From Chitinophagaceae bacterium (GTDB taxonomy: Bacteria; Bacteroidota; Bacteroidia; Chitinophagales; Chitinophagaceae), in NCBI GenBank assembly GCA_023957575.1, contig JAMLGU010000013.1, positions 3,053 to 67,052 on the forward strand: a DNA stretch of 64,000 nucleotides, read 5' to 3'. How positions within the stretch are numbered: the stretch's first letter is position 1; every line of letters starts with the position of its first letter. Under the pieces are notes generated by a model. The model searched no databases, was not told the DNA's origin, and saw only the letters and a list, made by a program, of their open reading frames with translations. The position numbers were made by a program, and so were the translations under genes. Below are positions 1 to 64,000 of the stretch, piece after piece.

Positions 1-474
1 GTCATTTCCAATCGATACATTATTGTAAATGTCGTTTACTATTTGGTTTACTAAAATCGCTGGATCTTCAATTCCTACTTCTTCAATTTGCTGGTAAAAG
101 CCTATGTCTTTTAAATAAGAAACCGACACTGGAAGAACCTCCTCTGCAACAGCATAATTAATCTCGTTTTCTAATGTTGTTAGTTTTTCTGTAGAAGGAG
201 CAACCGATCTTGGGAAAGTCCCTGACCATAACCTTACATATCTCAATGCAATGTTATTAAATTTTAATGACAATTTAGAATCGTTTTTCATTAGCTTGTC
301 AGCAAATTTCCTTAGCTATTCGTTGTGAACAATTCCACCTTTTGAGTACAGGTCTTTGTAAAGTGTTTGGTTTTCATTTTGTGGCGTTTCTTTTTTTGAA
401 CATGAAGTAAACAATAGACTAGTGATTGCTAAGTAAGTAATAAAAGCAATTAATGAGGGCATAATTTTGTTCAT
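1..474 (-). pseudogene. Putative lipoprotein gene with one in-frame TAG (316-318); runs off the window edge
   Basis: Manual translation from ATG 474: MNKIMPSLIAFITYLAITSLLFTSC (lipobox) SKKETPQ...GGIVHNE*LRKFADKL..., then open in the same frame to position 1. Confidence 0.6.
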
Positions 475-771
475 TTGTTTTAATTTTAAAGTTAGCCCTA
501 CCTCCCAGATATGGCACTGTGTCAGAATATTCCGCCGTCAGCAATTGTCATTTTTTGTTGTCACTCACTTTTTTTAGTCGATCTCTTGGCTTGGTAGTGT
601 GTCCAATTATTATTACCAACTCATAATTGGATACAAGTTAATCCTTCATTTTTGTTTTTCAAATTTTTTCTTCAATTATTTTTATTGTATTGAAAATCAT
701 TTATCTATCACTTTATTGATTGCTCTTAATAAATTTTAATTTTTCTGCTTAATGTTTCCCTTTTATCCCGT

Positions 772-2076
772 CTATTTTAAAAATGCTCCTCTCAGTTCTT
801 CCACCTGTGCGTCATTGATGGGAACCATATTACCCATCGGAGCGCCCATCACCAGCGATTTGGCGCTAAATTCAGCCACTTCAAGGTAGTCGAAGGTTTG
901 CAGCAGGGTTTTACCCGTTACCATAAACGAGCCGTTCTGAATCAGTACTGCTGTAGCTCCTTTCTTTAACTGATCGAGTAACTCATCTGTTTTTTCTTCT
1001 AAGAAAACTTCAAACGGCAGTGATGCCACATCCTGAAGGAAAATCCAGCTTTCCGGAATCGTTCTCACGTCAAAATATTTTTTGGTAGCGCCAAAGGCCA
1101 TCAGGTTGGTAGGTTGCGAGAAGATGATACAATTGATGTCGGGATTCTGCTCATAAATTTTCTGATGAAGTCTTGCTAAGTGGCTGGCCTGTTTGCCCGG
1201 TTCGCTTTGTTTGTCTTTGATCTGCACAATGTCGGCAGGCGTCATATCCCATCTGGAAATTTCGGTAGGCGTAATTAGAAAATCATTTCCGCGCCAACGT
1301 GCCGAAACGGTACCTATGGCGCTGAACATGAAACCATGTGCGCAGGCACGATGAACGATATTACAGATTTCACTCCTGAGTGCCCTTTCGTCGGATGGAT
1401 GGGCAACTGTTTCCATTTCGGGAAAGTCATTGGGCCTTTGTGCAATATAATATTGAATCTCTTCATCGGTGAGGCAATGCGGTTCGCCAATTATTTTTGC
1501 GCTCAAGAGGGTTTTAGCACAAAACTCTAGCGTTTCAAAACGTTCAAAAGCATCTGCCAGGTCGCTGCCGCCTAAAACGGTGCCGTGGTTTTCCATGATA
1601 ATGGCCATATAACCCTTGGCAAATTCTTCGGCTATCTTATCGCCCAATTTCTGGCTGCCGGGCAGTTCATAATCAGCATAACCTATGGGTCCGCATACAT
1701 GCTTTGTCTGATACGTAACATTGGTGTCCGGTATTTGTCGCACTATACTGAACGAAACTAAAGCAGGAGGGTGGGCATGAATGATGGCTTTTATGTCTGG
1801 TCGCTGGTTGTAAATAGCCCGATGAAAAGGAAACTCCGAAGAGGGTTTGTGTTTGCCGATGATTTGCCCTTCTTTGGTTACGCACGTAATATCTGAAGCA
1901 TTAAGCGACCCCTTATCAACGCCTGAGGGCGTAATCCATAAGTCGCCGTTTTCGTCTAAGATGGATAAGTTGCCGCCGGAGGTAGTGGTGAGGCCACGAT
2001 TGTATATCCGGCTGATGGCAATTACTATCTGGTCTTTGGGGTGCAACCATTTGGTATCAAGAATTTTAGAATCCAT
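772..2076 (-). CDS. Class II aldolase/adducin family protein with two tandem domains
   Basis: N-domain TSGGNLS, ITPSG, SSE..FH, HAHP and ENHG motifs; second homologous domain (GTVS, FLITPT) lacks the His ligands. Confidence 0.85.
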   Translation of the reverse strand: MDSKILDTKWLHPKDQIVIAISRIYNRGLTTTSGGNLSILDENGDLWITPSGVDKGSLNASDITCVTKEGQIIGKHKPSSEFPFHRAIYNQRPDIKAIIHAHPPALVSFSIVRQIPDTNVTYQTKHVCGPIGYADYELPGSQKLGDKIAEEFAKGYMAIIMENHGTVLGGSDLADAFERFETLEFCAKTLLSAKIIGEPHCLTDEEIQYYIAQRPNDFPEMETVAHPSDERALRSEICNIVHRACAHGFMFSAIGTVSARWRGNDFLITPTEISRWDMTPADIVQIKDKQSEPGKQASHLARLHQKIYEQNPDINCIIFSQPTNLMAFGATKKYFDVRTIPESWIFLQDVASLPFEVFLEEKTDELLDQLKKGATAVLIQNGSFMVTGKTLLQTFDYLEVAEFSAKSLVMGAPMGNMVPINDAQVEELRGAFLK

Positions 2077-2267
2077 AATTAATGTATTTATAATGATTTA
2101 TTGAGTTGTTGTTTTGGTAAAAAAAATGGGTTGTGATGAGAAGTTTTTTTGATGAACCGTTGTACCATCAACTTTAATAATTGAACAGATAAATAGATGT
2201 GCTTTATTCATTATCATTATTTTGCAAAATCCATGTTTTTTAGTTAATAAAATAAATTAACGTAGAA

Positions 2268-3002
2268 TTATTGCTCACCCACAACCTCGCCATTTGCTTT
2301 TTTTACAATTTTTGGATTTCGGATAAAATGTTGAAAGGTATTAAAATTTTTTTGATACTTTTTCTTGTCCAGCTTGTAATAAAAAGCGCCTTTTTTGGAA
2401 TTAGTTTTGTCTTTATCTTTTTGTTTAATCAAAAAACCGGTGGAAAGCAGCTTTCTGGAAAAATTTCCTTTGTCGAAAGTGGTTTCATACACATCCTCAA
2501 AAAGACTCTGTACATGAGGAAGTGTAAATTTTTCGGGAAGCAATTCAAACAAAATCGGATACATGGCCGCTTTGTGCCTGATGTGTTCTTTGGCCATATC
2601 CACCATTTCCTGATGGTCAAAAATTAATTCGGGCGATTCGTTGAGCAAAAACCATTCTGCCTGAAACTCCTCGGTTATTTGTTTTTGATATCTTAAAATA
2701 TCTATTAAAGCCGTGTAGGTAATAGATATTGTGCGCTCCATCGGGTCGCGCTGTGGTTTTGAAAAAGTGTGTAGCTGCTCCAGATACACTCCTTCGAGAC
2801 CGGTCAGTTTTGAAAGCACACGATAGGCTGCATCCTCGGCGCTTTCATTGGGTTGTACAAACCCACCCATCAGGCTCCACCTGTCTTTGGCAGGCTCAAA
2901 AGCTCTTTTAATTAGTAATAGCTTCAGTTTTTCACCATCAAATCCAAAGATGATGCAATCAATGGCGGCAAGTAACCGGGTCTGTTTATTATATTTTGTC
3001 AT
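2268..3002 (-). CDS. araR: NrtR/AraR-family regulator (NUDIX plus winged HTH)
   Basis: AIDCIIFGFD, WSLMGGFV..NES, FDH..M, LPEKFTL, DKGNFSRK motifs; divergent from the ara genes. Confidence 0.85.
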   Translation of the reverse strand: MTKYNKQTRLLAAIDCIIFGFDGEKLKLLLIKRAFEPAKDRWSLMGGFVQPNESAEDAAYRVLSKLTGLEGVYLEQLHTFSKPQRDPMERTISITYTALIDILRYQKQITEEFQAEWFLLNESPELIFDHQEMVDMAKEHIRHKAAMYPILFELLPEKFTLPHVQSLFEDVYETTFDKGNFSRKLLSTGFLIKQKDKDKTNSKKGAFYYKLDKKKYQKNFNTFQHFIRNPKIVKKANGEVVGEQ

Positions 3003-3068
3003 AATAATTCAGTAATCAAAAGTATAGAAATAATATTTATGGTATAAAAATAAAAAATTTTTTCAAAA

Positions 3069-3089
3069 ATATTGTAAAAAATACAATTA
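3069..3089. promoter_or_regulatory. Candidate AraR operator (site 1)
   Basis: atattGTaaaaaatACaatta: ATTGTA-N5-TACAAT palindrome with the GT-N7-AC core of NrtR-family operators, in the araR/galM divergent gap. Confidence 0.55.
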
Positions 3090-3105
3090 TTTGAAATTTA
3101 TTTTT

Positions 3106-3113
3106 TACTTTTG
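3106..3113 (+). promoter_or_regulatory. Bacteroidota -7 promoter element for the galM-tkt-ara genes
   Basis: TACTTTTG matches TAnnTTTG, just downstream of the candidate operator. Confidence 0.4.
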
Positions 3114-3274
3114 GTTCAGAATTCGATTTTTGATTGCTTTTATTAACGTTTGTTGAGAAGTGTTGGCCGTAATAATCAAAAGATTAACTTTACGCAATTT
3201 AAGAGAAGATAGGTTTAGGATGGCTTTGTTTTCAAATAGCAAAAATTATTACTGATTAAAAATTAATTGAAAAT

Positions 3275-4405
3275 ATGAAAACATTTAAAATTTTTATTTT
3301 GGGTTCAATAATTGCAGTTCTTGCAGTTTCGTTTATGGTAACCTGTACAGATGAACGCTCAGGTGAACCTGTTGAAGTTTTCATCCAGAAAGAATGGGGG
3401 CAGGTGGACGGTAAGAAGGTATATCTTTTTACACTGAAAAATGAAAAGGGCGATGAAGTTAAAATAACAAATTATGGAGGAATTGTTACCTCATGGATAA
3501 CGGCTGACAAGTCAGGGAAAAAGAGCAACGTGGTTATTGGATACGATTCACTAAGCAGATATCAGGAAAAAAACCCTTATTTCGGTGCTATTATTGGAAG
3601 ATATGCAAATCGTATTGGGAATGCTACTTTTAAAATTGATACTGCCACCTATCATCTGGCAGCCAATGACGGAAAAAATTCGCTTCATGGTGGACTGAAA
3701 GGTTTTGACAAGGTAGTTTGGGATGCTTCCTGGAATGATACTACCAATGCGCTTACCTTAAAGTATGTGAGTAAAGATGGCGAAGAAGGCTATCCGGGCA
3801 ATCTGACGGTAACCGTAGCGTATAAACTCACTAATGATAATGAGTTATTGATTGATTACACCGCCGAAACCGATAAACCTACGGTTCTGAACCTTACCAA
3901 TCATAGTTATTTTAATCTTACCGGCGATGTGAACAATACCATTCTGGATCATACATTGCAGATTAATGCCGATAAATACACGCCGGTAGATGCCACATTG
4001 ATTCCTACAGGAGAACTGAAGGAGGTGAAAGGTACTCCTTTTGATTTTTTGCAGCCGCATAAAATTGGCGAGCGTATTAATGATGTAAAAGGCGGTTATG
4101 ACCATAATTTTGTTCTGAACAGACAAGGTGATAAGCCTGAATTGGCGGCAACGCTGGCAGACTCTGTTAGTGGCCGGGTGCTGGAGGTTTATACTTCTCA
4201 GCCTGGAATGCAATTTTATACCGGCAATTTTCTGGATGGCACCAATAAATTGTCAGATGGCAAACCCATCAATATTCATACAGCATTGTGCTTAGAAACA
4301 CAGCATTTCCCCGATTCGCCCAACAAGCCGGCATTTCCAACTACTTTGCTGAAGCCCGGAGAAAAATTTCATTCACAGACAAAATATAAAATTTCAGTTA
4401 AATAG
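3275..4405 (+). CDS. galM: Aldose 1-epimerase (mutarotase) with N-terminal signal or lipoprotein peptide
   Basis: GRYANRI, LHGG..GFD, EEGYPG, NLTNHSYFNL, CLETQHFPD motifs. Confidence 0.95.
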   Translation: MKTFKIFILGSIIAVLAVSFMVTCTDERSGEPVEVFIQKEWGQVDGKKVYLFTLKNEKGDEVKITNYGGIVTSWITADKSGKKSNVVIGYDSLSRYQEKNPYFGAIIGRYANRIGNATFKIDTATYHLAANDGKNSLHGGLKGFDKVVWDASWNDTTNALTLKYVSKDGEEGYPGNLTVTVAYKLTNDNELLIDYTAETDKPTVLNLTNHSYFNLTGDVNNTILDHTLQINADKYTPVDATLIPTGELKEVKGTPFDFLQPHKIGERINDVKGGYDHNFVLNRQGDKPELAATLADSVSGRVLEVYTSQPGMQFYTGNFLDGTNKLSDGKPINIHTALCLETQHFPDSPNKPAFPTTLLKPGEKFHSQTKYKISVK

Positions 4406-4418
4406 TAAATTATAAAAA

Positions 4419-5288
4419 ATGAAAAGTACAGATGAATTAAAACAAATAGTAACGCAGGTGCGCCGCGACATTGTACGTATGGTACATGGCGCAAAATCGG
4501 GCCACCCCGGTGGTTCTTTGGGTTGTGCCGATATGGTAACTACTCTTTATTTCAGCCAAATGCGGATTAATGAAGCAAAGGGAGAAGATGGATTTTTGGA
4601 GTTTTCACATTCAGGGGATGGAGAAGATATGTTCTTCTTGTCCAACGGTCATATTTCACCATTATTTTATTCGGTTTTAGCCCGTCGCGGGTATTTCCCT
4701 ATAAAGGAGTTGAGTACTTTTCGATTGTTAAACTCCCGTCTTCAGGGCCATCCAGCTACACATGAAGGGCTGCCCGGCATACGTGTTGCGAGCGGCTCAC
4801 TTGGTCAGGGGCTTTCTGTTGCCAATGGCGCTGCTTTGGGTAAAAAAATGAAAGGTGATGATTTCCTGGTTTATGTTTTAATGGGCGATGGCGAACAGCA
4901 GGAAGGTCAGATTTGGGAAGCAGTGCAATTTGCTCCCAACCATCAGTTGGATAATCTTATCGCTATTGTGGACTGGAACCTGAAACAAATAGACGGACCC
5001 ACAGATAAAGTAAATAATAACAGAAACATAAAATCAAAATATGAAGCTTTTGGCTGGCTTACCGTAGATTTGGCCGATGGCAACGATATTGACCAGGTAA
5101 AAGATGCCCTTATTAAAGCCAAAGAATTGATAGGTCAGGGGCAACCCATTGCCATTATGATGCACTCCGAAATGGGCTTTGGGGTGGACTATATGATGCA
5201 TACCCATAAATGGCATGGTGCCGCTCCTAACGATGAACAATTGGCAAGAGCATTAGAACAATTACCCGAAACCCTGGGAGATTATTAA
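4419..5288 (+). CDS. Transketolase, N-terminal subunit
   Basis: SGHPGGSLG, LSNGH, LQGHP, GSLGQG, GDGE..EGQIWEA, WHG motifs. Confidence 0.95.
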   Translation: MKSTDELKQIVTQVRRDIVRMVHGAKSGHPGGSLGCADMVTTLYFSQMRINEAKGEDGFLEFSHSGDGEDMFFLSNGHISPLFYSVLARRGYFPIKELSTFRLLNSRLQGHPATHEGLPGIRVASGSLGQGLSVANGAALGKKMKGDDFLVYVLMGDGEQQEGQIWEAVQFAPNHQLDNLIAIVDWNLKQIDGPTDKVNNNRNIKSKYEAFGWLTVDLADGNDIDQVKDALIKAKELIGQGQPIAIMMHSEMGFGVDYMMHTHKWHGAAPNDEQLARALEQLPETLGDY

Positions 5289-5309
5289 ACCTAAAAATTC
5301 AAATAAGAA

Positions 5310-6263
5310 ATGAAAAAATATACATATACTGATAAAAAAGATACCCGTTCAGGTTTTGGTGCAGGCATGGCAGAATTGGGCAAAACTAACCCCAAAGTAG
5401 TGGCTTTGTGTGCCGATCTGGTAGCCTCATTAAAATTAGATGATTTTATTAAGGAAAACTCCGATCGGTTTGTTCAATGCGGTATTTCAGAAGCTAATAT
5501 GATAGGTGTTTCGGCAGGGTTGGCTATTTCAGGATACATACCCTATGCTTCCACATTTGCCAATTTTGGCTCCGGTCGTGTGTATGACCAGATCAGGCAA
5601 AGTGTGGCCTACTCAAATCTTAATGTAAAAATTGCGGTATCCCACGCCGGATTGACACTTGGAGAAGACGGTGCTACCCACCAGATTCTGGAAGATTTGG
5701 CAATGATGCGGGCACTGCCCGGAATGACGGTTATCAATCCCTGCGATTATAATCAAACCAAGGCTGCTACCATTGCTTTGGCAGATCACGTAGGCCCTGC
5801 CTATCTGCGCTTTGGCCGTCCGGTAATGCCGGTGTTTACTCCTGCCGATCAGAAGTTTGAAATTGGTAAAGCATGGATGGTAAATGAAGGAAAAGATGTA
5901 ACCATCATTGCCACAGGGCATTTGGTGTGGGAAGCTATTCAGGCCGGAGAAATACTGGAACAGGAAGGAATAGATGCTGAAATAATTAATATTCATACCA
6001 TCAAACCGCTTGATGAAGAAGCAATACTCAAGTCGGTAGCCAAAACCGGTTGTGTGGTTACTGCCGAAGAGCATCAGCTCAATGGCGGATTGGGCGAAGG
6101 TGTTTGCCAATTATTGAGTCGCACTACACCGCTTCCGGTGGAAATGGTAGGTGTGAACAACAGTTTTGGCGAAAGTGGCACTCCTGCACAATTGATGGAT
6201 AAGTATGGCTTAAATGCAGCAAGTATCGTTGAGAAGGTGAAAAAAGTAATGAGCCGGAAATAA
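5310..6263 (+). CDS. Transketolase, C-terminal subunit
   Basis: GISEANM, GEDGATHQ, YLRFGR, TIKPLD, AEEH motifs. Confidence 0.95.
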   Translation: MKKYTYTDKKDTRSGFGAGMAELGKTNPKVVALCADLVASLKLDDFIKENSDRFVQCGISEANMIGVSAGLAISGYIPYASTFANFGSGRVYDQIRQSVAYSNLNVKIAVSHAGLTLGEDGATHQILEDLAMMRALPGMTVINPCDYNQTKAATIALADHVGPAYLRFGRPVMPVFTPADQKFEIGKAWMVNEGKDVTIIATGHLVWEAIQAGEILEQEGIDAEIINIHTIKPLDEEAILKSVAKTGCVVTAEEHQLNGGLGEGVCQLLSRTTPLPVEMVGVNNSFGESGTPAQLMDKYGLNAASIVEKVKKVMSRK

Positions 6264-6269
6264 TCTTGT

Positions 6270-6298
6270 AAAAACTGTCGTTGGTAATGACAGTTTTT
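6270..6298 (+). terminator. Hairpin between tkt and araB (terminator or mRNA stability element)
   Basis: aaaaactgtc-N9-gacagttttt, perfect 10-bp stem. Confidence 0.5.
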
Positions 6299-6313
6299 AT
6301 TTGCAAAAAATTA

Positions 6314-6334
6314 TTAGTGTAATATTGACAAATA
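6314..6334. promoter_or_regulatory. Candidate AraR operator (site 2), upstream of araB
   Basis: ttagtGTaatattgACaaata, GT-N7-AC core, 8 nt before the araB ATG. Confidence 0.45.
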
Positions 6335-6342
6335 TAAATTAT

Positions 6343-8022
6343 ATGAGCAATCAATCATCATATGTTATCGGTGTGGACTATGGTTCCGATTCGGTTAGAA
6401 CCATTATTGTTAATGCAGCCAATGGCGAGGAGCTTGCTTCTTCTGTTTTTTATTATCCAAGATGGAAAAAGCAATTGTATTGCGATTTAAGTAAAAACCA
6501 ATTCAGGCAGCATCCGCTGGATTATCTGGAAGGATTGGAAACAACGATTAAAGAAAGTGTGGCACAGGCAGGGCCTGAAGTGGCTGCTCAAATAAAAGCC
6601 ATTTCTGTTGACACTACCGGTTCTACTCCGGTGGCTACCGATAAGCATGGCACTCCCTTGTCGCTCCTGCCCGGTTTTGAAGAAAACCCCAACGCCATGT
6701 TTGTGCTTTGGAAAGACCATACCGGGGTAGGAGAGGCAGCCGAAATCAATGCCCATGCCGAAAAATTTGAAACCAATTATCTCCGGTTTGTAGGCGGCAT
6801 TTACTCATCAGAATGGTTTTGGTCCAAGCTGCTTCATGTTCTGAGGAGCGATGAGGCAGTTCGAAATAATATTTACTCTTTTGTGGAACACTGCGACTGG
6901 ATACCCTTCCTGCTCACCGGCGGCAATGACGTGCATCTTATGAAACGGAGCAGGTGTGCTGCAGGGCATAAAATACTTTGGGCAGCAGAATGGGGCGGTT
7001 TGCCTCCCAATGAGTTCTTTGCAAGTCTCGATCCCATGCTGGATGGATTCACCGACAGATTGTTTAAAGAAACCTTTCCTTCCAACGAAGCGGCAGGTAT
7101 CATTACTAAAGAATGGGCAGAAAAACTGGGCTTACCGGAAACTACCGTCGTTGGTGTTGGCGCCTACGATGCCCACATGGGAGCAGTTGGCGGACAAATT
7201 GAGCCTTATTACCTCAGCAAGGTAATGGGCACTTCTACCTGCGATATGATTGTGGCACCTAATCAGGAAATGGAGGGCAAATTAGTACAGGGAATCTGCG
7301 GCCAGGTGGACGGTTCCATCATTCCCGGAATGATTGGTTTGGAAGCAGGTCAGTCTTCATTTGGCGACAATTATGCCTGGTTCAAAAGATTAATCACCTG
7401 GCCTTTGAATAATATTTTGTCTAAATCGGACACGATTGACGAATCTACAAAAGAAAAACTCATCAAAGAAACCGAAGACGCCGTCATTCCCGAACTGAGC
7501 AGGCAGGCAGAAAAGATAGTGGTAGATGAACATACCGAAATGGCTATTGACTGGTTCAACGGTCGTAGAACGCCCGATGCCAACCAACTGCTTACCGGAG
7601 GACTCTTTGGGCTTGACCTTGGCAGTGATGCTCCCCGGTTGTTTCGGGCGATTGTTGAGGCCACCTGTTTTGGAGCCAAAGCCATTACAGAACGTTTTAT
7701 TGACCAGGGTATTCCTGTAAAGGGCTTGATAGGCCTGGGTGGCGTTGCAAAAAAATCGCCGTTTATCATGCAGATGATGGCCGATGTGATGAATATGCCC
7801 ATCAAAATTCATAAATCAGAACAAACCTGTGCGCTGGGTGCGGCTATGTTTGCAGCCACTGCCGGCGGTGTGTATGAAAAAGTAGAAGATGCCATGGAGG
7901 CAATGGGCTCCGGTTTTGATGAAGAATATTTTCCCAATGCCGCCAAAGTGGAAATTTATCAAAAACGATATCAGAAATATCAACAAACAGGCGCTTTTAT
8001 CGAATCGCAAATAATGAAGTAA
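6343..8022 (+). CDS. araB: L-ribulokinase (start re-called to ATG 6343)
   Basis: IGVDYGSDSVR, VDTTGSTP, LWKDH, YSSEWFW, RCAAGHK, DWFNGRRTP motifs. Confidence 0.95.
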   Translation: MSNQSSYVIGVDYGSDSVRTIIVNAANGEELASSVFYYPRWKKQLYCDLSKNQFRQHPLDYLEGLETTIKESVAQAGPEVAAQIKAISVDTTGSTPVATDKHGTPLSLLPGFEENPNAMFVLWKDHTGVGEAAEINAHAEKFETNYLRFVGGIYSSEWFWSKLLHVLRSDEAVRNNIYSFVEHCDWIPFLLTGGNDVHLMKRSRCAAGHKILWAAEWGGLPPNEFFASLDPMLDGFTDRLFKETFPSNEAAGIITKEWAEKLGLPETTVVGVGAYDAHMGAVGGQIEPYYLSKVMGTSTCDMIVAPNQEMEGKLVQGICGQVDGSIIPGMIGLEAGQSSFGDNYAWFKRLITWPLNNILSKSDTIDESTKEKLIKETEDAVIPELSRQAEKIVVDEHTEMAIDWFNGRRTPDANQLLTGGLFGLDLGSDAPRLFRAIVEATCFGAKAITERFIDQGIPVKGLIGLGGVAKKSPFIMQMMADVMNMPIKIHKSEQTCALGAAMFAATAGGVYEKVEDAMEAMGSGFDEEYFPNAAKVEIYQKRYQKYQQTGAFIESQIMK

Positions 8023-8045
8023 AAAATAATTTTTTGAATACCGGC

Positions 8046-8086
8046 TGAAGTGCAGGTGGCATCTTCGTTGCGTCGCAATCACTTCA
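8046..8086. repeat. REP-like palindrome inside the ara operon
   Basis: tgaagtg...cacttca outer arms enclosing ttgcg-t-cgcaa. Confidence 0.4.
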
Positions 8087-8133
8087 TCTGTGGAATATAT
8101 AGCATCAAAAAAATAATTGTAAAAAAAACTATT

Positions 8134-8832
8134 ATGTCAAAATATGATTCTATTCGCATAGAGGCCTATAAAGCGAATATGGAATTGCCCAAATTGGGTT
8201 TGGTACTTTTTACTTTTGGCAACGTCAGTGCAGCCGACAGAGAGCTGGGTGTTTTTGCCATCAAACCCAGTGGCGTACCTTATGAAGCGTTATCGCCTCA
8301 AAACATGGTTATTGTCGATTTTGACGGAAATATTGTAGAGGGTTCTTTCCGTCCTTCATCCGATACCAAAACGCATGCGGTTTTGTACAAGCATTGGGCT
8401 GATATCGGAGGTATTGTACACACTCATTCTACTTATGCAACTGCATGGGCGCAGTCGTTGCGCGATATCCCCATTTACGGAACCACCCATGCCGACTATA
8501 CTACCGCACCTATTCCCTGTGCGCCACCAATGGATGATGAAATGATAAAGGGAAACTATGAGTATGAAACCGGTTTCCAGATTTTGAATTGTTTTCAGGA
8601 AAAAGAGCTAAGTTATCAGGAATTGGAAATGATTTTGGTGGGCAATCATGCTCCTTTCACCTGGGGAAAGAACGCCCATAAAGCAGTTCACAATAGCGCA
8701 GTACTGGAGTTCTTAGCCAAAACTGCTTTTCTAACGGAACAAATCAATTCATCGGCGATCACTTTAAAGGAATCCATTAAACAAAAACATTGGGAGCGCA
8801 AACACGGGCCCGATAGTTATTATGGCCAATGA
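8134..8832 (+). CDS. araD: L-ribulose-5-phosphate 4-epimerase (start re-called to ATG 8134)
   Basis: FTFGNVS, IKPSGV, PSSDTKTH, VHTHS, GTTHAD, NHAPFTWG motifs. Confidence 0.95.
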   Translation: MSKYDSIRIEAYKANMELPKLGLVLFTFGNVSAADRELGVFAIKPSGVPYEALSPQNMVIVDFDGNIVEGSFRPSSDTKTHAVLYKHWADIGGIVHTHSTYATAWAQSLRDIPIYGTTHADYTTAPIPCAPPMDDEMIKGNYEYETGFQILNCFQEKELSYQELEMILVGNHAPFTWGKNAHKAVHNSAVLEFLAKTAFLTEQINSSAITLKESIKQKHWERKHGPDSYYGQ

Positions 8833-8877
8833 CATAATTTTAATATTTATCCTTCACAATAATAAAAAAAAACAGAA

Positions 8878-10368
8878 ATGAAACCATTTAAAAATTTAGA
8901 AGTTTGGTTTGTTACAGGCAGTCAGGACCTCTATGGCGAAGAAACTTTGAAAAAAGTTGCCGAACACTCTCAGGAAATTGCAGCCGGATTGAACGATTGC
9001 CCCATCATCCCTGTCAACGTGGTATTTAAACCTACAGTAAAATCAACTGAAGAAATTTATGCAACCATTGCCGAGGCCAATAATAATACAAATTGCATCG
9101 GTATTATCGCATGGATGCACACTTTTTCTCCTGCCAAAATGTGGATAAGGGGTCTGAGTATTCTCAAAAAACCCTTGTTGCACCTGCACACTCAATTTAA
9201 CAGAGATATTCCCTGGAGCGAAATTGATATGGATTTTATGAACCTGAATCAAAGCGCTCATGGCGACAGAGAATTTGGTCACATCATGGCACGTATGCGC
9301 CTGAAAAGAAAAGTAGTCGGTGGTCATTGGAAAGATGAAAATGTACATCAGAAAATAAATGTATGGGCAAGAGCGGCAGCAGGGTGGAATGATTTACAAG
9401 GAGCAAGATTTGTACGTTTTGGTGACAATATGCGTTATGTGGCTGTTACCGATGGCGATAAAGTGGAAGCAGAGAAAGTTTTTGGCTTTAGTGTAAACAC
9501 ACATGGTATCGGCGATCTGGTAAAAGTGATAAATGAAGTGAGTGAAGCAGAAATTGAAAACCTGATTGCTGAGTATTACGAAAAATATAATGTAGTACCT
9601 AATCTGCAAAAGGGAGGTGAAAAATACGATTCGCTTATAGATGCAGCAAAAATAGAACTGGGTATTAAACGATTTTTAGAAGAGGGAAACTACAAAGGTT
9701 TTTCAGATACATTTGAAGACCTTCACGGTATGAAACAGTTGCCGGGAATAGCAGCCCAACGTTTAATGGGTCAGGGCTATGGTTTTGCAGGAGAGGGTGA
9801 TTGGAAAACTGCAGCTATTGTGCGAGCTATGAAGGTGATGGCTACCGGAATGAGCGGCGGTAACAGTTTTATGGAGGATTATACCTATCATTTTGACCCT
9901 GCCAATCCGTTGGTATTAGGATCTCACATGCTCGAAATTTGCGAAAGCATCGCTGATGGCAAAGCTAACTGTGAAATTCATCCCTTAGGTATTGGAGGCA
10001 AAGAAGATCCCGTGCGCTTAGTGTTTAATGTTGCTGCCGGAGAGGCTTTAAATGCCTCATTAGTGGATATGGGCAATCGATTCCGTTTGTTGGTAAACGA
10101 AGTGCAGGCAGTAGCTCCGGTAGCAGACCTTCCTAAATTGCCGGTAGCAAGAGTATTGTGGAAACCTTATCCTAATATGAACGATGGTTGTGCGGCATGG
10201 ATTCTGGCAGGTGGTGCGCATCATACCTGTTATAGTCAGAACTTGTCTTCCGATTACCTGGAAGATTTTGCAGAAATGGCCGGTATAGAATTTGTGAAAA
10301 TAGATAAAAATACAAACTTGTATCAGTTCAAAAACGAATTGCGCTGGAGCGATATCGCTTATAAGTAA
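8878..10368 (+). CDS. araA: L-arabinose isomerase
   Basis: [55 protein letters not shown] motifs. Confidence 0.97.
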
Positions 10369-10395
10369 ACCTTAAAACTTTTAAACAGGAAAAAT

Positions 10396-12171
10396 ATGAA
10401 TTGGCATTCGCACGAATTTATCTGGCTCGACTGGGTCATTATCATTGCCGGAATCCTTGGCGTGTCTTGGGCTGTTTGGCGTTCTATCGAAAAGGATAAA
10501 CGCAAGCAAAAAGGCGCCGACAGCGAAGACTACCTTTTTGGTAAGGGAGAACCCTGGTACATTATCGGAGCGGCCATTTTTGCCGCAAATATTGGTTCCG
10601 AGCATCTGGTAGGCCTTGCCGGTACAGGCGCTAACGCCGGAGTGGGTATGGCACACTGGGAAATGCAGGGGTGGATGATTCTCATTTTGGGATGGTTGTT
10701 TGTACCCTTTTATCAACTAATGAACACAAAGCTGGGAAAAATCATCACCATGCCCGATTTTTTGAAGACACGTTATACCCATCGTACAGGATCATGGCTG
10801 TCTATAATTACCTTGATAGCCTATGTGCTTACTAAGGTAAGTGTTACCGCTTTTACCGGAGGTATTTTTATGGAGAGTCTGCTGGGTTTGCCATTCTGGT
10901 TTGGAGCCATCGGGTTGATTCTTCTCACCGGCATTTTTACCGTTTTTGGCGGTATGAAGGGAGTGATGACATTGTCAGCCATTCAGACGCCTATACTCAT
11001 TCTCGGTTCTTTTCTGGTGCTGTTTCTTGGTTTGGCAGCGCTTGGCGATGGTAATGTGGGGCATGGGTGGACAGCAATGATGGATTATGCAAGAACCCTA
11101 AATGTTGGAAAAGATGGTGTGGCTTATGGTACCAACCACATGTTCCATTTTGAAACGGGCGATCCGATGTATGATGAATATCCGGGCTTTTGGGTATTTA
11201 TCGGTGCCTCTATAATTGGTTTCTGGTATTGGTGTACCGATCAGCACATTGTACAAAGGGTACTTGGACAAACTAAAGGCGAACCCAATGATGTAGTGAT
11301 GAAACGTGCCCGAAGAGGTACTATTGCAGCGGGATATTTTAAACTATTGCCGGTTTTCATGTTTTTAATTCCGGGTATGATAGCTATTGCATTACAAAAT
11401 AAAGCAGGCTCAGGCTTCGATATGGGATACATAATGAAAGATGGAGCATCTGTTTTGAATACTGATGCAGCTTTTGGATCGATGGTGAAGTTTGTATTGC
11501 CTGCAGGCGTTAAAGGTATTGTTACCATAGGTTTTATTTCTGCGCTGGTGGCATCTTTGGCAGCATTTTTCAATTCATGCGCTACTTTGTTTACCGAAGA
11601 TTTTTATAAACCAAAATTCAAAGGAAAAAGCGAAGCCAGATATGTATTGGTAGGTCGTATTGCTACAATTGTGGTGGTAATATTGGGTATTATCTGGATA
11701 CCGGTTATGATGAGTCTTGGTAGCCTTTATTCTTATCTGCAAGGAATTCAATCTTTACTGGCTCCGGCAATGGTGGCCGTTTTTGTGATGGGAATTTTCT
11801 CCAAAAAAATTACGCCAAAAGCCGGAGAAGCAGGTTTAATAATCGGCTTTCTGATTGGTATGCTTCGTCTGGTAACGAATGTCTTTACGGATACCGGTAA
11901 AAAGGTAATGTCCGGTGGCTTCTGGGATGGCACAGCCTGGTTCTGGAAAACCAACTGGCTGATTTTTGAAATCTGGTTGCTGGTATTTATAATGTTAATG
12001 ATGGTAGCCGTTTCTTTCTTTACGCCCAAGCCCAGCGCCCAACAAATTGATGCCATCACTTTCACCGGTGAGTATAAATCACTCATCAGAAAAAGCTGGA
12101 ACAAATGGGATGTTATCGCCTCTCTTGGCGTGGTAGCCCTCTGTGCTGCTTTTTACTATTATTTCTGGTAA
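10396..12171 (+). CDS. Sodium:solute symporter, probable arabinose permease
   Basis: FAANIGSEHLVGLAG, WCTDQHIVQRVL motifs; many TM segments; last gene of the ara operon. Confidence 0.9.
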   Translation: MNWHSHEFIWLDWVIIIAGILGVSWAVWRSIEKDKRKQKGADSEDYLFGKGEPWYIIGAAIFAANIGSEHLVGLAGTGANAGVGMAHWEMQGWMILILGWLFVPFYQLMNTKLGKIITMPDFLKTRYTHRTGSWLSIITLIAYVLTKVSVTAFTGGIFMESLLGLPFWFGAIGLILLTGIFTVFGGMKGVMTLSAIQTPILILGSFLVLFLGLAALGDGNVGHGWTAMMDYARTLNVGKDGVAYGTNHMFHFETGDPMYDEYPGFWVFIGASIIGFWYWCTDQHIVQRVLGQTKGEPNDVVMKRARRGTIAAGYFKLLPVFMFLIPGMIAIALQNKAGSGFDMGYIMKDGASVLNTDAAFGSMVKFVLPAGVKGIVTIGFISALVASLAAFFNSCATLFTEDFYKPKFKGKSEARYVLVGRIATIVVVILGIIWIPVMMSLGSLYSYLQGIQSLLAPAMVAVFVMGIFSKKITPKAGEAGLIIGFLIGMLRLVTNVFTDTGKKVMSGGFWDGTAWFWKTNWLIFEIWLLVFIMLMMVAVSFFTPKPSAQQIDAITFTGEYKSLIRKSWNKWDVIASLGVVALCAAFYYYFW

Positions 12172-12190
12172 AGTTTTTTTATATATTTCT

Positions 12191-12225
12191 AATCCCCGGG
12201 CATTCCGCTTTGGGGATTTTTTTTT
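12191..12225 (+). terminator. Intrinsic terminator of the ara operon
   Basis: aatcccc...ggggatt stem followed by a long T run. Confidence 0.6.
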
Positions 12226-12511
12226 AGAAAGAAGATTTTTGAATACACTTATTTGGTATAAATTTAAAAATATTCTCAATGACTTATGGTGATGATCTCT
12301 TTTTTTTCTTTAAAGTTATTTAAATAGAAGCATTTTTGCTTATGTAGTAGTTTCGGCGGTAGGATGAATTAACAAGGAAAGATCAGAATAGTAAAAATCT
12401 TAATTATTCCCAAAGCCGCAATATTTTATTTTGTAAAGGAGAGTAAAATACTTATTGAATAATTATTAACCTGAAACCAAACCCACAAGTGCATTTTTAT
12501 CGGCTTTTCTT

Positions 12512-13813
12512 CTAAACCACAGGTAATTTCCATCCGTTTTGATAAACCGGCTTTACTAATTGGGTGGCCTTATCTGAATTGAATTTGTTTTTGGAGGCAT
12601 CCCAATAAATTTTTTCTCCTGCTCGCAGGGCCACATTGCCAAAATGACTAACGATAGCTACTTTTGCACCGGCATCAAATGGGCAATTGAGGTCTTCTTT
12701 CTTACGCGATTTTACTACCTCAATAAAATTAGCTGCATGTAGGTCTAAGCCTCTGTCCACCGATTTTGTCCATAAAACCGCTTCTAATTTGTCCTTTTCA
12801 GGTTTTACCTCCCAGCCGCCTCTGTTTAATAGTAAGGTACCGTTTTCGCCAATAAATGCTATTCCGTGCGACATGTTGTATAGTCCCACGCCGGTAGCCA
12901 TATTGTGCTCCCAGCTCATTTGAAAATTGCCAAAATCATACAATGCCATTTGAATATCGGGTGTTTCGCGTGCATCGGCAGAAAATACATATTTGCCGCC
13001 CGTAGCCATTACCGATTTGGGTGTTCCGGCTTTCATACCCAATAAAACCATATCAATCAGGTGTACACCCCAGTCGGTCATTAGCCCCCCTGCATAATCC
13101 CAGAACCATCTGAACTCATAGTGAAACCTGTTTTTGTTAAAAGGTCTCTTTTTCGCCGGCCCCAGCCACATATCGTAGTTTACCCCGGCCGGAACCGGAC
13201 TGTTTGCTATCACAGGTAATGCAGCGCTTCCTCCCCGGTACATCCAGGTTTTTGTAGAAGAAATTTTGCCTAATTTACCTGAATGAACGTATGCAATTGC
13301 ATCTTTAAAGTGTTGCTGGCTTCGCTGCCACTGTGCCACCTGAACAACTCTGTCATATCGCCTCACTGCTTTATTCATCAACTGTGCTTCAAAAATTGAA
13401 TTAGAAACCGGTTTCTCACAAAAAATATCTTTTCCGGCAGCACAGGCTTCTATCATCTGGAGGCAATGCCAGTGATCGGGTGTGGCTATTACTACTACAT
13501 CTACGTCTTTATCATTCAATAGTTTTCTGTAATCGCCATATATTTTAGGCCGGATATTAAGTTTCTCTAATTCTGCTTTCCGTTGATTTAAAACATTTTC
13601 GTCAATGTCACACAATGCCACACATTCCACTTCAGGTACTTTTAGCAATGCGTTCAAATTGCTCCAACCCTGTCCTCTGCATCCAATTACACCTACTCCT
13701 ATTTTGTCATTGGCAGAAATATTTTTTTTAACAGCTGCCAATAGGTCTGATGACAAAAATGCTCCGGTACCCAGCAGTATTGAGTTTTTTAGAAAATTTC
13801 TACGACTGTTCAT
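12512..13813 (-). CDS. Gfo/Idh/MocA oxidoreductase with Tat signal (start re-called to ATG 13813)
   Basis: SRRNFLK Tat motif, GVIGC.GQG, ATPDHWH, CEKP, DWGVHLID. Confidence 0.9.
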   Translation of the reverse strand: MNSRRNFLKNSILLGTGAFLSSDLLAAVKKNISANDKIGVGVIGCRGQGWSNLNALLKVPEVECVALCDIDENVLNQRKAELEKLNIRPKIYGDYRKLLNDKDVDVVVIATPDHWHCLQMIEACAAGKDIFCEKPVSNSIFEAQLMNKAVRRYDRVVQVAQWQRSQQHFKDAIAYVHSGKLGKISSTKTWMYRGGSAALPVIANSPVPAGVNYDMWLGPAKKRPFNKNRFHYEFRWFWDYAGGLMTDWGVHLIDMVLLGMKAGTPKSVMATGGKYVFSADARETPDIQMALYDFGNFQMSWEHNMATGVGLYNMSHGIAFIGENGTLLLNRGGWEVKPEKDKLEAVLWTKSVDRGLDLHAANFIEVVKSRKKEDLNCPFDAGAKVAIVSHFGNVALRAGEKIYWDASKNKFNSDKATQLVKPVYQNGWKLPVV

Positions 13814-13865
13814 CTGGCTTATTTTAGTATTTAAATTTTTAACAACCAAATATTAGAATAACCGT

Positions 13866-15104
13866 TTATCTAATATGACCTTTCCCCTCTACAATCCATT
13901 TTTCGGTTACTAATTTTTCGAGTGCAAATGGCCCGCGGGCATGCAGCTTTTGTGTAGAAATGCCAATTTCGGCACCCAAACCAAACTCTTCTCCATCTGT
14001 AAATCGAGTAGAAGCATTAGTATAAACAGCCGCAGCATCCACTTCTGTTACAAACCTTTCGCAGGCTTTTTTATTGGAAGAAACGATTGCTTCTGAATGT
14101 TTGGTAGAGTGTTTTGCGATATGGTTGAGCGCCTCATCAATACCTTTTACCGTTTTTATTGCACATTTTAAGGAAAGAAACTCCCTGCCAAAATCTTCGG
14201 CTTTTGCTTTTTGGAGGTAGGGATAATCTTTGAGCAGTTTATGAGCAGTTGCATCTGCAAAAATTTCTACTTTAAATTTTTCAAATTCTTCTGATAGTTG
14301 TGGTAAAAACTGTGAGGCAATTGCTTCATCAACCAGTATGGCATCAGCAGCATTGCAAACCGATGGCCGGCTCACTTTTGCATTTACCGAAATATTTACG
14401 GCATCTTTGAGATTGGCTGTTTTCTCCACATACACATGGCAAACACCTGCACCGGTTTCAATTACAGGCACCAGACTGTTTTGACGAACAAAACTGATTA
14501 GTCCATCGGAGCCGCGTGGTATCAGCACATCTAAGTATTTGGTGGCAGTAAACATCCCCTGCACTACTTCTCTCTGCGGCGGCAGCAGACTAACAGTAGC
14601 TGCATCGAGTCCATATTCTTTGAGAACTTTTTGAATAATGTTGACCGAAACTCTATTGGTATGTTCCGCATCGCTGCTGCCTTTAAGCACACAGGCATTT
14701 CTACTGCGCAAGCAAAGCGCGGCGATATCGTAAGTAACATTCGGTCTGCTTTCGTAAATAGCGCCTACTACACCAAGAGGCACCGAAACCTTTTTCAGTT
14801 TTAGTCCATTGGGTAAAGTGCGCGCTGCCAGTACTTCGCCGGTGGGGTCGGGGAGGGCAGCCACTTTTTTTATGCTGCCTGCTATTCCTTTCAAACGTTG
14901 GGCGTTCAGCATGAGCCGGTCATTTTTGGGGTCATCGGGGTTTTTGGCAGCCAAATCTTTATGATTTGCTTTTATAATGGCAGCTTCATTCTTTATGATC
15001 GCTTCTGCCAATGATCTCAATAACTTTTTCAATTGCTTTTCGGGTAACTGTTGAAGTGCAGTTTTTGCTTTATTAGCTTTCTTTAATATGTTCTCTATTG
15101 CCAT
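13866..15104 (-). CDS. proA: Glutamate-5-semialdehyde dehydrogenase
   Basis: VPLGVVGAIYESRPNVT, IPRG, CNAAD, VYTNASTRFTDG, GISTQKLHARGP. Confidence 0.97.
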   Translation of the reverse strand: MAIENILKKANKAKTALQQLPEKQLKKLLRSLAEAIIKNEAAIIKANHKDLAAKNPDDPKNDRLMLNAQRLKGIAGSIKKVAALPDPTGEVLAARTLPNGLKLKKVSVPLGVVGAIYESRPNVTYDIAALCLRSRNACVLKGSSDAEHTNRVSVNIIQKVLKEYGLDAATVSLLPPQREVVQGMFTATKYLDVLIPRGSDGLISFVRQNSLVPVIETGAGVCHVYVEKTANLKDAVNISVNAKVSRPSVCNAADAILVDEAIASQFLPQLSEEFEKFKVEIFADATAHKLLKDYPYLQKAKAEDFGREFLSLKCAIKTVKGIDEALNHIAKHSTKHSEAIVSSNKKACERFVTEVDAAAVYTNASTRFTDGEEFGLGAEIGISTQKLHARGPFALEKLVTEKWIVEGKGHIR

Positions 15105-15239
15105 GACTAAAATACAGATGTATGTAAAATTGAAGGGTTTAAGGTAGTATATTTTTTCGATATTTTATGATATTTTGTACTCCTAATCGTTTTTACCAAA
15201 GATTATTGAATTTATCGAAAAGATATTGTATTATTTTTC

Positions 15240-16640
15240 CACTACCATCCGGAAGTTAAAAAAAGAAAATAGCCCATATTATCTTTGAGGTGACAAAATT
15301 TCATAAATATATGGGACTATTTACTCGTAATAAAAGTAACAAGAAGCCAATTATAAAACAAATTTTAGAGCTTATTCCTAATTCTATTTTGCAAAGCAGT
15401 ATAGCTAAACATAAAAGTGATAAATTCTGTAGTAAATATAAGACTTACGATCAACTGGTCTCTCAAATGTTCGGACAGCTGAATAAATGCCTGACTTTAA
15501 GCGATATAAGTACCGCCATTGCTGTAAACACCACCTTTATTGGAGACTTAGGATTACAACAAAGCCCCGCCAGAAGTACGATGAGTGACGGCAATGCAAA
15601 ACGAAGCTGGAAGGTATTTGAAACGATGTATTACAAATTGCTCTCTCATTATAGCAATCTGTTACTGAGACATGGTAAAGCAATGGATATAGAAGAGATA
15701 AAAGGTAAAGTGATTAAGATAATAGACAGCACCACTATCAGCTTATGTTTGAGCTTATTTGAATGGGCGAAGTTCCGGACAGCTAAAGGAGGCATAAAAA
15801 TACATACCTGTTTGGATCATGCGCTTATGCTTCCTGATCTGGTAAATATAGGCGAAGCGGCTGTGCATGATAAACGCGGTCATCCGCAAACAGTATTTGC
15901 ACCGGGAACTATTATTGTAGAAGATAAAGGCTATTTTGATTTCAGTTTAATGATGCAACGCATTAATGCTGATAACGTATTTGTAACCAGAATAAAAGAC
16001 AATACAGTATATGAAAGCATTTGTGAAAAAGAATTACCGGTTGATAAAGACCAGCATATACTTAAGGATGAATTAATCCGGCTTACCGGCAAAAAGGCCA
16101 TCGAAGTAGGCATTGACCAGGTAACGTTACGCCGGATAGTAGTGTATGATAGTGAAAAAGATGTTCAGTTAGAAATTATTACCCAGGAATTGAGATGGGC
16201 AGCATCTACCATTGCAGCCTTATACAAAGCCAGATGGGATGTTGAAATATTTTTTAAGCAACTAAAGCAAAATTTACTGGTAAAAACATTTACAGGCACA
16301 AGCGAAAACGCTGTAAAATCTCAGATTTATATAGCGCTCATTACCTATCTTTTATTAGAATTGATAAAGCGCTGTATCGCAAAAGGCGCACAGGCATTTA
16401 GTAATCTGTGTGAAAAAATCCGTTTTTGCTTAACCTATTACCACAGCCTTGATTATGTATGCAACCAAATAAAAGAAGGCGCAGTAAAAGCAAGAGGAAA
16501 ACCAAATAAGCCAAATTGTCAGAAATCATTTAATTTTTAATAACGGACTTTTATTCCGAGAAATCAGTTTACAAATACAGTAAAATCAATACTTTCGTTG
16601 GGTCAAATCATCCTTTTTTGAAAAAGTTCGGATCGCAGTG
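15240..16640 (+). mobile_element. IS4-family insertion sequence (~1.4 kb)
   Basis: Imperfect TIRs cactaccatccg (15240) and cactgcgatccg (reverse complement ending 16640); flanks ttatttttc and ttatttttt form a 9-bp TSD with one mismatch; one transposase ORF. Confidence 0.85.
15311..16540 (+). CDS. IS4-family DDE transposase (DUF4372-type N-terminus)
   Basis: IIDSTTI, GGIKIH, EDKGYFDF, FVTRIK, LYKARWDVEIFFKQLKQ. Confidence 0.92.
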   Translation: MGLFTRNKSNKKPIIKQILELIPNSILQSSIAKHKSDKFCSKYKTYDQLVSQMFGQLNKCLTLSDISTAIAVNTTFIGDLGLQQSPARSTMSDGNAKRSWKVFETMYYKLLSHYSNLLLRHGKAMDIEEIKGKVIKIIDSTTISLCLSLFEWAKFRTAKGGIKIHTCLDHALMLPDLVNIGEAAVHDKRGHPQTVFAPGTIIVEDKGYFDFSLMMQRINADNVFVTRIKDNTVYESICEKELPVDKDQHILKDELIRLTGKKAIEVGIDQVTLRRIVVYDSEKDVQLEIITQELRWAASTIAALYKARWDVEIFFKQLKQNLLVKTFTGTSENAVKSQIYIALITYLLLELIKRCIAKGAQAFSNLCEKIRFCLTYYHSLDYVCNQIKEGAVKARGKPNKPNCQKSFNF

Positions 16641-16682
16641 TTATTTTTTTAATTTATATATCTTCAATAATTGTTATGATAG

Positions 16683-17192
16683 TTACCAATTTTTCAATCT
16701 TTTTTCGATTTCTTCAATTAATTTTTGGTTGTTTCGAAAAATGAAATTAGAAGCTACAAGTTGATTTAATTTTGCCTTCGCTTCCTTCGAAGTTAATACT
16801 GTAGTTTCAACGAATTTATCAAAAATCCAAATCATACCGTGGTGTTCAATTTCTTTATTTTTGGCACAATTCCGAAGTGTTTTATCGCTACTTAAAACAC
16901 AAGCATTTATTTTGTTGGCAACGTGTAGTACCGATTTGTCTGCTTCCGATAAAGATTTTGGGTAATTCTCATTATAAATTTCAATGAAATCTTGTTCCTG
17001 TAAATTATGTACAGAAAGCATACCAACTGATTGATAGGCCTGAAGCACTTCTTGTTGTTCGGAATACAATTCGTACAGAACAGCAGAGGTTGTATGTATT
17101 TCCAATTCAAGATTGAAGAACGATTTTGTTAATCCTAAATCATACAAATCAATAAAAATGTTAGCATCTGTTACGGCAACTCTTACTTTCAT
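16683..17192 (-). CDS. PIN-domain ribonuclease (DUF3368/COG2405-like)
   Basis: VTDANIFIDL, TSAVLYEL, LSEADKS, LSSDKTLR carry the four PIN acidic positions; C-terminal GMIWIF...A...L. Confidence 0.75.
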   Translation of the reverse strand: MKVRVAVTDANIFIDLYDLGLTKSFFNLELEIHTTSAVLYELYSEQQEVLQAYQSVGMLSVHNLQEQDFIEIYNENYPKSLSEADKSVLHVANKINACVLSSDKTLRNCAKNKEIEHHGMIWIFDKFVETTVLTSKEAKAKLNQLVASNFIFRNNQKLIEEIEKRLKNW

Positions 17193-17215
17193 AGCTTACA
17201 TAGAGAATTATGAAA

Positions 17216-18280
17216 TTAAAACGCCATTTGATGTTCTTTTCTAAAATCTGCCAAAGTTTGATTATTCAGTGATGCTGCTTTGGACATTGAAATTTGGTCT
17301 TCAATTAGCGCACGGAATAAAAGTTGCTTAAAACGGTTTGATTCTTCTGCTCCATTATATTCAATAGGTTCATCAACCTTCCAATTCATCTGTTTAATTA
17401 AAAAAAAGAATTGTTTGGTGTAGTGTTCGTTGATAATGCCGCAGTCTTTGGCTCTTATAACTATTGCTTGCATAGAGATACCATACTGTTTTTTGATATT
17501 GCCTAACTCGTTAATTGAAAGTTTGTTTCGATGGTCGCCTAATTCTGCTCTAAGAGTTTTTTCGGGTAATAGCATTGCACCTGCAAATTGATGACATAAA
17601 GTTTCTTTTTGTCTTTCAGTTATATCGCCAAACTTCAAAAGTAAGTGAGCTAATTCGTGCAACAAAGTAAAACGTATTCTATCGGGCTTATTTATCTTGT
17701 TAGCATTAAATACCACTACAGGAATAGTACCGTTTACACGAGTTTGCAAGCCATCAAAGTCCTCATTTACTCTTAAATCAACAACCTTAATATTTTTATC
17801 TTCCAAAAGTTCAACGATATTGAAAATAGGGCCATAGCCCAAACCCCATTTTTCTCTTAAAAGCTCGGCTGCTTCATTTACTTGTTTGTATTCGGTTATA
17901 ATTTCAAAGTCTTTTAAGTAATCTTCAAACTCATTAGATAAGCCCAAAATTTCTTCTAATTCCAAATAACGTGATAGTTTTTCTTTAGTGATTTCTTTGA
18001 TAATTGAAGCCTCTTTTTGTGGCATTTTACTCAATTTACGAAACTCTACTTCGTCTAACTCCACTTTGGTACTTCGAAAAAAGTAATCGGGATTTACGTT
18101 TAATGCTTTACTTAATAAGTTGATTTTTTCAGTATCGGGGATCACTTCTCCCTTCTCGTAACGGTGTAATGCTTGACGAGACACTTGATTATCTATAGCA
18201 TTAGCCAAATCTTGCAATGAAAAGCCTTTCATTAAACGGGCTGACCTAAAGCGTTCCGAAAAAATCTTTTTTATTTCCAT
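17216..18280 (-). CDS. XRE-HTH plus ImmA/IrrE (M78) Zn-metallopeptidase protein
   Basis: N-terminal HTH (SLQDLAN..VSRQALHRYEKGEVIP); RFTLLHELAH and CHQFAGAMLLP. Confidence 0.88.
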   Translation of the reverse strand: MEIKKIFSERFRSARLMKGFSLQDLANAIDNQVSRQALHRYEKGEVIPDTEKINLLSKALNVNPDYFFRSTKVELDEVEFRKLSKMPQKEASIIKEITKEKLSRYLELEEILGLSNEFEDYLKDFEIITEYKQVNEAAELLREKWGLGYGPIFNIVELLEDKNIKVVDLRVNEDFDGLQTRVNGTIPVVVFNANKINKPDRIRFTLLHELAHLLLKFGDITERQKETLCHQFAGAMLLPEKTLRAELGDHRNKLSINELGNIKKQYGISMQAIVIRAKDCGIINEHYTKQFFFLIKQMNWKVDEPIEYNGAEESNRFKQLLFRALIEDQISMSKAASLNNQTLADFRKEHQMAF

Positions 18281-18292
18281 TTTTATTTTAAA

Positions 18293-18323
18293 GTAAACTG
18301 CAAATGTAATATTTATAGTTTAC
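18293..18323. promoter_or_regulatory. Inverted repeat bracketing a -7 promoter box; candidate autoregulatory operator
   Basis: GTAAACT-N17-AGTTTAC around TACATTTG (minus strand, 18301-18308), 12 nt upstream of the XRE-IrrE start. Confidence 0.45.
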
Positions 18324-18596
18324 AAATATACAACAATAGCCCTACTGTTTCAAACCTTTTTGTTAACTATGACATAATTTCATACTCACAAGATTACGGC
18401 TAATTGACAATTATGCCGAATTTCACCAAAATCTGACAGTTTACAATATATGATTGACAAATATATTTAAAATGACAGTTTTGTAACGTTTTGGAATATT
18501 TTTCAGACTGAAATGAATATTATTTATATTGGCTGTTGCAAAAGGATTGAATCCGTTTTGAATTTATTGAATTATTGAAATTTATATTTCAATGCT

Positions 18597-19433
18597 TTAG
18601 GGCAAATCAATATTTTCAAGCTTGAAAGGCAGCTTTTTTACGGATTTTGGCGTTTCTACAACGAGTACTAATTTCCAGTCCGGCTTTGGTTTTTCTTCAA
18701 AACTGTAAGAAATCAGGTTGTTCATTCTTGAGCGACCATTGCGTTCGATTTTTTTCCCTTTTGCGTCTTCAAAATACAAATCAGCGAGTTTGGACTGATC
18801 TCCACTGACGTAAAAAGAAACTTCGTTGGGGCTATTTCCCATAAAAGAAAAACTGTCAAAAATTGAAATCAGACCCTCAGCCAATTTCCGGGTTGCTTCC
18901 GGAAGTTTTTTCAACTCTTCCTCCTTTTTGGCATTCTGTTCAGCAGACAATTTCTCCATGGATTCCTTTGTAAGGTAAACCAATTGGAGGTCTGATGAAG
19001 CAGGCAGTAAATTGACATTGGTTTTCGATTGATAATTTGCAATTTTAATAATGGAGCCATTAGCCGTAGTCGGATTAAAAAGTATTAGTTCTCCCGAAAT
19101 TTCCCTTAAAACAGAAGCTTTTCTGGCAGGTATTTTGGTTTCAAATTTTAATATGGCATCTTTATCAATTTTTTCATAATCGTAGTCTTTATCTTCTTCG
19201 CTCAATAAATCAAGCTCCTGGTCATCAGTAACTTTCAGAATTTTGGAGATTTTCACAAATTGGTACTTTCTCAAATCATCGCCCCATACTTTCAATTCTA
19301 CCTCGCATTTGTTGTCAAAAATATCTTTGCCTGTTGAGCGTCTTTCTGTTATTTTACTTACTGAAACTTTTTGAGCAAAGGAAAATATACTCATTAATAA
19401 AAATGAAGTAATCAATAAATAATTAATTTTCAT
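18597..19433 (-). CDS. Hypothetical secreted protein
   Basis: 278-aa ORF with a Sec-type signal peptide (MKINYLLITSFLLMSIFSFA); no family recognised. Confidence 0.75.
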   Translation of the reverse strand: MKINYLLITSFLLMSIFSFAQKVSVSKITERRSTGKDIFDNKCEVELKVWGDDLRKYQFVKISKILKVTDDQELDLLSEEDKDYDYEKIDKDAILKFETKIPARKASVLREISGELILFNPTTANGSIIKIANYQSKTNVNLLPASSDLQLVYLTKESMEKLSAEQNAKKEEELKKLPEATRKLAEGLISIFDSFSFMGNSPNEVSFYVSGDQSKLADLYFEDAKGKKIERNGRSRMNNLISYSFEEKPKPDWKLVLVVETPKSVKKLPFKLENIDLP

Positions 19434-19656
19434 GACTGTGTTTGTTATAGTTAAATGAAATTATTCCTACGAATTTAAAATTGCAAAATTTATTATTCAG
19501 AGTTTTTGGCTATAGTGTAAGCGGCATTTTAATGTTTTAAATTGTCCGGATTTGTTTATTTCATCAAATATTTCAATAATGTAAAAATCGTCCGATATTT
19601 TTACCAAAGTTAGTCATATTATTTAAAAACAGAAAGATCGCAACGATTCCTCGTAT

Positions 19657-20649
19657 TTACACAATCACCACTTTTTCATCCAATGGCTGCCCCGATTCGA
19701 TAGCTGTGAGGCTGTTGAGTGTGGTAACCGCTATTTGTTCCAATGCCTCTTTGGTAAAAAATCCCTGATGGCCGGTGATGATGACATTAGGAAAAGTCAG
19801 CAATCTGGAAATGGTATCGTCTTCAATAATGCTTTCAGACAGATCGCGAAAGAAAATACCTGCCTCCTGTTCGTAAACGTCAATTCCCAGATAGCCCAGA
19901 TGCCTTGCCTTCAGCGATTCTATCACATCCTGAGTGTTGAGCAAACCGCCGCGACTGGTATTGATAAGCATAGCACACTGTTTCATTTTTGTAAGGCTGT
20001 CTTTATTTATCAGATGGTGGGTTTCGGGCAAAAGCGGACAGTGGAGCGACAAAATATCGCTTTGCATCAGCACTTCATCTAAAGGAAGATAATTGACGCC
20101 TTTTTGTTTTAGCACTTCCTGTTCAAAAATATCGTGCGCCAGTACCTGGCAGCCAAATCCCAGCATGATCTCACAAAATGCTTTTCCGATTAGTCCGGTG
20201 CCAATAACGCCAATGGTTTTGCCATACAGATTGAAGCCGGTCAGGTTTTCGATGGAGAAATTGTTTTCTCTCACCCGGTTGTATGCTTTATGTATTTTTC
20301 GGTTGAGAGTCAGGATAAGCGCAACTGCATGTTCAGCCACTGCCTGAGGCGAGTAGGCAGGCACCCTCACCACCCTGATGCCCGATTTTCGGGCAACTTC
20401 AAGGTTCAGGTTGTTGTAGCCGGCGCATCTGAAAGCGATGGCTTTAATATTTAGTTTTTCCAAAGCAGCAATGGCAGTGGAGTTGACTTTATCATTCACA
20501 AAAACACACACGGCGTCAAACCCTTCTGCCAGAATCGCATTGCGGGAATTGAGCTGTTCTTCAAAAAACTCCAACTCATGTCTGCCGTTATTCACTGCTT
20601 CAAAAGAAGCTCTATCATAATTTTTTGTACTGAAAAATGCAATTTTCAC
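19657..20649 (-). CDS. ldhA: D-lactate dehydrogenase (D-2-hydroxyacid dehydrogenase)
   Basis: RCAGYNN, RVPAYSP.AVAEH, GVIGTG.IG, LHCPL, INTSRG, DVYEQE, ITGHQGFFT. Confidence 0.92.
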   Translation of the reverse strand: MKIAFFSTKNYDRASFEAVNNGRHELEFFEEQLNSRNAILAEGFDAVCVFVNDKVNSTAIAALEKLNIKAIAFRCAGYNNLNLEVARKSGIRVVRVPAYSPQAVAEHAVALILTLNRKIHKAYNRVRENNFSIENLTGFNLYGKTIGVIGTGLIGKAFCEIMLGFGCQVLAHDIFEQEVLKQKGVNYLPLDEVLMQSDILSLHCPLLPETHHLINKDSLTKMKQCAMLINTSRGGLLNTQDVIESLKARHLGYLGIDVYEQEAGIFFRDLSESIIEDDTISRLLTFPNVIITGHQGFFTKEALEQIAVTTLNSLTAIESGQPLDEKVVIV

Positions 20650-20669
20650 CTTGTTGTTTTTGATTCAGA

Positions 20670-21278
20670 TTATTTTTTACCGAAAAATCTGACAACCGAA
20701 GCTAATCCTTTATGGAAACTGCCTTCGTTCAGTTCGGTCATTTTCTCCTCCAAAATTAAGGATTGGAAATCAGGGAAGAAATTTTTTATTTCGTCCACAT
20801 CATAGAGCATTGCAATATTATCAGGCCCGCCAACCGAGGGGTTTTGCCTTTTTAATTCCAGATTGTTTTTGCTGAAACCTTCAAAAATAATTACTCCACC
20901 GGGCTTGAGGGCAGCAAATAGTTTTTGGAAGAAGAATATTCTCATATCGGGCGCTGGGTGCACAAATACCAAACCGATAGCATCGTAATAATCGACCGGG
21001 TAGTGATAGGTTGTGAACTTATCAATCGTGTAATGAACAGTTACATTATGCCTGGCGGCCAACTGCATTGCTTTTTCCCTGCCTGCTTCTGCAAAGTCAA
21101 ACGCATCTGCGTGCCAGCCAAGCGATGCGGCAAATACTGCATTACGGCCTTCGCCTTCGGCCGGAAATAATATTTTGCCCGGTTTCAGCTTTTGTAATGT
21201 TTCTTTCAAAAACTCATTAGGGAGTTGACCATAGCTATATTCTTCACGGCTATACCTGTCGTTCCAGAATTCTTTCAT
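20670..21278 (-). CDS. Class I SAM-dependent methyltransferase
   Basis: FWNDRY, PNEFL, LFPAEGEGRNAVF, LKPGG motifs. Confidence 0.88.
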   Translation of the reverse strand: MKEFWNDRYSREEYSYGQLPNEFLKETLQKLKPGKILFPAEGEGRNAVFAASLGWHADAFDFAEAGREKAMQLAARHNVTVHYTIDKFTTYHYPVDYYDAIGLVFVHPAPDMRIFFFQKLFAALKPGGVIIFEGFSKNNLELKRQNPSVGGPDNIAMLYDVDEIKNFFPDFQSLILEEKMTELNEGSFHKGLASVVRFFGKK

Positions 21279-21281
21279 CGT

Positions 21282-22823
21282 TTATTTTATCATTAAATTA
21301 AAAGGATCTTTTTCAAACACATAAGTATCGAGATCCAAAAACTCGTTTACGCTGATTTCAACTCCGGTGGCTTTTCCGTTTGTAATTATAAATTTTGCGG
21401 GATAAATGCCATAACCCAAATTGGAATAGGTCATCCTGAACTCGTTATTGTCCATATAATCCATTGTTCCCTTAAGATTGGGATGATGCTGAAAACTACA
21501 AACAAGCTGTCCTTTATAGTTTTTCGAGATATTGATTTTACCGTAAACCGTATTATAATAATCGCCTGTGTAATCATCAAGACTGATGGGAGGACTGTTT
21601 CTTGCATTGATCCGGTCTTCCATTTTCTTCAGTTCTGTATTTTTCCTATTTTGGTTTTGGGTAAAAATGCTATACAAAAATTTACTTCTATCTATATATG
21701 GTACATCCAGATAAGCATCCAGTATCTGATAGCGGAGCGCTTCATAAAAACTTTGGTTGTCGTTGTTGGTCATGATGGTAATGCCCAGATTTTCTTCCGG
21801 AACAAAGCAGGTATTGGTAACAAAACCAAAGGCGCCGCCGGTATGCCAAAAAATCTGCCTGCCGTTGTAGTCTGCCGATAACACGCCCAATCCGTAGGTT
21901 CTGAAATGATTGGGGTAATATTGATTTTTGCGATTGCTCACGGTGATATTGGCATCGCGGGTCTTTTGAAGTACCGGCCAGGGCAACATCCGCCTGCCTT
22001 CAAAACGGCCGCTGTCCAATTGCATCATCAGCCATTTGGAAACGTCTTTTACATTGCTGACCATGCTGGTGGCCGGCGCCAGATTATCAACATTGTCAAA
22101 AGGAATGGAAGTAAGTGCAGAGAACAAATTGGTATGCGGCGAAGCTACGTTTTTTCTATCAACCATACCGGCGGTTTGCATATAGGTGTTATTCATGCCC
22201 AAGGGTTTCAGAATATTTTCTTCGGTATAAACCTCCCAGCTTTGGCCGGTTACTTTTTGCAGTACCTGACCGGCTACTAAGTAGCCCGAATTGCAATACC
22301 CGTAATCCTGCCTGAACAAGCCATTAGGTTTCAGGTAGCGCATCTTCCATACAATCGAGTCTTTGGGTAGATTGCTATCCCAAAATACAAAATCCCCCTG
22401 AAAAGTTTTGGTACCCAAACGGTGGGAGAGTACATCACGTACTGTAACCATTTGCGTAACAGCGCTGTCATAAAGCCGGAACCAGGGTAGGTGCCAGATT
22501 ATTTTATCGTTCAGCGATAATTTTTTTTCATAGTCCAGATTGGCAATGGTAGTGCCTGTAAACAATTTTGAGTTGGATGCGATAATAAACAAGGTGTTTT
22601 CGTCCACTTTATCTTTTTTATTTATATCTCTGATGCCAAAACCTTTCTGAAAAATCACCTTCCCGTCTTTAACAATGGATACCGCCAGTCCCGGTACCTG
22701 CCAAAGTTTCATGCCGCGTTCAATGTATTTTTCTAAACTGTCGGAGATAAAAACCGGAGTTTGAGCAAATGACAGGTTTGCTGCAAAAAGGATAGTGGAG
22801 GCTATTATAAAACGTTTAATCAT
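21282..22823 (-). CDS. Secreted serine hydrolase (beta-lactamase/PBP fold, DUF3471-like C-terminus)
   Basis: SxxK (ASNSK), YxN (YCN) and HTG motifs; signal peptide. Confidence 0.88.
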   Translation of the reverse strand: MIKRFIIASTILFAANLSFAQTPVFISDSLEKYIERGMKLWQVPGLAVSIVKDGKVIFQKGFGIRDINKKDKVDENTLFIIASNSKLFTGTTIANLDYEKKLSLNDKIIWHLPWFRLYDSAVTQMVTVRDVLSHRLGTKTFQGDFVFWDSNLPKDSIVWKMRYLKPNGLFRQDYGYCNSGYLVAGQVLQKVTGQSWEVYTEENILKPLGMNNTYMQTAGMVDRKNVASPHTNLFSALTSIPFDNVDNLAPATSMVSNVKDVSKWLMMQLDSGRFEGRRMLPWPVLQKTRDANITVSNRKNQYYPNHFRTYGLGVLSADYNGRQIFWHTGGAFGFVTNTCFVPEENLGITIMTNNDNQSFYEALRYQILDAYLDVPYIDRSKFLYSIFTQNQNRKNTELKKMEDRINARNSPPISLDDYTGDYYNTVYGKINISKNYKGQLVCSFQHHPNLKGTMDYMDNNEFRMTYSNLGYGIYPAKFIITNGKATGVEISVNEFLDLDTYVFEKDPFNLMIK

Positions 22824-22845
22824 GATTGTAACAAATTTGGAAATA

Positions 22846-23889
22846 TTATTTTACTTTTTTGGCGAATTCATCTGCCAGCCGGTTCATTTCTTCAGTGGAT
22901 AAATCATCAGTGGATACCACTACTCTGTACATAAATCTCTGAGAGGTTTTGGGTGGAAGTGTGAAATTGAGTTCTTCTTTTCCGTTGCTGAACACTTTTC
23001 TGCCCAGAGGATTCAGGGCAAAAAGCCCGTAACCCCTTGCATGCCAATAGGTTGGATATCCGATATTGGACGGATGGTCAAACATTGCCAGGCTGATATT
23101 TTTATGATCTTTCCGGCCTTTCAGCACTACCCATTTTGCAGTTTTGGCCCACACATCATCACCGGTTTCGCCTTCACTGTTGTAATACATTCCCGATACT
23201 TTTTTGTCAGGTGTTGGGTCTATTTCTGTTTTATTGCCATGAATGTCGGTAAAAATCAATGGTTCTTTTGAAGGCATTTCAAGCTCACGTGCTACTCGGA
23301 TAGCAAAAAATCCATCCTTTACATCTTTAAATACAACTTCTTTATCTAAAGAACTGAGGTAAGATGTACGGGTAATAAAAAATTTATTTTTCATTACACT
23401 AAAGTCATAAATGGTTTTTTCAGAAAGGAATTGTTCTCCATTATTATTCATCCATTTGGCTGTCACCGTGAGGCTGGCTGAGTTTTTGGATGCCTTTTTT
23501 GAACTGATTCCGGTGTGAATGATAGTTCCGTATTTAGACTTTTTTTCAGCCGGAATGGCAGTAGAGTTATTCCAGAAATCAATACCATTTACCGATTCAT
23601 AATTCATCCAGATACCAATATGATGCGGATGGTCGGTTCTTTCGCCCAAAACAGACTTCAGGGGAAAACCACGGGTAACAGTGATGCCTTCCAGCGTATT
23701 GACAGGCCATAATACAGCCTTACTCACCGAGTCGGGGTAGATGTAGGAGGTAAGTAGTTTTTTGTTAAATAAAATATCTACTTTTTTCTCCATCGGTTTT
23801 TCTAATATTTGAAAACCTGTTGCTTTCTGTGCAAATGAAAAATTTGTATTTAATAATACTATAAAAAACAGAAATTTAAATTGATTCAT
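22846..23889 (-). CDS. PmoA-like/DUF6807 family secreted protein
   Basis: DHPHHIGIW, KDGFFAIRVA, HPSN..YPTYWHARGYGLFA.NP motifs. Confidence 0.75.
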   Translation of the reverse strand: MNQFKFLFFIVLLNTNFSFAQKATGFQILEKPMEKKVDILFNKKLLTSYIYPDSVSKAVLWPVNTLEGITVTRGFPLKSVLGERTDHPHHIGIWMNYESVNGIDFWNNSTAIPAEKKSKYGTIIHTGISSKKASKNSASLTVTAKWMNNNGEQFLSEKTIYDFSVMKNKFFITRTSYLSSLDKEVVFKDVKDGFFAIRVARELEMPSKEPLIFTDIHGNKTEIDPTPDKKVSGMYYNSEGETGDDVWAKTAKWVVLKGRKDHKNISLAMFDHPSNIGYPTYWHARGYGLFALNPLGRKVFSNGKEELNFTLPPKTSQRFMYRVVVSTDDLSTEEMNRLADEFAKKVK

Positions 23890-23926
23890 AATGGCAGATT
23901 TTAATCACATCAATTGTTCAAAAATA

Positions 23927-23956
23927 CAAAAACGGGAGCCATAATGACTCCCGTTT
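23927..23956 (-). terminator. Intrinsic terminator after secDF
   Basis: Minus strand aaacgggagtc-attat-ggctcccgttttt. Confidence 0.7.
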
Positions 23957-23980
23957 GATATAGATATTTTTGGTTAATTC

Positions 23981-26900
23981 TTATTTTTTCTCTTTTTGTA
24001 CCTTAGGTGCGTGAATATCAATGTATTCTTTTGATTTTCTGATACCACCCTTCAGGTCCACAAGAACCGGTGCCGCCACGAAAATACTGGAGTAAATACC
24101 TGTAACCACACCAATCAGCATGGCGAAGGCAAAGCCTTTGGTTACTTCTCCCCCAAAAATGAAGAGGATTAATACTGTAAGGAATACGGTCAATGAGGTC
24201 ATAACCGTTCTGCTCAGTGTTTCGTTAATCGCCTTATTAATTAAGGCATTTTGATCCATATTGGGATATAATCTGCCGTCTTCCCTGATTCTGTCGAAGA
24301 TTACCACGGTATCGTTCATCGAGAAACCGAGTATGGTAAGAATAGCCGCAATAAAATGCTGGTCTATTTCCAGAGGGAATGGTACGATTTTTCGGAAGAA
24401 TGAAAATACCACCAACATCAATAAGGCATCGTGCAGCAGTGAGAAAATGGTACCCAATGAGTATCTCCAGTCGCGGAAACGCAGGAAGATATAAATGAAT
24501 ATCGCTAAAATTGCCAGTAATGTAGCTTTTACAGCGCCCTTTTTAAGGTCATCCGAAATGGTAGGAAGTACCTTTTTAGAGCCTTTTTTGTAATCATTAT
24601 CAAATTTCTCGAAAGTAACATCAGCAGGTAAATGATTTTTCAATCCCTGATATAATTTTACCAATACCAATGAGTCGGCCACATCGGCATTAGGGTCTTT
24701 GATAAGGTAGGAGGTGGTAATATCTAATTCACTGGCGTCTCCCACTGTTTTAATGGTGGGGCTTTCACCCTGGAACACATTTTTAAGGTCATCTCTTACC
24801 TTTTCTACATCCACTTTTTTGTTGAATTCGATTCTGTAGCTACGTCCGCCATCAAACTCTACACCATAATCAAAGCCATAGAAAATAGTTCCGATTGCCA
24901 AAAGAATTATTGCTGCTGAAATAAAATAAGCTGTTCTTCTAAATTCAATAAATTTAAAGTGAGACCTTTGAACGATGGTATTACTTATTTTACTAAAGTA
25001 TTTCAGATGATGGTTTTTATCAGTAAACCAGTCAGTTACCCAACGACTCACTAAGATACCACAGAATAAAGAGAGCAGAAGACCCAGAATCTGTGTAGTA
25101 GCAAAGCCTTTTACAGGTCCTAATCCGAAATAATAAAGAATAATCGCCGTTATTAAGGTAGTAATGTGTCCGTCAAGTACAGGAGGCAATGAACGGTGAT
25201 AACCATCGTTAATCGCTGCCACATATCCTTTACCCTTTCTGAGCTCTTCCTTGATACGTTCATAGATAAGTACGTTGGAGTCAACCGCCATACCAATGGT
25301 CAATACTAAGCCGGCAATACCGGGTGCCGTTAAGGATGCGCCTAATCCGGCAAGGATGCCAACTGTAAATAACAGGTTGAGTAACAATGCGATGTTGGCA
25401 ATCCATCCACTGGTGTTATAATAAATCAACATCAGTGTAAAGATTACTATAAATGATAGCAGGAATGACAGCATACCGCCTTTGATAGCTGCTTCGCCGA
25501 GTGTTGGCCCCACAGTTTGCTCCTGAACGATTTTTGCAGGGGCAGGCAGTTTACCTATTTTCAGAATATTGGCAAGGTCGGTAGCTTCCTGTTGGTCGAA
25601 TCCACCGGAGATGCTTGAGTTCCCACCGGTAATGGGTTCATTTACATTTGGAGCCGAATATACGGTATTGTCAACTACAATGGCAATGGCGCGGCCTTTG
25701 TTGGCAGTCGTCATATCGGCCCATATTTTAGCTCCGGTAGCGTTCATTTCTAAAGAAACTGCAATTTTTCCGGTTTGGTCATAGTCTGCACGGGCATTTG
25801 TTACTGTTTCTCCCTCAAGTTTGGCATTTTCACGACCAAAAGTTTTAATGGCGTACAAACCTACATAGGGAGATTTTTTTTCGGGGATACCATACATCCA
25901 TACCAGATCGGCAGGAAATTGGTTTTTAATATGTTCCGATTGTAAGATTTTACTGATTTCGGATGTGTCTTTTATTAAAACCTGACCGATTCTGCCGATA
26001 TCCATCAGGCGGCCCTGCTGGTCGGCAGAGAAGCCGATCCAACCGTACAAATGTTTTTTAGCTTCCTGCTCCTGACTGGTTGCTGTTTGGGCAGTCGCTT
26101 TTTGTTCTGCTTTTTCTTCTCCTGCAATGCTTTTCAATTGGTCTTGCAGATTTTTCGAAGTATCATTCTTGGCAGTAGCTTTTGTTGAATCGCTTGCAGT
26201 AGTGGTGGTAGCCGATGCCTCTGATTGTTTTGCTGTATCCTGAGCTACTTTTCCTCCATGCTGGGCAAAGAAAATTTCATCAGCCTTCTGAATGTTTTGC
26301 CAGATTTCGGAAATATTATACACTTCCCAAAATTGCAGGTTGGCCGATGCCTGTAAGTTTTTTCTTACTCTTTCTTTATCCTGCACACCTGGTAGCTCCA
26401 CAGTAATTATCTGCTTTTCAGCATCGGCATTTATGCTGGGTTGAGCCACACCAAATTTGTCAATACGGGTAGTAATCAATCGGGCAGTGTTGTCAAATGC
26501 ATCTTTTGCCTGTTTTTCAAGGAAGGAAATCACCTTGCTGTCGCTGTCTGTAACTTTCAGGTCTTCACGATTTGCAGTCGCAAACAGAGAAGCTAACGGA
26601 GTGTTGGGTGATAATTTTTTAAATTCTTCAGCAAATAATCTGATAAAATTGGCATCGCTGTTTGCCTTTCGCTGGTTGGCATTTGCAAGCGCTTTTAAAA
26701 AGTTGGGGTCTTTTGTATTATTTGCAAGTGTTTTAAGCAATCCTGCCATTTCCACTTCCATCGTAACGTTCATACCACCCTGAAGGTCAAGACCTAAGCT
26801 CAACTCTTCTTCTTTAGCTTTTTGATAACTGATTCCTCCGGTAATACCATAGGTGATAATATCATCCTTGGTACTATCCTGAAGTCTGTTCATTCTGTCG

Positions 26901-27118
26901 CGATAAATAGAATCCAGTTTTATTTGGTATAGCTCCTGAGAATCCTTGTTTGAAGGATATTTCTGGTTGGCAGTGCCAAAATTTTGATTGACAAAATTGT
27001 GAGCTACCTTTTCTAATTTCTTTTCGTGGTTGCGAACAAACCAGGTAAAGGAAAGCTGGTAAACTGAGTAAATGATAAGCAAGATTGTAAAGAATCTAAC
27101 CAGGCCTTTTAGTTGCAT
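23981..27118 (-). CDS. secDF: Protein translocase subunit SecDF (fused)
   Basis: LGLDLQGG, RIDKFGV, IGMAVDSNVLIYERIKEEL, GFSMNDTVVIFDRIRE. Confidence 0.97.
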   Translation of the reverse strand: MQLKGLVRFFTILLIIYSVYQLSFTWFVRNHEKKLEKVAHNFVNQNFGTANQKYPSNKDSQELYQIKLDSIYRDRMNRLQDSTKDDIITYGITGGISYQKAKEEELSLGLDLQGGMNVTMEVEMAGLLKTLANNTKDPNFLKALANANQRKANSDANFIRLFAEEFKKLSPNTPLASLFATANREDLKVTDSDSKVISFLEKQAKDAFDNTARLITTRIDKFGVAQPSINADAEKQIITVELPGVQDKERVRKNLQASANLQFWEVYNISEIWQNIQKADEIFFAQHGGKVAQDTAKQSEASATTTTASDSTKATAKNDTSKNLQDQLKSIAGEEKAEQKATAQTATSQEQEAKKHLYGWIGFSADQQGRLMDIGRIGQVLIKDTSEISKILQSEHIKNQFPADLVWMYGIPEKKSPYVGLYAIKTFGRENAKLEGETVTNARADYDQTGKIAVSLEMNATGAKIWADMTTANKGRAIAIVVDNTVYSAPNVNEPITGGNSSISGGFDQQEATDLANILKIGKLPAPAKIVQEQTVGPTLGEAAIKGGMLSFLLSFIVIFTLMLIYYNTSGWIANIALLLNLLFTVGILAGLGASLTAPGIAGLVLTIGMAVDSNVLIYERIKEELRKGKGYVAAINDGYHRSLPPVLDGHITTLITAIILYYFGLGPVKGFATTQILGLLLSLFCGILVSRWVTDWFTDKNHHLKYFSKISNTIVQRSHFKFIEFRRTAYFISAAIILLAIGTIFYGFDYGVEFDGGRSYRIEFNKKVDVEKVRDDLKNVFQGESPTIKTVGDASELDITTSYLIKDPNADVADSLVLVKLYQGLKNHLPADVTFEKFDNDYKKGSKKVLPTISDDLKKGAVKATLLAILAIFIYIFLRFRDWRYSLGTIFSLLHDALLMLVVFSFFRKIVPFPLEIDQHFIAAILTILGFSMNDTVVIFDRIREDGRLYPNMDQNALINKAINETLSRTVMTSLTVFLTVLILFIFGGEVTKGFAFAMLIGVVTGIYSSIFVAAPVLVDLKGGIRKSKEYIDIHAPKVQKEKK

Positions 27119-27168
27119 AAATCAATTATTAATTAATTCTTAGAATTTCCCAAAATTTTTAAAGGCTG

Positions 27169-27176
27169 CAAAGATA
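27169..27176 (-). promoter_or_regulatory. -7 promoter element of secDF
   Basis: TATCTTTG(C) on the minus strand, ~50 nt upstream of the start. Confidence 0.5.
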
Positions 27177-27439
27177 AGGTATTCAATACATATATTTAAT
27201 GAGTTTTAGTCTTAAAAAAGGCCATAAATTAATAAAATTGAGAAAAATCAAATTTAATAACGACATTGAGAGATAACTATTTTCAAAACATGCATCATTT
27301 TTCTACATTCATGCGAGAGGAGGCATGGCGTGAGGCGAAAACTTCTAATTTTTAAAAATACTACCCAGATATTAGTCGGAAAATGCTGTTTTCTGATTAA
27401 AAACAGGTGAAATGGTTTAATTTATCACATGCCTTTCTT

Positions 27440-27447
27440 TACATTTG
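27440..27447 (+). promoter_or_regulatory. -7 promoter element of aspC
   Basis: TACATTTG(C), 34 nt upstream of the start. Confidence 0.5.
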
Positions 27448-27481
27448 CGACAATTCGTTTTTAACTTAAATTATATTTATT

Positions 27482-28675
27482 ATGTCCTTATCTACTTTAT
27501 TACAGCGTTTTGCAGAACCGGAAACTTTAAAAATGGCAAAATTGGGCCGCGAACTCAGAGCAAAAGGTATTGATGTGATTGACCTGAGCCTTGGAGAACC
27601 CGATTTTGACACCCCTGAACACATTAAGCAGGCTGCAATAAAGGCTGTCAACGACAACTGGAGCCATTATACGCCCGTACCCGGCTATTTAGAACTGCGA
27701 GAAGCCGTTTGTACCAAACTAAAAAGAGATAATAATCTGGATTACAAACCGGAGCATATTGTGGTTTCAACCGGGGCAAAACAAAGCCTTGCCAATACTA
27801 TTCTGGCGCTTGTGGACGATGATGATGAGGTAATCATTCCTACTCCTTACTGGGTAACTTATTCGGAATTAGTGAAAATTGCACGCGGAAAGGTAGTAGA
27901 GGTTCGCTCCAAAGTAGAAGACGGGTTTAAAATTAATGCAGCCCAGTTGGAGGCTGCCATTACCCCAAAAACGAAAGCTTTTCTGTTTTCATCACCCTGT
28001 AATCCTTCGGGCGCTGTTTACAGCAGGGAGGAACTGGCAGCCTTGGTAGAAGTATTTAAAAAACATCCTCAGATATTTATTATTGCCGATGAGATATACG
28101 AATATATTAATTATGTGGGTAGTCATCAAAGCATTGCACAGTTTGACGAGATTAAAGACCGTGTGGTAGTCATAAACGGATTGAGTAAAGGTTATGCCAT
28201 GACAGGATGGCGTATTGGCTATACCGCCTCAGTAGCAGATATATCTAAAGGAATGGAAAAATTGCAGGGTCAGTTTACCAGTGCTACCTGTTCCATAGCC
28301 CAAAGAGCTGCCATTACCGCCTTAACTGCCGACAATGCTCCTTCTATGGAAATGACAAAAGAATTTGCGCGGCGTAGGCAGCGTGTGATGGAACTGCTGA
28401 AAGACGTACCCGGAATCAGTTGTACCGAGCCTGAAGGCGCTTTTTATGTGTTTCCTGATATGAGTTCATACTATGGAAAGACCGATGAGGAAGGAAATAT
28501 AATCAAAGATTCGGCTGATTTGTGTATGTATATCCTTAATACAGCCCATGTATCTTCTGTAATGGGAGCCGCCTTTGGCGAGCCAAATTGTGTACGTTTT
28601 TCTTATGCCAACAGTTTAGAAAATATTGAAAAAGCCTGGGCAAGAATTAAAGAAGCGCTTGCCAAGCTGAAATAG
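27482..28675 (+). CDS. aspC: Class I PLP-dependent aminotransferase (aspartate aminotransferase type)
   Basis: LSLGEPDF, GAKQS, SPCNPSG, DEIY, NGLSKGYAMTGWRIGY. Confidence 0.9.
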   Translation: MSLSTLLQRFAEPETLKMAKLGRELRAKGIDVIDLSLGEPDFDTPEHIKQAAIKAVNDNWSHYTPVPGYLELREAVCTKLKRDNNLDYKPEHIVVSTGAKQSLANTILALVDDDDEVIIPTPYWVTYSELVKIARGKVVEVRSKVEDGFKINAAQLEAAITPKTKAFLFSSPCNPSGAVYSREELAALVEVFKKHPQIFIIADEIYEYINYVGSHQSIAQFDEIKDRVVVINGLSKGYAMTGWRIGYTASVADISKGMEKLQGQFTSATCSIAQRAAITALTADNAPSMEMTKEFARRRQRVMELLKDVPGISCTEPEGAFYVFPDMSSYYGKTDEEGNIIKDSADLCMYILNTAHVSSVMGAAFGEPNCVRFSYANSLENIEKAWARIKEALAKLK

Positions 28676-28819
28676 TTGTTTTTTACTGTTTTAAAGGCAG
28701 TTCTTAATTAAACCGTCATTCTGTAAACTGTAAAGAATAACTTATTTAAATATTGGTGAATCTTTCAGTTATCGGGATGGCGGTTCTATTTTTCTAAAAA
28801 TTTAAATAACTTATTCTGA

Positions 28820-29344
28820 ATGATTTTTTCAGACCCTCATATTTCATTAGCAGTGTTAAATGACGTAGCAGCAATTACGGCCTTGCTCAACAGTGCTTAC
28901 CGTGGTGAAGCATCGAAAAGCGGATGGACAACCGAAGCACACCTGATAGCAGGCGATACCAGAACCAACGAAGAAGAGGTTAGTGACCTTATACGCCAAC
29001 CGGACACAGTATTTTTAAAATATACAGAGAAGGAAATAGTGGGCTGCGTTAACCTTCAGAAACATGGCGAAAGGGTGTATCTTGGAATGTTGAGTGTAAA
29101 ACCTCAGATTCAGGGTGGTGGCATAGGCAAAAAATTGTTGCATGCATCAGAACAATTTGCCATACAAAATAGTTGTAATACTGTATATATGACCGTGATA
29201 TCGGTCAGAAATGAATTAATAAACTGGTACAAACGGCATGGTTATTCAGATACAGGTGAACGAAAACCTTTCGAAGAAGATGAGTTGAGCGGCAGGCATC
29301 TGCAAGAACTTGAATTTGCCGTTTTACAAAAAAAATTATATTGA
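28820..29344 (+). CDS. GNAT N-acetyltransferase
   Basis: LSVKP..QGGGIGKKLL acetyl-CoA motif, WYKRHGY. Confidence 0.88.
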   Translation: MIFSDPHISLAVLNDVAAITALLNSAYRGEASKSGWTTEAHLIAGDTRTNEEEVSDLIRQPDTVFLKYTEKEIVGCVNLQKHGERVYLGMLSVKPQIQGGGIGKKLLHASEQFAIQNSCNTVYMTVISVRNELINWYKRHGYSDTGERKPFEEDELSGRHLQELEFAVLQKKLY

Positions 29345-29345
29345 T

Positions 29346-29594
29346 ATGGACGAAAGATGCACTTTAAATACCGGCCAGAGTTTTGTAAATGAGCTGAAAA
29401 AACTTTATGAAAACAAAGAGCAGGCCCGGTTGATGATTGATGATAATGGGCTTGGCAGGGCAGAGGGTTTTATAAAAGAAATTACCGAAAACGGGACCTC
29501 GGGATTTATTACTCTTGATAACGGTGAAAAGATAGATATTGCAAAAATTATTGCCGTAAACGGTTTGTTTACAACAGACTATACCTGTTGCTGA
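29346..29594 (+). CDS. Small hypothetical protein (82 aa)
   Basis: ATG 1 nt after the GNAT stop, implying coupling; ends in DYTCC. Confidence 0.7.
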   Translation: MDERCTLNTGQSFVNELKKLYENKEQARLMIDDNGLGRAEGFIKEITENGTSGFITLDNGEKIDIAKIIAVNGLFTTDYTCC

Positions 29595-30112
29595 TAGCAC
29601 TAAATTACCGGTAACATTTTCTGCCTTTTTTTGCTGCTTTTTTATAATTACAAGAAAAATACCTGCCTGAATCTTTTTGGGCAGCTTAAACTCTGAATAT
29701 CAAACAGGTATTTTCTCTTATTAAATAATGTCAGAAGCTTAGGTTCTGGTAAAATTTGAATTAGCAGGTAATTTCTACAGAGCTGATAATAATTTTATCT
29801 TTTGTGTCTCCAAAATACAATCTCAGAGGTAATAAAGTTGCATTTGTAAGGTGAACTGAACATTTAGTAGTAGCGTACGCAGTTTTAGATAAAAAATCTT
29901 TATTGGCTCATTTGCTTTTTTTTACTGATAACAGATTAGGAAAGAATAATCAAAAAGACCGTCTGCCTTATTTTGCCAACAAATTGATTGTCAATTAATT
30001 GTTATATTATTAAAATCACTTTGTCATTTAATTTGCGGACTGTTCGTAAGTACCTTTCATAATTGGCCGGTATTGCTAAATGAAAAAAGATTGGTTTCGA
30101 TTTGTACTGACT

Positions 30113-30253
30113 TTAATGCCAAAGCATATTATTAGTATTCATCATTTCCATCAGCAAGGTAACAATCGTATAAATACTAAAACAAATAACAATACAAGCT
30201 GTTAAAATTACTATTGCCCACAGCATAGGATAAAATGTTTCTATAAAAGCCAT
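30113..30253 (-). CDS. Putative small membrane protein (46 aa), below the ORF-track cutoff
   Basis: MAFIETFYPMLWAIVILTACIVICFSIYTIVTLLMEMMNTNNMLWH*; starts 5 nt after the peptidase stop; one hydrophobic helix. Confidence 0.45.
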   Translation of the reverse strand: MAFIETFYPMLWAIVILTACIVICFSIYTIVTLLMEMMNTNNMLWH

Positions 30254-30258
30254 GGTAT

Positions 30259-32427
30259 TTATTTTTTAGGTTGAAATAATGGATGCCCGCATTGCCACAT
30301 CATAAAGGCATATTGGTCGGCAAAGTTGGCATAAGTAACATCCTTATCATCGGTAAAATGGCCGTTGTCATAATTTATTTTCAATAAAACCGGTCGGCCG
30401 GATGTGCTGGCTTTTTGTGCTGCTGCTACAAATTTGCCGGGTTGCCATACCATCACACGGGGATCGTTGTAGCCACCTACTCCCAATATGGCAGGATACT
30501 TTGTACCCTTCACCACATGTTGCACACCGTCCATTTCAAATAGCGCTTTGCACTCCACACTGTCCTTTACGGTGCCAAACTCTGGTGTATTAGCAGGTCC
30601 ATTGGCACCAAACTCTTGCCGCATGGCATTGGCGCAGCCTACATTGCATACGGCAGCGGCAAACAAGTCGGGCCTTTCGGTAATGGCACGAGTAATAAGT
30701 ATGCCTCCTGCACTGGTGCCGGTACCAGCCAGTTTATCTGCCGATGTATAACCGTTTTTAATTAGGTATTCGGCACAACTTATAAAGTCCTTCCAGGTAT
30801 TGGGTTTGGTGGTTTTAAATCCGGCCTTGTACCAGGCATCGCCTTTTTCGTTTCCTCCGCGCACATGTGGAATGGCAATAACTATACCCTTAATGGCTAA
30901 CGAATTGTATAGTTTATTAAAATAAGGTCTCATGGGCGACCCATAAGCGCCATAGCTTTCCATCATGCAAACATTTTCCCCATTTAAAGGTGTGCCTTCT
31001 TTGTAAATGATGGAAAGGGGTATCATGGCGCCATCATGTCCCTTCACTTCCACTTCTTTTACCACAAGTTTTGTGTAGGCATCAGGATATATGGGTGGTT
31101 TATTGAACCGTGACGGACTAAATGCATCATTGTCTAAATTTACTTGAAATTCAGTCACGGGTTTGTTCCAGGAGGTAATTATACTTATACCCTTGTTTGT
31201 TTTGGTTGCATCCCAGGGTAGGCCATCAACAAAAGCAGTACCAGAGTAGGGGAGGTTTATTTTTCTTTGCTTTTTGGTGTGAATATTGTATTTAAAAATT
31301 TGACCATTGATGCCATCGGTGTAATTGGCAATCAGGTAATCTTTTGTTCGGGTTAGTGCCAGCAAAGTAAGACCTGGCTTTTCATCAAATATGGTTTCGG
31401 CATTGTTCCAATCCGGATTTTTTAAAGTAGTGTGCAACACTTTAAAGAAGGGCGCATTATTGTGGCTTATGGCAAATACCTCATCATCAAAAAATATTAA
31501 ATTACCAGTGAGTGAATCTTTTGGCATGCAAAGTATTTTCCAATTGGGTTTTCCGTTTATTTGACTAATGGGTGCATAGTACCAAAAGTTTTCTGCCTGC
31601 ACGGTTGATCTTCCGGCAAAAAGATATTTTTTTGAAAATCGTTCTACCCATGCCGAGGGATATTCTTCGGGTCGAATATTTAGATCAGGATTACTTTCAT
31701 TGCTAAAAAAATCTTTATCGCTTTCTTTCTTAGTACCGGGAATATGCAATCTTGTTTTAGAATTTAGTCCAAAATTGATGTCCTTGGAGTTGGAGTTAAA
31801 ATTTTTGGTAGTTCCATAAAGTATAGCCTTTCCATCGTGTGTCCATTGTGCACCAAAAACAGGAGCAATATCAGTATCAATAAATTTTCGGGTAGCCACA
31901 TCCATAATGTTCATGGTGTTAAGTTCGCTGCCACCTTGCTGGTAGGTTATGATGATTTTTTTTCCATCAGGACTTGGTTCTGCGCCTGATATAGAAAGTG
32001 TTTTTCCCTTGATATAATTGAGTGGGTCAAAGAGTAAATGCTCTGCTCCATTGTACAGCCCATCTCTGTAAAATAATTTATTCACTTTTTCACCAGGACT
32101 AAGTTTATAATAAAAAAGCCTTCCGTTAATAAAGTCAATGGGATTGATTCGCACCACTTGTTTTTTATCAATTTCTTTCCATTCGGCAATCAGCTCATTT
32201 CTGCCCGATAACTTGGAAAGAAAGCCATTGGTATAGTCCGCCTGTGTTTTAAACCAGTTGTTTACTTCCGGTGCATTTAGGTTTTCTAACCAACGATAGG
32301 GGTCTTTGTAGTTGATGCCAAAATAAGTATCACTGCTGTCCACCGTTTTAGTAGCTGGGTATTGGTATTGAGCAAACAGTAGGGTAGTGGCCATTATAGC
32401 AAATGATAAAAGATAAAGTTTTTTCAT
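30259..32427 (-). CDS. Secreted prolyl oligopeptidase family (S9A) serine peptidase
   Basis: DPYRWLE, YGAYG, HVRGG.EKG..W, GTSAGG nucleophile, NDPRV, NGH. Confidence 0.93.
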   Translation of the reverse strand: MKKLYLLSFAIMATTLLFAQYQYPATKTVDSSDTYFGINYKDPYRWLENLNAPEVNNWFKTQADYTNGFLSKLSGRNELIAEWKEIDKKQVVRINPIDFINGRLFYYKLSPGEKVNKLFYRDGLYNGAEHLLFDPLNYIKGKTLSISGAEPSPDGKKIIITYQQGGSELNTMNIMDVATRKFIDTDIAPVFGAQWTHDGKAILYGTTKNFNSNSKDINFGLNSKTRLHIPGTKKESDKDFFSNESNPDLNIRPEEYPSAWVERFSKKYLFAGRSTVQAENFWYYAPISQINGKPNWKILCMPKDSLTGNLIFFDDEVFAISHNNAPFFKVLHTTLKNPDWNNAETIFDEKPGLTLLALTRTKDYLIANYTDGINGQIFKYNIHTKKQRKINLPYSGTAFVDGLPWDATKTNKGISIITSWNKPVTEFQVNLDNDAFSPSRFNKPPIYPDAYTKLVVKEVEVKGHDGAMIPLSIIYKEGTPLNGENVCMMESYGAYGSPMRPYFNKLYNSLAIKGIVIAIPHVRGGNEKGDAWYKAGFKTTKPNTWKDFISCAEYLIKNGYTSADKLAGTGTSAGGILITRAITERPDLFAAAVCNVGCANAMRQEFGANGPANTPEFGTVKDSVECKALFEMDGVQHVVKGTKYPAILGVGGYNDPRVMVWQPGKFVAAAQKASTSGRPVLLKINYDNGHFTDDKDVTYANFADQYAFMMWQCGHPLFQPKK

Positions 32428-32533
32428 GCGTGTTAATTTTAATTCTTTTAATATTTTTTATGTTTTTGAAAAATTGTTATAGAACTATTTATAATTGATT
32501 CTAATAAGCAAACGTATCGACTTGCTTTTTCAA

Positions 32534-32561
32534 AAACTTGTAAAAACACGACATTTTTAGC
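32534..32561. repeat. 28-bp direct repeat, copy 1 (upstream of the peptidase)
   Basis: aaacttgtaaaaacacgacatttttagc, identical to 33707-33734. Confidence 0.9.
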
Positions 32562-32644
32562 TACACAAGTGCTTGCTATTAACCTATTTAGATATGATAG
32601 TTGGGCAGGAGGTGGAATGTATATAAAGTTATTTGTAATTGTCA

Positions 32645-33529
32645 TTATTTCACCTGATGCAGGAAAGCATAAATTGCTTTCAGCTCATCATCTTTAAACG
32701 TAAAGTACTTGTATGGCATCGCATCTGACAATTGTTTTCCATCGGGTCTTTTGCCGGTACGCATTACAGTTATAAACTCTTGTTCTTTCCACCTACCTAC
32801 ATCGCCTGTATGACTGATGTTGGGTATGGCTGGGCCTCCGGGACCTAAAGGTGGCCCGCCTTTGTAATTTTTTGAATGGCATCCCTGGCAGGTGGTGGAC
32901 AGATAGGCGCCATACTCAGGGGTAATTGATGGAATAATTTCATCTACATATTTTGCATTATGATCTATTTGCTCGGCAGGTAATAAAGGAAACTTATCCA
33001 AAAAAACCAGTATTCTTCCTAATGGTTTTATTTCCTTTTTAGGCACTGTATTATCTATCGGAGGCTGATGTTTTACAAAGTTTATAAGTGCGGCCATTTC
33101 CTGGTTGGACAAATGACTCACCTCATGCGAAGGCATGAACCAAACTGATTTTCCTTCCTTATTAACCCCGTGTCTTAAAGTGCGAATCCAATCTTTATCG
33201 GTATATTCTATGCCACCTTTACCATGGGTGATATTGGGTGCTACTAAGGTTCCCAAAGGCGACCCTGGTGGCATAAAAGCCTCAAATCCGCCTAAATTAG
33301 CTCCATGACATCCCATACAACCTCTGTTTTGGGCAATATGTCTTCCTTTTTCGTAAGAAAGTGAATCTGACGGAATCGTAAGATTTTGTACCATTACATT
33401 ATAAATTTTATCGATTCTGTTTTGGGTAGATAGATACACCACTGCATATAATATGACGACCAATATAACAATAGTTAAAAGACTTATTCCTATCCATTTC
33501 AAAACTTTTTTTCCAAATGATTTTTGCAT
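32645..33529 (-). CDS. Membrane-anchored di-heme c-type cytochrome
   Basis: N-terminal TM; CMGCH and CQGCH; APNIT, PNIS and MPY motifs. Confidence 0.88.
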   Translation of the reverse strand: MQKSFGKKVLKWIGISLLTIVILVVILYAVVYLSTQNRIDKIYNVMVQNLTIPSDSLSYEKGRHIAQNRGCMGCHGANLGGFEAFMPPGSPLGTLVAPNITHGKGGIEYTDKDWIRTLRHGVNKEGKSVWFMPSHEVSHLSNQEMAALINFVKHQPPIDNTVPKKEIKPLGRILVFLDKFPLLPAEQIDHNAKYVDEIIPSITPEYGAYLSTTCQGCHSKNYKGGPPLGPGGPAIPNISHTGDVGRWKEQEFITVMRTGKRPDGKQLSDAMPYKYFTFKDDELKAIYAFLHQVK

Positions 33530-33706
33530 TGAATTTTTTTTATTCTTTAAAAAATATTGGTGAAATCTTGTAACTCGAAGCCATTATCTTCTTTCATTTT
33601 ATCTGAATTATGGTTTTTGGTTGCATCATTCCATGCCAAACCAAATATTCATCGTTTCAATTCCTTATTTTTTCTGAAATTAAAACTAACGCATCACATT
33701 GCTTAT

Positions 33707-33734
33707 AAACTTGTAAAAACACGACATTTTTAGC
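33707..33734. repeat. 28-bp direct repeat, copy 2 (upstream of the cytochrome c)
   Basis: Identical to 32534-32561. Confidence 0.9.
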
Positions 33735-33828
33735 GAATCGTTTATATTGTATCAAAAAAAGGCTTTGACAATGTTTGTTGATGCAAATTATTGGATGCTA
33801 CCTGCTGTTTAAATGTTGGTTATAAGTG

Positions 33829-33862
33829 AAAACATCTCCTCCAAAAAAGGAGAAGATGTTTT
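33829..33862 (-). terminator. Intrinsic terminator
   Basis: 14-bp stem aaaacatctcctcc/ggagaagatgtttt, just after the stop at 33872. Confidence 0.65.
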
Positions 33863-33871
33863 ACCGGTCAG

Positions 33872-34405
33872 TTATTTATTTTTTGATTCTCTAAATTTTT
33901 TCTGAATTTTCATTTCCTCTTTTGTTACAATTAGGTTTATATACATTCGGTTGGCCTTCATTTGAAGAATATAAACCGGCATTTCCAAAGCAGGCGCTCT
34001 ATATTCATTAACATAATAAATTTCATACTCGGGAAAGGCATCTTCTACTCTTATTTTCACATCTTCGGATAACAATTCCGGATAGTATTTTCTAAGAGTT
34101 TGAACCCAGTTGCCGTTTTTGTCAAAAGATACTGCGAAGGATTGTTCGGTTTGACCAAAGTAGCCGATTTTTCCACCTTTAACAGATTGCCAACTAACGG
34201 CTCTTGCATTTGGGTAAAACTTTTCCAAATGCACTGCAGTCTTTACCTCTGACTTGGTTATTTTGACTTCCGGAGCCAGATGATTAGTGATTGGTTTCTG
34301 GTGGGGGTTGGATTTCAAAGAAAGTTTAGCAAACTCCTGTGCATGAGTGATAAAAGTGGCGCTCATTGCGCTCATCATTAACGACAAAATTAAATTTGTT
34401 TTCAT
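33872..34405 (-). CDS. Secreted protein, PepSY-like/BLIP-like domain
   Basis: Signal peptide; F..FYPNA..V.W, FDKNGNW, V...FPEY.I pattern. Confidence 0.6.
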   Translation of the reverse strand: MKTNLILSLMMSAMSATFITHAQEFAKLSLKSNPHQKPITNHLAPEVKITKSEVKTAVHLEKFYPNARAVSWQSVKGGKIGYFGQTEQSFAVSFDKNGNWVQTLRKYYPELLSEDVKIRVEDAFPEYEIYYVNEYRAPALEMPVYILQMKANRMYINLIVTKEEMKIQKKFRESKNK

Positions 34406-34516
34406 AATTGGTGTTTTTAATTGATTAAATAGAAATTTATTTTGAAAAGGTGATTAATTTTTACTTCATCTCTGGGTTTGATTTTTATTGTATCCCTTTG
34501 ACGAACCCCATCATTG

Positions 34517-36013
34517 TTATGAGGCTACGGCAGTGTAATTTTGCGGCAGCAGTAGGTGTAGGTCATTCTTAGCTGTAACATTTATCTTCTCAAACAGGTG
34601 AGTCAGCCATTTCTCAGGATTGACACCATGCAGTCGGCAGGTGGCAAACAGACTGTATAACATAGCGGCATCCTGGGCCCGCTCATGGCTTCCGGCAAAC
34701 AGATAGTTCTTTCTGCCTAAAGCCACCGGGCGGATACTGTTTTCAACTAAGTTGTTATCTATCTGCAATTTGCCATCAGTAGTATAGAGGCACAACTTCT
34801 CCCATCGCTTCAGCGTATAGCTTATCGCCTTGCCCAGCTTGGAGAGGATGGCAATGATTTTACAAGAAAATCCTGTAATAGTTTTTTAAGCGCTGTGTAA
34901 GAATGGGTACCGCATGGGTGAATCGGTATTCTTTTATCTGTTCCTAAAGGTAAGGCATTCATCTCTGCAGTGCGCTTCTATTTCGTAGAGTCGCTGTATT
35001 TCTGTCAGTATCTTTTCTGCACCGGCATTATCATAATCTTTTGAAGCGTCATAAAACTTGCGCCTGGCATGTGCCCAGCAGCATAGTGTGGTAACGCCTT
35101 CTACTTTATCGAAGGTTTCGTAAGCATCATAACCGTCTGTTTGAAGGTAGCCTTTAAACCTGTACAACATGCTCTGCGGATAAATAGCGCCTCTGCCCGG
35201 CTGGTAATCGAACAATGCTAACTTCCTGCCTGTATCGTAATACACCCAGTAGTATCGGTGAAGCTGATGCCCTTTTTATCTTTATCTAATACCTTAATGG
35301 TGGTCTCATCTACACCAAGGTAATCAGTGTTCAGAACCTCTTTACAGTGCAGGTTATATACCGGCTCTATAAGTTCATAGCATCCTTTATCCACCCTGAT
35401 ACTGTGTGGTTGATGGTGCATCCTGTCTTTTAAATATCTCAAGCTGACGATAGACTGGCTGGTGATCTACCCATTTGCTTACCAAAAGATGCGTGAGCAG
35501 TATTGGGCGCACGATGGACTTTTCCAAAGGCATGGCCGGCAGAGCAGCTATCACACGCCTGGCATTTTAATCTGTCCTCAGTTATTTCAATATATTCAGG
35601 ACGTACATATTGTTTTCGACAACTCTCGGGCTGATATTCCAATACCTCTTTACTTCACGGCCTACTTCTTTTAAATTACTTACATCTCCATCGGGCTGTA
35701 GTGTGATTCTTCCGCTCACGAAGCCCTTCTGGTAACGGATTACGGCCAGGATGATTTACGTTGAGTCTGGTTTGCTTTTTTTCAAATGATTTTATCAGCG
35801 TGGTTTTTTATCACGGTATGCTCACCAATTTATCATCAGGGAACAAGTCTGGTTGCACCACATTGGTATTGGATGATTGCTGAATAATTTTCTCCTTGCT
35901 GCCAAAGAAGATCCTTTTTTGAGCTCCGCTAACTGTAATTGCAGCGACTGTATCTGTAGTTGTGCTTGCTCGTAAAGGGCTTTATAATCGGTATGTGTAG
36001 GGATTGTCTCGAT
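34517..36013 (-). pseudogene. tnpC: IS66 TnpC transposase, multiply frameshifted
   Basis: Fragments in several frames: DETTIKVL, FDYQPGRG, YLQTDGY, CWAHARRKF, IDNNLVENSIRPVALGRKNYLF. Confidence 0.9.
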
Positions 36014-36093
36014 GAAACAATGTATAGGCAATAAGAATGCCAACAGTTGGCTGCAATGCAGTATTGGCAGTAGTTTCAGCCAATATGGCTGTA

Positions 36094-36715
36094 TCTTCTT
36101 ATAACGGATACTTTTTAATACCACACCGTTTAAAATGTATTGTAACTGATGAGCTGTCATGTTATATCCGATAGCTATCGGATGGCCGGTGTGCTCTGAT
36201 ACCGGTCGCTCAAAAGTGCCACGCTCTAATCCTTTTTCATACAAGGCAAATCCGTCACCATCCCATTGCAACATTTATTTTATTACCCCGCCGACTGATG
36301 AAAATGAATACATCGCCACTACAGGTACATCCTGGTTCATTTCATTACGCACCAAACCGCTGAGCTGTAAGCCCCTTGCCATATCCGTCGGACCAGTGTA
36401 ATAAAAGCGGCGGCAGCTGGTGTGCTCAGAATGCAACGCATGCCGATTAACTTTGATGGTGACTGTATTTATTTCACCGACGAAACTAAGCTGTACGCCA
36501 TTGGGGTAGGTTACCTCAATGGATGAATCTCTGCCTACATGAATCGGAGTGAAGCCTGCAACTTTCCTTTCCGAGAGTTTTCTATGCCAATAATAATAGT
36601 TGGATTTTACTATTCCGTTTTGTGCACAATATTCTGTAACTGTTAACCCGCTGATGCTTTGAGCCTCTATATGTCGCCGCATAACTTTTGCCTTAGAATC
36701 ATTACTAGTCTTCAT
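36094..36715 (-). pseudogene. IS66 TnpA plus frameshifted TnpB
   Basis: TnpA SGLTV.EYC...GI..S.YYYW.RKL; TnpB pieces TDM..G..LSGLV and LQWDGDGFALYEK.LERGTF in different frames. Confidence 0.8.
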
Positions 36716-36906
36716 CCCGCAAATATCAACTTATCAAACTGCACCGAAAATATAGGGTTGGCCGACAGGATACGGTTTTCAAATTATTCTTCAATCGGAT
36801 TAGCCAACCGACCTGATTTTAAGAAAGCAAGTTTCGAATTAACTCAAAACAAGACAATTAAGGTAAAAGTGATTTATATGTAATTCTACTAATCTTGTAA
36901 GTACGC

Positions 36907-37038
36907 CTCAAACGGTTTCCAGCTTTGCGTTCGGGCAGGTTTCGGAGCACAAAAGTTGATATTATTACTAAAGGCCAATTGAAAAACCACACTTGAATTT
37001 AGCACTTCAGCCCGCCTGAGGCAAAATCCTTGTTGGGC
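36907..37038 (-). other. attC-like recombination site (integron cassette type)
   Basis: Minus strand: GCCCAAC (RYYYAAC) 12 nt after the PIN stop; arm ttttgcctcaggcgggc pairs imperfectly with acctgcccgaacgcaaagc; ends at ccGTT (36913-36911); ~132 bp. Confidence 0.65.
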
Positions 37039-37050
37039 AGTCGTTCCTTT

Positions 37051-37533
37051 CTATCCAAAATCAAGAACTCCAAATGTTTCGTTGTATGGTTTGTTCAAGT
37101 CAATAAATTGAAATTTTGGATTTGTATGCTCCTTTAATAAGTTGTAGATTTTCAAACTCTCTGTGTCTGATGAAAGATAAAATTCCACCGATTTTTCGCA
37201 GTCAGCTTGTGCAAACAATTTAGTATCGTTTGGGATAATATTTCTTTCATTCAGTTTAAGTTTCGCTTTGTTTTGAAAAACAATTTTTGCAAATTCTCCT
37301 GTTCGTTTTGAATGGTCAAGATTAAACGGAACAATTTGAAGATTTTTCAATGGCAATTCGTGAATGTCTCCACCAACACAATACTCTGCAATGGAAATTG
37401 TTGAAATCATCATTGTGATTTCGTGTCCAATGAAATAGCGAAAATAATTGTCAGCGTTTTTGTAAAGTGGACTTTCATCATTTAGAAATCGAAGAAAAAA
37501 GCTGGTATCAAGTAATACAGATTTACGCGTCAT
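37051..37533 (-). CDS. PIN-domain ribonuclease (VapC-like)
   Basis: VLLDTSFF, ISTISIAEY, PNDTKLFAQA, YLSSD carry the four PIN acidic residues. Confidence 0.75.
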   Translation of the reverse strand: MTRKSVLLDTSFFLRFLNDESPLYKNADNYFRYFIGHEITMMISTISIAEYCVGGDIHELPLKNLQIVPFNLDHSKRTGEFAKIVFQNKAKLKLNERNIIPNDTKLFAQADCEKSVEFYLSSDTESLKIYNLLKEHTNPKFQFIDLNKPYNETFGVLDFG

Positions 37534-38305
37534 AACCTCCTCTTATTTCTGTTAACCAATTATCTGCATTAATATTTCCAAGCCACGATTTTTTTGCTTT
37601 ATCTCGTAAACTTTTCAAGTATAGTTCATCATATTTAGGTTGATAGTCAACAAGCTCTACAAACTTCAATGTAGATGTATCAATTTCTCCTGTTTCAGAA
37701 TGTTGTTTGCCAGTTGCTCTTATTCCAAGTGTTTTATATAGCAAATTGTCATCATACTCTTCTAAAAAAGTTATTGGTGTTTGAACCCTTACTGTTCCTA
37801 AATCTTCTGTATATATATGAATATTGGCTTTATCTTTTCCTCCAGCATTAGTCACTTTGCCATAAAAATAAAATTCTGCTTCTGCCCAAATTGCCTCTGT
37901 TCGCTTAAATTTTGTTGTTCTATCAACATATACTTCGTTTGTGTTTTCAAGTGAAGTTTTGATACTAATAACGTAGTTTTTCTTTGAAGCAATGTCTTGT
38001 ATGTTTTCAAATGCTTTTGCGGTTGAAAGGTCTAAAAAGTCAATATTTTGAACTTGATTAACTTGCCCAATAATGGCATTGAACCCAATTATGTATTGAA
38101 TTGAAGTTTTCAGAATATGCTTTACTGAGCCCTTTTCAATATTGTAACTTATTGTTGGTCTATCTTTTTTGTCGTTAGGGTATAGAAGGTTTTCTGCGTT
38201 TTCAAGAATTGAAATAATTTCCCGAATATCATAATTGTCAGGTGATAGTTCAAGATTTCCTTTTGAACCACTTATTTTAATTTCTATGTAACCTAATTTA
38301 TCCAC
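37523..38305 (-). CDS. Uncharacterised ~260-aa protein coupled to the PIN gene (GTG start at 38305)
   Basis: Long AT-rich ORF overlapping the PIN start by 11 nt; no family recognised. Confidence 0.8.
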   Translation of the reverse strand: MDKLGYIEIKISGSKGNLELSPDNYDIREIISILENAENLLYPNDKKDRPTISYNIEKGSVKHILKTSIQYIIGFNAIIGQVNQVQNIDFLDLSTAKAFENIQDIASKKNYVISIKTSLENTNEVYVDRTTKFKRTEAIWAEAEFYFYGKVTNAGGKDKANIHIYTEDLGTVRVQTPITFLEEYDDNLLYKTLGIRATGKQHSETGEIDTSTLKFVELVDYQPKYDELYLKSLRDKAKKSWLGNINADNWLTEIRGGYDA

Positions 38306-38347
38306 AATGCAAAATAACAAATAATTTTTTGAAAGTCAGTGTTGTTT

Positions 38348-39582
38348 CAGGGCAGACGCATTAAAAATATGTAGTAATCCACAGGTGTGGAAATAAAGTT
38401 GCTTGTAAATCAAATTGAATACCCGGACTTGCAGTTCCAAAAAGCTATGACAGCCATTATGGAACATTTTGGTCAGTTACCAGATCCGCGAACTAAAGAG
38501 CATAAAATCATTCATAAGCTCTATGACATTGTATTTATTACTATAGCGGCGGTTATATGTGGGGCAGAAGACTGGTATGATATTGAGGACTATGGGGAAG
38601 CTAACCAACAATGGCTTAGCCGTTTTCTGGAACTACCCGGTGGTCTGCCGTCACACGATACATACAACCGTGTGTTTTCGCTATTTGATCCGCAGGCTTT
38701 GCAGCAGTGTTTTGTGGGTTGGGTACAAAGCATTGCCCATATAAGTGAAGGGCAAGTAGTGAGTATTGATGGCAAACAGCTACGCCACAGCGGCGAGCAG
38801 GGAGGTAAAAGCATTATTCACATGGTAAGCGCCTGGAGCAATGCCAATAATATGGTGTTGGGGCGACTAAAAGTAAACGATAAGAGTAATGAGATTACGG
38901 CTATTCCTGCTTTATTGGAAGTATTGATGCTAAAAGGATGCTGGATTACTATTGATGCCATGGGTTGTCAAATCGAAATAGCCAAAAAGATCAGGGAAGT
39001 GGGGGCTGAATATATCCTCGCAGTAAAAGATAATCAAAAGCACCTGAATGATGACATTAAGGAAGCTTTTGCACAGACGCCGCAAACGGCAAGTCATACG
39101 CAATTAAATGTAGATCATGGTCGCATAGAAAAACGTATCTGCCGTATTATAACAGATATGGACTGGATTTGCAGTAAAGATCAATGGGAAGGGCTTCAAA
39201 CCATTATAGAAATAATAAGTGAGCGAACCCATAAAGCGACCGGAGAAAAAGAAAAGCAGGTTCGCCATTATATAAGCAGTATAAAGGCGCCGGCTGAAGC
39301 CTTCAATACTGCTATAAGGGAACATTGGGGCATAGAGAACAAACTGCATTGGGTTTTAGATGTTTGTTTTGGAGAAGATATGAGTACTAAAAGGGCAGGA
39401 ACTGCTGCCGAGAATTTTTCTTTTGTTAGCAAGGTAGCCCTTAACCTGCTCAATCAATCAGAAGAGAGAAAGGGTGGCAAAAAGCTTAGCATCAAACGAA
39501 AAAGAAAAAAGGCAGACAGAGATAAGGATTATTTGTTATCGCTTTTGGCTAAAGCCGGATAACTTTTAATGCGTCTGCCCTG
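38348..39582 (+). mobile_element. ISAs1-family insertion sequence, intact (1235 bp)
   Basis: Perfect 19-bp TIRs cagggcagacgcattaaaa; perfect 10-bp TSD agtgttgttt (38338-38347 and 39583-39592). Confidence 0.95.
38447..39562 (+). CDS. ISAs1 (H-repeat) transposase
   Basis: PSHDT..RVF, IDGKQLR, KSNEITAIP, TIDAMGCQ, VKDNQ, HGRIEKR, HWGIENKLHWVLDV. Confidence 0.95.
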   Translation: MTAIMEHFGQLPDPRTKEHKIIHKLYDIVFITIAAVICGAEDWYDIEDYGEANQQWLSRFLELPGGLPSHDTYNRVFSLFDPQALQQCFVGWVQSIAHISEGQVVSIDGKQLRHSGEQGGKSIIHMVSAWSNANNMVLGRLKVNDKSNEITAIPALLEVLMLKGCWITIDAMGCQIEIAKKIREVGAEYILAVKDNQKHLNDDIKEAFAQTPQTASHTQLNVDHGRIEKRICRIITDMDWICSKDQWEGLQTIIEIISERTHKATGEKEKQVRHYISSIKAPAEAFNTAIREHWGIENKLHWVLDVCFGEDMSTKRAGTAAENFSFVSKVALNLLNQSEERKGGKKLSIKRKRKKADRDKDYLLSLLAKAG

Positions 39583-39639
39583 AGTGTTGTTTGTTGTTTT
39601 GTCAAAAGTTGAATTTTGCCACTGTTTTGGTGGAATGAC

Positions 39640-39646
39640 GCCCAAC
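39640..39646 (-). other. Cassette 5' core site GTTGGGC
   Basis: Matches GTTRRRY and is the exact complement of the GCCCAAC at 37032-37038. Confidence 0.55.
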
Positions 39647-39754
39647 TTGAATAAAGGCGCACTTAATTCAGGTCAATAGGACTGTTAAAATAAAAGCAAA
39701 CGAAGGCATCCAATCAATCGTTAAACCTACGCCTATTATTCACCTAAAAAAGAC

Positions 39755-40969
39755 TTAAGAGTCGTATTCTTTTTTCCAATATTCTGTTTTGCCTGATTTT
39801 ACTGCATTATTTCCCAAATGAACAGAAATTGCGGTTTGTTTGCCTTTTTCGGCATCTGCAAAAACCTTTTTGCCTGTCAATATACTCTCGGCAAAAGCCT
39901 CTAAAGCATAAACGGAAGGGTCTTTTCCTTCGTTATCTGTATATACATTGAGGCCGGTGCCATTATCAAGCGCTTCTTTGGTAGCACCGGTTACGCCGTC
40001 TAAAATGATTTTTTCTTTTTTCTTTCTTTCTACAAATAAGGTAGCCTTATTTCGTCCTACTTCTAAAGTACCCTCATTGCCATAAAGTCTGATACGATAT
40101 CCGTCAAACTCATTACTTAGAATGGATATCACATTCATTTTTACGCCATTAGCATAGCCATAAACGGCATGAACATTATCCCAACAGGTACGCCCGTCTT
40201 TATAAAAATTTATATCTCCCATGGCTGACACTTTTTCGGGGGTAGCGCCTAACAGCCAGTTGACCACGTCAATCTGATGTGATGACAGTTCGCCCAGTAC
40301 GCCACCCGATAAATGCTGGTACATGCGCCAATTTACAATTTTACCGGTTTTTGGGTCTTTACAATACCCTGATTCCCAGTCGGAATTACGATTATACTGG
40401 CACTCGATTCGGGTAATTTGGCCAATTAAATTTTCGGTAATCAGGGATTTTAAGCGAGGAAACATTTCATAATAGCGGTATTGATGCCCAATTTGCAGTA
40501 CCTGTTTTTTTATGCCCTTCATTTTTTTTGCCAGTAATACTGCCTGCTCAATATTGGTGGTCATTGTTTTTTCAAGATAAATGTGCTTACCGGCGCTTAT
40601 GGCATTCATCGCCATTGGGAAATGTTCAAAAATAGGAGTGGTAATAAAAACCGCATCAATACTTTTGTCATCCAGCATCCGACGGTAATCTGTGAAAGAT
40701 GTAGCGTTTTCACCTGCTCTTTTTAATCCACCGGCAAGATTATCGGGCATTATATCACAAACAGCAGAAACATTCAACTGATTGATATTACTGTTTTTTA
40801 TTGTATGTATTAATCCCTGCCCACGGTGCCCGGTTCCAATAAAGCCGACGTTTATGCTGTCTTTTCTATTTTTCAATATATGTATTCCCGAAAAATCGGT
40901 AAGGGCCACTCCCGCCAATCCAAATGCTGAGTTTTTGATAAAATTTTTGCGGCTGATATTTTTTTTCAT
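39755..40969 (-). CDS. Gfo/Idh/MocA oxidoreductase with Tat-like signal
   Basis: ISRKNFIK, GFIGTG.RG, LEKTM, ELSSHQID. Confidence 0.88.
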   Translation of the reverse strand: MKKNISRKNFIKNSAFGLAGVALTDFSGIHILKNRKDSINVGFIGTGHRGQGLIHTIKNSNINQLNVSAVCDIMPDNLAGGLKRAGENATSFTDYRRMLDDKSIDAVFITTPIFEHFPMAMNAISAGKHIYLEKTMTTNIEQAVLLAKKMKGIKKQVLQIGHQYRYYEMFPRLKSLITENLIGQITRIECQYNRNSDWESGYCKDPKTGKIVNWRMYQHLSGGVLGELSSHQIDVVNWLLGATPEKVSAMGDINFYKDGRTCWDNVHAVYGYANGVKMNVISILSNEFDGYRIRLYGNEGTLEVGRNKATLFVERKKKEKIILDGVTGATKEALDNGTGLNVYTDNEGKDPSVYALEAFAESILTGKKVFADAEKGKQTAISVHLGNNAVKSGKTEYWKKEYDS

Positions 40970-41042
40970 GGAGCGAATTTTTTAATAAGCAAAGCTAACT
41001 CTTTTTATATTTGAGCCTGAATAAATTAAACTGATTTTTATC

Positions 41043-41930
41043 ATGCAAGTACTGGTTACAGGTTCTAATGGTTTTGTGGGCAGCTATGTAGTAAAACATT
41101 TTTTGGAGGAAGGATATGAAGTTACTGCTACCTCAGCAAAGGAAGACGCATCTGCATTTCAATCAAACAAAAAGTATCGGTTTGTGCAAATGGATTTTAC
41201 AGATGCAGCACAGGTAGAAATTGTTTTTGAAAAGGTGAAACCCGGTGTTGTAATTCATTGTGGCGCAATGAGCAAACCTGATGATTGCGAACAAAATAAA
41301 CAATTGGCCGACCTTATAAATGTAGATGGAACGGCGCATCTGATGACGGCATCTGCACATTTTCAAAGTCATTTTATTTTTCTTTCTACTGATTTTGTCT
41401 TTGATGGAGAAAAAGGGATGCACAAAGAAGACGAAACAGCTAACCCTGTAAATTATTATGGAGAAACCAAGTTAAGGGCTGAAGAGCTGGTTAAGGGTTA
41501 TAAATTTAAATGGTCAATTGTAAGAACTGTATTTGTGTATGGCAAACCACTGTATGGCAGAGACAGTTTTGTAAGTATGATAGCAAAAAAGCTGAAAAAT
41601 AACGAATCATACAAAGTAGTGAATGACCAGTTCAGAACACCTACTTATGCAGAAGATCTGACAAGAGGAATTGGGTTAATTGTGCAGTTAAAAAGGGGAG
41701 GTGTTTTTCACCTTTGCGGAAAGGATATTTTGACACCCTATGAAATAGCCATTAAAACTGCCTCAGCGCTTCAAATAAACAATCATCAGCTTCAACCTGT
41801 TACCTGTAAAGTGTTTAAGGAAATTGCAAAAAGGCCATTGAACAGTGGTTTGAACATTGATAAAGCGAGAACTGAATTGGGGTATGAACCTTTGAGTTTC
41901 GATGAAGCACTCATGAAAAACCTTTACTGA
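41043..41930 (+). CDS. rfbD: dTDP-4-dehydrorhamnose reductase-like SDR
   Basis: VTGSNGFVG, STDFVFDG, YYGETK, DQFRTPT. Confidence 0.8.
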   Translation: MQVLVTGSNGFVGSYVVKHFLEEGYEVTATSAKEDASAFQSNKKYRFVQMDFTDAAQVEIVFEKVKPGVVIHCGAMSKPDDCEQNKQLADLINVDGTAHLMTASAHFQSHFIFLSTDFVFDGEKGMHKEDETANPVNYYGETKLRAEELVKGYKFKWSIVRTVFVYGKPLYGRDSFVSMIAKKLKNNESYKVVNDQFRTPTYAEDLTRGIGLIVQLKRGGVFHLCGKDILTPYEIAIKTASALQINNHQLQPVTCKVFKEIAKRPLNSGLNIDKARTELGYEPLSFDEALMKNLY

Positions 41931-42517
41931 GTTTTCAAAAAATTTTTTTCTCCTGCTTTGATAGCTACAGCTAATCTGTTTTCTTTGGGGGGAATAGGAC
42001 AGTTGTAAATTCCATCCAGATATGCGCAATAAGGGTTATATGCCTTGTTGAAATCCAATTCTATTTTACCGTCTTTGATTTCAGTGATTTTCAGATCAAT
42101 ATATCTGCCGGTTTCATAGGTTTCAATTCCGTTGGTGGCATCGCCAAAAGGAAGAAACAAATGATCCCAGTATTCAGGCTTTTGAATCAATGCCTGAGCC
42201 TGATAAACGTACAGTGTGAGCGCTTTGTTGGATAATTTAAAACTTAATTTTCCGTATTTTCTATAGGCTTTTGTTTTGCCGCTTGACGTGGGCACATTAA
42301 ACCAGTCGGCATTTTTAATAGGTTCAAAATTTGCCATCAGACAATAGGATTTATTCACAGGAAAAAACCGGATTTTCTTTTTATCATCACCTTTTATTAC
42401 TTCATGTGAACTTACATATTCATTCTGGTATTGTTGGGTATTTGTTTTGTATGAAGTTTTTTGAACTCCGCAAGCAGCAATGTTTACAAAAAGTATGATT
42501 ATCAGAAAGTATTTCAT
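41924..42517 (-). CDS. DUF1684 family protein (probable lipoprotein)
   Basis: LFLPFGDATNG.ETY..GRY, LDFNKAYNPYCAY, CPIPP.EN.L..AI.AGEK. Confidence 0.9.
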   Translation of the reverse strand: MKYFLIIILFVNIAACGVQKTSYKTNTQQYQNEYVSSHEVIKGDDKKKIRFFPVNKSYCLMANFEPIKNADWFNVPTSSGKTKAYRKYGKLSFKLSNKALTLYVYQAQALIQKPEYWDHLFLPFGDATNGIETYETGRYIDLKITEIKDGKIELDFNKAYNPYCAYLDGIYNCPIPPKENRLAVAIKAGEKNFLKTQ

Positions 42518-43452
42518 CCATTTGTGTTTTTAGGCGATAGAAATATTTCGGCCATCATGCATCGGGCGCTACCACCGCCATTTTGTTCAATTGTAAAAAG
42601 AGGAGCGTGAATGATAGAATTAAATGACTCTAATTTCGCTATCTGCTCTCCGGTTAAGGAATTGAAAGCCTGTGTTGACATCACTAAAAATTTTTCGCCC
42701 TGATTATTTTGTACCTGTAGCATATTGCCTGCAAAATGGTTCATTTGGTCAAAACTGATTTCAATAATTAGCTTTCCGGTTTGCTGAATGGTTTGATAAA
42801 CTATATTTCTTTCTTCCCGGTTATCAATACTTTCGAGGCAAATTACTACAAATTTGTCGGCCACACACATCATTACATTGGTATGATATATTTCCTTTTT
42901 GTTTTGATCGAGGGCGGTGAAAGAGACCGGTTTATAGTGAAATTTCCGGCAAAATTCTTCAAAAACCGATTTATCGGTTCTGGGCGAAAGGCAGGCATAA
43001 GCAATGTTGTTTTCTCTGTCGATTACCATACTTCCCGTGCCTTCCAAAAAAACACCTTTGTCTTCGTAATTTGAAAAATCAATAATTGAAGAAACTGTAA
43101 AATCTTTAGCTACTTTTTCTAAAACACCTTTTTTTCTTTCTTTCCTTCGGTTATTTGCAAACATTGGATAAAGCGCTACGCTGCCGTCGCCATGATTGGA
43201 AACCCAATTGTTTGGGAAGATTGAATCGGGCGTATGTGGGCTGATGGTATCATTTATTACCAAAACATTAATATCATGCTGTCGCAAAAGCGAAACAAAA
43301 TCGTCAAACTCCTGTTGTGCTTTTGAATTAACATTGTCGCCTTCCGATGCTTTTTGAAATGCATTATTAACGGCAGTTTCGGCATTGAAGCCAAAAGCCG
43401 CAGGTCTGATCATCAGAATGTTATTAGTAGTTTGTGTTGATTTTTTTCCCAT
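42514..43452 (-). CDS. ctlX: Citrulline-utilisation hydrolase (amidinotransferase fold)
   Basis: MIRPAAFGFN.ET..NNAFQ, PDSIFPNNW, LEGTGS, YHTNVMM, GGGSARCM. Confidence 0.85.
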   Translation of the reverse strand: MGKKSTQTTNNILMIRPAAFGFNAETAVNNAFQKASEGDNVNSKAQQEFDDFVSLLRQHDINVLVINDTISPHTPDSIFPNNWVSNHGDGSVALYPMFANNRRKERKKGVLEKVAKDFTVSSIIDFSNYEDKGVFLEGTGSMVIDRENNIAYACLSPRTDKSVFEEFCRKFHYKPVSFTALDQNKKEIYHTNVMMCVADKFVVICLESIDNREERNIVYQTIQQTGKLIIEISFDQMNHFAGNMLQVQNNQGEKFLVMSTQAFNSLTGEQIAKLESFNSIIHAPLFTIEQNGGGSARCMMAEIFLSPKNTNG

Positions 43453-44906
43453 TATTCAAATTTTAATTCATCCCTTAGCAAAGGCATGCTCATACAGTGG
43501 TAGCCACCTCTTGCGCGCGACAATTCGGCAGAAGGCATTGTTATAAACGTGTCCGTAATGTCGTCAGCAGATACGCTTCCTTCTTCTAATTGCTGCAACA
43601 AATCTGTTACATGCACCGATTTAAAACCTGCTTTCTTAAATGCTTCTAATGTTTTATCGTTTCTGTCATAACCTACCACCACACCTTCTTTTAATGCCAG
43701 TACATTACAACTGTCTGTCCACTGCTCCCGCAAATCAAAGGGAAACTCATTATTGCCGGAGTAAATAAATTTTGTTCGTTCCTTGCTTTTTAAATCATTT
43801 TTGCTCACATCCACCAATAAATCTTCCAGATTATCAAAATAAACAGGTTTTGAAGGGTCGTGCCTGTGAAACTGAATGACGCTGATGGATTCATCTTTTT
43901 TTGCAGGGTCAAGTACTTTTTGAATATCATCTACGTCTTCATTTTTGACATATTTTTTGGAGAAAATACCCAGCATCACCCACACATTTCTTTTTACCTG
44001 CGTAAAAATGGTATCAATATGCATATAATCTCGCTTGCGGGGAATCCTGACTACCGATATTTTATCTGCTAATTTTTTTTCAAATAATAAATTAACGGTC
44101 TGATGAGCAGCTGCTGAGCTGGTACGCTCGCTGATGCCAATGAGTACGTGGTTAGGGCTTACCACCATTATGTCGCCGCCTTCGAGGGTAACGCCACTGC
44201 TTTCCATTCCTTCGGGAACCAAAAAATGCAGCGCACTTTCTTCCAGTTCTATAATCTTGTTTAGGTGCTTTTTGAACAAAGGATGGTTGAAGAAAATATA
44301 TTTCATCAGCAACGCTTCTCTTGTTCGCGCTTGTTTTGCCGGTTTGTTTAGCAAAATATGGTCTTTTATCACGATTCCTATATCCCTTGTGAAAATAAAA
44401 TTAGGCACCGGAGGAAAAAGCATTTCCAACTCGTTGGAAGTGCCGCTGATAAATATTCTTGCTAAATCCGTAGGTGTATTGTGCATCAGTTCTTCCTGCA
44501 CCTCATAAGTGCAGTTTTCTATGGCGCAAACCGATGCAACCAACTTCATTTTTATTCGCTCATCGCCCAGAATTTCTGTCAGCAACCTTTCTATTTCCAC
44601 TACTTTATCGGACTGATAAAAATCATCGCTGAAGGGTTTGAAGAAATTATGGTCATTTTTTATATTATCTATTTCGGCTAACCTGCCTTTGATTACTTTG
44701 GGGTCCAAAAAATAAAGGAGTAGTTTAATGTAATAGTCATACTCTTTTCTGCGGATGGTATCTAAGTGTACAATGTCTTCAAACAGCCAGTCTTGTGCCT
44801 TGGAGGGCACCACCTTTCCCAATCCGCTGTCGGGGCTATGAACCAACAGTCTTCGCAATCTACCTACTTCGGAGGTTACATGAATTTTTTGTGTATGTTG
44901 AGGCAT
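43452..44906 (-). CDS. arcA: Arginine deiminase family protein
   Basis: SEVGRL, PNFIFTRD, LEGGD, MHIDT, ELSRARGGYHCMSMPL.R. Confidence 0.85.
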   Translation of the reverse strand: MPQHTQKIHVTSEVGRLRRLLVHSPDSGLGKVVPSKAQDWLFEDIVHLDTIRRKEYDYYIKLLLYFLDPKVIKGRLAEIDNIKNDHNFFKPFSDDFYQSDKVVEIERLLTEILGDERIKMKLVASVCAIENCTYEVQEELMHNTPTDLARIFISGTSNELEMLFPPVPNFIFTRDIGIVIKDHILLNKPAKQARTREALLMKYIFFNHPLFKKHLNKIIELEESALHFLVPEGMESSGVTLEGGDIMVVSPNHVLIGISERTSSAAAHQTVNLLFEKKLADKISVVRIPRKRDYMHIDTIFTQVKRNVWVMLGIFSKKYVKNEDVDDIQKVLDPAKKDESISVIQFHRHDPSKPVYFDNLEDLLVDVSKNDLKSKERTKFIYSGNNEFPFDLREQWTDSCNVLALKEGVVVGYDRNDKTLEAFKKAGFKSVHVTDLLQQLEEGSVSADDITDTFITMPSAELSRARGGYHCMSMPLLRDELKFE

Positions 44907-45168
44907 AAAAATATTATTTCTATAAAAAGTTCTTCATTCTGGTTTATTGTTATCCGAAAACATAACAGCATTTTTATAATTGCAAAGTACAATTAACAAC
45001 CGTCAGCAGCAAAATTAAGATTTTGTATTTGAGTGGCAAACCAACTTGTGGTTATCAATTCAAAAAAAATACTTTTATGAAGACTGAAAATGATTTTCAA
45101 AGTATCTCAGATTAAAATACGTAAATAATTGTCAAAGAAATTTCCAAAATGTTTTAGATTGCAGTCGA

Positions 45169-46065
45169 ATGAAAAAGTCATTTCTGCACTTACATATTGC
45201 AATTTTATTAGCAGGGTTTACCGGTGTGTTGGGGAAGCTGATTACACTCAATGAAGGTTTGCTGGTTTGGTACAGGTTATTGATAACTGGCGCTACATTA
45301 TGGATATTAATGACGCTTACAAAAAAAATACAGTCTCTTTCACCAAAACAAATATTGAGAATATCGGGTATTGGCTTCCTTTCGGCATTGCATTGGGTGT
45401 TTTTTTATGCTTCCATAAAATATGCTAATGTTTCTGTGGGGTTGGTTTGCCTGTCGGCTGTAGGTTTTTTTTCTTCTATTTTAGAACCGGTAATCAATAG
45501 GGTCAGAATAAATTTAATCGAACTCATTTTTGGTATTTTATCCATTTTTGGTATTTATCTGATTTTTCATTTTGACACACATTATAAAACCGGAATCATT
45601 TTGGGAGTCATTTCTTCCTTTTTTGCGGCACTATTTCCTATTCTGCTCAAATTGACAATGCGGCAAATAAACATGCAAACGGTGCTAACCTGGCAAATGA
45701 CCGGTGGATTTCTTGCATTATCATTGGTGATGCCGTTTTATCTGAAAGCTTTTCCGGTGGCAAGCGTTATTCCTTCGTTAAGCGACTTTCTCTGGTTGTT
45801 GGTGCTGGCATGGTTATGCTCGGTGGTGGCTTTTCAGTTTTCAATGAATGCTTTGAAAAAACTATCAGCCTTTACCGTCAGCCTGTCTTACAATCTGGAA
45901 CCATTGTACGGAATATTGATGGCTTTTATCTTTTTTAAGGAAAATAAAACATTAAACCAGGGTTTTTATCTTGGCCTTACCGTTATTTGCCTTACGCTGA
46001 TATTACACATGTTTTTGCTCCGAAGAACACATCGAAAAAACCGATTATTAAATTCCCCGGTTTAA
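45169..46065 (+). CDS. DMT/EamA family permease
   Basis: About 10 hydrophobic segments, HW.FFY.SI, NLEPLYGI. Confidence 0.88.
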   Translation: MKKSFLHLHIAILLAGFTGVLGKLITLNEGLLVWYRLLITGATLWILMTLTKKIQSLSPKQILRISGIGFLSALHWVFFYASIKYANVSVGLVCLSAVGFFSSILEPVINRVRINLIELIFGILSIFGIYLIFHFDTHYKTGIILGVISSFFAALFPILLKLTMRQINMQTVLTWQMTGGFLALSLVMPFYLKAFPVASVIPSLSDFLWLLVLAWLCSVVAFQFSMNALKKLSAFTVSLSYNLEPLYGILMAFIFFKENKTLNQGFYLGLTVICLTLILHMFLLRRTHRKNRLLNSPV

Positions 46066-47273
46066 AGTCCTTTCATCAATTCGTAGGTTTCTTTTGCAAT
46101 TTGCAATTCTTCGTTTGTAGGAATTACCAGAATTTTTATTTTACTGTCAGCCGCCTGAATCTCTACCGGTTGTTTGGGATGGTTTTTTACTTCGTTTGCT
46201 TCCTCATCCAGCTTTATACCAAGCGCATCTAAGTTTTTACAGGCATATTTTCTGGTAAGGGTATCATTTTCGCCCAGTCCGGCAGTAAAAATCAGGGTGT
46301 CCACACCGTTTAGAAGTGCAAAGAAAGAACCGATGTACTTTCTGATGCGGTAGCCATACATTTCGTAGCAGAGTTTAGCGTTTTTGTCGTCTTTATAATA
46401 CTTTGCCCTTACATCACGCGCATCGCTGCTACCGGCCAATCCGAGCATTCCGCTTTCTTTATACAAAATGTGTTTAACCCGGTCAAGTGTCATATTCATT
46501 TCCTCCATCATGTGAAAAATAATGGAAGGATCTATGTCGCCGCTTCTGGTACCCATAATGAGCCCGCCCAGTGCGCTAAATCCCAAAGAAGTATCCACAC
46601 TATGACCATTTTCGTCTATTGCGGTCATGCTGGAACCATTACCCAAATGTATGGTAATGGCTTTAAGTTTTGGGTTGTTCAGGTATTTTTTGGCTTCGTC
46701 ATAAACGTATTTGTGGCTGGTGCCATGAAAACCATATACCCTGATACGGTCTTCGGTATAATATTTTTCGGGAATGGCATAGCGAAAAACGTGTTCTGGA
46801 ATAGTTTGATGAAAAGCGGTATCAAACACGGCTACCTGCAATGCCTTTGGAAAAAACTTTTCGGCTGCCTCTACACCCACAATATTTGGAGGGTTGTGTA
46901 GCGGAGCCAAAGGTATCAGCGCTTTAATGGTTTCTTTTACTTCATCTGTAATTATCTGGGTATAAGAAAATTTTTCGCCGCCATGTACAATTCTGTGTCC
47001 TACGGCAGTAATGTCCTCGGGTTTGGAAATTACTCCATTTTCGGCATCGGTAAGCAACCGGGAAATGATTTCGAAAGCCACTGTATGGTCGGGTAATTGC
47101 TTATCAACAATAATTTCCTTTTCAACATCCCCTTTTACGGTAGTATGCTTAATCCTGCCGCCATTAATGGCAATTCTTTCTGCAAGGCCTTTGGCCAGCA
47201 TGGTACGTGATTCTATGTCGAAAAGCTGATATTTCAGCGAAGAACTTCCTGCATTAATTACTAAGATGTACAT
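46062..47273 (-). CDS. ackA: Acetate kinase
   Basis: VINAGSSSLK, GHRIVHGG, APLHNP, FDTAFH, YGFHGTSH, HLGNG, PTNEE. Confidence 0.97.
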   Translation of the reverse strand: MYILVINAGSSSLKYQLFDIESRTMLAKGLAERIAINGGRIKHTTVKGDVEKEIIVDKQLPDHTVAFEIISRLLTDAENGVISKPEDITAVGHRIVHGGEKFSYTQIITDEVKETIKALIPLAPLHNPPNIVGVEAAEKFFPKALQVAVFDTAFHQTIPEHVFRYAIPEKYYTEDRIRVYGFHGTSHKYVYDEAKKYLNNPKLKAITIHLGNGSSMTAIDENGHSVDTSLGFSALGGLIMGTRSGDIDPSIIFHMMEEMNMTLDRVKHILYKESGMLGLAGSSDARDVRAKYYKDDKNAKLCYEMYGYRIRKYIGSFFALLNGVDTLIFTAGLGENDTLTRKYACKNLDALGIKLDEEANEVKNHPKQPVEIQAADSKIKILVIPTNEELQIAKETYELMKGL

Positions 47274-47292
47274 AGTTGCTTATTTCTAATTC

Positions 47293-49383
47293 TTAATTGT
47301 TAGTGGATTGAATTGCGGTAATTATTACTGTATTGTAAATGTCCTCGATAGTGGCGCCACGGCTCAGGTCATTAATCGGCTTGTTCAAGCCCTGCAGCAT
47401 TGGACCTACAGCTAATGCGCCGGTTTCTCTTTGCACGGCTTTGTAGGTATTGTTGCCGGTATTTAAATCGGGGAAGATTAGAACATTTGCCTGTCCGGCA
47501 ACCGGAGAGTCAGGCATTTTACTTTTACCCACAGAAGCATCCACCGCAGCATCGTATTGGATAGGCCCCTCGGACAAAATGTCGGGACGCTTTTCCTTCA
47601 CAATGGCAGTTGCAGTTCTTACTTTTTCCACATCTTCACCCGTACCCGAAGCGCCCGATGAGTAGGAGAGAAGCGCTACCTTAGGGGTAGTAATTCCGAA
47701 AGTTTTTGCCGAGTCGGCAGATGATATGGCAATTTCTGCCAATTGCTCTGCTGAAGGGTTGGGCACAATGGCGCAGTCGCCATACACCAAAACCCTGTCA
47801 TCGAGCAGCATAAAGAATACCGAAGACACGGTATTGAATCCGGGTTTGGTTTTTACAAACTGTAAAGCCGGTTTGATGGTATGGGCAGTGGTATGAGCAG
47901 CGCCCGAAACCATTCCGTCTGCATGGCCTTTATAAACCATCATGGTGCCATAGTAAGATACATCCAGCATCAGGTCTTTTGCTGAAGTAATATCCAAACC
48001 TTTTGATTTGCGTAATTCAAATAATGTATTGCTATAGTCTTCATAATTAACACTGTCGAGCGGATTTACAATCTTAATCCTTTCTTCATCCCAATACAGT
48101 CCAAGTCTGCTCACTTTATCTCTCACTTTTTCCGGATCGCCCAGTATTGTCAGATAAACGATCTTGTCTTTGGCTAATTGCGAAGCAGCAACAATGATTC
48201 TTTCATCGTTTCCTTCGGGCAATACAATATGTTTTTGTGCCTTTTTGGCATTTACAATCATGTTATACTGAAACATTCTCGGTGTCAGATTTTCGGTTTT
48301 CACCGAAACGATTCTTTCGCTCAAAGCTTCGGTATCCACCGAAGATTCAAAAAGGTTGATGCTCAGTTTTATTTTATATAGATTATCTGATGTTATTTTG
48401 GGCTTGATATTGGCTACTTTACTGGCTGTTTCAAAAGTTCCGGTATTTACGGCCATGATGGGAATGGGTTTTTGGGGGCCATCAATCAGTTTTATGATAG
48501 ACCTTTCGGGCAAAAAACCGCCGGTAAGTACAATTCCGGCCACATTAGGATAATTGTGCGACACATTTGCCAGCATGGAACCTACAATCAAATCGGCCCG
48601 GTCGCCGGGAATAATGCTCACGCAATCTTCCAGAATACGAGGAAGATAATTAGCTAACTGCATGCCCCCAATAATCGAATTTTTAGCAATTGCATCCATC
48701 TTGTCTGCCCCAAAAAGAACATGGGCATGCAGGTATTGCGCTATTTCTTTAACGGTAGGTTTTCCTAATTCTTCATTATTAGGGATAACCGATACCTGTA
48801 TTTTGTCATTATGCAGGCGGTTAACGATTTTCTTTTGGGCATCCACTGTATTTTTGGTACATCTTGATACAAAGACACCAATTACGTTAATATCTTTTTG
48901 CAGAAATGAATTTACTTCCACAGTTACGTGGTTTACCAGTTCTGCTACGGTTTCAAAGGTATCTTTGATAACTAATAAAACGGGAATACCCAGGCTTTTT
49001 GCAAGCGAGCCGTTAAAGTCCACTTCGAAAATGGAACCTTCTTCATTGAAATCGCTGCCTTCAACCAGTACAAAATCAAATTTTTCCTCAAGGCTTTTGT
49101 ATTTTTTTATAATTCCGTCATAAACATCGTTTATTCGGCCCTGGTTTTGATACTCTGTAAGCTCTCTTCTTGAGAAAGCATAAGCATCATGGTATTCCAT
49201 ATTAATTTTAAAATGCTTTAAAATAGTCTCAATATGGTTGTCTTTTTCATTTTCATCCTCAATTAATGGCTTAAAATAGCCCACATTTGAGGTGTTGCGC
49301 TGCAGCATCTGCATCAATCCTAAGCTGACAATCGACTTCCCGCTTTGGGAAGAAGGTGTAATAACATAAACTGAACGATTCAT
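47293..49383 (-). CDS. pta: Phosphate acetyltransferase, long DRTGG type
   Basis: IVLPEG.DER, DGMVSGA.HTT, DCAI.PNP, FPDLNTGNNTYK, DLSRG. Confidence 0.97.
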   Translation of the reverse strand: MNRSVYVITPSSQSGKSIVSLGLMQMLQRNTSNVGYFKPLIEDENEKDNHIETILKHFKINMEYHDAYAFSRRELTEYQNQGRINDVYDGIIKKYKSLEEKFDFVLVEGSDFNEEGSIFEVDFNGSLAKSLGIPVLLVIKDTFETVAELVNHVTVEVNSFLQKDINVIGVFVSRCTKNTVDAQKKIVNRLHNDKIQVSVIPNNEELGKPTVKEIAQYLHAHVLFGADKMDAIAKNSIIGGMQLANYLPRILEDCVSIIPGDRADLIVGSMLANVSHNYPNVAGIVLTGGFLPERSIIKLIDGPQKPIPIMAVNTGTFETASKVANIKPKITSDNLYKIKLSINLFESSVDTEALSERIVSVKTENLTPRMFQYNMIVNAKKAQKHIVLPEGNDERIIVAASQLAKDKIVYLTILGDPEKVRDKVSRLGLYWDEERIKIVNPLDSVNYEDYSNTLFELRKSKGLDITSAKDLMLDVSYYGTMMVYKGHADGMVSGAAHTTAHTIKPALQFVKTKPGFNTVSSVFFMLLDDRVLVYGDCAIVPNPSAEQLAEIAISSADSAKTFGITTPKVALLSYSSGASGTGEDVEKVRTATAIVKEKRPDILSEGPIQYDAAVDASVGKSKMPDSPVAGQANVLIFPDLNTGNNTYKAVQRETGALAVGPMLQGLNKPINDLSRGATIEDIYNTVIITAIQSTNN

Positions 49384-49643
49384 ATTTGATTGCTTTTAGC
49401 AAATAAATTAATGTTTTGTGTGGTAAGTAAAAACGCAGGCTCAGTTAGTTCAATTGCATCTTTAATAAAAAATATTTATGAACAAACCTTTGCACTGAAT
49501 AAACTACTACACAATTATAGGTATATATTTGCATTGCAAAATTACTTAAAACCGCTTAAAGAAATTTTAGTTTGATAGCTGAGATTTATCATATAATGCA
49601 ATGTTTGACAAATAATTACCAATTATCATAAAAAACAACTGTT

Positions 49644-50603
49644 ATGCATAAAGAAAAAATATTAGTTATTGGCGCTTCAGGCCAGATTGGCGTGGAACTT
49701 ACATTAGCCCTAAGAAAAATTTATGGTGCCAATAATGTGGTGGCATCCGACTTGAGAGAAGAAAACAACCTGCTCAAAGGCGGTCCTTACGTAAGCCTTG
49801 ACGTGATGAACAAGGAAATGCTTCATGTGCAGGTGATACGTCAAAACATTACCCAGATCTATTTACTTGCTGCCATGTTGTCGGCAAAAGGAGAAAAAAA
49901 CCCCGGACTGGCCTGGCACCTGAACATGCAGGGACTGCTGAATGTATTAGATATTGCCCGCGAAGAAAACCTGAAAAAAGTGTATTGGCCTTCCTCAATA
50001 GCAGTGTTTGGCCCCACTTCGCCCAAGCAAAATTGTCCGCAAAAAACCATTATTGAACCTACCACAGTTTACGGAATCAGTAAGTTTGCAGGTGAGTTCT
50101 GGTGCAATTATTACCATTTAAAATACGGTGTGGATGTTCGCAGCCTGCGCTATCCCGGCCTCATATCCTACAAATCGGAACCCGGTGGCGGTACCACCGA
50201 TTATGCGGTAGAGATTTTTCATGATGCAATTGAAGAAAAGAAATATGTCTCTTTTCTTGAAGAAGACACTTATCTGCCGATGATGTATATGCCCGATGCC
50301 ATCAGGGCAACCATAGAACTGATGGAGGCGCCGGCCGAAAATATTTCAATTCGCACTTCCTATAATCTTTCTGCAATGAGTTTTTCGCCAAAGGAAATCG
50401 CTGTCGAGATTAAAAAGCATATCCCCGAGTTTGAAATAAGCTACAATCCCGATTACAGGCAGCAGATTGCCAATAGCTGGCCACAAAGTATTGACGATTC
50501 GGTAGCCAGAGCCGACTGGGGCTGGAAGCATGAGTATGACCTGGCTACGATGACAGAGGATATGCTCAAAAACCTTCCGGAAATTTTACAATCACAGGAT
50601 TGA
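49644..50603 (+). CDS. NAD-dependent epimerase/dehydratase, SDR-type L-threonine 3-dehydrogenase-like
   Basis: GASGQIG, PSSIAVFG, YGISK, PGGGTTDYAV, PMMYMPD. Confidence 0.85.
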   Translation: MHKEKILVIGASGQIGVELTLALRKIYGANNVVASDLREENNLLKGGPYVSLDVMNKEMLHVQVIRQNITQIYLLAAMLSAKGEKNPGLAWHLNMQGLLNVLDIAREENLKKVYWPSSIAVFGPTSPKQNCPQKTIIEPTTVYGISKFAGEFWCNYYHLKYGVDVRSLRYPGLISYKSEPGGGTTDYAVEIFHDAIEEKKYVSFLEEDTYLPMMYMPDAIRATIELMEAPAENISIRTSYNLSAMSFSPKEIAVEIKKHIPEFEISYNPDYRQQIANSWPQSIDDSVARADWGWKHEYDLATMTEDMLKNLPEILQSQD

Positions 50604-50861
50604 AAATTTTAAAAATTTTTGTATCGGAAGATTAGCGGCTTCCACAAATGACACTTCTGCCCTTACAGGCCCCTGGTGGCACCACTCAATAAGTTTGGAC
50701 AATTGTATTTCTGTGCCGGTGGCGATAATAAAAACGGAGCCGTCCGGCATATTTTTTACATACCCGGTTATGCCGAGGCTTCGGGCAGTCGTTTTTGCCG
50801 ATTGCCTGAAAAAAACGCCCTGCACCTTGCCGGTTACTATAATTTGTTTAGTCAGAAGCAT
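50592..50861 (-). CDS. acyP: Acylphosphatase
   Basis: GKVQGVFFR, GYVKN.PDGSV, QGP..A.V. Confidence 0.93.
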   Translation of the reverse strand: MLLTKQIIVTGKVQGVFFRQSAKTTARSLGITGYVKNMPDGSVFIIATGTEIQLSKLIEWCHQGPVRAEVSFVEAANLPIQKFLKFSIL

Positions 50862-51336
50862 TATTAAAATTAATGAGCCTTGCTAATTCTTCCAGATATT
50901 CCTGATCTGTTTGGTCAAAATGGTTTAAGTGTTCGCTATCAACATCCAAAACGCCTACAACAATATTTTCTTTAAAAATAGGTACCACAATTTCAGATTT
51001 GGACAAACTACTGCAGGCAATATGCCCGGGAAATTGTTCTACATCCGGAACAATTAATGTAGCAGCCAACGCCCATGATTTACCACATACGCCTTTACCT
51101 TTTTTAATTCGGGTACAGGCCACAGGCCCTTGAAATGGCCCCAAAACCAATTCATTATTTTTTACTAAATAAAAGCCTACCCACCACCAGTTGAACTGCT
51201 CTTTTAGCGCTGCAGCTACATTAGCCAGATTGGCGATCAAGTCATCTTCTCCCTCCATTAATGCCCTAATCTGCGGTAAAATAGATTGGTATTGCGCTGC
51301 CTTTGTCCCTTTGCTTATTGATAAATCTTCTGCCAT
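50848..51336 (-). CDS. msrC: GAF-domain free methionine-R-sulfoxide reductase-like protein
   Basis: WVGFY, LGPFQGPVAC, GKGVCG, DVEQFPGHIAC, SEIVVP, VLDVDS. Confidence 0.88.
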   Translation of the reverse strand: MAEDLSISKGTKAAQYQSILPQIRALMEGEDDLIANLANVAAALKEQFNWWWVGFYLVKNNELVLGPFQGPVACTRIKKGKGVCGKSWALAATLIVPDVEQFPGHIACSSLSKSEIVVPIFKENIVVGVLDVDSEHLNHFDQTDQEYLEELARLINFNNASD

Positions 51337-51529
51337 ATCCTAAAATTTCAGAACTGAAAGGTATAATCTTCCTGATTACCAATCAATAAAATTATGAACA
51401 AAATATTTTTGACAGTTCTTGTAAGAATTAATATTTTCGGCAGTAAATTGTAATGATACTTCAGATACATGTTTTTCAGGAGTTGCGTTATTGCCTTTTA
51501 TTATTTCATCAAACTAATTTCGACCGCTT

Positions 51530-52666
51530 ATGTCCATTATTATAAAAGAGGTTAAAACAACAGCAGATTTAAAAACCTTTATTTATCTGCCCGAAAAAAT
51601 ACACCGGCAACATGCCACCTGGTTGCCACCGCTATATATTGATGATGAAAAATTTTTTTCGGAAAAAAGAAACCCTGCATTTAAACACAATGATACCATT
51701 TTGCTTCTGGCATTAGACAACAATCGGCCTATCGGGCGAATCATGGGTATTATTCCTCATGATTTTAATAAGCTGAACAATATCCACACTGCAAGGTTCA
51801 GCTATTTTGAATGTTATGAGGACAGAAAAATCTTTGATGCACTTATTCATGCTGTTGAAGACTGGGCAAGGCAAAAAGGTTGCAATCAGGTGATTGGTCC
51901 AATGGGTTTTTCGGATAAAGAACCACAGGGCTTTGTAACCAAGGGTTTCGATGCGCCCACTATGATGGTTACCAATTGCAGTTTTGAGTTTATGAAAGAA
52001 TTCATTTTGCAAAGCAATTATAATCCTCATGTAGAACTCTGCCAGTATGATGTACCCATTACCGATACAATTGTAGAACGATATAAAAATTATGTGAAGC
52101 GGGTAGAAAACAACCTGAAAATTACGGTACACGAATTTACTTCTTCCCGAAAAATAAAACCTTTTGTGAAGCCGGTTTTCAATCTTATCAATAACACCTA
52201 TCAGAAAATATATGGATTTACTGCGGTAACAGAAGCTGAAATGAATGAATTTGCAAACCGGTTTTTGCCATTGCTAAACCCCAGGCTGGTAAAAATAATA
52301 ACAGACGAAAACAATGATGTGGTAGCATTTATCATTGCAATGCCCGACCTCAGTGAAGGTATCCGAAAAGCTCGGGGAAGAATACTGCCTTTGGGATGGT
52401 TGCATTTGTATAAATCATTTAAAAAGTCAAAAAGGCTGGTATTGCTTCTGGGTTCCATAAGCAGGGGAATGCAGGGCAAAGGCTTAGATGCTGTGCTTGC
52501 CACCCGAATTTTCACCTCGGCTATCAATCTGGGTTTTACTATTGTGGACAGCCACCTCATTATGCGCGAGAATACCAAAATGAGAGGCGAAATAGAACGC
52601 CTGGAAGGGCATAAAATGTATAAGGAATATACGATATATTCGAAGAAGCTGGGTGAAGGTAAATGA
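51530..52666 (+). CDS. GNAT-fold protein, YghO-like
   Basis: W.PPL...E..F, GRI, FSYFEC, GPMGFSD.E..G pattern. Confidence 0.65.
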   Translation: MSIIIKEVKTTADLKTFIYLPEKIHRQHATWLPPLYIDDEKFFSEKRNPAFKHNDTILLLALDNNRPIGRIMGIIPHDFNKLNNIHTARFSYFECYEDRKIFDALIHAVEDWARQKGCNQVIGPMGFSDKEPQGFVTKGFDAPTMMVTNCSFEFMKEFILQSNYNPHVELCQYDVPITDTIVERYKNYVKRVENNLKITVHEFTSSRKIKPFVKPVFNLINNTYQKIYGFTAVTEAEMNEFANRFLPLLNPRLVKIITDENNDVVAFIIAMPDLSEGIRKARGRILPLGWLHLYKSFKKSKRLVLLLGSISRGMQGKGLDAVLATRIFTSAINLGFTIVDSHLIMRENTKMRGEIERLEGHKMYKEYTIYSKKLGEGK

Positions 52667-52829
52667 AATACCTCTAACTAATTGCCTGAGAATCAGATTA
52701 CTAAAAGCTATTTTTAGTAGATTATTTATTGTTATCCACATGTATTTTATTCCTTCTGTAAACCTTATCCCTTTTTGCTTGTAAATATGTGTATAAATGA
52801 TTGAAAGCTAAATAATTCAAATTGGTAAT

Positions 52830-53192
52830 ATGTCCATTGAGGAGTATTTAAAAAAACTGCAGGGCGATTCAGAGGTGAATTATACGTCGGTAAAGCAATT
52901 TATCGAAAGAAATCCTATTCCTGTCGAGGATAAAAACATGATCAGCGAAATAGAAAAAAAGACCGGATTGGTATTTGTAACCGGCGATGATGTAGCAGAA
53001 AGGGTGTGTTTTGCAAACAGTTCGGAGTTAAGAGACGATTTTAAATCTTCATTTACCTGTGGTGATATGAAATGTTTTTTTAAGGGCTTGTTATCCCAAT
53101 TGATTAGAAAAGAGACGCTAATTGAAGATAATATATTCAATGCTGACTTTGATTTCTGGAAATTTGTTGAAGCAGGTAAAAACGTACAATAA
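52830..53192 (+). CDS. Hypothetical protein (120 aa)
   Basis: ORF with ATG and protein-like composition; no family recognised. Confidence 0.6.
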   Translation: MSIEEYLKKLQGDSEVNYTSVKQFIERNPIPVEDKNMISEIEKKTGLVFVTGDDVAERVCFANSSELRDDFKSSFTCGDMKCFFKGLLSQLIRKETLIEDNIFNADFDFWKFVEAGKNVQ

Positions 53193-53220
53193 AAATCTGT
53201 TATAAATTATTTTCTTACCT

Positions 53221-53292
53221 AAACCCGTCGAACTCGCGTCGCAGTTGTATTTATTTCTAAGTCAATGCGGCGCTCAAACAACGACGGCTTTT
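53221..53292. repeat. REP-like composite palindrome
   Basis: ccgtcg/cgacgg outer arms, aactcgc and gctcaaaca boxes, inner cgtcgcagttg/caatgcggcg arms. Confidence 0.5.
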
Positions 53293-53582
53293 TAACGACT
53301 ACCTTCAATCTTTTTTTTTAACGCATTTTTTTCAAGGCCATTGCCGCAATGCGCAGCAATGGCTAACCTACACAGTCCACCATTGAGCCATAAAACCACT
53401 GTCATTCACAGCCCGTTTTGGATGCTGCAAATGACGACTTACAATCACTTTCGTTTCAAATTCTGTAAGAAAACGCACAGTTCAAAAAGAAATTTCTCTT
53501 TAATTTTGAGAAATATATTTTATAAATAAACATTCAGGATAATATGATTAAGAAGTTAACCGATTTATTTGGCAAGAAGAAT

Positions 53583-53795
53583 ATGGATAAAAAATTGAGG
53601 TTTAAAACAAATATTAATTGTGGCGGATGTGTTGCTACCGTAAAACCCTATCTGGATAGTGTGGAAGGAATCGAAGAGTGGGAAGTGGATACCACCAATA
53701 AGGATAAAATTCTTACCGTAAAAACTGAAACAGTTTCCGAAAAAGAAATTATGGAAACGGTACAGAAAGCAGGTTACAAAATAGAATCGCTTTGA
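53583..53795 (+). CDS. Heavy-metal-associated (CopZ-like) chaperone (start re-called to ATG 53583)
   Basis: FKTNINCGGC CxxC motif, C-terminal KAGY. Confidence 0.85.
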   Translation: MDKKLRFKTNINCGGCVATVKPYLDSVEGIEEWEVDTTNKDKILTVKTETVSEKEIMETVQKAGYKIESL

Positions 53796-53939
53796 GGTAG
53801 CGCTCAATCAAGCCAACCGATTTTGCTCCGATTTTTTTATGAACCGAAACAAAAAGCAATAGTCTTATGATGAATATCATTGCCTCAAAACCCTCAAACT
53901 AAGCTAATTTTCATAAATTTGCGGTTTGAATTTTTGGTA

Positions 53940-55040
53940 TTGAAAGAGTTAACAGTAACAATTGCACAAACATTATTTTTAAAAAATATTCCTTTTTGCC
54001 TTTATCGTTTCCCGGCAGAAAATGCATTCCGTATGGCTATTGAAGAAAGCTTTCTGCCACATCAAAAAGACCAAGTATTTCTGATATCGCCATTCCATGA
54101 GGATTCTTTGGAAAAGGAACTTCAACTGGCGGTGGTAAATAATGATTTTTTGACCAATGATTTCTTACAGCACATCGAAAAGGTAGTTGTTGGGAAAGAT
54201 TTTCCAGAAATTCAATTACCTCCCGAAACGACCAAAAAAGAATATTTTCAGAAATTAAAAGCCTATCTTCAGGAGATTCATTCGGGCAAAATAGAAAAAG
54301 CAATTCTATCAAGGGTTATTTATGAAGATAAACCTAAAGACTTTAATTTGTTTGATTGTTTTTTAAGATTATCGGCATCATATCCCGAAACGCTTTCTTA
54401 TCTGCTGGTAACACCACAGTCCGGAATCTGGATGGGAGCCACGCCCGAACTATTACTTGAAAAAAGACAAAACCTGTATGCTGTAATGGCGCTGGCCGGC
54501 ACACAACCAAGAAATGAATCAGGCAAATATTTCTGGCGTGAAAAAGAAACAGTAGAGCATTTGATGGTAGGTAGGCATATCCAAAGTGTTTTTAAGAATA
54601 ACGGTTTTAAACTAATTAAAAAATCGCCGCTGACCACAAAAGAAACAGGAAAGGTGGCTCATTTAAAAACCGATTATCTCTTTGAGGATATTCACAAAAT
54701 GAAGTTGGAATTATTATTGAAAGATCTGCATCCGACTCCTGCAATCGGCGGCCTGCCTGTTAATAATGCTTTAGCCTGTATTTTAGAACATGAAGGTTAC
54801 GATCGCCGGTATTATTCAGGCATCATTGGTCAAACTGATTTTTCTTCCACCGCCGATTTGTATATCAATCTCAGATGTATGCAGGTAGGCAAAGATAAAA
54901 TAGCCATTTATACCGGTGGAGGCATTACGGCTGCTTCGGATGCTGAGGAAGAGTGGCAGGAAACCATTTTGAAAAGCAAAACAGTAGCCGAAAAGATAAA
55001 TCCATCAAAAACAATGAAACTTAATGAAACTATCCGATAA
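53940..55040 (+). CDS. menF: Isochorismate synthase (TTG start at 53940 inferred)
   Basis: KAILSR, WMGATPELL, ALAGT, EH..V, LHPTPAIGG, YTGGGIT; TAAATTTG -7 box upstream. Confidence 0.88.
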   Translation: MKELTVTIAQTLFLKNIPFCLYRFPAENAFRMAIEESFLPHQKDQVFLISPFHEDSLEKELQLAVVNNDFLTNDFLQHIEKVVVGKDFPEIQLPPETTKKEYFQKLKAYLQEIHSGKIEKAILSRVIYEDKPKDFNLFDCFLRLSASYPETLSYLLVTPQSGIWMGATPELLLEKRQNLYAVMALAGTQPRNESGKYFWREKETVEHLMVGRHIQSVFKNNGFKLIKKSPLTTKETGKVAHLKTDYLFEDIHKMKLELLLKDLHPTPAIGGLPVNNALACILEHEGYDRRYYSGIIGQTDFSSTADLYINLRCMQVGKDKIAIYTGGGITAASDAEEEWQETILKSKTVAEKINPSKTMKLNETIR

Positions 55041-56715
55041 AACAGGCGTTCAGCATATTGTAAAGTCTTTAGCCAGTCTGGGTCTGAAGGAAGTGGTTAT
55101 ATGTCCGGGTTCGCGCAATGCGCCTTTTACCATTTCCTTTAACCGGCATCCTGCCTTTAATTGCAGTAGTGTGAGAGACGAACGAAGCGCTGCATTTTTT
55201 GCTTTGGGTAAAGCTATTGAACTAAAACAACCGGTTGCGGTGGTGTGCACAAGTGGTTCGGCAGCGCTTAATTTTGCTCCCGCTATTTCCGAAGCTTATT
55301 ATCAAAGAATTCCCTTAATTGTAATCACCGCCGACAGACCCAAAGAATGGATTGGGCAGGGCGACGGACAAACCATCAATCAAAGCGACATATACAGAAA
55401 TTATATCCGCAAAAGTTATGACTTGAATGGAGATGCAGTCAGCAATTCAGATATCTGGTTAGTAAGAAGAAGCCTGAGCGAAGGATTCAATATTGCCACG
55501 GTGAGCGATAAAGGACCTGTTCATTTCAATATTTCATTAAATGAGCCGCTATATGTTACCTCAGAAGTTGATGAGGTATCGCCAAGATATTTTAGAGAAG
55601 TTATAAGCGATGTGCTAATTTCAAAAGAAGCCATCTCCAATCTTTCGGAGCAATTTTATTCCTGTAAGAAAGTAATGGTACTGGCAGGGCAATATCCCGC
55701 AGATCAGTTTTTGCAGGACAGGCTTGAAGCTGTTTCGCATTTCAAAAATTTGATTGTTCTTACAGAATCAACTGCTAATGTGCATCATTCGAACTTTATT
55801 GAAAACATTGATCAGTGTATTACTCATTTGAATACCGAGGAAACCGAAGACTTTGCTCCCGAACTTTTGATAACTGTGGGCGATGCCATCGTTTCAAAAA
55901 GAATAAAAAAATTGTTACGCGATCATCCGCCTAAGTATCATTGGAATGTTCACCCTTTTGATGCCATGATGGATACCTATCAGTCGCTTACCTGTGCTAT
56001 TAAAATGGAGCCTGTTTCTTTTTTTAATCAGATAGAATCTTATTTACCAGGTATTATTTCAGATTATAGGGATAAATGGTTGCAGTTAAAAGAAGATAAA
56101 AGAACGAAACACAATGAGTTTTGTGCAAACTGTGGTTACAGTGATTTAAAAGCGCTTTACAAGGTATTTGAAGCCATTCCTCAAGATATATCAGTACATG
56201 TGTCCAATAGTTCGCCCATCAGGTATGCGCAGCTCTTTGATAATTCACATATTGCCGAAACCTGGTGCAATAGAGGTACCAGCGGCATTGATGGATGTAC
56301 TGCCACTGTAGTGGGCGCAGCAGCTGCAGCTCGCAAAAAAAAGTTTTTGCTTATTACGGGTGATATGGCCTTTTATTACGACATCAATGGTTTGTGGAAT
56401 GATCTGGATGTGCAAAACCTGAAAATAATTATCATCAATAATGGAGGCGGAGGCATATTCAGAATTCTGGAAGGGTCAGACCGTATTGATGAACGTGAGA
56501 AATTTATTGAATCTGCCATGAATTCAACTGCAGAACAAATGGCGGCTCATCATGGTTGGGAATATTTGGCAGTGAAAGATGAACCGGAACTTGATGCAAC
56601 GTTGAAAACATTTTTCAGTAATCAAACAAAAAGAACTATTTTGGAAATATTTACGGATGCTGAAAAAAACCCTGAGGTTTTAAAACAATATTGGAATTAT
56701 TTAAAAGAAAAATAA
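55024..56715 (+). CDS. menD: SEPHCHC synthase
   Basis: CPGSRNAP, DERSAAFFALG, CTSGSA, TADRP, NRGTSGIDG, GD.AF.YD.NGL, NNGGGGIF. Confidence 0.95.
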   Translation: MKLSDKTGVQHIVKSLASLGLKEVVICPGSRNAPFTISFNRHPAFNCSSVRDERSAAFFALGKAIELKQPVAVVCTSGSAALNFAPAISEAYYQRIPLIVITADRPKEWIGQGDGQTINQSDIYRNYIRKSYDLNGDAVSNSDIWLVRRSLSEGFNIATVSDKGPVHFNISLNEPLYVTSEVDEVSPRYFREVISDVLISKEAISNLSEQFYSCKKVMVLAGQYPADQFLQDRLEAVSHFKNLIVLTESTANVHHSNFIENIDQCITHLNTEETEDFAPELLITVGDAIVSKRIKKLLRDHPPKYHWNVHPFDAMMDTYQSLTCAIKMEPVSFFNQIESYLPGIISDYRDKWLQLKEDKRTKHNEFCANCGYSDLKALYKVFEAIPQDISVHVSNSSPIRYAQLFDNSHIAETWCNRGTSGIDGCTATVVGAAAAARKKKFLLITGDMAFYYDINGLWNDLDVQNLKIIIINNGGGGIFRILEGSDRIDEREKFIESAMNSTAEQMAAHHGWEYLAVKDEPELDATLKTFFSNQTKRTILEIFTDAEKNPEVLKQYWNYLKEK

Positions 56716-56722
56716 AATACTC

Positions 56723-57565
56723 ATGAGTACAATTCAATGGGAAACAATAAAAGAATACGAAGATATTACCTTCAAATATTGCAATGGTGTTGGCCGAATT
56801 GCTTTCAACAGGCCGGAGGTAAGAAATGCTTTTCGCAATAAAACAGCGGCCGAATTATTGGAGGCCTTGATTTTTTGCCACGAATCTCAGGAAATAGGAG
56901 TTGTCTTGCTAAGTGCAGAAGGGCCTTCGCCAAAGGATGGCGTGTGGTCGTTCAGTTCGGGAGGCGACCAGCGCACACGTTCCAAAACCGGTTATATTGG
57001 AGAAGACGGTATTACCCGTTTCAATATTTTAGATGTGCAACGGCAAATCCGGTTTATGAACAAAGTGGTAATTGCGGTTGTACCCGGTTGGGCTGTGGGC
57101 GGGGGGCACAGTCTTCATGTAGTTTGCGACCTTACCCTGGCCAGTAAAGAACACGCCATTTTTCAACAAAAAGATATGGATGTAGCCAGTATTGATGGCG
57201 GCTTTGGGTCGGCATACCTGGCGCGTCAGGTGGGGCAAAAACGGGCGCGCGAAATTTTCTTTCTGAGTAAAGAATATTCAGCGCAGGAAGCTTTTGAAAT
57301 GGGGATGGTCAATTTAGTAGTGCCACATGATGAATTGGAAAATACAGCTTACGAGTGGGCTCAGGAAATTTTATCAAAAAGTCCGACAGCCATTAAGATG
57401 GCAAAATTTGGTTTCAATCTGATTGATGATGGGTTGATAGGCCAGCAGGTTTATGCCGGAGAAGCTACCAGACTGATTTACACAACAGAGGAGGCAAGGG
57501 AAGGCAGAGACGCATTTTTGGAAAAACGAAAACCCGATTTCAGCAAATTTCCTAAATATCCATAA
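56723..57565 (+). CDS. menB: 1,4-dihydroxy-2-naphthoyl-CoA synthase
   Basis: RPEVRNAF, FSSGGDQ, WAVGGGHSLH, GQKRAREIF, EGRDAFLEKR. Confidence 0.95.
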   Translation: MSTIQWETIKEYEDITFKYCNGVGRIAFNRPEVRNAFRNKTAAELLEALIFCHESQEIGVVLLSAEGPSPKDGVWSFSSGGDQRTRSKTGYIGEDGITRFNILDVQRQIRFMNKVVIAVVPGWAVGGGHSLHVVCDLTLASKEHAIFQQKDMDVASIDGGFGSAYLARQVGQKRAREIFFLSKEYSAQEAFEMGMVNLVVPHDELENTAYEWAQEILSKSPTAIKMAKFGFNLIDDGLIGQQVYAGEATRLIYTTEEAREGRDAFLEKRKPDFSKFPKYP

Positions 57566-57586
57566 AAGAAATTTTATTCTTAAAAA

Positions 57587-58627
57587 TTGAATTGCTATTT
57601 CAAAAAATACACGCTTCAGTTTTACAAACCCGGCGGTACTTCTCGAGGCGTATTGCTCAGTAAAGACAGCTATTTCATAATATGCGAAGAAGATGGAAAA
57701 AAGGCTTATGGCGAATGTAATCTTTTTACCGGTCTTTCTTATGATGACAGAGCGGGTTATGATGGAAAGCTGAAGGAAGTATGCAAAAGGCTACCTTTAG
57801 AAAAAGAAAAGATTCTTTCCGAACTCAGTGAATGGCCGTCAATTTATTTTGGTGTAGAAATGGTATTGAAGGATATTGAAAACGGGTATCGGCAAATCAT
57901 TTTTCCGCAAGTCATCAATGAGCATGGATTTTCGATTCCTATCAACGGATTGATCTGGATGGGAGAGAGGCAGGAAATGATGGCACAGGTTGTATCCAAA
58001 TTGGAGGCAGGTTATAAATCCATAAAACTTAAAATCGGTGCGATTGATTTTGAAACCGAACTGGAACTGATTCGTTTTATACGCAAACAATTCAATGCCA
58101 ATGATGTTGAAATTCGTTTAGACGCAAATGGCGCTTTTGGATTAAATGAAGCGATCGAAAAACTAAAAAGACTTTCGGATTATGATATCAGCTATTTAGA
58201 ACAGCCCATCAAGGCCGGACAATGGGAGCAGATGGCCGCATTGATCGAAAAATCGCCTATTAAGATTGCATTAGATGAAGAACTGATTGGGGTAACAAAC
58301 ACTGAACAACGGCAAGCTTTAGTTAAAACTATCTTACCTCAACTGCTCATTTTAAAACCGGCGCTCGTTGGCGGTTTTGCTGCGGCAGACGAGTGGAAAC
58401 GACTGATTGAAGAAAAGGGTGGAAGTTGGGTAATCACTTCTGCTTTGGAAAGCAATATCGGCCTGAATGTAATTGCACAATACACCGCCTTGGGTTGGTC
58501 GGGCTATGCACAGGGATTAGGAACAGGGCAATTATACACCAATAATTTTCCTTCGCCATACACAGTGGATGCGCAGGGTTTACATTATCATACCAACAGA
58601 AATTGGGATTTTTCTTTATTGTTATGA
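57587..58627 (+). CDS. menC: o-succinylbenzoate synthase
   Basis: KLKIG, RLDANG, EQP, ALDEE, LKP, SALES. Confidence 0.93.
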   Translation: MNCYFKKYTLQFYKPGGTSRGVLLSKDSYFIICEEDGKKAYGECNLFTGLSYDDRAGYDGKLKEVCKRLPLEKEKILSELSEWPSIYFGVEMVLKDIENGYRQIIFPQVINEHGFSIPINGLIWMGERQEMMAQVVSKLEAGYKSIKLKIGAIDFETELELIRFIRKQFNANDVEIRLDANGAFGLNEAIEKLKRLSDYDISYLEQPIKAGQWEQMAALIEKSPIKIALDEELIGVTNTEQRQALVKTILPQLLILKPALVGGFAAADEWKRLIEEKGGSWVITSALESNIGLNVIAQYTALGWSGYAQGLGTGQLYTNNFPSPYTVDAQGLHYHTNRNWDFSLLL

Positions 58628-59691
58628 GCTTCAAAGACTATAATGAACTGATGATTAATGGCCTTCCATTAAAAGGCAATGAAATTATTCGTTATTGTGA
58701 AAGAAGTGATTCTGAATATATAAAGAAAATCGGCCGTTTTATTGCTGAATGGCTTGATGATAGACCATCCATAAACCTGAAAACCAGCGGTTCCACCGGC
58801 GCTCCCAAAACAATTCCAGCGAAAAAAAATAATATGCTGCAGAGCGCTAAAGCTACTGCCCTGTATTTTGATTTTAAGCCCGGACAAAATGCTTTGCTTT
58901 GTCTTCCGGTAGATTATATAGCAGGTAAAATGATGATTGTACGAGCTTTGTACAGCAGATTGAATCTGATTTGTATAGCGCCTTCTTTATCACCACTAAA
59001 AGAAATACCGGTAGATCTGGTTATTGATTTTGCACCGCTGACACCCATGCAGTTGCATGGTACCGGCAATACCGGTTCCATCCGAAAAATTCTGCTTGGC
59101 GGCGGACCTGTTAGCGCCGAACTTGAACAAGCCTCTCAAAAGCTGGAAGCAGCAATCTTTCACGGATTTGGAATGACTGAAACGCTTACCCATATTGCAT
59201 TACGGAGGATAAACGGGAGCAATAGGTCGCCGGTGTATCATGGGCTTGAAGGAGTGCGTTTCACAACCGATGATCGGGATTGCCTGATTATTCGGGTGCC
59301 GTTTCTGCCTGAACCGATTGTTACCAATGATGTTGTAGAACTGATAAATGAACAATCATTTATCTGGAAGGGGAGGGCAGACCATGCCATTAACAGCGGC
59401 GGTATAAAATTATTTCCTGAGGAGATTGAAAAAAAGCTCGGAACAATTCTTTCAAACAGGTTTTTTATTGCCGGACTTCCCGATAATATCTTAGGTGAAA
59501 AATTATGTTTGTTTATCGAGGGAATGACCTTTGATATGGAAAAGATGAGTGCATTACGTAAACAAATTGATTTGCTTTTGGGCAAATATGAAAAACCAAA
59601 AGAAATCATTTTCATTGATGAATTCCCAACAACTGATTCGGGTAAAATTCAGAGGGGGGAGACTGTTAAATATTTTATGGAAAGAAAATGA
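58624..59691 (+). CDS. menE: o-succinylbenzoate-CoA ligase, short Bacteroidota type
   Basis: TSGSTGAPK, LLGG, FGMTET, GR.D..INSGG.K..PEEIE, SGKI.R. Confidence 0.9.
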   Translation: MSFKDYNELMINGLPLKGNEIIRYCERSDSEYIKKIGRFIAEWLDDRPSINLKTSGSTGAPKTIPAKKNNMLQSAKATALYFDFKPGQNALLCLPVDYIAGKMMIVRALYSRLNLICIAPSLSPLKEIPVDLVIDFAPLTPMQLHGTGNTGSIRKILLGGGPVSAELEQASQKLEAAIFHGFGMTETLTHIALRRINGSNRSPVYHGLEGVRFTTDDRDCLIIRVPFLPEPIVTNDVVELINEQSFIWKGRADHAINSGGIKLFPEEIEKKLGTILSNRFFIAGLPDNILGEKLCLFIEGMTFDMEKMSALRKQIDLLLGKYEKPKEIIFIDEFPTTDSGKIQRGETVKYFMERK

Positions 59692-59724
59692 ATTAAGTAC
59701 AAAAAAATTAAGTATTTCTTTGGC

Positions 59725-60840
59725 CTAATTTTTCAACAATTGCCTGGCTTCCTCAATATCAATTTTTGCTTTATGCCCATGTTTTTCAAGCAAAAAAAGT
59801 AAGTTAGCTCCATTTAGCAATGTTATCGGCTTCCCTTTTGCAAACTCATAAGAATCTGAACCATAATCTGATGTTGTAACAAGAATTCCTTTTGTCGCGC
59901 CCTCATTCATAACCGTTCCAAATAAATCCCTTACTGCTGAAACACCTACCGTATTTGTATAACGTTTTGCCTGAATAACAATTTTCCCGCCCCGTATAGG
60001 ATCAGGATCAAAAGCAATAGCATCTACACCACCATCACGGCTCGCCTGCGTTACTTTAACCTCGCCTCCATTTTGCATAAATTCTTTCTCAAAAAGTTCC
60101 CGTATAAGATGTTCAAAATCTTCCCAATTCATTGCCGCCAGGTTTGTTGCTTCGTCGTAACAGACTGTTTTTGATTCAACTATTCGCTTATCTTCTTTAT
60201 TAACAATCATAATGGGCTGAACAGCGGCTAAATCAAATAGTGTTGAACTCCCAACTCCTTTCAGCCCTTTGAAACACAATTTTGGGTCAACCTTTTCCAG
60301 ATTAATTTCATTGAAAACTGATTTCTTAACATAGACCGAAACTATACATTTTGTCTCTTCTTTGCCAGTTGATTTATTAATAGCTGTTACCCAACCATTA
60401 AAACTTATTGCGTCAATTTCATTTATGACATCATTTGAAAATATCTCAAATAAACAACGTAGAACTATTTTATAAATTACAGCATCATATTTTTTATTTA
60501 TTTGATTTTCTGTAAAATGATACTCTCTGAATTCATTATATCTTGCAATATATTTAACGTCTTTTAACGTTGGCAGATCATTCGGAATTGGTAAACTATA
60601 TTCTATTGCAAGAATTTTATTATCTATTGAATAAAGAGCTTCAATATTTTTTTTAAAGTCAAAAGGATACATTGAATTTTGCAGAATTAAAAGACAATAT
60701 TGTTCAATAGCAGAAGGCTCTTTATCATTATATCTGATTTTTAAATCCTCTATATTTTGATTAAATGCTTCTCTTCGCTTATAGAATTCCTCTTTACGAT
60801 TTTTCCATTCAAATTCCTGACGAAGTATTTTTTCTTCCAT
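59725..60840 (-). CDS. Mrr-type (type IV) restriction endonuclease with long N-terminal region
   Basis: FEHLIRELF, DGGVDA, IVIQAKRY, V.VSAVRDL.G, KGILVTTS, L..G..L (Mrr_cat D...QxK). Confidence 0.88.
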   Translation of the reverse strand: MEEKILRQEFEWKNRKEEFYKRREAFNQNIEDLKIRYNDKEPSAIEQYCLLILQNSMYPFDFKKNIEALYSIDNKILAIEYSLPIPNDLPTLKDVKYIARYNEFREYHFTENQINKKYDAVIYKIVLRCLFEIFSNDVINEIDAISFNGWVTAINKSTGKEETKCIVSVYVKKSVFNEINLEKVDPKLCFKGLKGVGSSTLFDLAAVQPIMIVNKEDKRIVESKTVCYDEATNLAAMNWEDFEHLIRELFEKEFMQNGGEVKVTQASRDGGVDAIAFDPDPIRGGKIVIQAKRYTNTVGVSAVRDLFGTVMNEGATKGILVTTSDYGSDSYEFAKGKPITLLNGANLLFLLEKHGHKAKIDIEEARQLLKN

Positions 60841-60870
60841 ATTGCTTTTAGTTTTGTTTTAAACCCGAAT

Positions 60871-61317
60871 TTATTTGTTTGATATGAAAATTACCATAAA
60901 TATTATTGTTATTAATGACATTATGAGAAATATTAAAAACCCTACTATTTCTTTTCGCCTATCTTTTTGTCTTTGTTCAATTTTCAATAATTCTGCTTTT
61001 TTCTTTTGTTCAATTTTCAATAATTCTGCTTTTTTCTTTTGTTCAGCTTCTATTTCTATTTTTTTAAGGCGCTCATTTTTTTCCTGAATCCTTTTCTGCT
61101 CGGCCTCATATTCTAATTTTCTTTGATGCTCTTCTTCCTCTTGTTTCCTTTTTAGTTCTAATTCATAAATAATCCGCGGATTAGGCTCTAAAAACTCTGA
61201 GTAGTCTTTTAAATTCTCTAAATCAAACTTAGGTGCATTTAAACAATCGATTAAAATATTATCAATATCAGTTTGCATTTGAATTGCCCGTTCGGAAAAA
61301 TCATTATTGTAATTCAT
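60871..61317 (-). CDS. Coiled-coil protein with C-terminal TM helix
   Basis: K/E/Q-rich middle region; hydrophobic C-terminus IVGFLIFLIMSLITIIFMVIFI. Confidence 0.7.
   Translation of the reverse strand: MNYNNDFSERAIQMQTDIDNILIDCLNAPKFDLENLKDYSEFLEPNPRIIYELELKRKQEEEEHQRKLEYEAEQKRIQEKNERLKKIEIEAEQKKKAELLKIEQKKKAELLKIEQRQKDRRKEIVGFLIFLIMSLITIIFMVIFISNK
60972..61045. repeat. 33-bp in-frame tandem duplication
   Basis: tttgttcaattttcaataattctgcttttttct x2 plus 8 bp, encoding EQKKKAELLKI twice. Confidence 0.9.
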
Positions 61318-61752
61318 AAGCTAAATTACATATCAAAAAGTTGTTTTAAAAATAATTTGTTTTCTGCTATTAAATATTTAAGTTATTTGAAATAACAAAA
61401 CCGAAAAGCGTTATAAATAGCCTGATATTGAAAATAATAATAATTTTGGTTGTCAATAAAATACATTCAAACCTACGCATCATTCTTTTTGACCTTTATA
61501 TTAAATGCTTCTGTTAAAGGAAGCTGTCATTTAAATCATAATTAAATGATTATCAAATAATTAATACTATGTTAATCGCTTTCCATGACCTCGGATGTAT
61601 TAATAATCATGCTGTTCGGCCCAGTTTTCTAATTTCTGTTTTTACTATAATATTCGGAAAGTGCTTTATATTTTTTACAAAAAAAATATTCTTGCGCCTT
61701 TTACCAAAAAACTACATTAATTTTATGTAATAATACTAAACTAAAACTTTTT

Positions 61753-62685
61753 TTGGGGTTGAAAAAAACTATTTCTATTGTAGTACCGGCTTACAATGAA
61801 GCAGGTAATATTGTGTTGCTGTTTCAAAAAATATGCCGTGTTTTTGAAGGTTTGCCTCAATATAATTTTGAGGTTATTTATGTAAATGATGGCAGCAATG
61901 ACAGTACCTGCACTGTCTTACATAAACTGGCCTCGTCTTATAAGAATATTAAATTTATTGATTTTTCAAAAAATTTTGGCCACCAGATGGCGGTTAAGGC
62001 CGGTATAGATCATGCCTTTGGCGATGCGGTAATCTCTATTGACGGAGATTTGCAACATCCTCCTGAATTAATTAAGGTTTTAATTGAAGAATGGGAGAAA
62101 GGATATGATGTGGTTTATACACTTCGTACTTATTGCAGTGAAGAGCCTGCCACCAAACGCTGGACTTCCAAGCTATATTATAAAGTACTTAAGGTTGTTG
62201 CGGATGTTGAAATTGAAGAAGGCAGCGCCGATTTCAGGTTAATAGACAAAAAAGTTGCAGATATATTTAGAAAGATTGAAGATACAGACCCCTTTTTAAG
62301 AGGACTGATTAAATGGATGGGTTTCTCTCGAAAAGCAATTCGGTATCAGGCCGATCAACGTTTTTCGGGCAGTTCAACCTACAATTTCAAAAAAATGATG
62401 CAATTGGCGGTCAGTGGTATCACCTCCTTCAGCACCAAACCACTTCATATTGCAGTGTACTTGGGTTTCTTTTTTGCAATGGCTTCAATTTTGTATATTC
62501 CTTATGTGATATGGGCATTTGTAAGTGGAACCGAAATATCGGGTTGGGCATCTCTAATAATGACAGTGGTTTTTTTTGGCGGCCTTCACCTGGTCATTCT
62601 TGGTGTATTAGGTATTTATATAGGAAAGATTTTTAAACAAACAAAACACCGCCCGAACTATATTATCAAGGAAAAAAATTTTTAA
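61753..62685 (+). CDS. GT2 glycosyltransferase (DPM/GtrB/ArnC-like)
   Basis: VVPAYNE, VNDGSND, SKNFGHQ, DGDLQHPP, ADFRL.D, two C-terminal TMs. Confidence 0.92.
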   Translation: MGLKKTISIVVPAYNEAGNIVLLFQKICRVFEGLPQYNFEVIYVNDGSNDSTCTVLHKLASSYKNIKFIDFSKNFGHQMAVKAGIDHAFGDAVISIDGDLQHPPELIKVLIEEWEKGYDVVYTLRTYCSEEPATKRWTSKLYYKVLKVVADVEIEEGSADFRLIDKKVADIFRKIEDTDPFLRGLIKWMGFSRKAIRYQADQRFSGSSTYNFKKMMQLAVSGITSFSTKPLHIAVYLGFFFAMASILYIPYVIWAFVSGTEISGWASLIMTVVFFGGLHLVILGVLGIYIGKIFKQTKHRPNYIIKEKNF

Positions 62686-62688
62686 ATC

Positions 62689-63468
62689 GTGGTTTGCCTC
62701 AGTTTTGATATTGAAGAGTTTGATATGCCTTTGGAATATAAAGGCGTAATTTCATTTGAAGAACAAATTAGTGTTTCACGCAGTGGGCTTAAAATAATTT
62801 TGGATCTTTTAAGAAAATTTGAAATCAAAGCTACTTTTTTTTCAACAGTTGTATTTGCTCAAAACAATTTGGATTTAATAAAAGAAATAGTGGGTGAAGG
62901 GCATGAACTGGCTTCTCATACCTATTATCATTCAAAATTTGACATTAAGGACCTTTTAAGTTCGAAGCAGGAGTTGGAAAGTCTTTCAGGCAGACAAATA
63001 CAAGGTTTGCGTATGCCTCGTATGATGCAGGTTGCCGATTCGGATGTATTGGCGGCGGGTTATCGGTACAATTCCTCCATTAATCCAACCTGGTTGCCGG
63101 GGCGTTATGATAACCGGCATTTACCTCGTACACTTTTTATAGAAAAAGGATTGATTCAAATTCCGGCATCCGTGTCACCAAGGTTGCGCTTCCCTTTATT
63201 TTGGCTTAGTTTTCATAATTTGCCGCTATCTGTTTATTTATTACTTCTCCAAAAGGCGTATCAAAAAGATGGATATTTAAATTTGTATTTTCATCCCTGG
63301 GAGTTTATTGATATTAAAAAGAAAGCTTATTGTCTCCCAAAATATACTTGTATCAATACGGGTAATAGAATGATAATTCGTTTTACCAGATTGCTGGAAT
63401 GGATAAAAAAGAAGAATTATTCAGGTAATACTTTAGAAAATCTTGCCGGTAGCTTCGAAACCAAATAA
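62689..63468 (+). CDS. Polysaccharide deacetylase family protein
   Basis: LSFDIEE, KATFF, HELASH, G.R.PR, Y.YNSS, YFHPWE. Confidence 0.85.
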   Translation: MVCLSFDIEEFDMPLEYKGVISFEEQISVSRSGLKIILDLLRKFEIKATFFSTVVFAQNNLDLIKEIVGEGHELASHTYYHSKFDIKDLLSSKQELESLSGRQIQGLRMPRMMQVADSDVLAAGYRYNSSINPTWLPGRYDNRHLPRTLFIEKGLIQIPASVSPRLRFPLFWLSFHNLPLSVYLLLLQKAYQKDGYLNLYFHPWEFIDIKKKAYCLPKYTCINTGNRMIIRFTRLLEWIKKKNYSGNTLENLAGSFETK

Positions 63469-63477
63469 CAAGTTTTC

Positions 63478-63963
63478 ATGTTGGGAGAAAGGAAAAATAC
63501 AATGTACAGCCTTACTGAAAAAGTATTAGATATTTTTTATCCGATGTTGAGAGGTGTTATGACCAAGCAGGTGTATCGTTTCCTTGCTGTTGGGGGAGTT
63601 TGCTTTGCAGTAAATATTCTTATTTTTCATAGTTCTTATCATTGGGTGTATAAGCCATATCAAATATCTACACCATATTTACCGGCTTATATGTTTGCTT
63701 TTTTTACTTCTTTGGCGATAACCATATTGTTAGGCTTTTTTTTAAATTATTATTTTGTATTTCATGGCTCTGTATTGGAAAGGCGGGTACAGTTTTTTCG
63801 GTTTTCTTATTCTACCCTGTTGGAGGCAATTGCAGGTTATTATTTGATGCGTTTTTTTGTTGAAAAATTACTATGGTTTCCAACCCTTGCGCTCATCGTG
63901 AATGTGGCAATCGTTCAAACGGTTAATTATTTTATTCAAAGAGATTATTCGTTTAAAAAATAG
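63478..63963 (+). CDS. GtrA family flippase-like membrane protein
   Basis: RFLAVGG, F.LNYYFVF, QFFRF, NYFIQR..SF; four hydrophobic segments. Confidence 0.85.
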   Translation: MLGERKNTMYSLTEKVLDIFYPMLRGVMTKQVYRFLAVGGVCFAVNILIFHSSYHWVYKPYQISTPYLPAYMFAFFTSLAITILLGFFLNYYFVFHGSVLERRVQFFRFSYSTLLEAIAGYYLMRFFVEKLLWFPTLALIVNVAIVQTVNYFIQRDYSFKK

Positions 63964-64000
63964 ATTATCATGATTTCTGTTTATGGATTTTTGACACTTG

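Follow-up and report, generated by a model that had tools for sequence, protein, structure and literature searches.

The window analysed here, a 64,000-nucleotide stretch of a contig from a Chitinophagaceae bacterium, raises the question of whether a gene cassette of integron type can stand in Bacteroidota DNA with no integrase nearby, and of how it came to be there. Integrons are regarded as largely proteobacterial, and complete-genome surveys report almost nothing in Bacteroidetes (PMC9024848), where IntegronFinder recovered In0 elements and, apart from these, a single complete integron, that of Salinibacter (PMC9024848). A first-pass annotation of the window described a minus-strand unit that opens with GTTGGGC and closes with GCCCAAC 12 nt past the stop codon of a PIN-like gene, followed by an imperfect palindrome, and read this unit as an integrated integron-type cassette. 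Both cores are present at the positions claimed, the second exactly 12 nt past the stop, and the reading itself is supported by sibling sites, breakpoints at GTT and covariation. The segment from 39645 to 36913 (minus strand) is very probably one such integrated cassette, in which a leader split by an ISAs1 element is followed by an ORF of 260 aa, by a PIN-like ORF overlapping it and by an intact attC-type site of 128 nt (Table 1).

Table 1. Features of the cassette and its surroundings, in window coordinates
Feature	Position	Strand	Basis or remark
Left cassette boundary G|TTGGGC	39640..39646	-	L034/L036 homology starts at GTT
Cassette 5' leader, first part	39584..39645	-	opens with conserved motif GTCATTCC
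ISAs1-family insertion sequence, within cassette leader	38347..39583	+	20-nt inverted repeats, transposase domains, target duplication
ISAs1 transposase ORF	38387-39562	+	DDE_Tnp_1_assoc and DDE_Tnp_1
Cassette leader, second part	38306..38346	-	AT-rich promoter-like stretch ttatttgttattttgca just 5' of start codon
260-aa ORF	37523..38305	-	GTG start (alternative TTG at 38320); no known-family match
160-aa PIN-like ORF	37051..37533	-	11-nt overlap with 260-aa ORF; stop TAG 37053-37051
attC-type recombination site, 128 nt	36911..37038	-	nhmmer, covariance model, covariation, contig repeat boundaries, circular-junction fold
R'' GCCCAAC	37038-37032	-	inverse core of attC-type site
L'' helices TTTGC(C) and GCGGG	37025-37020 and 37015-37011	-	attC-type site
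AT-rich variable middle	between L'' and L' helices	-	attC-type site
L' helices	~36939-36934 and 36929-36924	-	attC-type site
10-nt spacer, then R' GTT	GTT at 36913-36911	-	3' end of attC-type site
Single-copy segment past crossover point, 137 nt	36774..36910	-	begins TGAGGCGTAC; contiguous with attC in 8 runs
IS66-family element, frameshifted	34487..36773	-	outside cassette; ends interpretable context; contigs end at 36773

On the minus strand the cassette runs from G|TTGGGC to the GTT at the far end of the attC-type site, with the predicted crossover lying between G 39646 and T 39645. Subtracting 1245 bp (ISAs1 plus one copy of its target duplication) from 39645..36913 leaves 1488 bp, in agreement with the size originally proposed. 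The first bases, TTGGGC(GTCATT), are the portion of R' carried along by the cassette, whose own R'', GCCCAAC, they complement. The similarity said to extend beyond the core at both ends is also present, the reverse complement of GTTGGGCGTCATT being AATGACGCCCAAC, as against AACGACTGCCCAAC at the opposite end. The 7-mer alone is near chance, with 10 copies in the window versus 6.7 expected. Within the leader, dozens of loci keep a motif (G)GTCATTC 4-5 nt 3' of GTT. Many relatives read TACCTTTG at the leader position of the window's ttatttgttattttgca, a sequence that we take to fit the Bacteroidetes -7 motif TAnnTTTG and that is a predicted promoter only.

The attC-type site is the sole nhmmer match in 64 kb (E 3e-33). 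A family-specific covariance model, built from sites of the family to which the window's site belongs, likewise returns it as the single match (91.3 bits, E 3.5e-18), the next match in the window reaching only E 0.58. The length of 128 nt takes in GCCCAAC at one end and the terminal GTT at the other, and repeat boundaries of the site in contigs fall at 36911 and 37034. AAC and GTT are invariant across the family alignments. Circularisation would re-form R' as G plus TTGGGC, giving GTTGGGC, the exact complement of R''. In the integrated state R' is GTTTGAG, its tail being supplied by the adjoining DNA, which starts with this heptamer; integration of a cassette predicts just that. GTTTGAG had been counted, together with an extra spacer before the final GTT, as a departure from the proteobacterial attC consensus. 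Both features are there to be read, but the spacer (9-10 nt) is normal for the family and GTTTGAG is following DNA.

Evidence that the site forms a stem comes from comparison among family members. In hand-drawn R and L helices, 71.7% of cells are paired, as against 29-46% with slid partners, and double changes occur in 12 of 23 pairs. Some L boxes are fully compensated, as in L089 (TATTGCCGC/GCGGCAATA) and L244 (GGGTAT..ATAGGGC/GCCCTA..ATACCC), and the reconstituted circular junction folds with a closing 14-bp stem together with the L helices. Folding energy is no better than that of shuffled sequences for the integrated site on either strand (z +0.9 and +1.5), for the form found in L008 or for the circular junction (z -0.4); as none of these forms ever beat shuffles, energy was dropped as a criterion and the structure retained. 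RNAalifold finds no consensus pairs in an alignment of the site arms, in which MAFFT does not register the bulges, and a search of 33500-40500 against Rfam, which contains no attC family, finds no known RNA family. At the level of sequence, a stem is indicated by covariation and not by energy. The ~130-bp imperfect palindrome of the first-pass annotation probably forms a stem, as covariation and the 14-bp circular-junction helix indicate, though its energy is no better than that of shuffles and its spacer geometry departs from the canonical one (PMC5027507).

Sites of this kind make up a very large family, and they stand in same-strand arrays in many genomes and metagenomes of Bacteroidota. 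Sibling sites beside other short gene units had been proposed as a check, and they are plentiful: an exact 28-mer of the 3' arm occurs in more than 120 metagenome contigs, and 235 family sites were located, many as same-strand arrays of 2-6, with the family present in at least five Bacteroidota orders. The distance from R'' to R' is 128 nt in 136 of the 235 and 127-129 nt in 198. L052, L071, L082 and L234 carry four to nine same-strand sites each, and further arrays of ORF-plus-site units are found in L126, L156, L193 and others; the window holds a single unit. In L043, the window's module itself is embedded in the order ORF-attC-[module]-attC-ORF-attC-ORF-attC. Cassettes in these arrays encode restriction-modification, nuclease, toxin-antitoxin-like and nucleotidyltransferase (LinB-like) functions, and the sites always lie just past stop codons, in gene orientation. 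Over 36872-36995, contigs reach depths of 984-8141x in three of four activated-sludge or wastewater runs and 98x in the fourth, whereas contigs of the cassette genes have depths of 5-30x.

A further regularity concerns the cassette ends. The predicted crossover at G|TT, as in integrons, would leave every cassette with an R' tail of its own at the 5' end. For 104 cassettes with a site on either side, the heptamer that follows the upstream GTT was compared with the heptamer leading up to the AAC of the same cassette. A start and the R'' of its own cassette are complementary at 5.35 of 7 positions on average, with 42 perfect matches, as against only 2.95 of 7 for the two ends of one same site and 2.92 +/- 0.12 (maximum 3.30) in 2000 shuffles of the partners. 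In the window, the cassette start pairs with its own R'' at only 4 of 7 positions without a gap; allowing one bulge raises this to 12 of 13 aligned positions. Palindromes of REP or terminator type with no role in mobility, flanking an ordinary horizontally acquired islet, would suit the unremarkable folding energy and the invariable location of the sites past stop codons in gene orientation. Terminators cannot, however, cause cassette starts to complement the R'' of the same cassette, Rfam has no family match in the region, and in five contexts arrays extend from one side of a recombinase gene that is divergently oriented; together with the differing neighbours of an identical cassette in L008, described below, these points make such palindromes scarcely credible as an explanation.

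Breakpoints at GTT, as anticipated for a cassette, are seen on both sides. On the left, homology to the closest relatives, L034 and L036, starts exactly at GTT, and in L043, L052 and L104 the 3' half of another family attC lies directly 5' of the module's GTT. On the right, L008 is 100% identical over 1455 nt and continues after ...aaccGTT into another cassette, which encodes an OMP and has the ends GTTGGCTGTAATGGC and GCCACTACAGCCAAC; contig pieces of other site copies stop at 36911. A counterpoint to this match is a 4-nt patch, just before aaccGTT, in which the window and L008 differ. The module protein is 74-94% identical in 80 species-level genomes from at least five orders, with different core-gene neighbours each time. 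The module occurs within arrays of other genomes, with cassette boundaries at GTT. A transposon- or MITE-like cargo unit, with ~14-nt terminal inverted repeats (GTTGGGCGTCATT ... AACGACTGCCCAAC) and an unrelated 128 nt downstream, could account for the inverted repeats kept at both module ends in many loci and for the solitary L034 and L036, which have the repeats with no recognisable complete site after them. It is nevertheless very improbable, as identity between the window and L008 spans the whole 128-nt site up to GTT, in arrays the module's GTT comes straight after the 3' half of the site, 104 unrelated cassettes with differing "repeats" obey the same end rule, and the unit has no associated target duplications or transposase.

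Two insertion sequences lie in or beside the solitary cassette. The element in the leader has all the features of the ISAs1 family: DDE_Tnp_1 and DDE_Tnp_1_assoc domains, perfect 20-nt inverted repeats (38347-38366 and 39564-39583) and a target duplication, aaacaacact (39592-39583 and 38347-38338), that overlaps the outermost repeat base. Metagenome contigs break inside it. Upstream of the cassette lies intergenic DNA, 109 bp past an oxidoreductase gene, that is neither attC nor obviously attI-like; because this upstream partner is ordinary intergenic DNA, the cassette is probably trapped. The 137-nt segment on the other side represents the original target, unless it opens a following cassette that has been lost. 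For GTACGCCTCAAAC, with which the DNA beyond the cassette continues, the window offers no partner R'', and contigs of the eight runs contain no alternative junction at 36910/36911 for this segment. An empty site would read uninterrupted CCTTTATTCAAG|TTTGAGGCGTAC; no such site, excised circle or skipping contig appears among the contigs of the eight runs, assembled contigs being prone to drop rare variants, and look-ups of the exact protein of the flanking oxidoreductase run into ISAs1 in every case and give no empty site.

An alternative history of the same object is that a real cassette survives as the first or last member of an array or platform cut away through IS66/ISAs1 rearrangement. The IS66 element, whose TnpB and TnpC are intact in L018, begins 137 nt past the crossover point with no target duplication; on its far side the window and L018-L020 have different flanks, the upstream flank of ISAs1 differs in L021, and L008 carries the identical cassette followed by another. 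Set against this are the upstream junction, which is plain intergenic DNA past a conserved core gene and identical in 135 contig blocks, with neither an attC half nor the attI-like TTCGTAAATAAAT motif, and the covariance model, which sees no second site in 64 kb. Such a loss is plausible, if rather less than probable. The earlier proposal of a solitary cassette at a secondary site is borne out as to solitude (one site in 64 kb); the secondary site is not established, entry there and descent from an array broken by IS66-mediated rearrangement being equally tenable. The situation resembles that of CALINs and single attC sites (PMC4889954, PMC9024848), in that the window has one attC and its cassette with no integrase within 10 kb or the 64-kb window, and neighbouring IS elements are common to both. 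The origins proposed for CALINs are the same as those considered here, namely secondary-site insertion, intI loss and rearrangement (PMC4889954, PMC9024848). By default, IntegronFinder does not report single-site elements (PMC4889954, PMC9024848).

The claimed lack of a tyrosine recombinase in the window is confirmed by an HMM search of all six-frame ORFs (best E only 0.099) and by a box II regular expression, which has no match. In related contigs, arrays adjoin, divergently, a 274-aa Xer-like tyrosine recombinase. The layout of recombinase, ~100-170 bp, G|TT, first cassette and attC is found in L218, L238/L239, L234, L242 and L244. The attI-like junctions, a feature of the relatives that is absent from the window, read ...ttcgtaaataaattaG|TTAGCAGCC in L218 and ...ttcgtaaataaatgaG|TTAGCCGTC in L242, with L244 similar, and in all three the first cassette's own R'' is perfectly complementary. 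The recombinase scores 178 bits on TIGR02249 (cut-off 265) and 215 bits on XerA NF040815 (cut-off 220). Aligned to VchIntIA (PDB 2a3v), it leaves chain residues 181-245 uncovered, and its best solved relative is the archaeal XerA/XerC-like 4a8e (E 3.9e-36). Judged from these alignments, the array-adjacent enzyme lacks the IntI-specific (I2) insertion and is not a canonical IntI. The I2 insertion is regarded as essential for recognising folded attC, and is credited with making recombination of single-stranded attC possible for IntI.

Tyrosine recombinases beside attC in L124, L172 and L204 were first taken as integrases, but because each precedes a Y2_Tnp/Zn_Tnp_IS91 transposase they are assigned to IS91-family units. 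That this two-gene unit adjoins the R'' side of a family site in three independent contigs could suggest that IS91-family elements (tyrosine recombinase plus HUH Y2 transposase) move the cassettes, using the hairpins as ends. The association is confined to 3 of 235 sites, however, and rolling-circle transposition does not predict a G|TT crossover with own-end complementarity. IS91 elements have an ordinary target preference for GAAC/CAAG, and the junction ...GTTC|AAC fits that preference acting on the R box. Movement by IS91 is thus highly unlikely.

For the integron-type cassette preferred here, a mechanism can be proposed by analogy. The single-stranded site would fold, with R'' GCCCAAC pairing with R' (G plus the TTGGGC at the cassette 5' end) and the L'' and L' boxes pairing likewise; a tyrosine recombinase, for which the 274-aa Xer-like enzyme is the candidate, would cut between G and TT; and the cassette would leave as a circle and re-insert at a further G|TT. 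Folding of the single strand and the precise point of cleavage are both predictions of this model, and the single-strand mechanism is an extrapolation because the 274-aa enzyme lacks the insertion held essential for folded attC.

The resemblance to integrons is extensive. As in cassettes of class 1 integrons and Vibrio VCR arrays, one or more ORFs precede a site, probably an imperfect palindrome, with the inverse cores RYYYAAC and GTTRRRY, and 128 nt falls in the known 57-141 nt range of attC sites. Same-orientation arrays, a divergent tyrosine recombinase, an attI-like G|TT beside the first cassette and toxin-antitoxin-like cassettes with a predicted promoter of their own are shared as well. 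In contrast to attC sites, the family has an almost fixed length of 128 nt, L boxes conserved in sequence across the whole phylum, a strongly asymmetric central unpaired region (~1 nt versus 5 nt), a 9-10 nt spacer before GTT and a long AT-rich middle that adds no folding energy, and in contrast to integrons its associated recombinase lacks the IntI insertion. The canonical cassette and attC features used in this comparison, including spacer geometry, are those of PMC5027507. A second resemblance is to Xer/dif systems and the pdif modules of Acinetobacter, which share a short "simple" Xer-type recombinase with no I2 helix and in which small gene modules, often toxin-antitoxin pairs, likewise lie between recombination sites. 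The dif and pdif sites are 28 bp, double-stranded and of alternating orientation, whereas those of the family are 128-nt, hairpin-type, in one orientation and subject to the integron-type own-end rule.

The cassette may, with a little less than even confidence, be assigned to a phylum-wide integron-like system of Bacteroidota (and Ignavibacteria-related bacteria), with sites of nearly fixed 128-nt length and the 274-aa Xer-like enzyme lacking I2 as its integrase. The literature searched contains no description of such a Bacteroidota system of 128-nt sites. If the assignment is correct, the system would represent I2-independent recombination of folded sites or a relative of the state ancestral to IntI, and surveys based on integrases would miss it, or file it only as CALINs, despite its extreme abundance in wastewater. 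Integrase-anchored detection of integrons would undercount cassette traffic in wastewater Bacteroidota. If the 274-aa recombinase moves cassettes, the I2 helix would not be a universal requirement for integron-type recombination, and the origin of integron integrases from Xer-like enzymes would become directly testable. How that transition came about is a long-standing question (PMC4792948, PMC7790495).

The cargo has no PADLOC, NCBIfam or PHROGs match. The exact 260-aa product is already on record, and it has 1883 homologues, with more than 80% identity across Bacteroidota orders; searches of Pfam, PADLOC, NCBIfam and PHROGs with this protein return nothing. Its AlphaFold model has a pLDDT of 66 and draws only weak OB-fold matches from Foldseek (E > 1e-3), so modelled, its C-terminal half possibly forms an OB-like beta-barrel. 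The PIN-like protein scores 19.4 bits against PF01850 (E 0.0017), below the cut-off of 23.6 bits; 41 of 44 orthologues match PIN at E <= 0.01 (best E 2.3e-5), D9, E50 and D103 are invariant, and a PDB profile search finds no solved relative. As in VapBC-type PIN cassettes of chromosomal integrons, two overlapping genes share one cassette and the second is PIN-like with conserved acidic residues. Unlike the ~80-aa antitoxin of VapBC, the upstream partner in the window is 260 aa long, with no family match and a possible OB-like fold. The cargo may represent a toxin-antitoxin or defence-type pair, in which a PIN nuclease is combined with a nucleic-acid-binding partner under its own promoter. Few cassettes in the data are as widely shared as this pair, a candidate for a module of addiction or defence.

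All coordinates of the minus-strand two-gene unit, proposed in the first-pass annotation to be an integron-type gene cassette with no integrase nearby, proved correct when checked against the sequence (table). Subtraction of the ISAs1-family insertion sequence, which has 20-nt perfect inverted repeats, and of one copy of its target duplication (aaacaacact) gives the proposed cassette size of 1488 bp, and a recombinase HMM run on six-frame ORFs bears out the absence of a tyrosine recombinase from the window (best E 0.099). Judged from the window alone, the finding could be coincidence. The window contains 10 copies of GCCCAAC where 6.7 are expected, and shuffled versions of the 146-nt site region fold better than the region itself on either strand (z +0.9 and +1.5). 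In the folding of the single-stranded DNA, proposed as a check, site energies were never significant against shuffles on either strand. At the level of sequence, it is the comparison of relatives rather than single-sequence tests that decides the question.

Features of the window cassette and its surroundings, and of two related loci (a slash marks the proposed crossover point)
Feature	Coordinates	Strand	Remarks
GFO/IDH/MocA oxidoreductase gene	40969-39755	-	upstream neighbour of cassette
Intergenic DNA after oxidoreductase gene, 109 nt		-	end reads ...ttattcaaG/TTGGGCGTCATTCC
Left boundary GTTGGGC	39646-39640	-	read from sequence
ISAs1-family insertion sequence	39583-38347		DDE_Tnp_1_assoc/DDE_Tnp_1 transposase, inverted repeats, duplication
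Short leader		-	between ISAs1 and 260-aa ORF, from window order
260-aa ORF	38305-37523	-	GTG start
160-aa PIN-like ORF	37533-37051	-	11-nt overlap with 260-aa ORF
R'' GCCCAAC	37038-37032	-	12 nt beyond PIN-like ORF
Site 3' end ...gcaaagctggaaaccGTT	36913-36911	-
Segment after site, 137 nt	36910-36774	-
IS66 element, frameshifted	36773-34487	-	next to 137-nt segment
First cassette, related loci L238/L239	L238 246-1028, L239 195-977		LinB-like nucleotidyltransferase (PF21418), family site E 8e-36
Recombinases of related locus L234, 274/275-aa	10001-10825 and 19299-20126		on a single 542-kb contig, with 9 kb between them

A crossover between G and TT would give each cassette a 5' end complementary to its own R'', the xxxxAAC box that opens an attC-type site, and the cassette start would not be matched to the R'' of the preceding site. 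Among 104 cassettes with a family site at both sides, the heptamer that follows the upstream GTT and the one that precedes the AAC of the cassette's own R'' have a mean complementarity of 5.35/7 (perfect in 42, 6/7 in 29), versus 2.95/7 for the two ends of one same site and 2.92 +/- 0.12 for shuffled partners (maximum 3.30 over 2000 shuffles). This own-end rule is the defining geometry of integron cassettes, and it excludes both terminator-like repeats and TIR-bounded transposons. The window pair, GTTGGGCGTC and ACTGCCCAAC, matches at 4/7 positions ungapped and at 12/13 aligned positions given one bulge; the circular-form junction of the window cassette would read ...GCTGGAAACCG/TTGGGCGTCATTCC. 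Own-end complementarity, arrays, and GTT breakpoints in relatives support the reading as an integron-type cassette with no integrase nearby.

The window site belongs to a large family. Searched with an nhmmer profile built from seven sites, the window yields a single match (37044-36909, E 3e-33), and the covariance-model search called for earlier, with a model of 15 full-length family sites and a hand-drawn structure, matches the same site strongly (91.3 bits, E 3.5e-18; next match E 0.58). Sibling sites beside other gene units are plentiful: 235 were located over all loci, those of one contig lying on the same strand and often in runs of 2-6, with an R''-to-R' distance of 128 nt in 136 and of 127-129 nt in 198. 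At least 120 metagenome contigs, of sludge, lake, sediment, and soil origin, carry an exact 28-mer of the 3' arm. In three of four activated-sludge/wastewater data sets, contig depth over window positions 36872-36995 is 984-8141x (98x in the fourth), and the cassette genes have a depth of 5-30x. The contig pieces over the site have their ends at 36911, immediately beyond GTT, and at 37034, within the AAC of R''.

The departures from the proteobacterial attC consensus that had been pointed out are traits of the family. In its proposed layout, read from the 5' end, R'' and a single unpaired nt lead into an 11-bp helix, such as CGGGTTTTGCG paired with CGCAAAGCCCG; beyond a bulge of 4-5 nt come a helix of 5 bp (GCGGG with CCCGC) and an AT-rich middle of about 70 nt, and then the return strands, 5 unpaired nt (AAACC), and the closing GTT (R'). 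In an alignment of the arms of 16 sites, 71.7% of the cells pair, versus 29-46% for slid partners; the covariation score is 0.191 versus at most 0.114 with slid partners and was reached in 7 of 500 shuffles, and 12 of the 23 pairs show double changes. Two results run counter to this structure: RNAalifold predicted none on a MAFFT alignment of the arms, and the folding energies lack significance. L boxes can be wholly replaced and remain complementary, as in L089 (TATTGCCGC with GCGGCAATA) and L244 (GGGTAT...ATAGGGC with GCCCTA...ATACCC), the latter additionally carrying a short 57-nt site. When the circular form is mimicked by joining the window site to the cassette's first 14 nt, both the MFE and the centroid structure are closed by a stem of 14 bp, in which GGAATGACGCCCAAC pairs with GTTGGGC(A)GTCGTTC, and the L helices also form, at a folding energy of -18.1 kcal/mol versus -11.8 for the integrated form.

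The cargo of the cassette is widespread. Homologues of the 260-aa protein number 1883, with identity >80% among the best 120, and the PIN-like ORF is invariably found downstream. Identities of 74-94% were seen across 80 species-level genomes drawn from Chitinophagales, Flavobacteriales, Cytophagales, Sphingobacteriales, and Bacteroidales, where the flanking core genes differ. The 260-aa protein has no match in Pfam, PADLOC, NCBIfam, or PHROGs; its AlphaFold model is moderate (pLDDT 66.5), and the weak Foldseek matches are mostly to OB-fold nucleic-acid-binding proteins (RPA32/14, Stn1, SSB). The window's PIN-like protein itself scores below the PIN threshold (19.4 versus 23.6 bits), but a PIN match is found for 41 of 44 orthologues, and the residues D9, E50, and D103 do not vary. 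The pair is a candidate toxin-antitoxin-like or defence-like module.

Both ends of the homologous block are constant, the left reading GTT, 3-4 variable bases, and (G)GTCATTC, and the right GAACGA..., variable bases, and AAC. In L043, L052, and L104, a homologue of the window's post-PIN site, represented by its 3' half ...cccgcccgaacgcaaagcc(8-10 nt)GTT, immediately precedes the module, and its GTT is the module's own. L043 is a plain array, ORF(423 aa)-site-module-site-ORF-site-ORF(315 aa)-site. Between window positions 38376 and 36922, L008 shows 100% identity; beyond ...aaccGTT comes another unit, which carries an OMP_b-brl gene and has GTTGGCTGTAATGGC and GCCACTACAGCCAAC as its own ends. 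Breakpoints at GTT, as predicted for relatives, are seen both here and in the contig pieces ending at 36911. After 1455 identical nt, a 4-nt patch (window 36918-36921, tgga; L008 1456-1459, cccg) lies inside the spacer before aaccGTT, full divergence following beyond GTT; this patch is unexplained by a single crossover at G/TT. The closest relatives, L034 (1719 onward) and L036 (7274 onward; 94% and 91% protein identity, respectively), keep R'', and no complete attC is recognisable after it, a pattern that suggests decay of solitary copies. In a Bacteroidales lineage (L026, about 9700-9770 and 11400-11470; L027-L029, L040), a 63-bp direct repeat flanks the module, and a strong 125-nt palindrome (cgtgctaaaaagtatagggg...cccctacactttttagcacg), unrelated in sequence to the site family, follows it.

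In related MAGs, the neighbouring proteins bear the names Niabella sp. and Sphingobacteriales bacterium, so that the host is Chitinophagaceae-like and an inhabitant of activated sludge. The window copy may have had either of two histories. A circular cassette may have inserted at a secondary G/TT site, in which case the empty junction would read CCTTTATTCAAGTTTGAGGCGTACTTAC; neither an empty site nor an excision joint was seen in the assembled contigs of eight data sets, and the oxidoreductase-side junction is fixed in all contigs carrying that gene. Alternatively, a single cassette may be left over after IS66- or ISAs1-mediated rearrangement. In favor of rearrangement, IS66 lacks an 8-bp target duplication in the window and its far flanks differ in other assemblies; the same features could also come from assembly joins made across copies of the IS. 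The element is frameshifted in the window (34487-36773) and encodes an intact 500-aa TnpC in L018-L020 (L018 1917-4105); its far flank holds a 177-aa ORF in the window and DUF2141 and an ACR_tran pump gene in L018-L020. L021 (1-3950) carries the same ISAs1 and cassette behind an upstream flank (ribosomal protein L25, DUF488...) other than that of the window (39584 onward), the break falling exactly at the IS inverted repeat. Because a second proper site upstream is absent, the window cassette, with its attC intact, is probably immobile now.

Of greatest interest is a finding made outside the window: a family of Bacteroidota attC sites is very abundant, and its arrays border on an Xer-like tyrosine recombinase lacking I2, the IntI-specific insertion. 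This 274-aa enzyme (PF00589 and PF22823) is arranged beside the arrays in the canonical integron layout. In L218, about 100 bp separate its start codon from ...ttcgtaaataaattaG/TTAGCAGCC, where the first cassette begins; the own R'' of this cassette is GGCTGCTAAC, and two family sites follow on the strand opposite to the recombinase. The layout recurs in L238/L239, L234, L242, and L244, with recombinase homologues 67-83% identical. An attI-like partner site would read TTCGTAAATAAATKAG/TT. The LinB-like product of the first cassette of L238/L239 is a lincosamide-resistance-type enzyme. Each L234 recombinase has its own opposite-strand array, of six and three sites; an MvaI_BcnI endonuclease is encoded among the cassettes there, as is a D12 methyltransferase. 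Cassette ends pair as GTTAGCCGT with ACGGCTAAC in L242, in a restriction-modification cassette, and as GTTAGGCACA with TGTGCCTAAC in L244. In L244 (6263-6395), L245 (2673-2805), and L234 (11093-11228), the recombinase gene is closely followed on its 3' side by a further family attC and is therefore bracketed by recombination sites.

The recombinase falls under curated cut-offs (TIGR02249, 178 versus 265 bits; XerA NF040815, 215 versus 220), and its best solved relative is archaeal XerC-like/XerA (4a8e, E 3.9e-36). Alignment with the Vibrio integron integrase 2a3v is split (residues 3-177 and 200-271 versus chain 3-180 and 246-317), so that 22 residues stand against 65 in IntI, in the region of the IntI-specific insertion. 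Our literature search found no paper connecting such enzymes with arrays in Bacteroidota. In complete Bacteroidetes genomes, IntegronFinder 2.0 reported only In0 elements and one complete integron, in Salinibacter; single-site elements go unreported by default (PMC9024848).

The first tyrosine recombinases met beside sites, in L124, L172, and L204, were rejected as the cassette enzyme; each is followed by a Y2_Tnp/Zn_Tnp_IS91 transposase and is therefore part of an IS91-family unit inserted beside the R box. These two-gene units (L124 5377-7355; L172 565-2609; L204 412-2279) directly adjoin family attC sites on their R'' side. Their junction, ...ggttttGTTC/AAC, is conserved over three independent contigs, and the attC R box may be a preferred target of IS91-family elements.

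Follow-up and report, generated by a model that had tools for sequence, protein, structure and literature searches.

Among type II toxin-antitoxin (TA) systems, VapBC and FitAB combine a VapC-fold PIN toxin, with four acidic residues, and an antitoxin of 70-90 aa whose gene comes first and overlaps that of the toxin. The C-terminal tails of VapB and FitA insert an Arg into the acidic active site of VapC and FitB. These systems are mobile and patchy in distribution, and their toxin gene decays while the partner persists. A VapC-like PIN protein is also found in HEC-03, where it is encoded together with an ABC ATPase, a large partner unrelated to VapB, and this gene pair is a proven defence system (bioRxiv 10.1101/2024.01.29.577857). 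As regards cassettes, the sedentary chromosomal integrons of Vibrio carry TA systems in this form (higBA, parDE, phd-doc, ccd; PMC8618304, PMC13108822). Integrons are also known from Bacteroidota. A cassette that holds two ORFs and a promoter of its own is typically a TA system (PMC8618304), and clusters of attC sites associated with insertion sequences (IS) are common (PMC4889954). Finally, the DUF6575 domain is present in one component of a validated E. coli PD system (Vassallo et al. 2022, PMC9519451).

The locus considered here lies in a 64-kb stretch of DNA from a Chitinophagaceae bacterium (the window, in the following). It is made up of two genes:

37523-38305, minus strand: gene A, ORF call with a GTG start, 260 aa
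37051-37533, minus strand: gene B, ORF call, 160 aa

The two ORFs overlap by 11 nt (37523-37533), and the G+C content of A plus B is 0.31-0.34 (about 32%) versus 0.38-0.45 in the flanks. A preliminary description, made from the letters of the window, had reported two overlapping AT-rich ORFs; coordinates, overlap and low G+C content were all found again. An alternative TTG start of A at 38320 would give a product of 265 aa (5 residues longer), but the homologues of A are 260 aa long and begin at the GTG/ATG position, not at the TTG. A scan of 34000-40000 with Rfam matched no RNA family.

We considered the downstream gene first. For B there were 2763 database homologues; against the Pfam PIN model (PF01850) it scored 19.4 bits (E = 0.0017), which is under the gathering cut-off of 23.6 and sets it apart from VapC and FitB. 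No match to B was obtained in a PDB sequence search, with either the single sequence or the profile, or in PADLOC-DB v2.0. The four PIN acidic residues ascribed to this gene in the preliminary description are present (D9, E50, D103 and D123). Precisely, E50, D103 and D123 are invariant in an alignment of B partners down to 28% identity, and so are T10, S44, T45, R97, K105 and Q109; D9 is kept in 8 of 9 divergent B partners and in at least 90% of 28 sequences. Only one clade, in the Flavobacteriaceae (L087-L091), has Ala at this position, and since both genes are retained there, nuclease activity may not always be the selected function. The AlphaFold model of B, which was built from a shallow alignment, had a pLDDT of 84.4 and a pTM of 0.83. 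When this model was submitted to Foldseek, nearly all of the best 25 matches were TA toxins of the VapC/FitB type, taken from complexes of known structure (probability 1.0, TM 0.6-0.7); they included VapC15, Shigella VapC, VapC2, VapC11 and FitB, the top match being 4chg_A (E 5e-5). Thus the structural matches agree with the acidic residues, and B is a VapC-type PIN protein despite its sub-cut-off Pfam score.

The upstream gene could not be assigned in the same way. All the 1862 database homologues of A are labelled "hypothetical" and lack a Pfam domain, and an exhaustive search gave 532 clusters at 50% identity, nearly all with lengths of 255-261 aa. Neither single sequences nor profiles of A had a match in Pfam, NCBIfam, PADLOC, PHROG or PDB sequences, and 50 diverse relatives were likewise without a match in the family libraries searched. 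In PADLOC-DB v2.0 A had no meaningful match; that to RT_IV (E = 0.005 over 77 residues) was judged noise. The statement that A carries no HTH or RHH domain therefore held in the Pfam, NCBIfam, PADLOC and PHROG searches, as did its unusual size for an antitoxin (260 aa versus 70-90 aa in VapBC/FitAB). AbrB and Phd/YefM domains are missing from A as well. One of the features that define a VapBC system is a small antitoxin that binds DNA through an N-terminal domain, and in this respect A deviates from it.

In the A family we found four conserved motifs, YxYGxIxxAGGKxxxNIHLxT, NxLYK, GKQNxxTGExD and a C-terminal WLxExRG. The AlphaFold model of A (pLDDT 90.5) is divided into three predicted parts: an alpha/beta N-domain (residues 1-127), a five-stranded OB-like barrel (residues 140-219) and two C-terminal helices (227-241 and 247-255), the last part at a lower confidence (pLDDT 60-73), as expected of a segment that folds upon binding. 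With the barrel as a query, OB folds were the sole Foldseek matches (ExoVII OB domain, RPA32/14, Rim1 SSB, IF1/aIF1A), with E values of 3.5e-3 and above and a probability of about 1; with a pI of 4.8, this domain is acidic. The N-domain had no structural match that was informative. In the tail, W241, W250, L251 and R255 are conserved, Arg255 being near-invariant. Model and Foldseek search thus agree on the OB-like C-terminal half that the preliminary description had suggested, and the helical tail proposed there reappears as the two predicted helices. An alpha/beta N-domain followed by an acidic OB-like barrel distinguishes A from the antitoxins of VapBC and FitAB, while a helical tail with a conserved Arg is what A, as predicted, would share with them.

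To evaluate how constantly the two genes occur together, we used a genome set of 80 Bacteroidota loci, with A at 74-94% identity, from the orders Bacteroidales, Chitinophagales, Cytophagales, Flavobacteriales and Sphingobacteriales. B was directly downstream of A in 79 of these loci, which is the constant pairing that the survey of homologue neighbourhoods had been proposed to look for, and A was upstream of B at every assessable metagenome locus. In an all-against-all clustering of the flanking ORFs of the 80 loci, A (78 loci) and B (73 loci) were the only recurrent genes; the next cluster, present in 7 loci, consisted of generic ABC ATPases. The pairing is still present at 20-31% identity (L093, L094, L095, L098 and a Bordetella plasmid). 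In these four loci and one more, whose A relatives are at about 30% identity, the next ORF overlaps or abuts A and, where complete, encodes 157-174 aa, and on the plasmid of Bordetella bronchiseptica both genes are homologous to A and B (hhalign probability 99.7 and 99.4).

The pairwise distances in A correlate with those in B (r = 0.71). The dN/dS ratio was 0.06 for A and 0.07 for B, so that strong purifying selection acts on both; dS was about 2, that is saturated, hence the high protein identity reflects constraint and not a recent spread. The conservation of A is as high as that of B over its full length, another difference from VapBC and FitAB. The pair was found in only a subset of genomes, scattered across orders. 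We conclude that A and B form an autonomous, co-inherited unit.

This result bears on the view that A and B are a housekeeping RNA-processing pair, or unrelated genes that are adjacent by chance. Many of the genes around the pair are indeed housekeeping genes, but no neighbourhood is conserved across loci, the G+C content of the pair is below that of its flanks, and cassette boundaries and IS flanks (see below) delimit it; considering also its presence in a subset of genomes across orders and its pairing in 79 of 80 loci, we regard this view as barely credible.

A second explanation is that of an obligate two-subunit nuclease without auto-toxicity, in which A would not inhibit the PIN protein but, as the subunit that binds the substrate or confers specificity, would activate or target it. 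A is highly conserved and folded, according to its model, and carries a predicted OB barrel, a fold that is a common nucleic-acid-binding module; the strict pairing, the co-inheritance and the equal purifying selection on the two genes also agree with it. A mutually dependent enzyme pair predicts decay on both sides, however, and the decay that we observed was one-sided. Of 76 assessable loci retrieved with A as the query, 13 have an intact A next to a B that is deleted, truncated or disrupted by a frameshift or a stop. Among 72 loci retrieved with B, a single one (L119) has a broken A next to a seemingly intact B; the two collections are different and each was picked for an intact query gene (Fisher p = 0.0012). 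In L056, B was cleanly deleted and A retained alone. As for L119, an in-frame deletion joins residues 1-16 of A to residues 205-260, and on inspection B itself was found to be frameshifted at codon 5-6; with this locus taken as doubly dead, p became 0.00015. The loss of B beside an intact A, with the reverse in 0-1 of 72 loci, fits a toxic B neutralised by A, and it is what is seen in VapBC and FitAB. The acidic character of the OB barrel and the patchy, mobile distribution of the pair (cassettes, plasmid, phage), which is typical of selfish or conflict modules, also argue against the two-subunit nuclease, and we consider it quite improbable.

The boundaries of the module were then derived from its relatives. 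In many of them, the unit opens 69-109 nt upstream of A with GTTRRRY and then GGTCATTC, and closes 5-12 nt past the stop codon of B with a complementary RYYYAAC site of the GAACGACCGATAAC type; after the latter there is an imperfect palindrome of 100-150 nt and then another GTTRRRY. One boundary motif or more was detected in 27 of 75 loci from genomes and 28 of 66 from metagenomes, whereas 1-2% would be expected by chance. Judged by their sequence, these boundary sites have the features by which integron attC sites are defined. Attempts at folding the attC-like sites gave structures better than those of shuffled sequences for L019 (z -2.6), L012 (z -3.5) and L038 (z -3.7), but not for L010 and L040. 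The module resembles the TA cassettes of Vibrio in its two ORFs, its GTTRRRY and RYYYAAC core sites, its putative attC-type imperfect palindrome and, as we consider probable, its own promoter, whereas the protein families and the host phylum (Bacteroidota) are different. No integron integrase was found within 6 kb of the cassette-type loci tested, which is a further difference: among 20 candidate ORFs there was no tyrosine recombinase. The candidates were unrelated enzymes, transporters or an IS110 transposase. Lacking an integrase nearby, these loci resemble integrase-less attC clusters or single attC sites.

In the window, the cassette consists of the following parts, in addition to the two genes:

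39592-39646, minus strand: distal 5' cassette end, with an R' site GTTGGGC at 39646-39640 and then GTCATTCC
38348-39583, plus strand: ISAs1-family element, with the transposase at 38387-39562 (Pfam DDE_Tnp_1_assoc, DDE_Tnp_1)
38306-38347, minus strand: proximal 5' cassette region, with a Bacteroidota -7-type box TATTTTG at 38310-38316
36907-37038, minus strand: attC-like relic, similar to the attC-like sites of L010, L012, L019 and L071
34490-36773, minus strand: IS66-family element with frameshifted genes, TnpB_IS66 and HTH_Tnp_1 matches and terminal repeats

The ISAs1-family element is 1236 bp long, has 20-bp perfect inverted repeats and is flanked by an 8-bp target duplication, GTGTTGTT, at 38340-38347 and 39584-39591; it interrupts the cassette in its 5' region, leaving 42 nt between the element and the start of A. 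Once it is removed, the 5' core site is 97 nt upstream of A, that is within the range of 69-109 nt of the relatives. The motif GTTRNNSGYSATKC occurs a single time in the window, at the distal 5' end of the cassette, and 19 of the 80 loci carry it at a distance of 69-109 nt upstream of A. On the opposite side, 12 nt past the stop codon of B, there is an R'' site (GCCCAAC, 37038-37032) complementary to the 5' GTTGGGC, and it is followed by L''- and L'-like halves and by an R' site (GTTTGAG, 36913-36907). Both sequence halves of this attC-like site are kept, but its folding is no better than that of shuffles (z +0.7). In sludge data, the L' half (36922-36954) occurs in many repeats.

The IS66-family element, which is 97.7% identical to intact copies in L081-L084, abuts the stub of the next cassette; it is outside the module, yet it accompanies it in several contigs. 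We also considered the end of this element as the R' site of the cassette and discarded it, since the IS66 terminus is at 36773 and since this attC 3' half also stands before the start of cassettes in other loci (e.g. in L019). In public runs there are loose contig ends at 38348 and 39583 (ends of the ISAs1-family element) and at 36773 (end of the IS66-family element). No integron integrase was found among the nearest genes of the window, which are housekeeping genes and the two IS elements. From its sequence, the copy in the window is best described as a decayed, integrase-less single cassette flanked and split by insertion sequences. Therefore, of the statement that the pair sits alone in an integron-like cassette, the part concerning the cassette stands, in that core sites flank the pair and an attC-like relic follows it; the simple picture of an isolated cassette does not, because this one is split by an IS, has a decayed attC, lies between two insertion sequences and has no integrase near. 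In these respects it also departs from the Vibrio cassettes.

With regard to the promoter, the TATTTTG box of the window ends 4 nt ahead of the start codon of A. A TAnnTTTG box ending exactly 4 nt before A was found in 51 of 80 loci and the one-base-shorter TAnTTTG, at the same place, in 13 further loci, the window among them; by chance such a box is expected in 2% of 40-nt windows. Our reading of this element rests on the established Bacteroides promoter consensus. It is probable that the module carries its own promoter, and, by the same consensus, a -7 box 4 nt from the start codon would give a leaderless or near-leaderless mRNA for A. In public sludge metatranscriptome runs the A/B locus is covered at 3-6x; the same runs hold contigs longer than 100 kb, hence DNA carry-over is possible and this coverage is no proof of expression.

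As to the genomic surroundings, the nearest neighbours of the pair were 128 proteins that belong to 148 Pfam families, most of them with housekeeping roles (SecY, GcpE, tRNA synthetases). The enrichment in defence islands that the preliminary description had envisaged gave no clear signal among these nearest neighbours. The defence genes near the pair were few: 4 loci had SoFic as a neighbour, and AbiEi, a type IV REase and DndH also occurred. A clear defence island surrounds the module in one clade only, that of Flavobacteriaceae at 59% identity, where the pair is directly upstream of a type I R-M operon with SIR2-HerA and Abi_C or with a YobI ATPase. On a phage contig of IMG/VR the pair sits just past the terminase genes, and at one locus it adjoins a tyrosine integrase of prophage type. 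On the evidence of these sequence contexts, the module is spread by integron-type cassettes and is also found on a plasmid, on a phage contig and in chromosomal islands.

These data have to be considered for a third explanation, namely a two-gene abortive-infection system in which A would sense a phage product with its OB and N-domains and B would be the PIN effector, set free or activated upon infection, defence being the selected function; we rate it as rather unlikely. It overlaps with the reading of the pair as a TA module and differs from it in the selected function, defence instead of addiction. In its favour are the clade beside the R-M operon, the few other defence genes, and the positions on the phage contig and beside the prophage-type integrase. 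Moreover, A is conserved from end to end, which suggests a role beyond that of a neutralising tail, and HEC-03 provides a proven case of a defence system with the same plan: two genes, a VapC-like PIN protein and a large partner unrelated to VapB, to which the type I R-M operon beside one clade of the A/B family can be added as a further likeness. A, on the other hand, lacks an ATPase domain and is not related to HEC-03A in sequence, and for the A/B pair defence is a hypothesis.

The best structural matches of A in BFVD also include a DUF6575 protein, which is the best full-length viral match of the A model (Foldseek E 5e-7) and would link A to the PD system. This likeness is weak (TM 0.27-0.36, rmsd 10 Å) and has no counterpart in sequence, the Pfam model of DUF6575 having matched none of 50 members of the A family even at E = 5; hence we treat the structural resemblance as a lead only. 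The mostly housekeeping neighbours, in which defence genes are not clearly enriched, and the lack of a meaningful PADLOC match for A or B also weigh against defence as the selected function. If A did act in this manner, its family could, though we hold it doubtful, be a new infection or stress sensor, whose conserved N-domain and acidic OB barrel would bind a phage or mobile-element product, or would themselves mimic nucleic acid, and would thereby release a VapC-type RNase. With similar reserve, the pair might then represent a new abortive-infection family, carried throughout Bacteroidota by integron-type cassettes and also by plasmids and phages.

The reading that we favour, and hold to be fairly likely, is that A restrains a toxic B, and that the two make up a mobile TA-like module; the TA logic of the preliminary description is plausibly right. 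Of the known systems, VapBC and FitAB are those that the module would resemble most in its working. The data show the anatomy of the pair, the PIN identity of B, the predicted folds, the constant pairing, the co-inheritance, the purifying selection, the cassette boundaries and the asymmetric decay; we infer from them that B is toxic, that A neutralises it, that the tail takes part in this and that the module has a promoter. According to this proposal, A would be made first, from the module-borne promoter, and would bind the PIN protein B and hold it inactive. By analogy with VapB and FitA, the contact would most likely be made by the C-terminal amphipathic helices of A, which, together with Arg255, would occlude the acidic site of B. 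The N-domain and the acidic OB barrel would probably have a second function, e.g. regulation or sensing. When A is lost, because of the loss of the element, of proteolysis or of a signal acting on the N- and OB-domains, the free RNase would cause growth arrest, and this selfish or addictive property would stabilise the carrier of the module.

Some observations do not sit easily with a TA module. A is highly conserved over its full length and has no known DNA-binding domain, which is atypical for type II antitoxins; its OB barrel is acidic (pI 4.8); the clade L087-L091 keeps both genes with Ala in place of Asp9; and B scores below the Pfam PIN gathering threshold.

We found no description of the A/B pair in the published literature, and no named system corresponding to it, a match that would have disproved its novelty according to the preliminary description, in the Pfam, NCBIfam, PADLOC and PHROG libraries. 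The pair is thus a widespread, uncharacterised module, in which the theme of the type II PIN TA systems is combined with a novel large partner and with an integron-type cassette. The A family comprises thousands of sequences from Bacteroidota of sludge, freshwater, soil, gut and marine environments, with outliers in Betaproteobacteria. Current catalogues of TA and defence systems serve Bacteroidota poorly; to these, the module would add a structurally new and highly constrained class of partners for VapC toxins, and it would exemplify a self-promoted TA-type cassette in the integron-like arrays of this phylum. If A were a sensor, the pair would offer a compact two-gene model for the switching on of PIN RNases, with a bearing on phage defence and on the stability of cassette arrays.

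The signals around the pair formed by gene A (a 260-aa OB-fold protein, the putative antitoxin) and gene B (a VapC-like PIN) were examined in the 80 Bacteroidota loci carrying gene A. A putative -7 promoter box of the Bacteroidota type stops exactly 4 nt 5′ of the gene A start (window 38306-38316), in the same place in 64 of the 80 loci, and the start codon is GTG in 59; taken together, these two features would imply leaderless translation of gene A from GUG. In many loci the -7 box is enclosed by a short palindrome, TTACnTTTGTAA, which could be an operator. At the other end of the gene, the codons for the conserved Arg-Gly-Gly at the C terminus of A read AGAGGAGG (window 37534-37545, minus strand), just 5′ of the ATG of B, so that the A/B overlap holds a Shine-Dalgarno-like sequence. 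Shine-Dalgarno pairing is rarely used in Bacteroidota.

Two insertion sequences were considered on either side of the pair in the window:

38348-39583, ISAs1-family insertion sequence, with the transposase at 38387-39562 and 20-bp perfect inverted repeats
34490-36773, IS66-family element with three genes, frameshifted relative to the intact copies in the related loci L081-L084

The first was inserted on the upstream side of gene A, whose start is 42 nt from it, and has an 8-bp target duplication, GTGTTGTT; for the left arm of its inverted repeat, the repeat search gave a position one base lower than the direct sequence and the public reads. The IS66-family element is 97.7% identical to the intact L081-L084 copies, and the sequences on its two sides do not form a target duplication. 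What follows the same block of A-B and IS66 differs between at least three loci (the window, L081 and L083), which suggests an IS-mediated rearrangement. A 177-aa ORF (window 33872-34405, minus strand), which had no Pfam match, lies close by on the far side of this element.

Decayed or altered forms of the pair were also found. In L119 (2131-2842) an in-frame deletion joins residues 1-16 of A to 205-260, leaving a 77-aa mini-A that is mostly C-terminal tail, and a frameshift at codon 5-6 disrupts the adjoining PIN gene. In L056 (6001-6809) a clean deletion has removed gene B; gene A is intact, and 25 nt past it comes a 448-aa ORF that, judged by eye, resembles a cell-wall amidase. One database protein (P0335, 530 aa) combines the first ~185 residues of an A homologue with a hybrid histidine-kinase/response-regulator/AraC protein; probably either an insertion has broken up the gene or the gene calling produced a chimera.

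In a Flavobacteriaceae clade (L087-L091, 10001-11252; A 59% identical), in which the catalytic Asp9 of the PIN is replaced by Ala, a type I restriction-modification operon carrying either SIR2-HerA and Abi_C or a YobI ATPase lies directly downstream of the pair. In L092 (3581-4835) and L093 (2671-5270), the pair immediately follows the small and large terminase genes of an IMG/VR phage contig and, on another contig, adjoins a tyrosine integrase and a T7_gp14-like gene. The only plasmid match in PLSDB was the 39-kb betaproteobacterial plasmid pA of Bordetella bronchiseptica (NZ_CP132331.1; L179), whose A-B pair (2881-4146) is 20-30% identical; this plasmid is packed with small hypothetical genes and is possibly a phage-plasmid.

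Finally, for the attC-like site, depth in the sludge runs was 24-136x over its 33-nt 3′ half (window 36922-36954) versus 3-6x for the genes, and several different sequences continue from this half; hence, this half-site is common to many other cassettes in the community.
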